A DNA stretch of 64,000 nucleotides, from the NCBI RefSeq assembly GCF_003334315.1, contig NZ_QOWR01000012.1; one strand, written 5' to 3'. Position numbers and translations under genes: made by a program. The notes beneath the pieces are model-generated. The model was not told where the DNA came from, ran no database searches, and saw nothing but the letters and a program-made list of their open reading frames with translations. The stretch is from Escherichia coli. Lineage in GTDB: Bacteria > Pseudomonadota > Gammaproteobacteria > Enterobacterales > Enterobacteriaceae. This document shows, one piece after another, positions 1 to 64,000 of this stretch (its first letter is position 1; each line of letters starts with the position of its first letter).

Positions 1-75
1 GGTCGTTAGCTCAGTTGGTAGAGCAGTTGACTTTTAATCAATTGGTCGCAGGTTCGAATCCTGCACGACCCACCA
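1..75 (+). tRNA. lysZ: tRNA-Lys (anticodon UUU), 5' end truncated by window edge (first G missing)
   Basis: Matches the full tRNA-Lys copy at 208..283 base for base, ends in CCA; anticodon loop cttttaa. Confidence 0.9.
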
Positions 76-156
76 ATTTAAAGGTGGTTACTGGTAGAGA
101 ACGTGAAGGATAACGTTGCGTTAGCAACGGCCCGAAGGGCGAGACGAAGTCCAGTC

Positions 157-174
157 ATCCTGCACGACCCACCA
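157..174 (+). repeat. 18-nt copy of the tRNA-Lys 3' end (atcctgcacgacccacca) inside the inter-tRNA spacer
   Basis: Exact identity to the 3' acceptor/T-arm end of both flanking tRNA-Lys genes. Confidence 0.7.
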
Positions 175-207
175 TCCTGAATGATTAAAGCAGCATAATC
201 CCGCAAG

Positions 208-283
208 GGGTCGTTAGCTCAGTTGGTAGAGCAGTTGACTTTTAATCAATTGGTCGCAGGTTCGAATCCTGCACGACCCACCA
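208..283 (+). tRNA. lysQ: tRNA-Lys (anticodon UUU), last gene of the lysT operon
   Basis: 76-nt cloverleaf sequence gggtcgttagctcagttggtagagcagttgacttttaatcaattggtcgcaggttcgaatcctgcacgacccacca with encoded CCA. Confidence 0.95.
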
Positions 284-287
284 ATGT

Positions 288-316
288 AAAAAAGCGCCCT
301 AAAGGCGCTTTTTTGC
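288..316 (+). terminator. Rho-independent terminator of the tRNA operon
   Basis: Stem agcgcc/ggcgct with loop ctaaa, followed by a T6 run. Confidence 0.8.
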
Positions 317-470
317 TATTCAGGCATCTCTCAATTTCAATTCTTGACCCTGATGACATACTCCGCGCTTGCTGCGTAAACAACTTTACGTCGGAGGAAT
401 AAGACGCAAAGTGTGGCATTCGGCATCTCATACGTAATTCGAGTGACTTTTCCCCACCATTCGACTATCT

Positions 471-490
471 TGTTTAGCATATAAAACAAA
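471..490 (+). promoter_or_regulatory. Candidate NadR operator (NAD box-like TGTTTA ... AAAACA) upstream of nadA
   Basis: tgtttagcatataaaacaaa about 70 bp upstream of the nadA start; spacing to consensus not verified. Confidence 0.3.
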
Positions 491-560
491 TTACACCGAT
501 AACAGCGAATATTACGCTAATGTCGGTTTTAACGTTAAGCCTGTAAAACGAGATGGTAAG

Positions 561-1604
561 ATGAGCGTAATGTTTGATCCAGACACGGCGATTTATCCTT
601 TCCCCCCGAAGCCGACGCCGTTAAGCATTGATGAAAAAGCGTATTACCGCGAGAAGATAAAACGTCTGCTAAAAGAACGTAATGCGGTGATGGTTGCCCA
701 CTACTATACCGATCCCGAAATTCAACAACTGGCAGAAGAAACCGGTGGCTGTATTTCTGATTCTCTGGAAATGGCGCGCTTCGGTGCAAAGCATCCCGCT
801 TCTACTTTGTTAGTCGCTGGGGTGAGATTTATGGGAGAAACCGCCAAAATTCTCAGTCCGGAAAAAACAATTCTGATGCCGACACTTCAGGCTGAATGTT
901 CACTGGATCTCGGCTGCCCTGTTGAAGAATTTAACGCATTTTGCGATGCCCATCCCGATCGTACTGTCGTCGTCTACGCCAACACTTCTGCTGCGGTAAA
1001 AGCGCGCGCAGATTGGGTGGTAACTTCAAGCATTGCCGTCGAACTTATTGATCATCTTGATAGTTTGGGTGAAAAAATCATCTGGGCACCCGACAAACAT
1101 CTGGGGCGTTACGTGCAAAAACAGACGGGTGGAGACATTCTATGCTGGCAGGGTGCCTGTATTGTGCATGATGAATTTAAGACTCAGGCGTTAACCCGCT
1201 TGCAAGAAGAATACCCGGATGCTGCCATACTGGTGCATCCAGAATCACCACAAGCTATTGTCGATATGGCGGATGCGGTCGGTTCCACCAGTCAACTGAT
1301 CGCTGCTGCGAAAACATTGCCACATCAGAGGCTTATTGTGGCAACCGATCGGGGTATTTTCTACAAAATGCAGCAGGCGGTGCCAGATAAAGAGTTACTG
1401 GAAGCACCAACCGCAGGTGAGGGTGCAACCTGCCGCAGCTGCGCGCATTGTCCGTGGATGGCCATGAATGGCCTTCAGGCCATCGCAGAGGCATTAGAAC
1501 AGGAAGGAAGCAATCACGAGGTTCATGTTGATGAAAGGCTGCGAGAGAGGGCGCTGGTGCCGCTCAATCGTATGCTGGATTTTGCGGCTACATTACGTGG
1601 ATAA
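561..1604 (+). CDS. nadA: Quinolinate synthase
   Basis: 347-aa ORF recognised as NadA, ending in a CxxC...CPWM cysteine cluster; adjacent to pnuC. Confidence 0.95.
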
Positions 1605-1641
1605 CGAATAATAAGGCGTAACGTTACGCTTTGGGGGAAAG

Positions 1642-2361
1642 ATGGATTTTTTTAGTGTGCAGAATATCCTGGTACATATACCAATAGGGGCAGGCGGTTA
1701 TGATCTCTCATGGATCGAAGCGGTAGGCACGATCGCCGGGTTGCTGTGTATTGGCCTTGCCAGTCTGGAGAAGATCAGCAACTACTTCTTTGGCCTGATC
1801 AACGTCACCTTGTTTGGCATTATTTTCTTTCAGATTCAGCTGTATGCCAGCCTGCTATTACAGGTGTTTTTCTTTGCCGCGAATATTTACGGTTGGTATG
1901 CGTGGTCGCGACAAACCAGTCAGAACGAGGCGGAGTTGAAAATTCGCTGGTTGCCATTGCCGAAGGCACTCAGCTGGTTGGCGGTTTGCGTTGTTTCGAT
2001 TGGTCTGATGACGGTATTTATCAATCCGGTGTTTGCATTTTTGACCCGCGTGGCAGTCATGATCATGCAAGCATTAGGATTACAGGTTGTGATGCCTGAA
2101 CTGCAACCGGACGCTTTCCCGTTCTGGGATTCATGCATGATGGTGTTATCTATCGTGGCAATGATTCTGATGACGCGTAAGTATGTGGAAAACTGGCTGT
2201 TGTGGGTGATTATTAACGTGATTAGCGTCGTTATTTTTGCACTTCAGGGCGTTTACGCCATGTCTCTGGAGTACATCATCCTGACCTTTATTGCGCTCAA
2301 CGGCAGCCGGATGTGGATCAACAGCGCACATGAAAGAGGCTCACGCGCGCTGTCCCATTAA
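1642..2361 (+). CDS. pnuC: Nicotinamide riboside transporter
   Basis: 239-aa polytopic membrane ORF immediately downstream of nadA. Confidence 0.93.
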
Positions 2362-3299
2362 TGGTGATGATGTGAATGGCCAGACACCCCTTCATTCAGG
2401 TGGCAGTCTGGCCCATGACAAGGTTGATATTCCATCTGAATGGTGGCGTGCTCAATCTGATAGTGATCCATCAGGTAGTGTTGGATCTGATCCAACAAGG
2501 CATCGTGATCGTGTGGCGGGATCACCTGCACATGCAACGTCATCACCGGCTTCTCGCCTACCATCCATACATGTACATGGTGCACATTGCGGACTTCCGG
2601 GATTTCCCGGCACATACGACGCTTCAGTTCAGCGATATCCAGCGATACCGGTGCACCTTCAAGTAATTCATTCACGCTATCTTTCAACAGTCGCCACGCG
2701 CTACGCAGAACCAGAAGCGACACCAGTATCGAGAGAATGGGGTCAGCAGGTGTCCAGCCAGTCCAGATAATAATCAACGCGGCAATAATAGCCCCAACCG
2801 AACCCAGCAGGTCCCCGAGCACATGCAGTGCCGCTGCTCGTACGTTGAGGTTTTTCTCTTCGCTGCCGTGATGAAGTAACCAGAAAGAAAGTATATTTGC
2901 CAGCAACCCAGCCACGGCAATTGCCATCATCATGCCGCCCTCGACCGGACGCGGCGTGCGGAAGCGTTCTATCGCCTCCCAGACAATCAAAATGGTAATT
3001 ACCACGAGGGCTATGGCATTCACAAACGCCGCGAGCGTGGTCAGTCTTAGCCAACCGAAAGTGTGGCGAATGGTGGGAGGACGACGTGAAAATTGCACGG
3101 CGAGTAGGGCGAAAAGCAGGGCGGCAGTATCGGTCAACATATGACCCGCATCGGCCAGCAATGCCAGAGAACCAGAAAGAAAACCACCAACGACTTCTAC
3201 CAGCATAAACCCGGCAGTCACGCCGAAAGCATACAACAAGCGACGAGCATTATTATCTTCTGGCAGGTGTGAGGACGTGTGTGAGTGTGAGTGCGCCAT
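2358..3299 (-). CDS. zitB: Zn(II) efflux transporter, cation diffusion facilitator family
   Basis: 313-aa ORF with His-rich N-terminus ([11 protein letters not shown]) and C-terminus (GHSHHHH) and CDF-like TM core. Confidence 0.92.
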
Positions 3300-3370
3300 G
3301 ACGAGTCATCCCTTAATTATTCTCACTTAACTTTATGACATCATACTGCTTTTAGAAGTGAAAAATTAAA

Positions 3371-3390
3371 AGGGAGAGACTCCGCTCTCC
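3371..3390 (-). terminator. Putative terminator downstream of ybgS
   Basis: Hairpin gggagag/ctctccc followed by a T-run on the minus strand. Confidence 0.5.
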
Positions 3391-3412
3391 CATTATCGGC
3401 TATTTTGCAGGG

Positions 3413-3793
3413 TTACTGCGTGGTACCGTCGGTTTTGGTATCGACATCATTATTGATGCCATCACCGGTTTGTACCTTTTTATTGATATCCGGACAGCGA
3501 CCATCTTTGCACATGGTGTTCTTGTGCTCTTCATCTTTGGTCATTCCGTCATTGTTCATTGAAGAACCATCCGAATGCAGCATTGTGCCGCCAGAACCGG
3601 TATTTACCCCGTTATTGTCGACGTTATTTGGCGCGACATTTTCACGGGCGTCAGGGGCTACCTGGCCCGCATCAGCTGCGGCGTTTGCCTGGCCGTTATT
3701 AGTTTGCGCTCCGCTATCGGCAGCCAGTGCGGCACCGCTGGCAAGGCTTAGAGTGGCAGTCAGAAATAATGTGGCCAGTTTTGTCATTTTCAT
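3413..3793 (-). CDS. ybgS: Secreted low-complexity protein YbgS
   Basis: 126-aa ORF with signal peptide ([24 protein letters not shown]) and Asn/Gly/Asp-rich mature part. Confidence 0.85.
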
Positions 3794-4020
3794 AGGATGC
3801 TCCTGTTATGGTCGTTATGTCGGATAACCTCTTCCAACAGTGCATTTGCAGGTGAATATAAGGCATTGGTTTAAGATTTCAGCCAGGTTATGAAACGCAG
3901 CAGAGAATCTTGAAATAATTAACAAACAAAGGAGTTACAGTTAGAAATTGTAGGAGAGATCTCGTTTTTCGCGACAATCTGGCGTTTTTCTTGCTAATTC
4001 CAGGATTAATCCGTTCATAG

Positions 4021-4038
4021 TGTAAAACCCCGTTTACA
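4021..4038 (+). promoter_or_regulatory. TyrR box (TGTAAA-N6-TTTACA) in the aroG promoter
   Basis: Perfect match tgtaaaaccccgtttaca about 70 bp upstream of the aroG start. Confidence 0.7.
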
Positions 4039-4108
4039 CATTCTGACGGAAGATATAGATTGGAAGTATTGCATTCACTAAGATAAGTATGGCAACACTG
4101 GAACAGAC

Positions 4109-5161
4109 ATGAATTATCAGAACGACGATTTACGCATCAAAGAAATCAAAGAGTTACTTCCTCCTGTCGCATTGCTGGAAAAATTCCCCGCTACTGAAAA
4201 TGCCGCGAATACGGTTGCCCATGCCCGAAAAGCGATCCATAAGATCCTGAAAGGTAATGATGATCGCCTGTTGGTTGTGATTGGCCCATGCTCAATTCAT
4301 GATCCTGTCGCGGCAAAAGAGTATGCCACTCGCTTGCTGGCGCTGCGTGAAGAGCTGAAAGATGAGCTGGAAATCGTAATGCGCGTCTATTTTGAAAAGC
4401 CGCGTACCACGGTGGGCTGGAAAGGGCTGATTAACGATCCGCATATGGATAATAGCTTCCAGATCAACGACGGTCTGCGTATAGCCCGTAAATTGCTGCT
4501 TGATATTAACGACAGCGGTCTGCCAGCGGCAGGTGAGTTTCTCGATATGATCACCCCACAATATCTCGCTGACCTGATGAGCTGGGGCGCAATTGGCGCA
4601 CGTACCACCGAATCGCAGGTGCACCGCGAACTGGCATCAGGGCTTTCTTGTCCGGTCGGCTTCAAAAATGGCACCGACGGTACGATTAAAGTGGCTATCG
4701 ATGCCATTAATGCCGCCGGTGCGCCGCACTGCTTCCTGTCCGTAACGAAATGGGGGCATTCGGCGATTGTGAATACCAGCGGTAACGGCGATTGCCATAT
4801 CATTCTGCGCGGCGGTAAAGAGCCTAACTACAGCGCGAAGCACGTTGCTGAAGTGAAAGAAGGGCTGAACAAAGCAGGCCTGCCAGCACAGGTGATGATC
4901 GATTTCAGCCATGCTAACTCGTCCAAACAATTCAAAAAGCAGATGGATGTTTGTGCTGACGTTTGCCAGCAGATTGCCGGTGGCGAAAAGGCCATTATTG
5001 GCGTGATGGTGGAAAGCCATCTGGTGGAAGGCAATCAGAGCCTCGAGAGCGGGGAGCCGCTGGCCTACGGTAAGAGCATCACCGATGCCTGCATCGGCTG
5101 GGAAGATACCGATGCTCTGTTACGTCAACTGGCGAATGCAGTAAAAGCGCGTCGCGGGTAA
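4109..5161 (+). CDS. aroG: DAHP synthase, Phe-sensitive
   Basis: 350-aa ORF recognised as AroG (MNYQNDDLRIKEIKELLPP...). Confidence 0.95.
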   Translation: MNYQNDDLRIKEIKELLPPVALLEKFPATENAANTVAHARKAIHKILKGNDDRLLVVIGPCSIHDPVAAKEYATRLLALREELKDELEIVMRVYFEKPRTTVGWKGLINDPHMDNSFQINDGLRIARKLLLDINDSGLPAAGEFLDMITPQYLADLMSWGAIGARTTESQVHRELASGLSCPVGFKNGTDGTIKVAIDAINAAGAPHCFLSVTKWGHSAIVNTSGNGDCHIILRGGKEPNYSAKHVAEVKEGLNKAGLPAQVMIDFSHANSSKQFKKQMDVCADVCQQIAGGEKAIIGVMVESHLVEGNQSLESGEPLAYGKSITDACIGWEDTDALLRQLANAVKARRG

Positions 5162-5170
5162 GGTTTAATT

Positions 5171-5244
5171 GTCGGATGCGCCGTCAGAGTGGCGTATCCG
5201 ATGAATCACCACAGGCCTGATAAGTCGCGCAGCGTCGCATCAGG
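5171..5244. repeat. REP elements (BIME) downstream of aroG
   Basis: Palindromic units cggatgcgcc...ggcgtatccg and gcctgataag...cgcatcaggc. Confidence 0.7.
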
Positions 5245-5267
5245 CAATGTGCTCCATTGTTAGCAAC

Positions 5268-5305
5268 AAAAAAGCCGACTCACTTGCAGTCGGCTTTCTC
5301 ATTTT
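5268..5305. terminator. Bidirectional terminator between convergent aroG and gpmA
   Basis: Stem aaagccgact/agtcggcttt flanked by A-run and T-run. Confidence 0.75.
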
Positions 5306-5318
5306 AAACGAATGACGT

Positions 5319-6071
5319 TTACTTCGCTTTACCCTGGTTTGCAACCGCCGCTGCTTTCGCTGCGATCTCGTCAGCATTACCCAGATAATAGCGTTTCAGC
5401 GGTTTGAAATTCTCGTCGAACTCATACACCAGCGGCACGCCAGTCGGGATATTAAGCTCAAGAATCTCTTCTTCGCTCATGTTATCAAGATATTTCACCA
5501 GCGCACGTAAAGAGTTACCGTGTGCAGCGATGATCACGCGCTCACCGCTCTTCATACGCGGCAGAATAGTTTCATTCCAGTAAGGGATCACGCGGTCAAT
5601 GGTCAGCGCCAGGCTTTCCGTCAGCGGCAGTTCTTTCTCGCTCAGTTTCGCGTAACGCGGATCGTGACCCGGATAACGCTCATCATCTTTAGTCAGTTCC
5701 GGCGGAGTCACTGCAAAACCACGACGCCACTGTTTCACCTGCTCGTCGCCATACTTTTCAGCAGTTTCCGCTTTGTTCAGACCCTGCAACGCACCGTAGT
5801 GACGTTCGTTCAGTTTCCAGGATTTCTCAACGGGCAGCCATGCCTGATCCAGTTCGTCCAGCACATTCCACAGGGTATGGATAGCGCGTTTCAGCACAGA
5901 AGTGTAAGCAAAGTCAAAGCTGTAACCTTCCTCTTTCAGCAGCTTACCTGCTGCTTTTGCTTCGCTTACGCCTTTCTCAGACAGATCCACGTCGTACCAA
6001 CCGGTGAAACGGTTTTCTTTGTTCCACTGACTTTCGCCATGACGAACCAGAACCAGCTTAGTTACAGCCAT
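5319..6071 (-). CDS. gpmA: 2,3-bisphosphoglycerate-dependent phosphoglycerate mutase
   Basis: ORF trimmed to [17 protein letters not shown] (250 aa) with the RHGE phosphohistidine motif. Confidence 0.93.
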
Positions 6072-6272
6072 ATACTTACTCCTCAAATCATCTTTTAATG
6101 ATAATAATTCTCATTATATTGCCGCGACGAAGCAACAGCAATGCTTACGCATAACCATAGCGAAAATAGTGGCGCAGTGTAAGGTTGTTGTGAATATTGA
6201 GTTGCAAATATGTCGGTGTTTGCTGGTGATTTGAACAATATGAGATAAAGCCCTCATGACGAGGGCGTAACA

Positions 6273-7313
6273 TTACTCAGCAATAAACTGATATTCCGTC
6301 AGGCTGGAATACTCTTCGCCAGGACGCAGGAAGCAGTCCGGTTGCGGCCATTCAGGGTGGTTCGGGCTGTCCGGTAGAAACTCGCTTTCCAGAGCCAGCC
6401 CTTGCCAGTCGGCGTAAGGTTCGGTTCCCCGCGACGGTGTGCCGCCGAGGAAGTTGCCGGAGTAGAATTGCAGAGCCGGAGCGGTGGTGTAGACCTTCAG
6501 CTGCAATTTTTCATCTGCTGACCAGACATGCGCCGCCACTTTCTTGCCATCGCCTTTGGCCTGTAACAAGAATGCGTGATCGTAACCTTTCACTTTGCGC
6601 TGATCGTCGTCGGCAAGAAACTCACTGGCGATGATTTTGGCGCTGCGGAAATCAAAAGACGTTCCGGCGACAGATTTCAGGCCGTCGTGCGGAATGCCGC
6701 CTTCATCAACCGGCAGATATTCGTCCGCCAGAATCTGCAACTTGTGATTGCGCACGTCAGACTGCTCGCCGTCAAGATTGAAATAGACGTGATTAGTCAT
6801 ATTCACCGGGCAAGGTTTATCAACTGTGGCGCGATAAGTAATGGAGATACGGTTATCGTCGGTCAGACGATATTGCACCGTCGCGCCGAGATTACCCGGG
6901 AAGCCCTGATCACCATCATCTGAACTCAGGGCAAACAGCACCTGACGATCGTTCTGGTTCACAATCTGCCAGCGACGTTTGTCGAACCCTTCCGGCCCGC
7001 CGTGCAGCTGGTTAACGCCCTGACTTGGCGAAAGCGTCACGGTTTCACCGTCAAAGGTATAACGGCTATTGGCGATACGGTTGGCATAACGACCAATAGA
7101 GGCCCCCAGAAACGCGGCCTGATCCTGATAGCATTCCGGGCTGGCACAGCCGAGCAGCGCCTCGCGGACGCTGCCATCGGAAAGCGGAATACGGGCGGAA
7201 AGTAAAGTCGCACCCCAGTCCATCAGCGTGACTACCATCCCTGCGTTGTTACGCAAAGTTAACAGTCGGTACGGCTGACCATCGGGTGCCAGTGCGGGAG
7301 TTTCGTTCAGCAC
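6273..7313 (-). CDS. galM: Aldose 1-epimerase (galactose mutarotase)
   Basis: 346-aa ORF; last gene of the gal operon; start overlaps the galK stop. Confidence 0.93.
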
Positions 7314-8455
7314 TGTCCTGCTCCTTGTGATGGTTTACAAACGTAAAAAGTCTCTTTAATACCTGTTTTTGCTTCATATTGTTCAGCGACAGCTTGCTGT
7401 ACGGCAGGCACCAGCTCTTCCGGGATCAGCGCGACGATACAGCCGCCAAATCCGCCGCCGGTCATGCGTACGCCACCTTTGTCGCCAATCACAGCTTTGA
7501 CGATTTCTACCAGAGTGTCAATTTGCGGCACGGTGATTTCGAAATCATCGCGCATAGAGGCATGAGACTCCGCCATCAACTCGCCCATACGTTTCAGGTC
7601 GCCTTGCTCCAGCGCGCTGGCAGCTTCAACGGTGCGGGCGTTTTCAGTCAGTATATGACGCACGCGTTTTGCCACGATCGGGTCCAGTTCATGCGCAACA
7701 GCGTTGAACTCTTCAATGGTGACATCACGCAGGGCTGGCTGCTGGAAGAAACGCGCACCGGTTTCGCACTGTTCACGACGGGTGTTGTATTCGCTGCCAA
7801 CCAGGGTACGTTTGAAGTTACTGTTGATGATGACGACAGCCACACCTTTGGGCATGGAAACTGCTTTGGTCCCCAGTGAGCGGCAATCGATCAGCAAGGC
7901 ATGATCTTTCTTGCCGAGCGCGGAAATTAGCTGATCCATGATCCCGCAGTTACAGCCTACAAACTGGTTTTCTGCTTCCTGACCGTTAAGCGCGATTTGT
8001 GCGCCGTCCAGCGGCAGATGATAAAGCTGCTGCAATACGGTTCCGACCGCGACTTCCAGTGAAGCGGAAGAACTTAACCCGGCACCCTGCGGCACATTGC
8101 CGCTGATCACCATGTCCACGCCGCCGAAGCTGTTGTTACGCAGTTGCAGATGTTTCACCACGCCACGAACGTAGTTAGCCCATTGATAGTTTTCATGTGC
8201 GACAATGGGCGCATCGAGGGAAAACTCGTCGAGCTGATTTTCATAATCGGCTGCCATCACGCGAACTTTACGGTCATCGCGTGGTGCACAACTGATCACG
8301 GTTTGATAATCAATCGCGCAGGGCAGAACGAAACCGTCGTTGTAGTCGGTGTGTTCACCAATCAAATTCACGCGGCCAGGCGCCTGAATGGTGTGAGTGG
8401 CAGGGTAGCCAAATGCGTTGGCAAACAGAGATTGTGTTTTTTCTTTCAGACTCAT
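7307..8455 (-). CDS. galK: Galactokinase
   Basis: 382-aa ORF with GHMP kinase motif ([11 protein letters not shown]). Confidence 0.95.
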
Positions 8456-8458
8456 TTC

Positions 8459-9505
8459 TTACACTCCGGATTCGCGAAAATGGATATCGCTGACTGCGCG
8501 CAAACGCTCTGCTGCCTGTTCTGCGGTCAGGTCTCGCTGGGTCTCTGCCAGCATTTCATAACCAACCATAAATTTACGTACGGTGGCGGAGCGCAGCAGA
8601 GGCGGATAAAAGTGCGCGTGCAGCTGCCAGTGTTGATTCTCTTCGCCATTAAATGGCGCGCCGTGCCAGCCCATAGAGTAGGGGAAGGAGCACTGGAAGA
8701 GGTTGTCATAACGACTGGTCAGCTTTTTCAACGCCAGCGCCAGATCGCTGCGCTGGGCGTCGGTCAAATCGGTGATCCGTAAAACGTGGGCTTTGGGCAG
8801 CAGTAGCGTTTCGAACGGCCAGGCAGCCCAGTAAGGCACGACGGCTAACCAGTGTTCGGTTTCGACAACGGTACGGCTACCGTCTGCCAGCTCGCGCTGA
8901 ACATAATCCACCAGCATTGGTGATTTCTGTTCGGCAAAATATTCTTTTTGCAGGCGGTCTTCGCGCTCAGCTTCGTTAGGCAGGAAGCTATTTGCCCAAA
9001 TCTGACCGTGCGGATGCGGGTTAGAGCAGCCCATCGCCGCGCCTTTGTTTTCAAAAACCTGCACCCATGGGTACGTTTTCCCCAGTTCTGCGGTTTGCTC
9101 CTGCCAGGTTTTGACGATTTCCGTCAATGCTGCAACGCTGAGCTCTGGCAGCGTTTTACTGTGATCCGGTGAAAAGCAGATCACCCGGCTGGTGCCGCGC
9201 GCGCTCTGGCAACGCATCAGCGGATCGTGACTTTCTGGCGCATCTGGCGTGTCAGACATCAAAGCCGCAAAGTCATTAGTGAAAACGTAAGTCCCGGTGT
9301 AATCGGGGTTTTTATCGCCTGTCACCCGCACATTACCTGCGCAGAGGAAGCAATCTGGATCGTGCGCAGGTAACACCTGTTTGGCTGGCGTTTCCTGCGC
9401 CCCCTGCCAGGGGCGCTTAGCGCGGTGCGGTGAAACCAGAATCCATTGCCCGGTGAGCGGGTTGTAGCGGCGATGTGGATGATCAACGGGATTAAATTGC
9501 GTCAT
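8459..9505 (-). CDS. galT: Galactose-1-phosphate uridylyltransferase
   Basis: 348-aa ORF with HPH active-site motif (CSNPHPHGQ). Confidence 0.95.
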
Positions 9506-9514
9506 GGTCGTTCC

Positions 9515-10531
9515 TTAATCGGGATATCCCTGTGGATGGCGTGACTGCCAGTGCCAGGTGTCCTGCGCCATTTCATCGAGTGTGCGCGTTACGCGCCAGT
9601 TCAGTTCACGGTCGGCTTTGCTGGCGTCCGCCCAGTAGGCCGGAAGGTCGCCCTCGCGACGCGGTGCAAAATGATAATTAACCGGTTTGCCGCAGGCTTT
9701 GCTGAAGGCATTAACCACGTCCAGCACGCTGTTGCCTACGCCAGCGCCGAGGTTGTAGATGTGTACGCCTGGCTTGTTCGCCAGTTTTTCCATCGCCACG
9801 ACGTGACCGTCCGCCAGATCCATTACGTGGATGTAATCGCGTACGCCAGTACCATCTTCGGTCGGATAATCGTTACCAAAAATCGCCAGCGAGTCGCGAC
9901 GGCCTACAGCAACCTGGGCGATGTATGGCATCAGGTTATTCGGAATGCCTTGCGGATCTTCGCCCATATCGCCCGACGGATGCGCGCCAACCGGGTTGAA
10001 GTAGCGCAGCAGGGCAATGCTCCAGTCCGGCTGGGCTTTTTGCAGATCGGTGAGGATCTGTTCCACCATCAGCTTGCTTTTGCCGTAAGGGCTTTGCGGT
10101 GTGCCGGTCGGGAAGCTTTCAACGTATGGAATTTTGGGCTGATCGCCATAAACGGTGGCGGAGGAGCTAAAAATAAAGTTTTTGACGTTAGTGGCGCGCA
10201 TGGCGCTAATCAGGCGCAGAGTGCCGTTGACATTGTTGTCGTAATATTCCAGCGGTTTTTGTACCGATTCGCCCACGGCTTTCAGCCCGGCGAAGTGGAT
10301 CACGGTGTCGATAGCGTGATCGTGCAGGATCTCGGTCATCAACGCTTCGTTACGAATATCGCCTTCAACAAACGTTGGATGTTTGCCGCCTAAACGCTCG
10401 ATAACAGGCAGTACGCTGCGCTTACTGTTACAGAGGTTATCAAGAATGATGACATCATGACCGTTTTGCAGTAATTGCACACAGGTATGACTTCCAATGT
10501 AACCGCTACCACCGGTAACCAGAACTCTCAT
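9515..10531 (-). CDS. galE: UDP-glucose 4-epimerase
   Basis: ORF trimmed to MRVLVTGGSGYIGSH (338 aa), Rossmann GxxGxxG. Confidence 0.95.
   Translation of the reverse strand: MRVLVTGGSGYIGSHTCVQLLQNGHDVIILDNLCNSKRSVLPVIERLGGKHPTFVEGDIRNEALMTEILHDHAIDTVIHFAGLKAVGESVQKPLEYYDNNVNGTLRLISAMRATNVKNFIFSSSATVYGDQPKIPYVESFPTGTPQSPYGKSKLMVEQILTDLQKAQPDWSIALLRYFNPVGAHPSGDMGEDPQGIPNNLMPYIAQVAVGRRDSLAIFGNDYPTEDGTGVRDYIHVMDLADGHVVAMEKLANKPGVHIYNLGAGVGNSVLDVVNAFSKACGKPVNYHFAPRREGDLPAYWADASKADRELNWRVTRTLDEMAQDTWHWQSRHPQGYPD
10497..10512 (-). promoter_or_regulatory. gal internal operator OI (GalR/GalS site) inside the 5' end of galE
   Basis: Reverse complement of atgtaaccgctaccac is gtggtagcggttacat, the known OI sequence. 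Confidence 0.7.
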
Positions 10532-10587
10532 AATTCGCTCCATTAGGCTTATGGTATGAAATAACCATAGCATAACAAAGATGCGAA

Positions 10588-10609
10588 AAGTGTGACATGG
10601 AATAAATTA
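10588..10609 (-). promoter_or_regulatory. Candidate CRP site of the gal promoters
   Basis: tgtga half-site within aagtgtgacatggaataaatta, between OE and the promoter. Confidence 0.45.
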
Positions 10610-10625
10610 GTGGAATCGTTTACAC
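10610..10625 (-). promoter_or_regulatory. gal external operator OE (GalR/GalS site)
   Basis: gtggaatcgtttacac is the reverse complement of the known OE sequence gtgtaaacgattccac. Confidence 0.7.
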
Positions 10626-10791
10626 AAGAATTTAGCCGTTTTTTATGCGCGATTAAGTGATTATAAAACAGAGGGTTTATGAATGATTGCGCTTTTTATC
10701 TGAAAAAAGACGCGGTTTCATGCCTGCATGCGTCGAACCGTTGGCCGGAGAGGGCGCTAAGGCCGCCTCCGGCAAGGTCAGCACTACCGAC

Positions 10792-12264
10792 TCAATATAT
10801 TTTTGTCAGCACATAGCGATAGAGTCCACCGTCCGGCACGAACTCAAGACGATGGGTAATACAGGCAGGCGCATCTTCAGCGTGGTGCGAAACAAACAAC
10901 AATTGCGTTTCACCTTCGCTAATCAGCACATCAACAAAACGGCGGATAAGCTGGCGATTCAGCGGATCAAGCCCCTGTAGTGGTTCATCGAGAATAAGCA
11001 ACGTCGGATGTTTCACCAGTGCGCGGACAATCAGCGCCAGACGCTGCTGTCCCCAGGAAAGACTATGGAACGGAGCGTCAGCCGTGCGTTTATCAATGCC
11101 GAGAATATCCAGCCACTGCTGCACCAGTTTTTGCTGGCGATCCGAAACGGCCTGATAAATGCCAATCGAATCAAAATAGCCAGAAAGAATCACATTACGC
11201 ACGGTAGTGCTGACCCGGTAATCCAGATGCAAACTACTGCTGACGTAACCGATATGCTTTTTGATATCCCAGATGGTTTCGCCGCTGCCGCGACGTCGTC
11301 CGAAAAGCGTCAAATCGTTGCTGTAACCTTGCGGATGATCGCCAGTAACCAGGCTTAATAACGTCGATTTTCCTGCACCATTTGGCCCGACAATTTGCCA
11401 GTGTTCGCCTGGATTCACCTGCCAGCTAAGGTTATTAAGAATGGGGCGATCGTTATAAGAAACCACGCCATTGTTCAGCACAATGCGCGGTTCGTTGGCG
11501 GGTAAGGCGTGACGTGCTGAAGGTTCATCCGGCTCCGGCAGTTGCACACCTTCAAGCTGTTCACTATGCGCCAGTTGCGCGACGAGTGCTTGTTGGAGCA
11601 GTTCCTCTTTAGCGCCAGTTTCCGCTAACGTGCAATCCGCCAGCACGCCAGCAAACTGGACAAACTCCGGGATCTCATCGAAGCGATTGAGCACCAGTAC
11701 CAGAGTAATACCGGACTGATGTAACGAGGCGAGTCGCTCAGCCAGCTGCTGACGTGAGGCAACATCCAGGCCATCGAACGGCTCATCAAGAATCAACAAG
11801 TCAGGCTCCGACATCAGCGCCTGACACAGCAGGGTTTTTCGCGTCTCGCCAGTGGAAAGGTATTTAAAGCGTCGGTCGAGGAGGGCGGTAATACCGAACT
11901 GCTGCGCCAGTTGCATGCAACGCGGTGCATCCTTTACTTCATCCTGAATGATCTCAGCCGTAGTGCGTCCGGTGTCATCTTCGCCAGGGCCGAGCATATC
12001 GGTGTTATTCCGCTGCCATTCGTCGCTGACGAGTTTTTGCAATTGCTCGAAGGAGAGACGAGTGATGTGGGAAAACTGGCTTTGCCGTTCACCTTTCAAA
12101 AGCGGAAGTTCCCCCGCCAGCGCGCGGGCCAGGGCCGATTTCCCGCTTCCATTCGAACCGACAAACGCCCAACTATCACCCGCGTTTAACGTTAGCTGAG
12201 GCAATTGCAGCGTTTTTGTGTCGCTAAGACGAAACGTGCCTTGCAAAATTTGCAACGATGACAT
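10792..12264 (-). CDS. modF: ABC-type ATPase with two nucleotide-binding domains, no cognate permease
   Basis: ORF trimmed to MSSLQI (490 aa); two Walker A motifs (GSNGSGKS, GPNGAGKS). Confidence 0.9.
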   Translation of the reverse strand: MSSLQILQGTFRLSDTKTLQLPQLTLNAGDSWAFVGSNGSGKSALARALAGELPLLKGERQSQFSHITRLSFEQLQKLVSDEWQRNNTDMLGPGEDDTGRTTAEIIQDEVKDAPRCMQLAQQFGITALLDRRFKYLSTGETRKTLLCQALMSEPDLLILDEPFDGLDVASRQQLAERLASLHQSGITLVLVLNRFDEIPEFVQFAGVLADCTLAETGAKEELLQQALVAQLAHSEQLEGVQLPEPDEPSARHALPANEPRIVLNNGVVSYNDRPILNNLSWQVNPGEHWQIVGPNGAGKSTLLSLVTGDHPQGYSNDLTLFGRRRGSGETIWDIKKHIGYVSSSLHLDYRVSTTVRNVILSGYFDSIGIYQAVSDRQQKLVQQWLDILGIDKRTADAPFHSLSWGQQRLALIVRALVKHPTLLILDEPLQGLDPLNRQLIRRFVDVLISEGETQLLFVSHHAEDAPACITHRLEFVPDGGLYRYVLTKIY

Positions 12265-12331
12265 TTTATATCCCACTTTGTGCAGCGATTACTGACAGGG
12301 ATACGTGTTTCATAACAAATTGTCAACACGC

Positions 12332-13120
12332 TTAGCACAGCGTGGCGATAATCACGCTGTCGGCATTAAAGTAGGCCGTGACATTCTGTCCTTGCTGAAG
12401 AGAAGTCGCTTCATTTACCGGCACTGTGGCGCACAGTGTTTGCCCGTCGGGTAGCGCCATTAATACTTCGCACTGCTCTGCGCCGCGCTCAATATGACTA
12501 ATAATACCCGGTAATTGGTTGTCAGCGTTTTGCGCGACCGCCTCGTCCTGAGTAATACCTACCCACGGCGCTTTTAGCAATATCAACACTTCTTTGCCTT
12601 CATCCAGCCCCAGACGCGCGCCGCTTTGTGCGGTAATTGCGACTTTCAGGCGTGTTTTTCCGTCAGCCAGTAAGACATCAACATGCTGTTGAACGTCATC
12701 ATGATCGCGGGCGGTGATGGTACCGAACCACTGGTTACGGGCGCTGGTTTGCAGTGAAAAACGTGAGATCGCGGCCAGCAGGCTGTTCAGCGGCAGGGCG
12801 TCATCGTCACTTAACACATCAAAGGCTTTTTGCTGGATTTGCGCCAGTAAGTCATAGAGCTGAATCAGTCGCTGACCATAGCGGGTCAGTACTGCGCCGC
12901 CGCCACCTTTACCGCCTGTTGCGCGCTCGACCAGAATATGCTCACTTAACTGATTCATCTCGTTAATGGCATCCCAGGCGCTTTTATAGCTAATACCGGC
13001 ATCTTTCGCTCCCTGGCTAATGGAACCGGAAAGCGCAATGTGTTTTAGTAGCGAAATGCGGCGCGGGTCGGCGAATAATTTTTGTTGGAGCTTAAGGGTG
13101 AGAAGGATTTCGGCCTGCAT
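12332..13120 (-). CDS. modE: Molybdate-responsive transcriptional regulator
   Basis: 262-aa ORF with N-terminal HTH and C-terminal Mop domains. Confidence 0.92.
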   Translation of the reverse strand: MQAEILLTLKLQQKLFADPRRISLLKHIALSGSISQGAKDAGISYKSAWDAINEMNQLSEHILVERATGGKGGGGAVLTRYGQRLIQLYDLLAQIQQKAFDVLSDDDALPLNSLLAAISRFSLQTSARNQWFGTITARDHDDVQQHVDVLLADGKTRLKVAITAQSGARLGLDEGKEVLILLKAPWVGITQDEAVAQNADNQLPGIISHIERGAEQCEVLMALPDGQTLCATVPVNEATSLQQGQNVTAYFNADSVIIATLC

Positions 13121-13230
13121 AACAATGTCCTGGCAAAAGTCTTATTGTGACGGAAAACGAACGCCACGCAAAGCTGACCGCACAAAAGGGGAGTGCTTTT
13201 CTGTGCTTAGCGGTTAGAATAGTCTCATGA

Positions 13231-13398
<168 letters not shown>

Positions 13399-13521
13399 TT
13401 CCCTGAATGCCCGCTTAGTCGGGCATTTTCTTTTTCTCAACTTCCTGCTTTTCCTGCCGATATTTTTTCTTATCTACCTCACAAAGGTTAGCAATAACTG
13501 CTGGGAAAATTCCGAGTTAGT

Positions 13522-13551
13522 CGTTATATTGTCGCCTACATAACGTTACAT
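13522..13551 (+). promoter_or_regulatory. ModE operator at the modA promoter
   Basis: cgttatattgtcgcctacataacgttacat with TATAT/TACAT repeats just upstream of modA. Confidence 0.6.
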
Positions 13552-13564
13552 TAAGGGGTTACCA

Positions 13565-14338
13565 ATGGCTCGTAAATGGTTGAATTTGTTTGCCGGGGCG
13601 GCACTCTCTTTCGCTGTTGCTGGCAATGCACTGGCAGATGAAGGGAAAATCACGGTGTTCGCCGCCGCATCACTGACTAACGCAATGCAGGACATTGCTA
13701 CGCAGTTTAAAAAAGAGAAAGGCGTGGATGTGGTTTCTTCTTTCGCTTCGTCATCTACTCTCGCCCGTCAGATTGAAGCGGGTGCGCCTGCGGATCTGTT
13801 TATTTCTGCCGATCAGAAATGGATGGATTATGCGGTTGATAAAAAAGCGATCGATACAGCTACGCGTCAGACACTGCTCGGCAATAGCCTGGTCGTTGTA
13901 GCACCGAAAGCCAGCGTGCAGAAAGATTTCACCATCGACAGCAAAACCAACTGGACTTCACTGCTGAATGGCGGTCGCCTGGCGGTTGGCGATCCGGAAC
14001 ATGTTCCCGCTGGCATTTATGCAAAAGAAGCACTGCAAAAACTGGGCGCATGGGATACGCTCTCTCCGAAACTGGCCCCAGCGGAAGATGTTCGTGGGGC
14101 GCTGGCGCTGGTCGAACGTAACGAAGCGCCTCTGGGCATTGTCTACGGTTCTGACGCAGTTGCCAGCAAAGGGGTAAAAGTGGTTGCCACCTTCCCGGAA
14201 GATTCACATAAAAAAGTGGAATATCCGGTTGCTGTTGTGGAAGGGCATAACAATGCGACAGTGAAAGCATTTTATGATTATCTGAAGGGACCGCAGGCAG
14301 CGGAAATCTTTAAACGTTACGGATTTACAATCAAGTAA
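13565..14338 (+). CDS. modA: Molybdate ABC transporter, periplasmic binding protein
   Basis: 257-aa ORF with signal peptide; first gene of modABC. Confidence 0.95.
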   Translation: MARKWLNLFAGAALSFAVAGNALADEGKITVFAAASLTNAMQDIATQFKKEKGVDVVSSFASSSTLARQIEAGAPADLFISADQKWMDYAVDKKAIDTATRQTLLGNSLVVVAPKASVQKDFTIDSKTNWTSLLNGGRLAVGDPEHVPAGIYAKEALQKLGAWDTLSPKLAPAEDVRGALALVERNEAPLGIVYGSDAVASKGVKVVATFPEDSHKKVEYPVAVVEGHNNATVKAFYDYLKGPQAAEIFKRYGFTIK

Positions 14339-15027
14339 TGATACTGACCGATCCAGAATGGCAGGCAGTTTTATTAAGCCTGAAAGTTTCTTCCCTGGCT
14401 GTGCTGTTTAGCCTGCCGTTTGGGATCTTTTTTGCCTGGTTACTGGTGCGTTGCACGTTTCCGGGCAAAGCTCTGCTCGACAGCGTACTGCATCTACCGC
14501 TGGTGTTACCGCCCGTGGTCGTCGGTTACTTATTATTAGTTTCGATGGGACGGCGCGGATTTATCGGTGAACGTCTGTATGACTGGTTTGGTATTACCTT
14601 CGCCTTTAGCTGGCGCGGCGCGGTTCTCGCTGCCGCCGTCATGTCGTTTCCGCTGATGGTGCGGGCAATTCGTCTGGCGCTGGAAGGGGTTGATGTCAAA
14701 CTGGAACAGGCCGCAAGAACACTGGGGGCCGGGCGCTGGCGCGTTTTCTTTACTATCACGTTACCGCTGACCTTACCGGGAATTATTGTTGGTACGGTAC
14801 TGGCTTTTGCTCGTTCTCTCGGTGAGTTTGGTGCAACCATCACCTTTGTGTCGAACATTCCTGGTGAAACGCGAACCATTCCTTCTGCCATGTATACCCT
14901 GATCCAGACCCCCGGCGGGGAAAGTGGAGCGGCGAGACTGTGCATTATTTCTATTGCGCTGGCGATGATCTCCCTGTTGATTTCAGAATGGCTGGCCAGA
15001 ATCAGCCGTGAACGGGCGGGGCGCTAA
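14338..15027 (+). CDS. modB: Molybdate ABC transporter permease
   Basis: 229-aa ORF; start overlaps the modA stop by 1 nt. Confidence 0.95.
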
Positions 15028-15029
15028 TC

Positions 15030-16088
15030 ATGCTGGAACTGAATTTTTCCCAGACGTTGGGCAACCATTGCCTGACTATTAATGAAACGCTGCCCGCCAA
15101 TGGCATCACTGCTATCTTTGGCGTCTCCGGTGCCGGAAAAACTTCGCTGATTAACGCCATCAGTGGACTGACGCGCCCGCAAAAAGGGCGGATTGTCCTC
15201 AATGGGCGGGTACTAAATGATGCCGAAAAAGGTATCTGCCTGACGCCGGAAAAGCGTCGCGTTGGCTATGTTTTTCAGGATGCGCGGCTGTTCCCGCATT
15301 ACAAAGTGCGTGGCAATCTGCGCTACGGCATGTCGAAAAGTATGGTCGATCAGTTCGATAAGCTGGTGGCGCTTTTAGGCATTGAACCGTTGCTTGACCG
15401 TTTACCAGGCAGCCTGTCCGGAGGCGAAAAACAGCGCGTGGCGATTGGTCGGGCTTTGCTGACAGCACCGGAATTGCTGTTGCTGGATGAACCGCTGGCG
15501 TCACTGGATATTCCGCGTAAACGCGAACTGTTGCCTTATCTGCAACGTCTGACGCGGGAAATCAACATCCCGATGTTGTATGTCAGCCATTCGCTGGATG
15601 AGATCCTCCATCTGGCAGACAGAGTGATGGTACTGGAAAACGGTCAGGTGAAAGCCTTTGGCGCGCTGGAAGAAGTCTGGGGGAGTAGCGTGATGAATCC
15701 GTGGCTGCCGAAAGAGCAACAAAGTAGCATTCTGAAAGTGACGGTACTTGAGCATCATCCGCATTACGCGATGACTGCGCTGGCGCTGGGCGATCAGCAT
15801 TTGTGGGTCAATAAGCTGGACGAACCGCTGCAAGCTGCGCTACGTATCCGCATTCAGGCTTCCGATGTTTCTCTGGTTTTACAACCGCCGCAGCAAACCA
15901 GCATTCGTAACGTATTGCGGGCAAAAGTTGTTAATAGTTATGACGACAACGGCCAGGTGGAAGTGGAGCTGGAAGTCGGCGGTAAAACGCTGTGGGCGCG
16001 TATCAGCCCGTGGGCCAGGGATGAACTGGCGATCAAACCTGGCCTGTGGCTGTACGCGCAAATTAAAAGTGTGTCGATAACCGCCTGA
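15030..16088 (+). CDS. modC: Molybdate ABC transporter ATPase
   Basis: 352-aa ORF with Walker A (GVSGAGKT), LSGGEKQR signature and C-terminal Mop domain. Confidence 0.95.
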
Positions 16089-16907
16089 TTAAATCAGGTG
16101 GCTATAAATGAACTGGGCAATGCTGTCGGTGGTGTTATCACCAATCACAATGTTGGCGCGCGCTTTTACCGCGTCATCGGCGTTGCCCATCGCCACGCCT
16201 GTACCAGCGGCTTCCAGCATACTGATATCATTAAAGTTATCGCCGAATGCCACGACGTTTTCCATCGACCAACCTTGCGCCTCAACCCATTTCGTCAAAC
16301 GTTTACCTTTGCTGTTGCCGCCGCGTGCAATATCAACCTGATCGTGCCAGGACCATTCACACTCCAGTCCCAGTTCATGTTCGACATGCTTACCAAAATG
16401 CTGCAATTGCGGCAGGTCATCGTGCGTCAGGGCGAACTTCCATACGGCGTTAACTTGTTGCGCCGTTTCAGCCAGAGAAGCGACTTGTGTGAAAGTCGGA
16501 CGCTGTTCCGGCGGCAGGGTTTGCGCCCAGTTAGATGTGCGAATGACATGCCCGGTCGGGTGCTCATAGACCATTGCATCATCGACATACATCAGACCGT
16601 GAATGTGGTGTTCATTCAGCATCTCAATGAGTTGCAGGGCTTTAATAACGGGCATTGGGTCCGCTTCCAGCACGGTTTTTGCATGATAATCATACAAATA
16701 GGTGCCATTACAGCAAATAGCAGGTGTATCCAGCGCCAGCGCCTGATAAAAAGGATGAATAGCGACGTGATGGCGACCTGTGACGATGATTAATTGATAG
16801 CCTGCTTCGCGAGCGCGGGCCAGGGCTTCTATCGATGAAGGAAGCAGGGTCTTTTTCGGGGTCAATAAGGTGCCGTCTAAGTCGAGAGCAATCACGCGTG
16901 TGGTCAT
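16089..16907 (-). CDS. ybhA: HAD-family sugar phosphatase (Cof subfamily)
   Basis: ORF trimmed to MTTRVIALDLDGTLL (272 aa), DxDGT HAD motif. Confidence 0.9.
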   Translation of the reverse strand: MTTRVIALDLDGTLLTPKKTLLPSSIEALARAREAGYQLIIVTGRHHVAIHPFYQALALDTPAICCNGTYLYDYHAKTVLEADPMPVIKALQLIEMLNEHHIHGLMYVDDAMVYEHPTGHVIRTSNWAQTLPPEQRPTFTQVASLAETAQQVNAVWKFALTHDDLPQLQHFGKHVEHELGLECEWSWHDQVDIARGGNSKGKRLTKWVEAQGWSMENVVAFGDNFNDISMLEAAGTGVAMGNADDAVKARANIVIGDNTTDSIAQFIYSHLI

Positions 16908-17025
16908 GGCGTATTCCAGATTAAGGTTAAGAATTTTCGTCTGCGCGAATGGTACACCGATACCACTATCGGACAAAATTCTGCGTTTTAATTCAGCATT
17001 CACCGCCAAAAGCGACTAATTTTAG

Positions 17026-18057
<1,032 letters not shown>

Positions 18058-18069
18058 CCGCTGATTTAC

Positions 18070-18093
18070 CCGGCGCAGTCTCTCCTGCGCCGG
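18070..18093. terminator. Bidirectional terminator between convergent pgl and ybhD
   Basis: Stem ccggcgcag/ctgcgccgg. Confidence 0.6.
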
Positions 18094-18097
18094 TGTA

Positions 18098-19051
18098 TTA
18101 ACCTATCTCCTGTAACGCGTGTCTCTGGCGTTCGACGATATTGGTCCACAAATTGTCTTTATCGTCAGTCCATAAATTAATCAGCAAGGCAAAAAAGCGT
18201 TCTGCTGCTGGAGAAAGTACGGCATCTTTACGGCGAATTATTCCCAATGTTCGACGTATAACGGGTTCCACCAATGGGATACCAATAATCGAAGAATAGG
18301 GCGCATGAGGCATTGCCAGGCCAGGAAGCGCCGAAATCCCCAGTCCCGCCTCCACCAGTCCTAATGACGTCGAAAGATGACGCACTTCGTAAAACCAGTC
18401 CAGCTTCCAGGGCTTGTCGGCTAGCTGTTGTTCTATCAACAGTCGGTTGCCGCTGGAGGAGCGTACGCCAATCATTTTGTAACCCACTAACTCCTGCCAT
18501 TCTACAAGCTGCTTTTTGGCCAATGGATGGTCACGCCGACAGGCCAGCACGAACGGCTCGTTGACCAGTGGGGTAAAATCAATGGATGAATTTGTGACGT
18601 TGTTCATGTTTATGCCAAAGTCTGATTCGTTACACAGCACCGATTCCATGCAATTATTCGTGCCTTGTTCCAGAATCCGCACTTTAATATTGGGATACAG
18701 CTCATTAAATTTACCGATTGCCAGCGGTAAAAAATAAAATACTGCGGTCGGAATACACGCTAACGTCACCATACCACGATGATAAGCATTCATATCACGA
18801 ATATTAAAAAGCGTTTCATCGAATTTCTTTATTAATTCCCGCGCCTCCGGGAGCAACCTTTTTCCTGCTTTTGTTAACGTAACCTTGCGAGTTGTACGCT
18901 CAAATAGTTGAATATGTAAATCTTCCTCCATCTTTTTTATTCTTCGCGTTAATGCAGGTTGCGTAATATTGAGTAATTTAGCGGCATTGTTAAACGAACT
19001 GGACTCTACCAGTATGACAAATGCCTTCATACTTGATAATTCATGCTTCAT
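18098..19051 (-). CDS. ybhD: LysR-type transcriptional regulator
   Basis: ORF trimmed to MKHELSSMKAFVILVESSSFNNAAK (317 aa), N-terminal HTH; divergent from ybhH. Confidence 0.88.
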   Translation of the reverse strand: MKHELSSMKAFVILVESSSFNNAAKLLNITQPALTRRIKKMEEDLHIQLFERTTRKVTLTKAGKRLLPEARELIKKFDETLFNIRDMNAYHRGMVTLACIPTAVFYFLPLAIGKFNELYPNIKVRILEQGTNNCMESVLCNESDFGINMNNVTNSSIDFTPLVNEPFVLACRRDHPLAKKQLVEWQELVGYKMIGVRSSSGNRLLIEQQLADKPWKLDWFYEVRHLSTSLGLVEAGLGISALPGLAMPHAPYSSIIGIPLVEPVIRRTLGIIRRKDAVLSPAAERFFALLINLWTDDKDNLWTNIVERQRHALQEIG

Positions 19052-19095
19052 TATTACTCCGGAAAATGGAAGCGACGATTTTGGGTGGCTGGCCG

Positions 19096-19108
19096 TTAAA
19101 AATTTTAA
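19096..19108. promoter_or_regulatory. Candidate LysR-type box (T-N11-A palindrome ttaaaaattttaa) in the ybhD/ybhH intergenic region
   Basis: Perfect dyad between divergent ybhD and ybhH. Confidence 0.35.
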
Positions 19109-19234
19109 CTGCATTTAGCCAACTTAAATTAATGAAAAAATGTTATTAATCGTTGAGCTAAAGTCATTAGAGATGCTTTGCCCTTAATGTAACCATATCG
19201 CAATAAGTTATGTTTTTAAATTGAGGGCATTATT

Positions 19235-20287
19235 ATGAAAAAAATACCCTGCGTGATGATGCGAGGTGGAACCTCGAGGGGCGCGTTCCTGTTAGCGGAA
19301 CATTTACCCGAAGATCAAACGCAGCGCGATAAAATATTGATGGCAATTATGGGTTCCGGTAACGATCTGGAAATTGACGGTATTGGCGGCGGTAATCCAC
19401 TGACCAGTAAAGTCGCCATTATTAGCCGTTCCAGCGATCCGCGTGCTGATGTCGATTATCTGTTTGCGCAGGTAATCGTTCATGAGCAACGTGTCGATAC
19501 CACGCCTAACTGCGGCAATATGCTGTCTGGTGTTGGGGCATTCGCCATTGAAAATGGTTTGATTGCAGCGACTTCGCCAGTTACTCGCGTACGTATCCGC
19601 AACGTCAATACGGGTACGTTCATCGAAGCTGATGTGCAAACGCCAAATGGTGTTGTCGAGTACGAGGGTAGCGCCAGAATTGACGGCGTACCGGGTACTG
19701 CCGCACCGGTTGCGCTCACTTTCCTGAATGCCGCCGGAACCAAAACCGGAAAAGTTTTCCCGACTGATAATCAGATTGATTATTTTGACGATGTCCCGGT
19801 GACCTGTATCGATATGGCGATGCCAGTCGTCATTATTCCGGCTGAATATCTGGGAAAAACAGGTTATGAATTACCGGCGGAACTGGATGCCGACAAAGCA
19901 TTATTAGCCCGCATTGAATCTATCCGTCTACAAGCGGGTAAAGCAATGGGCTTAGGTGATGTCAGTAATATGGTTATCCCTAAACCTGTGCTTATTTCTC
20001 CAGCGCAGAAAGGCGGGGCAATTAATGTGCGTTATTTTATGCCGCATTCTTGCCATCGCGCGCTGGCGATAACCGGTGCTATTGCTATTTCCAGTAGTTG
20101 TGCATTGGAAGGCACCGTCACCCGACAAATCGTCCCTTCTGTAGGATACGGCAATATCAATATTGAACACCCCAGTGGTGCGCTCGACGTTCATTTAAGT
20201 AATGAAGGTCAGGATGCCACGACGTTACGCGCATCTGTTATTCGGACGACCAGAAAAATATTTTCCGGTGAAGTTTATCTTCCCTGA
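19235..20287 (+). CDS. ybhH: PrpF/AcnD-accessory family isomerase
   Basis: 350-aa ORF recognised as YbhH; family assignment from established knowledge. Confidence 0.88.
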   Translation: MKKIPCVMMRGGTSRGAFLLAEHLPEDQTQRDKILMAIMGSGNDLEIDGIGGGNPLTSKVAIISRSSDPRADVDYLFAQVIVHEQRVDTTPNCGNMLSGVGAFAIENGLIAATSPVTRVRIRNVNTGTFIEADVQTPNGVVEYEGSARIDGVPGTAAPVALTFLNAAGTKTGKVFPTDNQIDYFDDVPVTCIDMAMPVVIIPAEYLGKTGYELPAELDADKALLARIESIRLQAGKAMGLGDVSNMVIPKPVLISPAQKGGAINVRYFMPHSCHRALAITGAIAISSSCALEGTVTRQIVPSVGYGNINIEHPSGALDVHLSNEGQDATTLRASVIRTTRKIFSGEVYLP

Positions 20288-20362
20288 AAAAATTCGTTGT
20301 CAGGATAAGGACAATCAATAAAGGACTTCTGTATGAGTCATACAGAAAGAACAGGATTTTAA

Positions 20363-21796
20363 ATGAATAAGAAATCGTTATGGAAGCTAATTCTGATATT
20401 AGCGATCCCATGTATTATTGGTTTTATGCCAGCTCCGGCAGGATTAAGCGAACTGGCGTGGGTGCTTTTTGGTATTTACCTGGCGGCCATTGTGGGGCTG
20501 GTTATCAAGCCTTTCCCGGAACCTGTCGTACTGTTAATTGCCGTTGCTGCCTCAATGGTGGTGGTCGGTAACTTATCCGACGGTGCGTTTAAAACCACCG
20601 CCGTATTAAGCGGTTACTCTTCAGGTACCACCTGGCTGGTGTTCTCGGCGTTTACCTTAAGCGCCGCATTTGTGACCACCGGTTTAGGTAAACGTATTGC
20701 CTATCTGCTGATTGGTAAAATCGGTAACACCACGTTGGGTCTGGGTTACGTTACGGTATTCCTCGATCTGGTACTGGCTCCGGCAACACCGTCTAACACC
20801 GCGCGTGCGGGCGGCATTGTGTTACCGATCATCAACAGCGTGGCGGTGGCTTTGGGGTCCGAACCGGAAAAAAGTCCGCGTCGTGTCGGACATTACCTGA
20901 TGATGTCCATTTACATGGTCACCAAAACCACCAGCTATATGTTCTTTACCGCAATGGCGGGGAACATTCTGGCGCTGAAAATGATCAACGACATTCTGCA
21001 CCTGCAAATTAGCTGGGGTGGATGGGCGCTGGCAGCCGGATTGCCGGGCATCATTATGCTGCTGGTCACCCCGCTGGTGATTTACACCATGTATCCACCA
21101 GAAATTAAGAAGGTGGATAACAAAACCATCGCTAAAGCGGGCCTTGCCGAACTAGGACCGATGAAAATCCGCGAAAAAATGCTGCTCGGTGTCTTTGTGC
21201 TGGCGCTGCTGGGCTGGATTTTCAGTAAGTCTCTGGGGGTTGATGAATCCACCGTGGCAATCGTTGTTATGGCAACCATGCTGCTGCTGGGTATCGTTAC
21301 CTGGGAAGACGTGGTTAAAAATAAAGGCGGCTGGAATACCTTAATCTGGTACGGCGGTATTATCGGCTTAAGCTCCTTATTATCGAAAGTTAAATTCTTC
21401 GAATGGTTAGCTGAAGTCTTTAAAAATAACCTGGCATTTGATGGTCACGGTAACGTTGCTTTCTTCGTTATTATTTTCCTCAGCATTATCGTGCGTTATT
21501 TCTTCGCTTCCGGTAGTGCCTATATCGTTGCTATGTTACCGGTATTTGCCATGCTGGCGAACGTCTCCGGCGCACCGTTAATGTTAACCGCGCTGGCACT
21601 GTTGTTCTCCAACTCCTATGGCGGCATGGTTACTCACTATGGCGGCGCGGCAGGTCCGGTCATCTTTGGCGTGGGTTATAACGATATTAAATCCTGGTGG
21701 TTGGTCGGTGCGGTACTGACGATATTAACCTTCCTGGTGCATATCACCCTCGGCGTGTGGTGGTGGAATATGCTGATCGGCTGGAACATGCTGTAA
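20363..21796 (+). CDS. ybhI: Divalent anion:Na+ symporter (DASS) family carboxylate transporter
   Basis: 477-aa highly hydrophobic ORF recognised as YbhI. Confidence 0.88.
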   Translation: MNKKSLWKLILILAIPCIIGFMPAPAGLSELAWVLFGIYLAAIVGLVIKPFPEPVVLLIAVAASMVVVGNLSDGAFKTTAVLSGYSSGTTWLVFSAFTLSAAFVTTGLGKRIAYLLIGKIGNTTLGLGYVTVFLDLVLAPATPSNTARAGGIVLPIINSVAVALGSEPEKSPRRVGHYLMMSIYMVTKTTSYMFFTAMAGNILALKMINDILHLQISWGGWALAAGLPGIIMLLVTPLVIYTMYPPEIKKVDNKTIAKAGLAELGPMKIREKMLLGVFVLALLGWIFSKSLGVDESTVAIVVMATMLLLGIVTWEDVVKNKGGWNTLIWYGGIIGLSSLLSKVKFFEWLAEVFKNNLAFDGHGNVAFFVIIFLSIIVRYFFASGSAYIVAMLPVFAMLANVSGAPLMLTALALLFSNSYGGMVTHYGGAAGPVIFGVGYNDIKSWWLVGAVLTILTFLVHITLGVWWWNMLIGWNML

Positions 21797-21798
21797 AT

Positions 21799-21925
21799 AT
21801 ACTCGTCATACTTCAAGTTGCATGTGCTGCGTTTGCGTTCGCTCACCCCAGTCACTTACTTATGTAAGCTCCTGGGGATTCACTCACTTGTCGCCTTCCT
21901 GCAACTCGAATTATTTAGAGTATAT
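21799..21925. repeat. ERIC (IRU) element, 127 bp
   Basis: Contains cgctcaccccagtcacttactt and atgtaagctcctggggattcac (the two classic ERIC core sequences); terminal inverted repeats caagttgca/tgcaactcg. Confidence 0.85.
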
Positions 21926-21978
21926 CCATTTATTATCTTTCTGCGCACTTCACGGTGCGCAGATATCTGGAGCATTTG

Positions 21979-36530: not shown

Positions 36531-37043
36531 ATGAGTCAGGTAAGCACTGAATTTATCCCGACCCGTATTGCTATTCTTACGGTTTCTAATCGTCGCGGTG
36601 AAGAAGACGATACCTCCGGTCACTATCTGCGCGATTCGGCGCAAGAAGCGGGCCATCACGTTGTCGATAAAGCCATTGTGAAAGAAAACCGCTACGCTAT
36701 TCGCGCTCAGGTATCTGCGTGGATCGCCAGCGACGATGTACAAGTGGTATTGATTACGGGTGGTACTGGCCTGACGGAAGGTGATCAGGCTCCCGAAGCA
36801 TTGCTGCCGTTGTTCGACCGTGAAGTTGAAGGTTTTGGTGAAGTGTTCCGGATGTTGTCGTTTGAAGAGATTGGCACTTCCACGTTGCAATCTCGTGCGG
36901 TAGCGGGCGTCGCCAACAAAACGCTGATTTTCGCCATGCCGGGTTCGACCAAAGCGTGCCGTACCGCATGGGAAAATATCATCGCGCCGCAGCTGGATGC
37001 CCGTACGCGTCCGTGTAATTTCCATCCACATTTGAAGAAATAA
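36531..37043 (+). CDS. moaB: Molybdopterin adenylyltransferase-like protein
   Basis: 170-aa ORF in the moa operon. Confidence 0.93.
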
Positions 37044-37045
37044 GT

Positions 37046-37531
37046 ATGTCGCAACTGACCCATATCAACGCCGCTGGCGAAGCGCACATGGTGGATGTCT
37101 CCGCCAAAGCGGAAACCGTGCGTGAAGCGCGGGCGGAAGCCTTTGTCACCATGCGCAGCGAGACGCTGGCGATGATTATTGATGGTCGCCACCACAAAGG
37201 CGACGTATTTGCCACTGCGCGTATTGCCGGTATTCAGGCGGCAAAACGCACCTGGGATCTGATCCCGCTCTGTCATCCGCTGATGCTCAGCAAAGTTGAA
37301 GTCAATTTACAGGCCGAGCCGGAGCACAATCGGGTGCGTATAGAAACCTTATGCCGCCTGACCGGGAAAACCGGTGTCGAAATGGAAGCATTAACCGCGG
37401 CCTCCGTGGCGGCGCTGACCATTTATGACATGTGCAAAGCGGTGCAAAAAGATATGGTGATTGGTCCGGTACGTTTGCTGGCGAAGAGCGGCGGCAAGTC
37501 GGGTGACTTTAAGGTGGAAGCGGATGATTAA
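37046..37531 (+). CDS. moaC: Cyclic pyranopterin monophosphate synthase
   Basis: 161-aa ORF in the moa operon. Confidence 0.95.
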
Positions 37532-37769
37532 AGTTCTTTTTTTCGCCCAGGTGCGCGAGTTGGTGGGAACAGATGCAACCGAAGTGGCTGCGGATTTCCC
37601 AACTGTTGAAGCGTTACGCCAGCACATGGCTGCGCAGAGCGATCGCTGGGCGCTGGCGCTGGAAGATGGCAAATTACTGGCTGCCGTCAACCAGACGCTG
37701 GTGAGTTTTGACCATCCGCTGACTGACGGCGACGAAGTAGCTTTCTTCCCGCCGGTAACCGGAGGTTAA
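37524..37769 (+). CDS. moaD: Molybdopterin synthase sulfur-carrier subunit
   Basis: ORF trimmed to [15 protein letters not shown] (81 aa) ending in the GG motif; overlaps the moaC stop. Confidence 0.93.
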
Positions 37770-37770
37770 G

Positions 37771-38223
37771 ATGGCAGAAACCAAAATTGTTGTTGGTCCG
37801 CAGCCGTTCAGCGTAGGAGAAGAGTACCCGTGGCTGGCGGAGCGTGACGAAGACGGTGCGGTAGTCACCTTTACTGGTAAGGTGCGCAACCATAACCTGG
37901 GCGACAGCGTCAACGCATTAACCCTCGAACACTATCCGGGGATGACTGAAAAAGCACTGGCAGAAATTGTTGATGAAGCGCGTAACCGCTGGCCGCTGGG
38001 GCGCGTCACGGTGATTCACCGCATCGGGGAATTATGGCCGGGCGATGAAATCGTTTTTGTCGGTGTCACCAGTGCGCATCGCAGCAGTGCGTTTGAAGCC
38101 GGGCAGTTTATTATGGATTATCTCAAAACCCGCGCACCGTTCTGGAAGCGCGAAGCCACGCCGGAAGGCGACCGCTGGGTTGAAGCCCGGGAGAGCGATC
38201 AGCAGGCGGCAAAACGCTGGTAG
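37771..38223 (+). CDS. moaE: Molybdopterin synthase catalytic subunit
   Basis: 150-aa ORF in the moa operon. Confidence 0.95.
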   Translation: MAETKIVVGPQPFSVGEEYPWLAERDEDGAVVTFTGKVRNHNLGDSVNALTLEHYPGMTEKALAEIVDEARNRWPLGRVTVIHRIGELWPGDEIVFVGVTSAHRSSAFEAGQFIMDYLKTRAPFWKREATPEGDRWVEARESDQQAAKRW

Positions 38224-38232
38224 TTTTTGTTA

Positions 38233-38259
38233 GCCGGATAAGGCACCGCTGCGTCCGGC
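38233..38259. repeat. REP-like palindrome downstream of moaE
   Basis: gccggataaggcaccgctgcgtccggc. Confidence 0.55.
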
Positions 38260-38358
38260 AATTTCACCGCTCAGTACATGCGTTTACGCTGCGTCGATGC
38301 ACAGCCTCATCATTTTGCAGTATCCTTAAGATATTCCTTATATCTTCAGGAGATCGTC

Positions 38359-39063
38359 ATGGACAGATTCCCACGTTCTGATTCAATCGTACAACCCCGG
38401 GCTGGCTTGCAAACTTATATGGCGCAAGTCTATGGCTGGATGACCGTTGGCTTGTTGCTGACCGCATTTGTTGCCTGGTATGCGGCTAATTCCGCGGCCG
38501 TGATGGAGCTGTTGTTCACTAACCGTGTCTTTTTAATCGGTCTGATCATCGCGCAATTAGCATTGGTTATTGTGTTATCAGCGATGATTCAAAAGCTGAG
38601 CGCAGGTGTAACGACGATGCTCTTTATGCTTTATTCGGCGCTGACGGGTCTTACGCTTTCCAGTATATTCATTGTCTATACCGCTGCTTCTATCGCCAGT
38701 ACTTTCGTCGTTACTGCCGGGATGTTCGGCGCAATGAGCCTGTACGGTTACACCACGAAGCGCGATTTAAGTGGCTTTGGCAATATGCTGTTTATGGCGT
38801 TAATCGGCATTGTGCTGGCATCGCTGGTCAACTTCTGGTTGAAAAGCGAAGCATTGATGTGGGCAGTTACCTACATCGGCGTGATTGTCTTTGTCGGATT
38901 GACGGCGTATGACACGCAGAAACTGAAAAATATGGGTGAGCAGATTGATACCCGCGACACGTCGAACCTGCGCAAATATTCCATTCTTGGCGCGTTAACC
39001 TTGTATCTGGACTTCATCAACCTGTTCCTGATGTTGCTGCGAATTTTTGGCAACCGCCGTTAA
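38359..39063 (+). CDS. ybhL: Bax inhibitor-1/YccA-family inner membrane protein
   Basis: ORF trimmed to MDRFPRSDSIVQPR (234 aa); multi-TM. Confidence 0.88.
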   Translation: MDRFPRSDSIVQPRAGLQTYMAQVYGWMTVGLLLTAFVAWYAANSAAVMELLFTNRVFLIGLIIAQLALVIVLSAMIQKLSAGVTTMLFMLYSALTGLTLSSIFIVYTAASIASTFVVTAGMFGAMSLYGYTTKRDLSGFGNMLFMALIGIVLASLVNFWLKSEALMWAVTYIGVIVFVGLTAYDTQKLKNMGEQIDTRDTSNLRKYSILGALTLYLDFINLFLMLLRIFGNRR

Positions 39064-39081
39064 TTCTTTTTCACCATCAAT

Positions 39082-39110
39082 ATCCCGGCCATGTGTCGGG
39101 ATTTTTTTTC
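39082..39110 (+). terminator. Rho-independent terminator of ybhL
   Basis: Stem atcccg/cgggat followed by a T8 run. Confidence 0.8.
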
Positions 39111-39267
39111 TTACTAAAAACGACACTTAACAAGTACCAGGTATAAAATACGCCTTATGGCGAGCGGAAGCGTTTTCCGTATCCATAAATACAAAAGTAT
39201 TTTGTATGCGTGGTTTTAAATTTATTGATGGTGAATATTAATATTTTTTCTAAGGACAACTAAAAGA

Positions 39268-39981
39268 ATGGAATCATACTCGCAAAACAGCAATAAATTA
39301 GATTTTCAGCACGAGGCCAGGATATTAAACGGTATATGGCTCATTACCGCTTTAGGTTTGGTGGCAACCGCAGGACTGGCCTGGGGAGCTAAGTATCTCG
39401 AAATTACGGCAACCAAATATGATTCACCACCAATGTATGTCGCCATAGGGTTATTATTACTTTGTATGTATGGCTTAAGTAAGGATATCAACAAGATAAA
39501 TGCCGCCATCGCAGGCGTAATATATCTGTTTTTACTCTCTTTGGTGGCGATTGTCGTTGCAAGTTTAGTTCCTGTATATGCCATTATCATCGTGTTCAGC
39601 ACTGCGGGCGCGATGTTTTTAATCAGTATGCTGGCCGGTTTATTATTTAATGTTGATCCTGGTTCTCACCGTTTTATCATTATGATGACGTTGACAGGGT
39701 TGGCCCTGGTAATCATCGTGAATGCGGCATTAATGAGTGAACGGCCCATTTGGGTAATAAGTTGCTTAATGATTGTGTTATGGTCAGGCATTATCTCGCA
39801 TGGACGAAATAAGCTCCTTGAATTGGCGGGGAAATGCCATAGTGAAGAGTTGTGGAGTCCGGTTCGTTGCGCTTTTACAGGTGCATTAACACTCTATTAC
39901 TATTTTATCGGCTTCTTTGGGATACTTGCCGCGATAGCTATAACGCTTGTCTGGCAAAGGCATACGCGTTTTTTTCATTAG
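39268..39981 (+). CDS. ybhM: Bax inhibitor-1-family inner membrane protein (paralog of ybhL)
   Basis: 237-aa multi-TM ORF recognised as YbhM. Confidence 0.85.
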   Translation: MESYSQNSNKLDFQHEARILNGIWLITALGLVATAGLAWGAKYLEITATKYDSPPMYVAIGLLLLCMYGLSKDINKINAAIAGVIYLFLLSLVAIVVASLVPVYAIIIVFSTAGAMFLISMLAGLLFNVDPGSHRFIIMMTLTGLALVIIVNAALMSERPIWVISCLMIVLWSGIISHGRNKLLELAGKCHSEELWSPVRCAFTGALTLYYYFIGFFGILAAIAITLVWQRHTRFFH

Positions 39982-40016
39982 CCGTAAATGCACATACTAA
40001 AGAACTTAACTAAACT

Positions 40017-40973
40017 TCACATCGCCGCTTCATTTTTCGCCCGTAGCTTCTTCGCCTGGCTTTCCAGCAACAGGTAACAGATCAGCGCCAGCAGCAGTGG
40101 GATAAAGTAATACAGCACACGGTAAGCGAGTAGGGCGGCGATAATTGTACCTTTGGAGGTATGCTCCCCAGCCAGTAGTGCGATAAACACCGCTTCCAGC
40201 ACACCGATCCCCGCCGGAATATGCACGATGACGCCAGCAATACTACTAACCAGTAACACGCCCAGTACAAAGAAATAGTTCACGCTTTGACCAAGTAACA
40301 GCCAGATAATCGCCCCCATTACCATCCAGTTAACGCTGGAAATCAGCATCTGAGCGAGGGCGAATTTCCATGAAGGCAGCACCAGCTTTTGCCCTTTGAT
40401 GGTCATATGGCGGTGCTTCGCGAAAGCGCAAAACCACAAATAAACCGCGATAATCATCAGTAAGCCAATGCCGAGAATACGCAGCGTAGTTTGATCGACA
40501 TACCAGTGATCCGGCAACTCCACCACGCCTGCGGTAAAGATAATCCCTGCCAGTAAAATGTAGCCCAGCCAGTTGGTGGTAATACTGAGCGAGAAAATCC
40601 GCGTAATAGTGCTACCGGGCAACCCCAGACGAGAGTACAAACGATAGCGCATACCAATGCCGCCGACCCAGGTACTGAGCGTCAGGTTGAAGGCGTAGCA
40701 GATAAACGACACCAGCATCACCTGGCGCTTCGCCAGTTTGTGACCGCAGTAAAAGCGGGCGAGCAGGTCATAGCAGCCGTAAATCAGATAGCTGACGACC
40801 ACCAGCCCGACCGCACTAAGCAGCGCAACGCGATTGTAGTCGCGGATGACCTTCCAGACCTCTTCCCAGTCCACTTTTTTGGCGTAGACCACCAGCAACA
40901 CAATCACCGCGATAAAAAACAGCCAGGTGAGGATCTTCTTTGCTAAGCGCCAGCGCGGGTGTGATTTACTCAT
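40017..40973 (-). CDS. ybhN: Inner membrane protein, lysylphosphatidylglycerol-synthase TM-domain-like family
   Basis: 318-aa multi-TM ORF; start overlaps the clsB stop. Confidence 0.85.
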   Translation of the reverse strand: MSKSHPRWRLAKKILTWLFFIAVIVLLVVYAKKVDWEEVWKVIRDYNRVALLSAVGLVVVSYLIYGCYDLLARFYCGHKLAKRQVMLVSFICYAFNLTLSTWVGGIGMRYRLYSRLGLPGSTITRIFSLSITTNWLGYILLAGIIFTAGVVELPDHWYVDQTTLRILGIGLLMIIAVYLWFCAFAKHRHMTIKGQKLVLPSWKFALAQMLISSVNWMVMGAIIWLLLGQSVNYFFVLGVLLVSSIAGVIVHIPAGIGVLEAVFIALLAGEHTSKGTIIAALLAYRVLYYFIPLLLALICYLLLESQAKKLRAKNEAAM

Positions 40974-42214
40974 CAGGGTTTTACCCCCGTGTTTTCAGTT
41001 TCTACCCGATCCTGCGTTTCCATTGTCGGTTGTGCGGGCGGATCAACCTGCGCCAGACGTGGCGTGTGTGCCGGAAGCCAGCCAACCAGCGCCGGGAAGT
41101 GGCGTAAAAAGTGGAACGCCAGCACGCTTTTGGTCAGGTTCCACCAGGTGCGTTTGGGCAGCATGGTTTCATCCACCTGCTGACAATCTGCGGCGATAAT
41201 GCCGTTCAGATTATCGCGCAGCGTCTGGTTAAAATTACGATCGTGGATGATGACATTTGCTTCGAGATTCAGTGACAAACTGAGCGGATCGAGATTACTG
41301 GACCCTACTGTCGCCCAGTGATCGTCCATCAATGCTACTTTGCCGTGGAGCGGGCGGCGGCGGTACTCAAACACCTGAACGCCGCCTTTAACCAGATAGT
41401 TATACAGCAAGCGCGCGCCGACTCTGACAATCGGCATATCCGGTTCGCCCTGAATGATCAGTTTGATCCGCACCCCGCGGCGTGCCGCTTTACGCAAGGC
41501 GTGTAAAAATCGATAGCCGGGGAAGAAGTAGGCGTTGGCGATAATGACTTCCCGCCGCGCCTGAGTGAGCATTTTCAGATAGTGGCGTTCTATATCATCG
41601 CGGTGTTCTTCGTTATCGCGCCAGACCAGCAATACCTGCGCTTCTCCCGGCTGGCGATTTTCTTCCGCTTTGTGATGACGTCGCCACCAGCGTCGTGCCG
41701 CGCTCTGTCCAGGCAGGTTTTCCAGCTCAAACTGGAGAATATCTTCGACAATCGGCCCTTCAAGGCGTACCGCGTAATCCTGTTTAGCCTCTGGACCGTA
41801 GCTGGACATATGCTCGGCGGAGTAATTCAGCCCGCCAATAAAGGCGATACGCGCGTCGATCACCACAATTTTGCGATGCATCCGGCGAAACACATTGGTG
41901 CGCATACCAAAAAGGCGAGGGCGGGGATCGTAGTAGCGAAATACCACGCCAGCTGCCGTCAGTTCATTGACAAACTCATCGCTGAGATCCGGCGAACCGT
42001 AGCCATCCAGCAAGACTTCCGCTTTAACCCCGCGTTGCGCTGCTGCCAGTAGTGCCGCATGCAGCTGTTTGCCGACGTCATCCTCAAACCAGATAAACGT
42101 TTCAAGAATGATGCGTTCTTGTGCCTCGCCAATCGCCTTAAACACCGCGGGATAATATTGCTCGCCGTTTTCCAGCAACTCGATCTTATTGCCTTCACGC
42201 CAGCTACATTTCAT
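40973..42214 (-). CDS. clsB: Cardiolipin synthase B (phospholipase D family)
   Basis: 413-aa ORF with two HKD motifs ([16 protein letters not shown]). Confidence 0.92.
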
Positions 42215-42972
42215 AAATGAATCTCCGCACTTAAAGGGGCATGATCAGAAAGGTGTCGCCATGTCTGCAGCGGCAACGCGGTTGGCGCGCTGGCGCTGGC
42301 ATTTTTGACGTAGATCCTGTCCAGACGTAGTAGAGGAAATTGCACCGGAAACGTGCGCGCCGGGCGTCCGTGGGCGCGGGTAAATATCTCATCCAGTCCG
42401 GCCTGCACTTTTAACGGATGATTAGCTTTTTGCCGCCAGTCATTGAAATCACCCGCCACCAATACCGGTTCGCCGTCCGGTAGCTCATTCACCCATTCGG
42501 CGAGCATCGCAAGCTGCGCCTGACGGTGCGCCTCACGCAGGCCCAGATGTACGCACATCACATGAATCGCTTTTCCGGTCATCGGCGGCACAATGCGGCA
42601 GTAGAGCACGCCGCGCTTTTCCGCACCATCGACCGAAACATCGCGATTCTCATAATGTTCAATGGGATAACGCGACAGTACGGCGTTGCCGTGATGCCCT
42701 TCCGGGTATACGGCATTGCGACCGTAGGCAAAATCGCTCCACATGGTGTCGGCGAGAAACTCGTAGTGCGAGGTATCGGGCCAGTTTTCCACATGCAGCG
42801 GATGAACTTCGTGCGCGCCCATCACTTCCTGCAGGCAAACAATATCGGCGCTGACGGTACGCACGGCATCGCGAAGTTCCGGCAAAATGAAGCGTCGGTT
42901 AAACGCGGTAAAGCCTTTGTGAATGTTGATGGTGAGCACCTTGAACGAAAATTGTTGTGTTTGATCGGGCAT
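42211..42972 (-). CDS. ybhP: Endonuclease/exonuclease/phosphatase-family protein
   Basis: 253-aa ORF; stop overlaps the clsB start by 4 nt. Confidence 0.85.
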
Positions 42973-43104
42973 AATTTTCCTGTCTTTGCCTCTTATCTCA
43001 TTGAAATAGTGTAGTCGGCGTCACAAAAAGGTGCGGTCTTACGGAATTTTCCGTAAAGTTCGGTACTCTGAGTAAGTAGAGATAAATTCTTCAGGAGAGA
43101 AGCC

Positions 43105-43515
43105 ATGAAGTGGCAACAACGTGTTCGTGTCGCAACGGGTCTAAGTTGCTGGCAGATTATGTTGCATTTACTGGTAGTGGCGCTGCTGGTGGTGGGCTGG
43201 ATGAGTAAGACTCTGGTTCACGTCGGCGTGGGATTATGCGCACTGTATTGTGTCACGGTAGTGATGATGCTGGTGTTTCAGCGCCACCCCGAGCAACGCT
43301 GGCGTGAGGTGGCAGACGTGCTGGAAGAGCTGACCACGACCTGGTATTTTGGCGCAGCGCTGATTGTGCTGTGGCTGTTGTCCCGCGTTCTGGAAAACAA
43401 CTTTTTGCTGGCAATTGCAGGGCTGGCAATCCTTGCCGGCCCGGCGGTAGTGTCTTTGCTGGCGAAAGATAAGAAGTTACATCACCTTACGTCTAAACAT
43501 CGCGTACGCCGCTGA
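43105..43515 (+). CDS. ybhQ: Inner membrane protein YbhQ
   Basis: 136-aa hydrophobic ORF; 3' end overlaps the convergent ybhR. Confidence 0.82.
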
Positions 43516-44583
43516 CCCTGTCGTGGCCGTTATCACCAGTAGCGGCCACAAACTATTCCACACAATATCCAGACTCGCATCCTTCAAATAAATCTGCTTG
43601 GTAATGTCCGTAAAGTGGCGAATAGGGTTAATCCACGTCAGGTTTTGCAGCCAAACTGGCATGTTTTCCACCGGCGAAACGTAACCGGAAAGGAGAATGG
43701 CGGGCATCATAAAGACAAACACGCCGATAAACGCCTGCTGTTGTGTCGAGCAGAGTGATGAAATCAACAGACCGAATCCCACCAGCGATAAACCGTAAAT
43801 CACCATCGTAAAGTAGAACAGCGCCAGCGATCCGGCGAAGGGGATTTGATACGCCCAGATACCAATCGCCAGCACAATGGTGGCCTGGAAGGTGGCGACA
43901 ATTAACGCCGGTACGGCTTTGCCGATGAAGATCTGCCAGGTGGTGAGCGGCGAAACCAGTAGCTGATCGAGCGTACCTTGTTCACGTTCGCGGGCGACGG
44001 AAAGTGAAGTGACGATCATTACGCCGATAGTGGTGATCATGGCGATCAGCGACGGCACCACAAACCATTTGTAGTCGAGATTCGGGTTATACCAGTTGCG
44101 TACTACCAGCTCGCTGTTGTTAGGTTTCGGTTTTCCTTCCAGCAGCTCCTGCTGATAATTTTTGACGATCTGTTGCAGGTAGTTGGCGGCAATCTGCGCA
44201 CTGTTGGAGTTACGCCCGTCGAGGATCAACTGCAAAGGCGCGGTCTGGAAGGTATCCAGTTTGCGCGAGAAGTCAGCCGGGAAACGCACCAGTAGTAACG
44301 CCTTTTGTGTGTCGATGGTTGGGCGGATCTCCTGTGGGCTTTTCAGCAGCAGCACATGAGTAAAGGCGCTGGCGCGGGCAAAACGTTGGGTCAGCTCCAC
44401 CGAATGCTCGCCGTTATCTTCATCGTAGATGGCGATGGTGGCGTTAGTCACTTCCAGCGTGGCGGCGAACGGGAACAGGATCACCTGAATTAGCACGGGT
44501 AAAATCAGAATCGCGCGGGTTTGTGGTTCGCGCAGCAACGACTGCAACTCTTTGCGGATTAACGTCCATAAGCGATGAAACAT
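43477..44583 (-). CDS. ybhR: ABC-2 type exporter permease
   Basis: 368-aa membrane ORF; last gene of cecR-ybhG-ybhF-ybhS-ybhR. Confidence 0.9.
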
Positions 44584-44593
44584 GCTCTTCTCC

Positions 44594-45719
44594 CTAATCC
44601 AGCCGACGTTTGGTTTTCAGCCACGTCAGGCCGATAAACATCACCGCCGAAGCGATCAAAAACAGCACGTTTACCACCAGCACCACTGGAATATTCCCGG
44701 CGAGGAACAGGCTTTGCAGGGTGCTGACGAAATAACGAGCGGGAATAATGTACGTCACCGCGCGGATCACCGCGGGCATACTGTCGATCTGAAAAATAAA
44801 GCCGGAAAGCATAATCGACGGCAGAAAAGCCGCGTTCAGAGCGACCTGAGCGGCATTGAACTGGTTGCGGGTTATCGTGGAAATCAGCAGCCCCATCCCC
44901 AGGGTACTGAGTAAAAACAGGCTGGAGATAAAAAACAGAATCAGCAGCGACCCGCGATACGGCACGCCGAGAATAAACACTGACACCAGCATACACAGCA
45001 ACATCGCCAGCATCCCGAGAAAGTAATAAGGGATCAGCTTACACAGCAGCAGTTCCGTGCGGGTAATCTCCGTAGAGAGCAGAGCCTCCATGGTGCCGCG
45101 TTCCCATTCTCGCGCCACCACCAGCGAGGTGAGAATCGCGCCGATGACCGTCATGATGATGGTCACCGCACCCGGGATAATAAAGTGCTGGCTTATCGCC
45201 GCCGGGTTAAACCAGTAGCGGGTTTGTACATCAATAAGCGGTTCAAAAGTCTGCCCGTTGTCCTCCGCTCGCTGCATTTGCCAGATCTGCCAGATCCCTT
45301 CGACATACCCCTGCACAAAGTTAGCGGTATTCGGCTCACTGCCGTCGGTGATCACCTGAATCGGTGCGGTGGCGTTGGCGCGCTCCATCTGTTCCGCAAA
45401 ATCCACCGGAATAACCACCAGACCGCGAATTTTCCCCGCCTGCATTTTGGCGATCAGTTCCTGACGGTTATCGCTGATGGTGGCGTCGATGTAGGGCGAA
45501 CCGGTCATGGTGTGGGTGAAATCCAGCGCCGCTTCGCTACGCTGTTCCAGTAAAATCCCGACCCGCAGCTTGCTGGAGTCGAGGTTAATGCCGTAACCAA
45601 AAATAAACAGCAGTAGCAGCGGGATCACTACCGCAATCAGCCAGCTACTCGGATCGCGAACGATCTGCCGCGTCTCTTTAACGCACAGCGCCCGTACGCG
45701 ACGCCAGGACAGGATCGGG

Positions 45720-45727
<8 letters not shown>
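44594..45727 (-). CDS. ybhS: ABC-2 type exporter permease
   Basis: 377-aa membrane ORF. Confidence 0.9.
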
Positions 45728-49118
<3,391 letters not shown>

Positions 49119-49131
49119 CGCACAGTCCATT

Positions 49132-49153
49132 CTTAATCAAATGATTGATTAAG
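49132..49153. promoter_or_regulatory. Candidate CecR operator: 9-4-9 perfect palindrome (cttaatcaa atga ttgattaag)
   Basis: Perfect dyad 14 bp upstream of the cecR start in the cecR/rhlE divergent region. Confidence 0.45.
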
Positions 49154-49346
49154 ATTATGACTCCATAGGGGAGTTGTCCAGTATGGCTAAGAATTTTAGC
49201 AACGCCAGTCACAGGGATAATTTATGCGCTGCGTCACAAAAACTGCTACACTCCGCTCCCTCATGACATTGTGGTTTTTGTCATTTTCCTTTTCAGTATC
49301 TCCCTGAAAACTACACCGGTAACGGTCGGGGCGGTTCGGAGTAGTT

Positions 49347-50711
49347 ATGTCTTTCGATTCTTTGGGTTTAAGCCCTGATATCCTGCGCGCCGTTGCCGAG
49401 CAGGGTTACCGTGAACCCACCCCTATTCAGCAGCAGGCGATCCCTGCGGTGCTGGAAGGCCGCGACCTGATGGCTAGCGCCCAGACCGGCACCGGCAAAA
49501 CAGCGGGCTTTACGCTGCCGCTGTTGCAACACCTGATCACTCGCCAGCCGCACGCCAAAGGGCGTCGTCCGGTACGTGCGCTCATTCTTACCCCGACCCG
49601 TGAACTGGCGGCGCAGATTGGCGAAAACGTCCGTGATTACAGCAAATACCTGAACATTCGTTCGCTGGTGGTGTTTGGTGGTGTGAGTATTAACCCGCAG
49701 ATGATGAAACTGCGTGGCGGCGTTGATGTGCTGGTGGCAACCCCGGGACGTTTGCTGGACCTGGAACATCAGAATGCAGTGAAGCTGGATCAGGTTGAAA
49801 TCCTCGTCCTCGATGAAGCTGACCGCATGCTCGACATGGGCTTTATCCACGATATCCGTCGCGTGTTAACAAAACTACCTGCGAAGCGCCAGAACCTGTT
49901 ATTCTCCGCGACCTTCTCTGACGATATTAAAGCCCTGGCGGAAAAACTGTTGCACAACCCGCTGGAAATCGAAGTGGCACGCCGCAATACCGCGTCTGAT
50001 CAGGTGACCCAGCACGTTCACTTTGTCGATAAGAAACGCAAACGCGAATTGCTGTCGCACATGATTGGGAAAGGGAACTGGCAGCAGGTGCTGGTGTTTA
50101 CCCGTACCAAACACGGCGCTAACCATCTGGCTGAACAGCTCAATAAAGATGGCATCCGTAGTGCGGCGATCCACGGCAATAAATCGCAAGGTGCGCGTAC
50201 TCGTGCGCTGGCTGATTTTAAATCGGGCGATATTCGTGTACTGGTGGCAACTGACATCGCTGCGCGCGGCCTGGATATTGAAGAGCTGCCGCACGTCGTC
50301 AACTATGAACTGCCAAACGTACCGGAAGATTATGTCCACCGTATCGGGCGTACCGGTCGCGCGGCTGCTACCGGTGAAGCGTTGTCGCTGGTGTGTGTTG
50401 ATGAACACAAACTGCTGCGTGATATCGAAAAACTGCTGAAAAAAGAGATCCCGCGCATTGCGATTCCGGGCTATGAGCCGGACCCGTCAATCAAAGCCGA
50501 ACCGATCCAGAACGGTCGCCAGCAACGTGGCGGCGGCGGTCGTGGGCAAGGTGGTGGTCGCGGTCAACAGCAACCACGCCGTGGGGAAGGTGGCGCAAAA
50601 TCTGCAAGCGCGAAACCTGCAGAAAAACCGTCTCGCCGCCTCGGCGATGCCAAACCGGCAGGCGAACAACAACGTCGCCGCCGTCCGCGTAAACCTGCCG
50701 CTGCGCAGTAA
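49347..50711 (+). CDS. rhlE: ATP-dependent DEAD-box RNA helicase
   Basis: 454-aa ORF with Walker A (AQTGTGKT), DEAD box, SAT and HRIGRTGR motifs; Arg/Gly-rich C-terminal tail. Confidence 0.95.
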
Positions 50712-50762
50712 TCTTTTATGCCGGGCTATGCCCGGCATCAGGCTGATGAACAAACGCAAAAC

Positions 50763-50861
<99 letters not shown>

Positions 50862-50942
50862 ATTTCACAACAAGCACTTGTCAGCAATTTGAGAACACGG
50901 GAAAAAATTTATCTGTTTTACCGCCCATAAGCCACCGAGACG

Positions 50943-51425
50943 TTACTTCTCTATAGCCAATTGTTCGCGCAACTCCATTAAAAGGTAGCCCAGTCGATTC
51001 TTGCCCTTACCATTACCACCGTCTCCCCAGTAAGCATCGTTTTCCGTATGCTCAACCAGTTTTGCGGGCGCGGTTGCCTGCAAGAGCGCACGCAGTTCTG
51101 CATGCTGTTCGAATTTAGCGCGAAGTGCTTTTCGCATCACCTGTTCTTTGACCGACTCCCAGTTTTTACGCAGAGGCTTAGAACGATCGCGCCCCATGCG
51201 TGCGGCGACCATAGGGGAAGAAACCCGACGGATCTCTTCGCGGTATTTTTCATCAAGGAATTTTTGTGCCTGAAAATAGTGTTCTGAGGTGGGCCAGGTT
51301 TTCCCGTCAACCTTGATGGGCCAGGCGGCAAAGTTAGAAAAATCACCGTAGTCATCGCTGGTGCTGTAGAAATTTATGATGGTGTCTTGCATGACGTGTT
51401 GGATCCTTTGTGCTCGAACGGGCAT
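50943..51425 (-). CDS. ybiA: N-glycosidase YbiA (DUF1768 family)
   Basis: 160-aa ORF recognised as YbiA; divergent from dinG. Confidence 0.88.
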   Translation of the reverse strand: MPVRAQRIQHVMQDTIINFYSTSDDYGDFSNFAAWPIKVDGKTWPTSEHYFQAQKFLDEKYREEIRRVSSPMVAARMGRDRSKPLRKNWESVKEQVMRKALRAKFEQHAELRALLQATAPAKLVEHTENDAYWGDGGNGKGKNRLGYLLMELREQLAIEK

Positions 51426-51510
51426 TAAACCGCATTATGTTGGTGGTTATTGCGAGCCGCTTTCCAGAAACAGAAAAACCATTACCCCTGAAAACCGAAA
51501 AATGCCACAA

Positions 51511-51530
51511 TATTGGCTGTTTATACAGTA
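51511..51530 (+). promoter_or_regulatory. LexA (SOS) box of dinG, non-canonical
   Basis: tattggctgtttatacagta about 15 bp upstream of the dinG start; matches the described dinG operator. Confidence 0.7.
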
Positions 51531-51544
51531 TTTCAGGTTTTCTC

Positions 51545-53695
51545 ATGGCATTAACCGCCGCGCTTAAAGCGCAAATTGCCGCCTGGTATAAGGCGCTTCA
51601 GGAACAGATCCCCGACTTTATTCCCCGTGCGCCGCAGCGGCAGATGATTGCGGACGTCGCCAAAACGCTGGCCGGAGAAGAAGGGCGGCATCTGGCGATT
51701 GAAGCCCCCACCGGCGTTGGGAAAACGCTCTCCTATTTGATCCCCGGCATCGCCATTGCCCGCGAAGAGCAAAAAACGCTGGTGGTGAGTACCGCCAACG
51801 TGGCGTTGCAGGATCAGATTTACAGCAAAGATTTACCGCTGCTGAAAAAGATCATTCCCGATCTTAAATTCACTGCCGCTTTTGGGCGTGGGCGCTACGT
51901 TTGCCCGCGTAATCTGACGGCGCTCGCCAGCACTGAGCCCACGCAACAGGATCTGCTGGCGTTTCTTGACGACGAACTGACGCCAAATAATCAGGAAGAG
52001 CAAAAACGTTGTGCGAAGCTGAAGGGCGATCTCGACACTTATAAATGGGATGGTCTGCGCGATCATACTGATATCGCTATAGATGACGATCTCTGGCGTC
52101 GTTTAAGTACCGACAAAGCCAGCTGCCTCAACCGCAACTGTTACTACTATCGTGAATGCCCGTTTTTTGTTGCTCGTCGGGAGATTCAGGAAGCGGAAGT
52201 GGTGGTGGCAAACCATGCGCTGGTGATGGCGGCGATGGAAAGCGAAGCGGTATTGCCTGACCCGAAAAATTTACTGCTGGTGCTGGACGAAGGCCATCAC
52301 CTGCCGGATGTGGCGCGGGATGCGCTTGAGATGAGCGCCGAAATCACCGCGCCGTGGTATCGGCTACAGCTGGACTTGTTCACGAAACTGGTCGCTACCT
52401 GCATGGAGCAGTTTCGCCCGAAGACCATCCCACCGCTGGCGATCCCTGAACGTTTGAATGCGCATTGTGAAGAGTTGTATGAGCTTATCGCCTCGTTAAA
52501 CAACATTCTCAATCTCTACATGCCTGCCGGGCAGGAGGCAGAGCACCGTTTTGCGATGGGCGAACTGCCAGATGAAGTGCTGGAGATCTGCCAGCGGCTG
52601 GCAAAACTCACCGAGATGCTGCGTGGCCTGGCGGAGTTATTTCTTAACGATTTAAGTGAGAAAACCGGCAGCCATGACATTGTACGTCTGCATCGGTTGA
52701 TTTTGCAGATGAACCGCGCGTTGGGGATGTTCGAGGCGCAAAGCAAACTCTGGCGGCTGGCTTCGCTGGCGCAATCTTCCGGTGCACCGGTGACCAAATG
52801 GGCGACGCGGGAAGAGCGCGAAGGGCAGCTACACCTCTGGTTTCACTGCGTGGGAATACGTGTCAGCGATCAGCTGGAAAGGCTGCTGTGGCGCAGTATT
52901 CCGCACATTATTGTCACCTCCGCAACCTTGCGTTCGCTGAACAGTTTTTCGCGTTTGCAGGAGATGAGTGGTCTGAAAGAGAAAGCGGGCGACCGTTTTG
53001 TGGCGCTGGATTCCCCCTTTAACCACTGCGAACAGGGCAAAATTGTTATTCCCCGGATGCGCGTTGAGCCTTCCATCGACAACGAAGAGCAGCATATTGC
53101 CGAAATGGCGGCCTTTTTCCGTAAGCAGGTGGAGAGCAAAAAACATCTCGGTATGTTGGTACTGTTTGCCAGCGGACGGGCGATGCAGCGCTTTCTCGAC
53201 TATGTGACGGATTTACGTCTGATGTTGCTGGTTCAGGGCGATCAGCCGCGTTACCGTTTAGTTGAACTGCACCGCAAACGCGTCGCCAACGGTGAGCGCA
53301 GCGTGCTGGTGGGCTTACAGTCATTTGCCGAAGGGCTTGATTTGAAAGGTGATCTGCTCAGCCAGGTGCATATCCACAAAATCGCTTTTCCGCCCATCGA
53401 CAGCCCGGTGGTGATCACCGAAGGGGAATGGCTGAAAAGCCTCAACCGCTATCCGTTTGAGGTGCAAAGCCTGCCGAGCGCCTCGTTTAACCTGATTCAG
53501 CAGGTTGGGCGACTGATTCGAAGCCACGGTTGCTGGGGCGAAGTGGTTATCTACGACAAACGCTTGCTGACCAAAAATTATGGCAAGCGACTACTGGATG
53601 CATTACCGGTATTTCCGATAGAGCAACCGGAAGTCCCTGAAGGTATAGTTAAAAAGAAAGAAAAAACGAAATCCCCACGCCGTCGGCGGCGTTAA
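51545..53695 (+). CDS. dinG: ATP-dependent 5'-3' DNA helicase (Fe-S, XPD-like)
   Basis: ORF trimmed to MALTAALKAQIAAWYK (716 aa); Walker A (APTGVGKT), DEGH box, Fe-S Cys cluster. Confidence 0.95.
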   Translation: MALTAALKAQIAAWYKALQEQIPDFIPRAPQRQMIADVAKTLAGEEGRHLAIEAPTGVGKTLSYLIPGIAIAREEQKTLVVSTANVALQDQIYSKDLPLLKKIIPDLKFTAAFGRGRYVCPRNLTALASTEPTQQDLLAFLDDELTPNNQEEQKRCAKLKGDLDTYKWDGLRDHTDIAIDDDLWRRLSTDKASCLNRNCYYYRECPFFVARREIQEAEVVVANHALVMAAMESEAVLPDPKNLLLVLDEGHHLPDVARDALEMSAEITAPWYRLQLDLFTKLVATCMEQFRPKTIPPLAIPERLNAHCEELYELIASLNNILNLYMPAGQEAEHRFAMGELPDEVLEICQRLAKLTEMLRGLAELFLNDLSEKTGSHDIVRLHRLILQMNRALGMFEAQSKLWRLASLAQSSGAPVTKWATREEREGQLHLWFHCVGIRVSDQLERLLWRSIPHIIVTSATLRSLNSFSRLQEMSGLKEKAGDRFVALDSPFNHCEQGKIVIPRMRVEPSIDNEEQHIAEMAAFFRKQVESKKHLGMLVLFASGRAMQRFLDYVTDLRLMLLVQGDQPRYRLVELHRKRVANGERSVLVGLQSFAEGLDLKGDLLSQVHIHKIAFPPIDSPVVITEGEWLKSLNRYPFEVQSLPSASFNLIQQVGRLIRSHGCWGEVVIYDKRLLTKNYGKRLLDALPVFPIEQPEVPEGIVKKKEKTKSPRRRRR

Positions 53696-53722
53696 TGATG
53701 TGAGTCAGGTAAGGAGTCGTAA

Positions 53723-54685
<963 letters not shown>

Positions 54686-54691
54686 TTCTTT

Positions 54692-54768
<77 letters not shown>

Positions 54769-54813
54769 ACGCCCGGCGTGCAGCATAAAAATACAACAAA
54801 CACATAACATAAA

Positions 54814-55911
<1,098 letters not shown>

Positions 55912-55916
55912 AAAAA

Positions 55917-55938
55917 GCCCGTCCAGTGGCGGACGGGC
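55917..55938. terminator. Hairpin terminator between ybiC and ybiJ
   Basis: Stem gcccgtcc/ggacgggc with an A-run on the plus strand (T-run on the minus strand). Confidence 0.55.
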
Positions 55939-56019
55939 AAACAAGGGTAACATAGGATCAATGAGGGTTAGAGCATATGCGTCTGTCGGCAAACAGACAG
56001 GGAAATACTTGTGCTGGAC

Positions 56020-56135
56020 GTAGCGTAAACGCCTGATCCGTCCAACGGTTCGGATTTTGTAGGCCTGATAAGACGCGGTAGCGTCGCATCAGGCATCTGT
56101 TGCCGGATGCGGCGTAAACGCCTTATCCGTCCTAC
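56020..56135. repeat. BIME with at least two REP elements
   Basis: gtaggcctgataagacgcggtagcgtcgcatcaggca and tgccggatgcggcgtaaacgccttatccgtcctac. Confidence 0.75.
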
Positions 56136-56138
56136 GAA

Positions 56139-56399
56139 TTACTTATAAATTACCGCAGTACCGCTTAATTTATTGTTGTTGGTGGCGGAAGTGATGCTGT
56201 ATCCACTGGCACCGGCTGCCGCGGCTTTCTCAGCCAGTTTCGCTTCCAGGGCATCGAGGGTGGATGCGCCATCGGCAGAAACCACGCCGATTTTATTCAT
56301 GTTCTGTGCCTGGGATGCCGTTACCGGTTCCGCCGCGAACACGCCAAATGACAGAGTTGAAAGAGCCATAGCAGCAACAACAGTATTGATAGTTTTCAT
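56139..56399 (-). CDS. ybiJ: Small periplasmic DUF1471 (YhcN-family) protein
   Basis: 86-aa ORF with signal peptide; paralog of mcbA. Confidence 0.88.
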   Translation of the reverse strand: MKTINTVVAAMALSTLSFGVFAAEPVTASQAQNMNKIGVVSADGASTLDALEAKLAEKAAAAGASGYSITSATNNNKLSGTAVIYK

Positions 56400-56663
56400 A
56401 ATTAATCTCTCGCAGGTGATTTTTGTATAAGTGACGTTGTTTCGTCGATGTGATGAGTATCACGTTTTTTTACGAGAGATAAAATCGAAGAGAATTGACC
56501 GCCTTGTTCAAATAAATTGATTGATATCTAACCTACTGATAAACCATTTATTTGTTGTACTTATGAACTTGTTTTATACCGCGTGGCAGTCACAGCAGCG
56601 TTAAAGGCACGGAATGACACGCAAAATACAAATTATACTCGCTATGCATCTCGCCAGTTGTAG

Positions 56664-56930
56664 TTAACGTAACTGGCTGTCTTTCGAACCTCTGCGATTA
56701 TATCCTGTATAAGCTGGTTTTTGTAAATCTTTCTCCTGCTGACAATGAATACATAAGCGCACGCCAGGAATGGCTTCCCGACGGGCCTGCGGGATGGGGG
56801 CACCGCACTCTTCACATTCATCCAAGCTTTCGCCGCGCGGAATTTCACCCCGAGCGCGGGCAATCGCATCTTCAATTGTACTGTTGATCTGTTCGTTGAC
56901 GGCGTCATCGTTAGCCCAACCGGATGCCAT
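56664..56930 (-). CDS. ybiI: DksA/TraR-family C4 zinc-finger protein
   Basis: 88-aa ORF with CxxC-N17-CxxC (CEECGAPIPQARREAIPGVRLCIHCQ). Confidence 0.88.
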   Translation of the reverse strand: MASGWANDDAVNEQINSTIEDAIARARGEIPRGESLDECEECGAPIPQARREAIPGVRLCIHCQQEKDLQKPAYTGYNRRGSKDSQLR

Positions 56931-57003
56931 ATCGACCTCCCCATATCAATACTTGTACAGTTAAGTGTAGCTAATCCAGGGACGAACTCGGGCAGTTCAA
57001 GCA

Positions 57004-57681
57004 TCAGATCTCCGACCATTCCCGCAGCAGATTATGATAAAGATTAAGCAGCGACAGGATCTCTTCACTTTCGCCGTAGCGGCTTTTCAGCGACTGAATA
57101 TTGTTGTCCAGTTCAAACAGCATGGCGCGCTTTTTATCATCGCGGATCATCGACTGGATCCACATAAATGATGCCACTCGTACGCCGCGGGTTACGGGTG
57201 TCACGCAATGCAGGCTGCTGGAGGGATACAACACGAGATCGCCTGCCGGGAGTTTTACCCGATGTTGTCCGAAGGTGTCATTAACGACCAGTTCGCCGCC
57301 GTCGTAGCTTTGTGGATCGCTTAAAAACAGCGTGGCAGAAAGGTCAGTACGCATCCAGCCGTTTTGTGGATGGCTGCGTACTGCGCCATCCACATGGAAA
57401 CCATAGGTTTCATTGTTCTGATAGCGATTAAACAGCGGCGTGGAAAGGGTACGCGGCAAGGCCGCGGCAAAGAATAAAGCATGTTGGTTAACCGCGTTCA
57501 GCACCTCATTTTGCAGGGCGGCGTATAACGTGCTGCGGGTGTCGACCTGTTGATTGTTCTTAACTTGCGCACCTTGTGCGCCGGTGGTGACGCGTCCATC
57601 CACCCATTCGGCTTGTTCCAGTTGTTCGCGAAAACGAGCGACGTCCTGTGGCGATAACACGCCGGGAATGTGGTACATCAT
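57004..57681 (-). CDS. ybiX: PKHD-type Fe(II)/2-oxoglutarate-dependent hydroxylase
   Basis: ORF trimmed to [17 protein letters not shown] (225 aa); directly downstream of fiu. Confidence 0.88.
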
Positions 57682-57722
57682 ACAATTTCTCCAAAAAGTG
57701 GGGCCTGCGCCCCACATCTGAA

Positions 57723-60005
57723 TCAGAAATGCATATTGGCTGTGAGCAAGAAGGTTCTTGGCTCGCCCGGGTGATAACGGTAGCCGCTCTTGTTGATTGA
57801 GGCGACGTAATCGGTATCAAACAGGTTGTAAACGTTTAGCTGGAAGTCGAGATTGCGATTAACTCGATACCCCAGTTTGGCATCGGCGACCCAGTAACCT
57901 TCGGTAAACGCTGGCGTTCCCACCGCGCCGTCTGAACCTTTATGCATACTGCCGATATAGCGTGCGCCCGCGCCAACAGAGATATCGTCGGTTGCCTGAT
58001 ATTGGCTCCATAAGGTGAAGGCGTGCTCCGGGGTATACGGCAGCGATGAGGAACCATCCTGGGCAACATCTTTGCCGTTTTTGATGGTTGCTTTTTGCTG
58101 GGTATAGCCGCCAATCACCTGCCACGCGGGAGTGATATTCCCGGCCACGGATATCTCATAGCCTTCGACGCGTTTCTTACCGTATTGCGAGTAAGTTCCG
58201 TCATCATTTTGCTCAACTTCATTTTCGATATCAGTGCGGAACAGCGCGGCGGTGAGCAACAGACGTTTATCCAGAACCTGCCATTTGGTGCCAATCTCGC
58301 TGGTGTTGGCTTTTTGCGGTTTAAAATCGGTGCGGTTGGCACTGTTACCGCTGCCAGACTGCGCAAGGGCGAAGTTGTTGCCGCCCGGAGGCTGCTGGGA
58401 AACGGCATAGTTAATATAGACATTGCCGTTTTCCGTCAGGTGATACAGCGCCCCGGCTTTCCAGTTCATCAGATTGCCCGACTTGGCGGTGTCGACGGTG
58501 GTGACCGGAGAACCTTTTGCCACACCAGTTGGGCAGGTGATGGCACCGCGTCCGCTGCCGCCGCAGGCGGTGGCACTGTCATATTCAGTATGATAATTAT
58601 CCAGACGGATCCCGCCGTTCAGCTCAAAATCACGGGTGATTTGCAGCGTATCAAAGGCGTAAATTGCGAAGGTATCCGTCTGACCATTGGCGTTTGCGCC
58701 GTTGCGCGTCAGGCCGCCGGGATGAATGCTGCTGTCAGGATGATAAATATTTACCGCGGGTAACGTCACCGGATTAACGCCGTAGTTAGTCTGCGTTTCA
58801 CGGGTAAATTCCACGCCGGTACTGACATCATGACCGATAGAACCGGTATAGAACGTCGAGGTCAGGTTGGTCTGGTTGGTGAGAATTTTATTACTCACAT
58901 CTTTGGTATTCGCCGTGCGTGACCAGGTCCAGCTATTCACATCGCTGGTGGGCTGAGTAATATTCGACGCCCCGCCCATAATCGCCGTCATCAGGTAATC
59001 CTGCTTTACGCGCGACCAACGGGTAGTATTGCGAATGGTGGTGTTATCGTTGATGTCGTGCTCAAAACGCATGGTGGCGGTGTCGGTGGTCGAATCGTCG
59101 TAATCGGAATCCGTGCCGTAAAAGTTATGAGTATCAACTTTTCCGGAATGATTCAGGGCCGCCGTTCCCGCAGATGGGGCAGAATAGCCCGGCAAACCGA
59201 TGGTCGGAATGCCGCCGTCTGGCGTGTTGTGCTGGGTGACATGCAGATAATTAAGATACAAACGATTCGCTGTACCAAGGCCAAAAGCGACAGAAGGGGC
59301 GACGCCGTAACGCTCATTTTTGACTTTGTCGCGTCAGGCATCGTGCGTTTTTTCGCCCATTACATTCAGGCGCACCGCGGTGGTATCACCAATGACCTGA
59401 TTGACGTCCAGCGTGCCGCGGCGGAACCAGGCGCTGCCAATACTGGCGGAGGCGTCAATGCCGGAATCATTGCGCGGCTGCTTGCTGATCATATTGATCG
59501 AGCCTGTCGGTGCGCTGCGCCCGTAGTCGGTGCCGGACGGCCCTTTAATCACTTCGACCTGCTCGGTATTGAAGGTGTCGCGCGAGACGCTGCCGATATC
59601 GCGAATGCCATCAATATAAATACTGTTAGAGGTATCGGCACCACGCATATAAATGGCGTCGCCAGTGGTGGAGTTACCGTTCTCACCCGCAAAAAACGCA
59701 CCCACGCCGGGGACGTTTTTGAGCGCGTCGGTAAGGTTGGTTGCGCCCTGATCTTTAATCACTTGTTCAGAAATTACCGTCATCGTGCGGGTAGTATCCG
59801 CTACCGGACGCGAGAATTTCGGATCGGCAGATTGTTGTGGCGCATAAAGCGAAGGCGTTGATGCTTCGACAACCAGCGTGTCATCCGCGTTAGTTTGCTC
59901 TTCGGCGGCGAGTGCCTGAGCCACAGGCGTGATGCCAATACAAAGACCGGCAAAGAACGTGAGCGAATGAAATTGTCTGGCAGGGAAATTGCGATTGTTT
60001 TCCAT
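57723..60005 (-). pseudogene. fiu: TonB-dependent catecholate siderophore receptor Fiu, interrupted by an in-frame TGA at 59334..59336
   Basis: ORFs 59334..60005 (223 aa, signal peptide and plug) and 57723..59261 (512 aa, barrel ending in the C-terminal Phe) are in the same frame; hand translation reads ...EKTHDA-stop-RDKVKNERYGVAPSVAFGLGTANRLYLNY... across the break. Confidence 0.85.
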
Positions 60006-60109
60006 TTTGCAGGTGACTTTTTCTTATATGTTGAAATTTTCACTGCCACGAGAAAGCCTCTCTGCGGATGCGATGCCACTGTTAATCCCGTGATAGTGCT
60101 CGTGAAAGT

Positions 60110-60136
60110 GATAATAATTTTGATAAGCATTATCAC
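60110..60136. promoter_or_regulatory. Fur box upstream of fiu
   Basis: gataataattttgataagcattatcac resembles the GATAATGATAATCATTATC consensus. Confidence 0.6.
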
Positions 60137-60269
60137 TTGGAGCGATTTTCTATCACCCATTGCGCGAAAAAGAAATACATTTATTTACATTGAGTTCATA
60201 TTTGATGTTTTTTGATTACAAAACAGACGAAAACTGCATCCAGAGGCGAATGCAGTTACGTTGGTGGGG

Positions 60270-60530
60270 TTATTTGTAGATGGTTGCAGTACCGAACATC
60301 TGGTCATTTCCGCCTGCGGAATTAATGACATAACCTTTCGCGCCTTGTTCGCGCGCTTTTTCTGCCAGTTTATCCTCCAGATCGCTTAGGTTTGATGCGC
60401 CAGTTGCCGAAACGGTACCGGCGGGCCGTAGCTGACCGCTGTCCAGGTTACTCATCGGTTGCGCGGCATAAGCCGTGAGAGAGATTCCGCTCAGGACGGT
60501 GGCAATCAGTAGTGTGAGGCACTTTTTCAT
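60270..60530 (-). CDS. mcbA: Small periplasmic DUF1471 (YhcN-family) protein
   Basis: ORF trimmed to MKKCLTLLIATVLSGISLTAYA (86 aa); ends GTATIYK like ybiJ (GTAVIYK). Confidence 0.85.
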   Translation of the reverse strand: MKKCLTLLIATVLSGISLTAYAAQPMSNLDSGQLRPAGTVSATGASNLSDLEDKLAEKAREQGAKGYVINSAGGNDQMFGTATIYK

Positions 60531-60805
60531 AATGACATCCTCATAAATACAACGGGTAGTGCCTGATAAGTGTAGGTCGCCTGCGCGATGCAAATGACGC
60601 AAAAAATTGACAGAGATGTGCTTATTTTTTGAACGATATATTTTTACAAAATAAGACAAATCAATGACATGCATAATGCTGATTTTTATGATGAATTGCC
60701 ATAAACCATAGCCATGTTAAGGTTTTGGGGAATGATAAACGCAGCCAGATATTTACCCTGTCGCGTTATGCGGGTATCTTACGCCGCTGCTTAAAGGAGA
60801 ATGCT

Positions 60806-61732
60806 ATGTCCGCCCAGAAACCGGGGTTGCATCCGCGCAACCGTCATCACAGCCGCTACGATCTCGCCACGCTTTGTCAGGTCAATCCTGAACTCAGGCA
60901 ATTCCTCACGCTTACACCCGCCGGGGAGCAAAGCGTAGACTTTGCCAATCCGCTGGCGGTGAAGGCGCTCAATAAGGCGTTGCTGGCCCATTTTTACGCC
61001 GTAGCGAACTGGGATATCCCCGACGGTTTTCTCTGCCCACCAGTACCGGGCCGGGCGGATTATATTCATCACCTTGCCGATTTACTGGCAGAAGCAAGCG
61101 GAACAATTCCAGCGAATGCCAGCATTCTGGATATCGGCGTTGGTGCGAACTGTATTTATCCGCTGATTGGCGTACATGAATATGGCTGGCGTTTTACCGG
61201 TAGTGAAACCAGCAGCCAGGCGTTAAGCAGTGCGCAGGCGATTATCAGTTCTAATCCGGGGCTTAACCGCGCCATTCGTCTGCGTCGGCAAAAAGAGAGT
61301 GGGGCGATTTTTAACGGCATCATCCATAAAAACGAGCAATACGACGCGACCTTGTGTAACCCGCCATTCCACGATTCCGCCGCTGCGGCACGGGCAGGTA
61401 GTGAGCGTAAACGCCGTAACCTGGGGCTGAACAAAGACGATGCACTGAACTTTGGCGGCCAGCAACAGGAGTTGTGGTGTGAAGGCGGTGAAGTCACCTT
61501 TATCAAAAAGATGATTGAAGAGAGCAAAGGCTTCGCGAAGCAGGTGATGTGGTTTACATCACTGGTATCTCGTGGTGAAAACTTACCGCCGTTGTATCGT
61601 GCCCTGACGGACGTGGGCGCGGTGAAGGTGGTTAAAAAAGAGATGGCCCAGGGGCAAAAGCAGAGTCGCTTTATTGCCTGGACCTTTATGAACGACGAGC
61701 AGCGCCGCCGTTTTGTCAATCGCCAGCGTTAA
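60806..61732 (+). CDS. rlmF: 23S rRNA m6A1618 methyltransferase
   Basis: ORF trimmed to [19 protein letters not shown] (308 aa) with NPPF methyltransferase motif. Confidence 0.9.
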
Positions 61733-63954
61733 AGCGTTGGTTCCCCCGGCGGTAACGGTTCAGCCGGGGTCGCGCCCGGAGCAGGCAGCACCTGATAAGT
61801 CTGCACTGGCGCGCGAACGCCCGCCAGGTCGAAATGTTTTTTCACCTGGCTGTCGAGGGCAAAGCGTACCGTCCACTGTTTGAGTGGCAGCGTGGTGAAC
61901 GAAACACGCAGTGTAAACGCGGTATTGCTTAAGCCGACAATCCCGGCAAAATTCGGTTCACCAATAATCAGCCCGCGAATTTCTTCGTTTTCCATTAATT
62001 CCGCTACCGCATCTTTCAGTGCCTGATTGGCTTTATCAGCATCTTCATGGCGATCAACATCATAATTTGCCACCACCGAACCAATGCCGCGGACAAAGTT
62101 AGCAAAGGTGGTTATCGAAGACCACGGAATGATGTGATACGCCCCGGTATCCTGTCGTACGCCCACGGAGCGAATCGACATCCGTTCCACTGTGCCGGTC
62201 AACGGCCCGATAGTCACCAAATCTCCAGTGTTCATGCCGTTTTCAAACTGAATAAATACCCCGGTGATAATATCTTTCACCAGCGTTTGCGAACCAAACG
62301 AGATAGCCAGACCTAATGCCCCGGCACCTGCCAGCAATGGCGCGATATTGACGCCGATTTCCGACAACACAATCATGATGGTGATGGTACTGATAATCAC
62401 CGCCAGCGCGTTACGAAACAGCGTAAGCAGGGTACGCGTGCGGGCGCTGGGTAGCGGGCGGCCATGAATATCCGAAGCCAGCCGGTTTTCGATCAAACTG
62501 GCGAGCACCGTCCAGCCAACCGCCGAGAAGAAAAGAATGAGTGCGATACGGATCAGGATATCTACGGTTTTCTGCCCCGCGCCGTTTTGCAGCCAGTTCC
62601 AGAAATCGAACAATCCCCATGCGCTCAACAGCAACATTACCGCCACGCAGACTGTCAGAATACGCGCCGTTTTCAGCGCCGCCGACAGCCAGCCATTCAA
62701 CCGTTTTTGCAGCTCCGGATAGTTACGCTGAGTATGTGGCGAGAGAGTGATGGTTTTCGCCAGCCAGCGGGAAAACATACCGGAAACAAACGCTGCGATA
62801 CCAATAATCGCCAGGCTGCGCACCGTTGCACCCATCATAAATTTCAGGCTGTTGCCCGGATCGAACAACGAAAAGAAAAACAGCACGATAAAATAGGCGC
62901 TTGCCAGCCAGTGCCACACCAGCGCAAAGGCGCGGATAAACAGGCTGAAAAAGGCCAGCGAATGCTCCGCGAAGTTGAGCAAATGCTGGGTAATCTCTTT
63001 TTTATTACGAAAGATCAGGTACAACGCCCAGACGGTCATGCACAGCATAATGATGACGTTCGCCAGCGCACCTATCTGTACATTCACCTGATTAGAGATA
63101 ATCGGCACGGCCACAATCAGGCCATAACCTATCAAACTGCTTAACCAGCTCAGGCGACGACTCCAGTAACGGGCGCTCTCGTCCTGAATCGTGAACGGGC
63201 GCAGCTCCGCCACGTTTGGGCAAAAAATCAGGCGTAGTACGGCTTTGAAAAATTCAATGAGGGCAAAGGCGTTGAGAAACAAACTTTGTTGGAAAGCGAT
63301 GGTGCGACTGCCTGCATTCAGGTTGTCGCTTAATACCTGGCCGACAAATAATGTCAGGGCCAGTAACAGCAGGTCGATAATAAACGCCCCGATAATCATC
63401 GCCGGAAGCTGCAACCAGTTGCTGCGCTCACGATTTTTTTGCCGCGCCCACTGACCCATTTTGCGATACAGCGGCAGTGCGCACAGGCGAATCAGCCAGT
63501 AAAAACCAAACACTAATACCGCTAACATTGAAAAATGGGTCAGCGCATTGCTGAAGGTTTGTGGATTAAACGGCTTATGCGGGGAGCCGGTGATATTGCG
63601 ATAAAGTTGCCCGAAGCGGGCGGAAAGGGCTTCACCATAATGGCGGCTGACTTCGGTGACCTTTTGCAGCACGGTTTGCTCTTCGACCAGCGTCGGCGGC
63701 ACTATTTTTGGTACCGGTTCAGCAGGGGGCGTAGCGGCAACGGTGCGCAACTGGTCGATCAACTCTTTACGCGAGGTGTCATTATCCAGCACATCCGCCA
63801 GTGCGCCATAGGCCGCTTTTTTTTGTTCGATATCCGGTTCCGGGGCCGGTTCAGTCGTTGAGTCCGTTGTCGTTGTGGTTGTAACGCCGGGTATGGATAC
63901 CGCGTGGGCAGGTGCGCCCAGCAGGCAGAAGAGGATGAACAGGATCCACCGCAT
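61729..63954 (-). CDS. ybiO: MscS-family mechanosensitive channel
   Basis: ORF trimmed to [18 protein letters not shown] (741 aa); signal peptide, multiple TM segments, MscS-like C-terminal domain. Confidence 0.9.
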
Positions 63955-64000
63955 GACTCCTCCAGTGAGAAAATAGAGCAAAAAGATAAGTATAGATGCT

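Follow-up and report, generated by a model that had tools for sequence, protein, structure and literature searches.

What has become of fiu, the gene for a catecholate siderophore TonB-dependent receptor, in an Escherichia coli strain in which its coding sequence is listed as two open reading frames? The question is raised by positions 57723..60005 (minus strand) of the 64-kb stretch of DNA analysed here, which we refer to as the window and in which a sequence with 99.96% identity to annotated intact fiu alleles is interrupted by one internal stop. According to the list of open reading frames and a single-frame translation, a 223-codon frame starting at the ATG at 60005 is closed by a TGA at 59336..59334, and the same frame stays open beyond it, with no further break, up to the natural TGA at 57725..57723. 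With both stops counted, fiu spans 761 codon positions, which is the length of the intact 760-residue protein. The premature TGA occupies codon 224 (59334..59336, minus strand) and is followed by a C; the surrounding codons are CAC GAT GCC TGA CGC GAC AAA, and the peptide reads MGEKTHDA up to the stop and RDKVKNERYG beyond it. The second, mechanically called frame runs from a TTG at 59261 to 57723, comprises 512 amino acids and is in frame with fiu. An earlier note on this DNA had described the two frames as one reading frame broken by this TGA alone, with a 223-residue product; the frame list and the translation bear out these statements, as well as all of its coordinates and counts.

Comparison with intact alleles reduces the lesion to one base. 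A megablast search with fiu found the gene in 5,422 of 5,426 complete E. coli genomes, and the six best-matching genomes, all with a printed identity of 100.0%, have fiu annotated as intact. We compared five fetched loci base by base, those of four best-match genomes and that of K-12. Each of the four best-match genomes differs from the window at one base, gene position 670, which is G there and T here; on the plus strand of the window this is position 59336, where intact alleles have C and the present sequence has A, turning GGA (Gly224) into TGA. The idea that the TGA is common to the six best genomes was rejected in this way, as 100.0% is a rounded figure and all four of the best-match loci that we fetched read GGA. 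The intact reference allele encodes WP_061350528.1 and shares 2,282 of its 2,283 bases with fiu in the window, and no lesion other than the GGA-to-TGA change separates the window from alleles encoding this protein. Both the single GGA-to-TGA change proposed in the earlier note and the glycine that it gave for the intact protein at the site of the stop are thereby confirmed.

The identity of the gene is equally clear. fiu lies in the mcbA-ybiX position at 99.9% identity, with the same neighbours, all of them intact. Like the intact Fiu of K-12 (b0805; structures 6BPM, 6BPN and 6BPO), it occupies the same locus with the gene order mcbA-fiu-ybiX-ybiI, has the same promoter and Fur-box region and matches over 2,281 of 2,283 bases. 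In contrast to K-12, which has GGA at codon 224, the TGA found here removes 537 residues from Gly224 onwards, comprising nearly all of the barrel. From the start of mcbA to the end of ybiX (3,527 bases), only codons 36 and 224 of fiu differ from K-12; codon 36 (59899, minus strand) is GAG (Glu) here and GGG (Gly) in K-12, a polymorphism shared with intact alleles elsewhere. The 536 codons past the stop are those of the intact allele. Because these codons, the promoter and Fur-box region and ybiX are all unchanged, with no secondary decay, the comparison indicates that the G224* lesion is recent.

The allele is also rare. A 61-mer centred on the stop had matches in 5,169 complete genomes, at 98.4% identity in 5,160 of them and lower in the other 9, and in none at 100%. 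Comparison with reference fiu alleles, which the earlier note had put forward as a check, accordingly found the same TGA in 0 of 5,169 genomes, in agreement with its suggestion that the allele is strain-specific. An exact 41-mer carrying the TGA was not found in a collection of metagenome contigs, a scan that we take to be effective because the corresponding 41-mer with GGA matched 75 contigs exactly. The exact 223-residue product is recorded once, in a Logan short-read assembly of run SRR1122540. The contig in question (8,020 bp, recorded in four samples) is identical to window positions 56110-64000 over 7,891 bases, TGA included, and may come from the window's own strain, or even from its reads. 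Since the TGA occurs in no complete genome and has this sole Logan record, we conclude from sequence comparison that fiu G224* is a nonsense allele private to one lineage.

The surroundings of fiu offer further points of comparison. Sixty K-12 coding sequences, from nadA to ybiO, were projected onto the window; all are full length, and fiu alone contains an internal stop. No second broken gene was found among these 60 genes, as might have been expected if the assembly were poor or the strain a mutator. Over its right-hand 38 kb, the window is closest to the genome of strain BL12, whose match to it begins at 25804; over positions 25804-64000 the two sequences differ by 4 substitutions and 0 indels in 38,197 bases, and the only differences other than the two sites in fiu are at 42192 (clsB) and 51079 (ybiA). 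For the first 25 kb of the window, several genomes match with bit scores that imply only a few mismatches. As separate observations, the lambda attachment region (approximately 25758-25908, ybhC/ybhB) is empty in the window, as in K-12, and BL12 has a prophage with a gtr-type O-antigen glucosylation module at the lambda attachment site. Also, ybhJ (21979-24240) shows 34 substitutions relative to K-12, along with two gaps that compensate each other; its length is unchanged, it contains no stop and five of its amino acids are different. Its divergence comes next after those of bioF, clsB and bioA among the genes of the window, and it probably reflects a patch of recombination.

The Fiu structure combines a 22-strand barrel with a plug, formed by the N-terminal part, that closes it (PMC6926462). 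When Gly224 is restored, Pfam places the Plug domain (PF07715) at residues 68-168 of the protein and the domain of the TonB-dependent barrel (PF00593) at residues 257-728, and residues 34-760 align with the Fiu chain of crystal structure 6BPM (E = 0, 1647.8 bits). As encoded, signal peptide, plug and barrel are not joined in a single polypeptide because of the stop at codon 224. The part that is still translated (59337..60005, minus strand; 223 amino acids) comprises the signal peptide, the TonB-box region, the plug and some 55 residues more, and the remaining 1.6 kb (57723..59333, minus strand), which is the same as in the intact allele and includes the mechanical 512-residue frame, is left untranslated. 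The approximately 55 residues after the plug probably represent the first few strands, far below a 22-strand barrel. The earlier note had described the product as having no beta-barrel; this is right in that the 22-strand barrel is absent, but too absolute in that, judging from the Pfam boundaries, the residues kept past the plug are the start of the barrel. The start codons that follow in the same frame (TTG 249, TTG 271 and ATG 312) lack a Shine-Dalgarno sequence, and a restart product from such an internal start would be without a signal peptide.

Taken as a whole, we consider it very probable that a coding-strand G-to-T transversion turned GGA Gly224 into TGA and that this is a genuine, recent and lineage-private nonsense mutation with the following consequences. 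Transcription of fiu under iron limitation would persist from the unchanged, presumably Fur-regulated promoter, and translation would end at 223 residues, yielding an exported fragment of signal peptide and plug that has no 22-strand barrel and is presumably degraded. The Fiu route would thereby be lost for Fe-DHBS-type monomeric catecholates, for catechol-cephalosporins and for catecholate microcins. The redundant FepA and CirA routes would stay if their genes are intact elsewhere in the genome (cirA, fepA and tonB lie outside the 64-kb window), and the phenotype expected from the loss of fiu alone is small. Published work describes Fiu as an importer of monomeric catecholates, such as DHBS, in complex with iron and as one among several redundant iron receptors (PMC6926462).

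The region upstream of fiu is that of K-12 over 265 bp, with GATAAT-type repeats over a promoter-like site. The promoter-like hexamers (GTGATA and GATAAT, separated by 16 nucleotides) lie over Fur-box-like GATAAT repeats at 60104..60156 (minus strand), identical to K-12. The best match to the 19-bp Fur consensus at this promoter (60134..60116) has 4 mismatches; there is no match with 3 or fewer mismatches at the fiu promoter, and the box is recognisable only as GATAAT repeats. Elsewhere in the window, the sole match to the 19-bp Fur-box consensus with at most 3 mismatches, where 0 are expected by chance, is at 6100-6118 (minus strand; TATAATGAGAATTATTATC), 29 nt 5' of the start of gpmA (6071). 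gpmA is Fur-regulated, which would fit this match.

fiu and the gene 3' of it, ybiX, have been described as a single Fur-regulated operon (bioRxiv 10.1101/2025.02.14.638246), and pairs of a TonB-dependent receptor and a dioxygenase are co-conserved across Proteobacteria (bioRxiv 10.1101/2024.10.16.618771). In the window, ybiX (57004..57681, minus strand), which encodes a PKHD-type 2OG/Fe(II) hydroxylase, is intact, with 100% identity to K-12 and 0 internal stops. Deleting both cirA and ybiX raises cefiderocol MICs when KPC variants are present (bioRxiv 10.1101/2025.02.14.638246). Rho-dependent polarity of the premature stop on ybiX, an effect that the earlier note had also raised, is plausible because the two genes are assigned to one operon, the stop leaves some 1.6 kb of untranslated RNA, and a C-rich, G-poor stretch that is a candidate Rho-loading site (C/G approximately 2.2; 59007..59116, minus strand) lies 220-330 nt past the stop. 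The spacer from the stop of fiu to the ATG of ybiX contains a GC-rich hairpin of 7 bp, then UUUUU and GGAGA in this order (57698..57715, minus strand), identical to K-12 and with a folding energy of -20.5 kcal/mol (z = -3.55). This element resembles an intrinsic terminator, or an attenuator, within the fiu-ybiX operon and overlaps the ribosome-binding site of ybiX. Since the wild-type hairpin and U-run already stand between the two genes, strains with an intact fiu, too, may express ybiX from the fiu promoter at an attenuated level.

fiu is also broken in other strains. Among the best 40 of the 5,422 matching genomes, 19 have an IS4 and one has an IS1 in fiu, and an even sample of 60 genomes taken down the ranking contains two with IS4 in fiu (2/60) and one with a 5' deletion (1/60). 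The IS4 insertions occur in otherwise diverse complete genomes and split a plug fragment from a barrel fragment. The 512-residue downstream frame is itself found in at least 24 contigs. That these contigs share the TGA described here was ruled out, as the ten places with this frame that we examined have different lesions upstream: +A in four assemblies, +C in three, a 4-base insertion and two deletions. In one further assembly among them, the alignment breaks between fiu gene positions 574 and 668. The +A falls in an A6 run (fiu nt 647-652, window 59354-59359), 18 nt 5' of the TGA, and the +C at fiu nt 706. These frameshifts reflect either recurrent slippage hot spots or homopolymer errors of long-read sequencing (several are NCTC records). 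Clustering at 90% groups 304 distinct plug-only fragments together. The other fiu disruptions of E. coli and Shigella (IS4, IS1, +A, +C and the 5' deletion) resemble the present allele in leaving a plug-only fragment and an untranslated barrel, several of them with the same 512-residue frame; they differ in being insertions or frameshifts elsewhere in the gene, whereas the present lesion is a base substitution that occurs in no complete genome. Collectively, these cases suggest that fiu, a redundant receptor that is also a toxin gate, has been lost repeatedly and independently, although some of the homopolymer frameshifts may be long-read errors.

Several other explanations have to be weighed against a genuine nonsense mutation. 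Were the TGA a sequencing or assembly error, the true genome would have GGA and an intact fiu, a reading that draws on the fact that a single-base change found in no other complete genome is at stake. We consider it very unlikely because the surrounding assembly is clean, with only 3 other substitutions and no indels in 38 kb relative to the nearest genome and 0 other broken genes in 64 kb, and because a second, separately built assembly, that of SRR1122540, has the same base in a contig recorded in four samples; moreover, the lesion is a substitution (a transversion) and not a homopolymer indel. The chance that the TGA is programmed, either recoded as selenocysteine or marking a functional split gene with separate plug and barrel, is close to nil, as nothing beyond an in-frame TGA and a downstream frame in the same phase speaks for it. 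Rfam families, including SECIS, have no match in 56600-60400 at E <= 1, the 71-nt segment beginning at the stop is no more stably folded than shuffled sequences (z = +0.54), and the TGA is kept in no relative (0 of 5,169 genomes); with no Rfam match and an unstable downstream RNA, selenocysteine or other recoding was ruled out. A functional split gene was set aside as well, as the 512-residue frame has neither a signal peptide nor a ribosome-binding site: a TTG-initiated frame without a Shine-Dalgarno sequence, a signal peptide or the first strands would leave its product unable to reach the outer membrane. A third alternative is a leaky stop. In bacteria, a C at +4 after UGA makes an inefficient termination context, the least efficient in E. 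coli (PMC5289835), and the stop context here is UGA-C. TGA is the leakiest stop of E. coli, read mostly as Trp and sometimes as Cys; with premature TGAs in reporters, readthrough varies between less than 1% and several percent, and values as high as 14% have been reported in K-12 under some conditions (PMC11126739). Readthrough by tRNA-Trp, or tRNA-Cys, could in principle yield a relevant amount of full-length Fiu, making the allele a knock-down and not a knock-out. This outcome appears distinctly unlikely, given that the high values were obtained in K-12, the RF2 allele of which is called inefficient (PMC11126739), and that the window, which does not include prfB, belongs to a strain other than K-12. 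In addition, Gly224 is the glycine of an A-G motif (AGRD/AGQS), a residue that does not vary among the four homologues of solved structure (Fiu, two PiuA and PiuD), and Trp or Cys at this position may be untolerated; there is no recoding-like signal downstream by Rfam or folding; and Fiu, a minor receptor to begin with, would contribute little at a few percent of its amount. As UGA-C is leaky, the allele may fall short of a complete null, and we infer that G224* is null or near-null.

A different matter is why a lineage with a genuine nonsense mutation would retain it. One reading, which we regard as unlikely, is that the allele was fixed as protection from a Fiu-dependent toxin or phage and that the four samples reflect this selection. 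Candidate agents are a catechol beta-lactam, a catecholate microcin (E492, M or H47) or a phage; Fiu admits cefiderocol and other catechol beta-lactams, and microcin E492 enters via Fiu according to work cited in PMC6926462. In addition, fiu has been broken repeatedly and independently in E. coli, and the mutation is recent and without secondary decay. Repeated loss, however, would be expected just as much of a redundant gene on which selection is relaxed, and cirA, fepA and tonB lie outside the window. The run SRR1122540, judging from its accession number, is presumably older than the clinical use of cefiderocol, which counts against selection by this drug. The effect on susceptibility is also modest: cefiderocol MICs rose 2-fold when fiu was deleted and 16-fold when cirA and fiu were deleted together (PMC5740388), and in later work the rise was 3-fold with fiu and 8-fold with cirA deleted (bioRxiv 10.1101/2025.11.06.687119). 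The present case resembles the receptor truncations of cefiderocol-resistant Enterobacterales (mostly of cirA, some of fiu) in that a catecholate TonB-dependent receptor through which cefiderocol enters has been lost; it differs from them in that clinical resistance mainly involves truncation of cirA together with beta-lactamases. The suggestion of the earlier note that the loss of fiu could be a resistance trait holds as far as Fiu is an entry route for cefiderocol, but loss of fiu alone shifts the MIC just 2-3-fold, and the 16-fold change needs cirA as well. A combined scenario, in which UGA-C acts as a condition-dependent valve of low output, with more readthrough at low temperature, at low pH or in starvation and trace amounts of Fiu(G224W/C), Rho polarity lowers ybiX, and a Fiu-dependent microcin, phage or catechol drug selects for the allele in the four-sample lineage, strikes us as highly improbable. 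By default, we read the allele as the loss of a redundant receptor that was neutral or under weak selection.

With a genuine and recent nonsense mutation as the preferred reading, the correct annotation of this locus is a single fiu pseudogene (G224*) and not two genes. The predicted consequence is that the Fiu route for monomeric catecholates is lost and that MICs of catechol cephalosporins would rise approximately 2-3-fold, with a larger effect predicted only if cirA is also defective. The allele is new, yet it represents a known kind of event in a well-understood gene and matters little beyond the annotation of this strain. For E. coli, it would be one more case of the frequent and independent loss of fiu, as expected for a receptor that is redundant in iron uptake and also serves as a gate for toxins.
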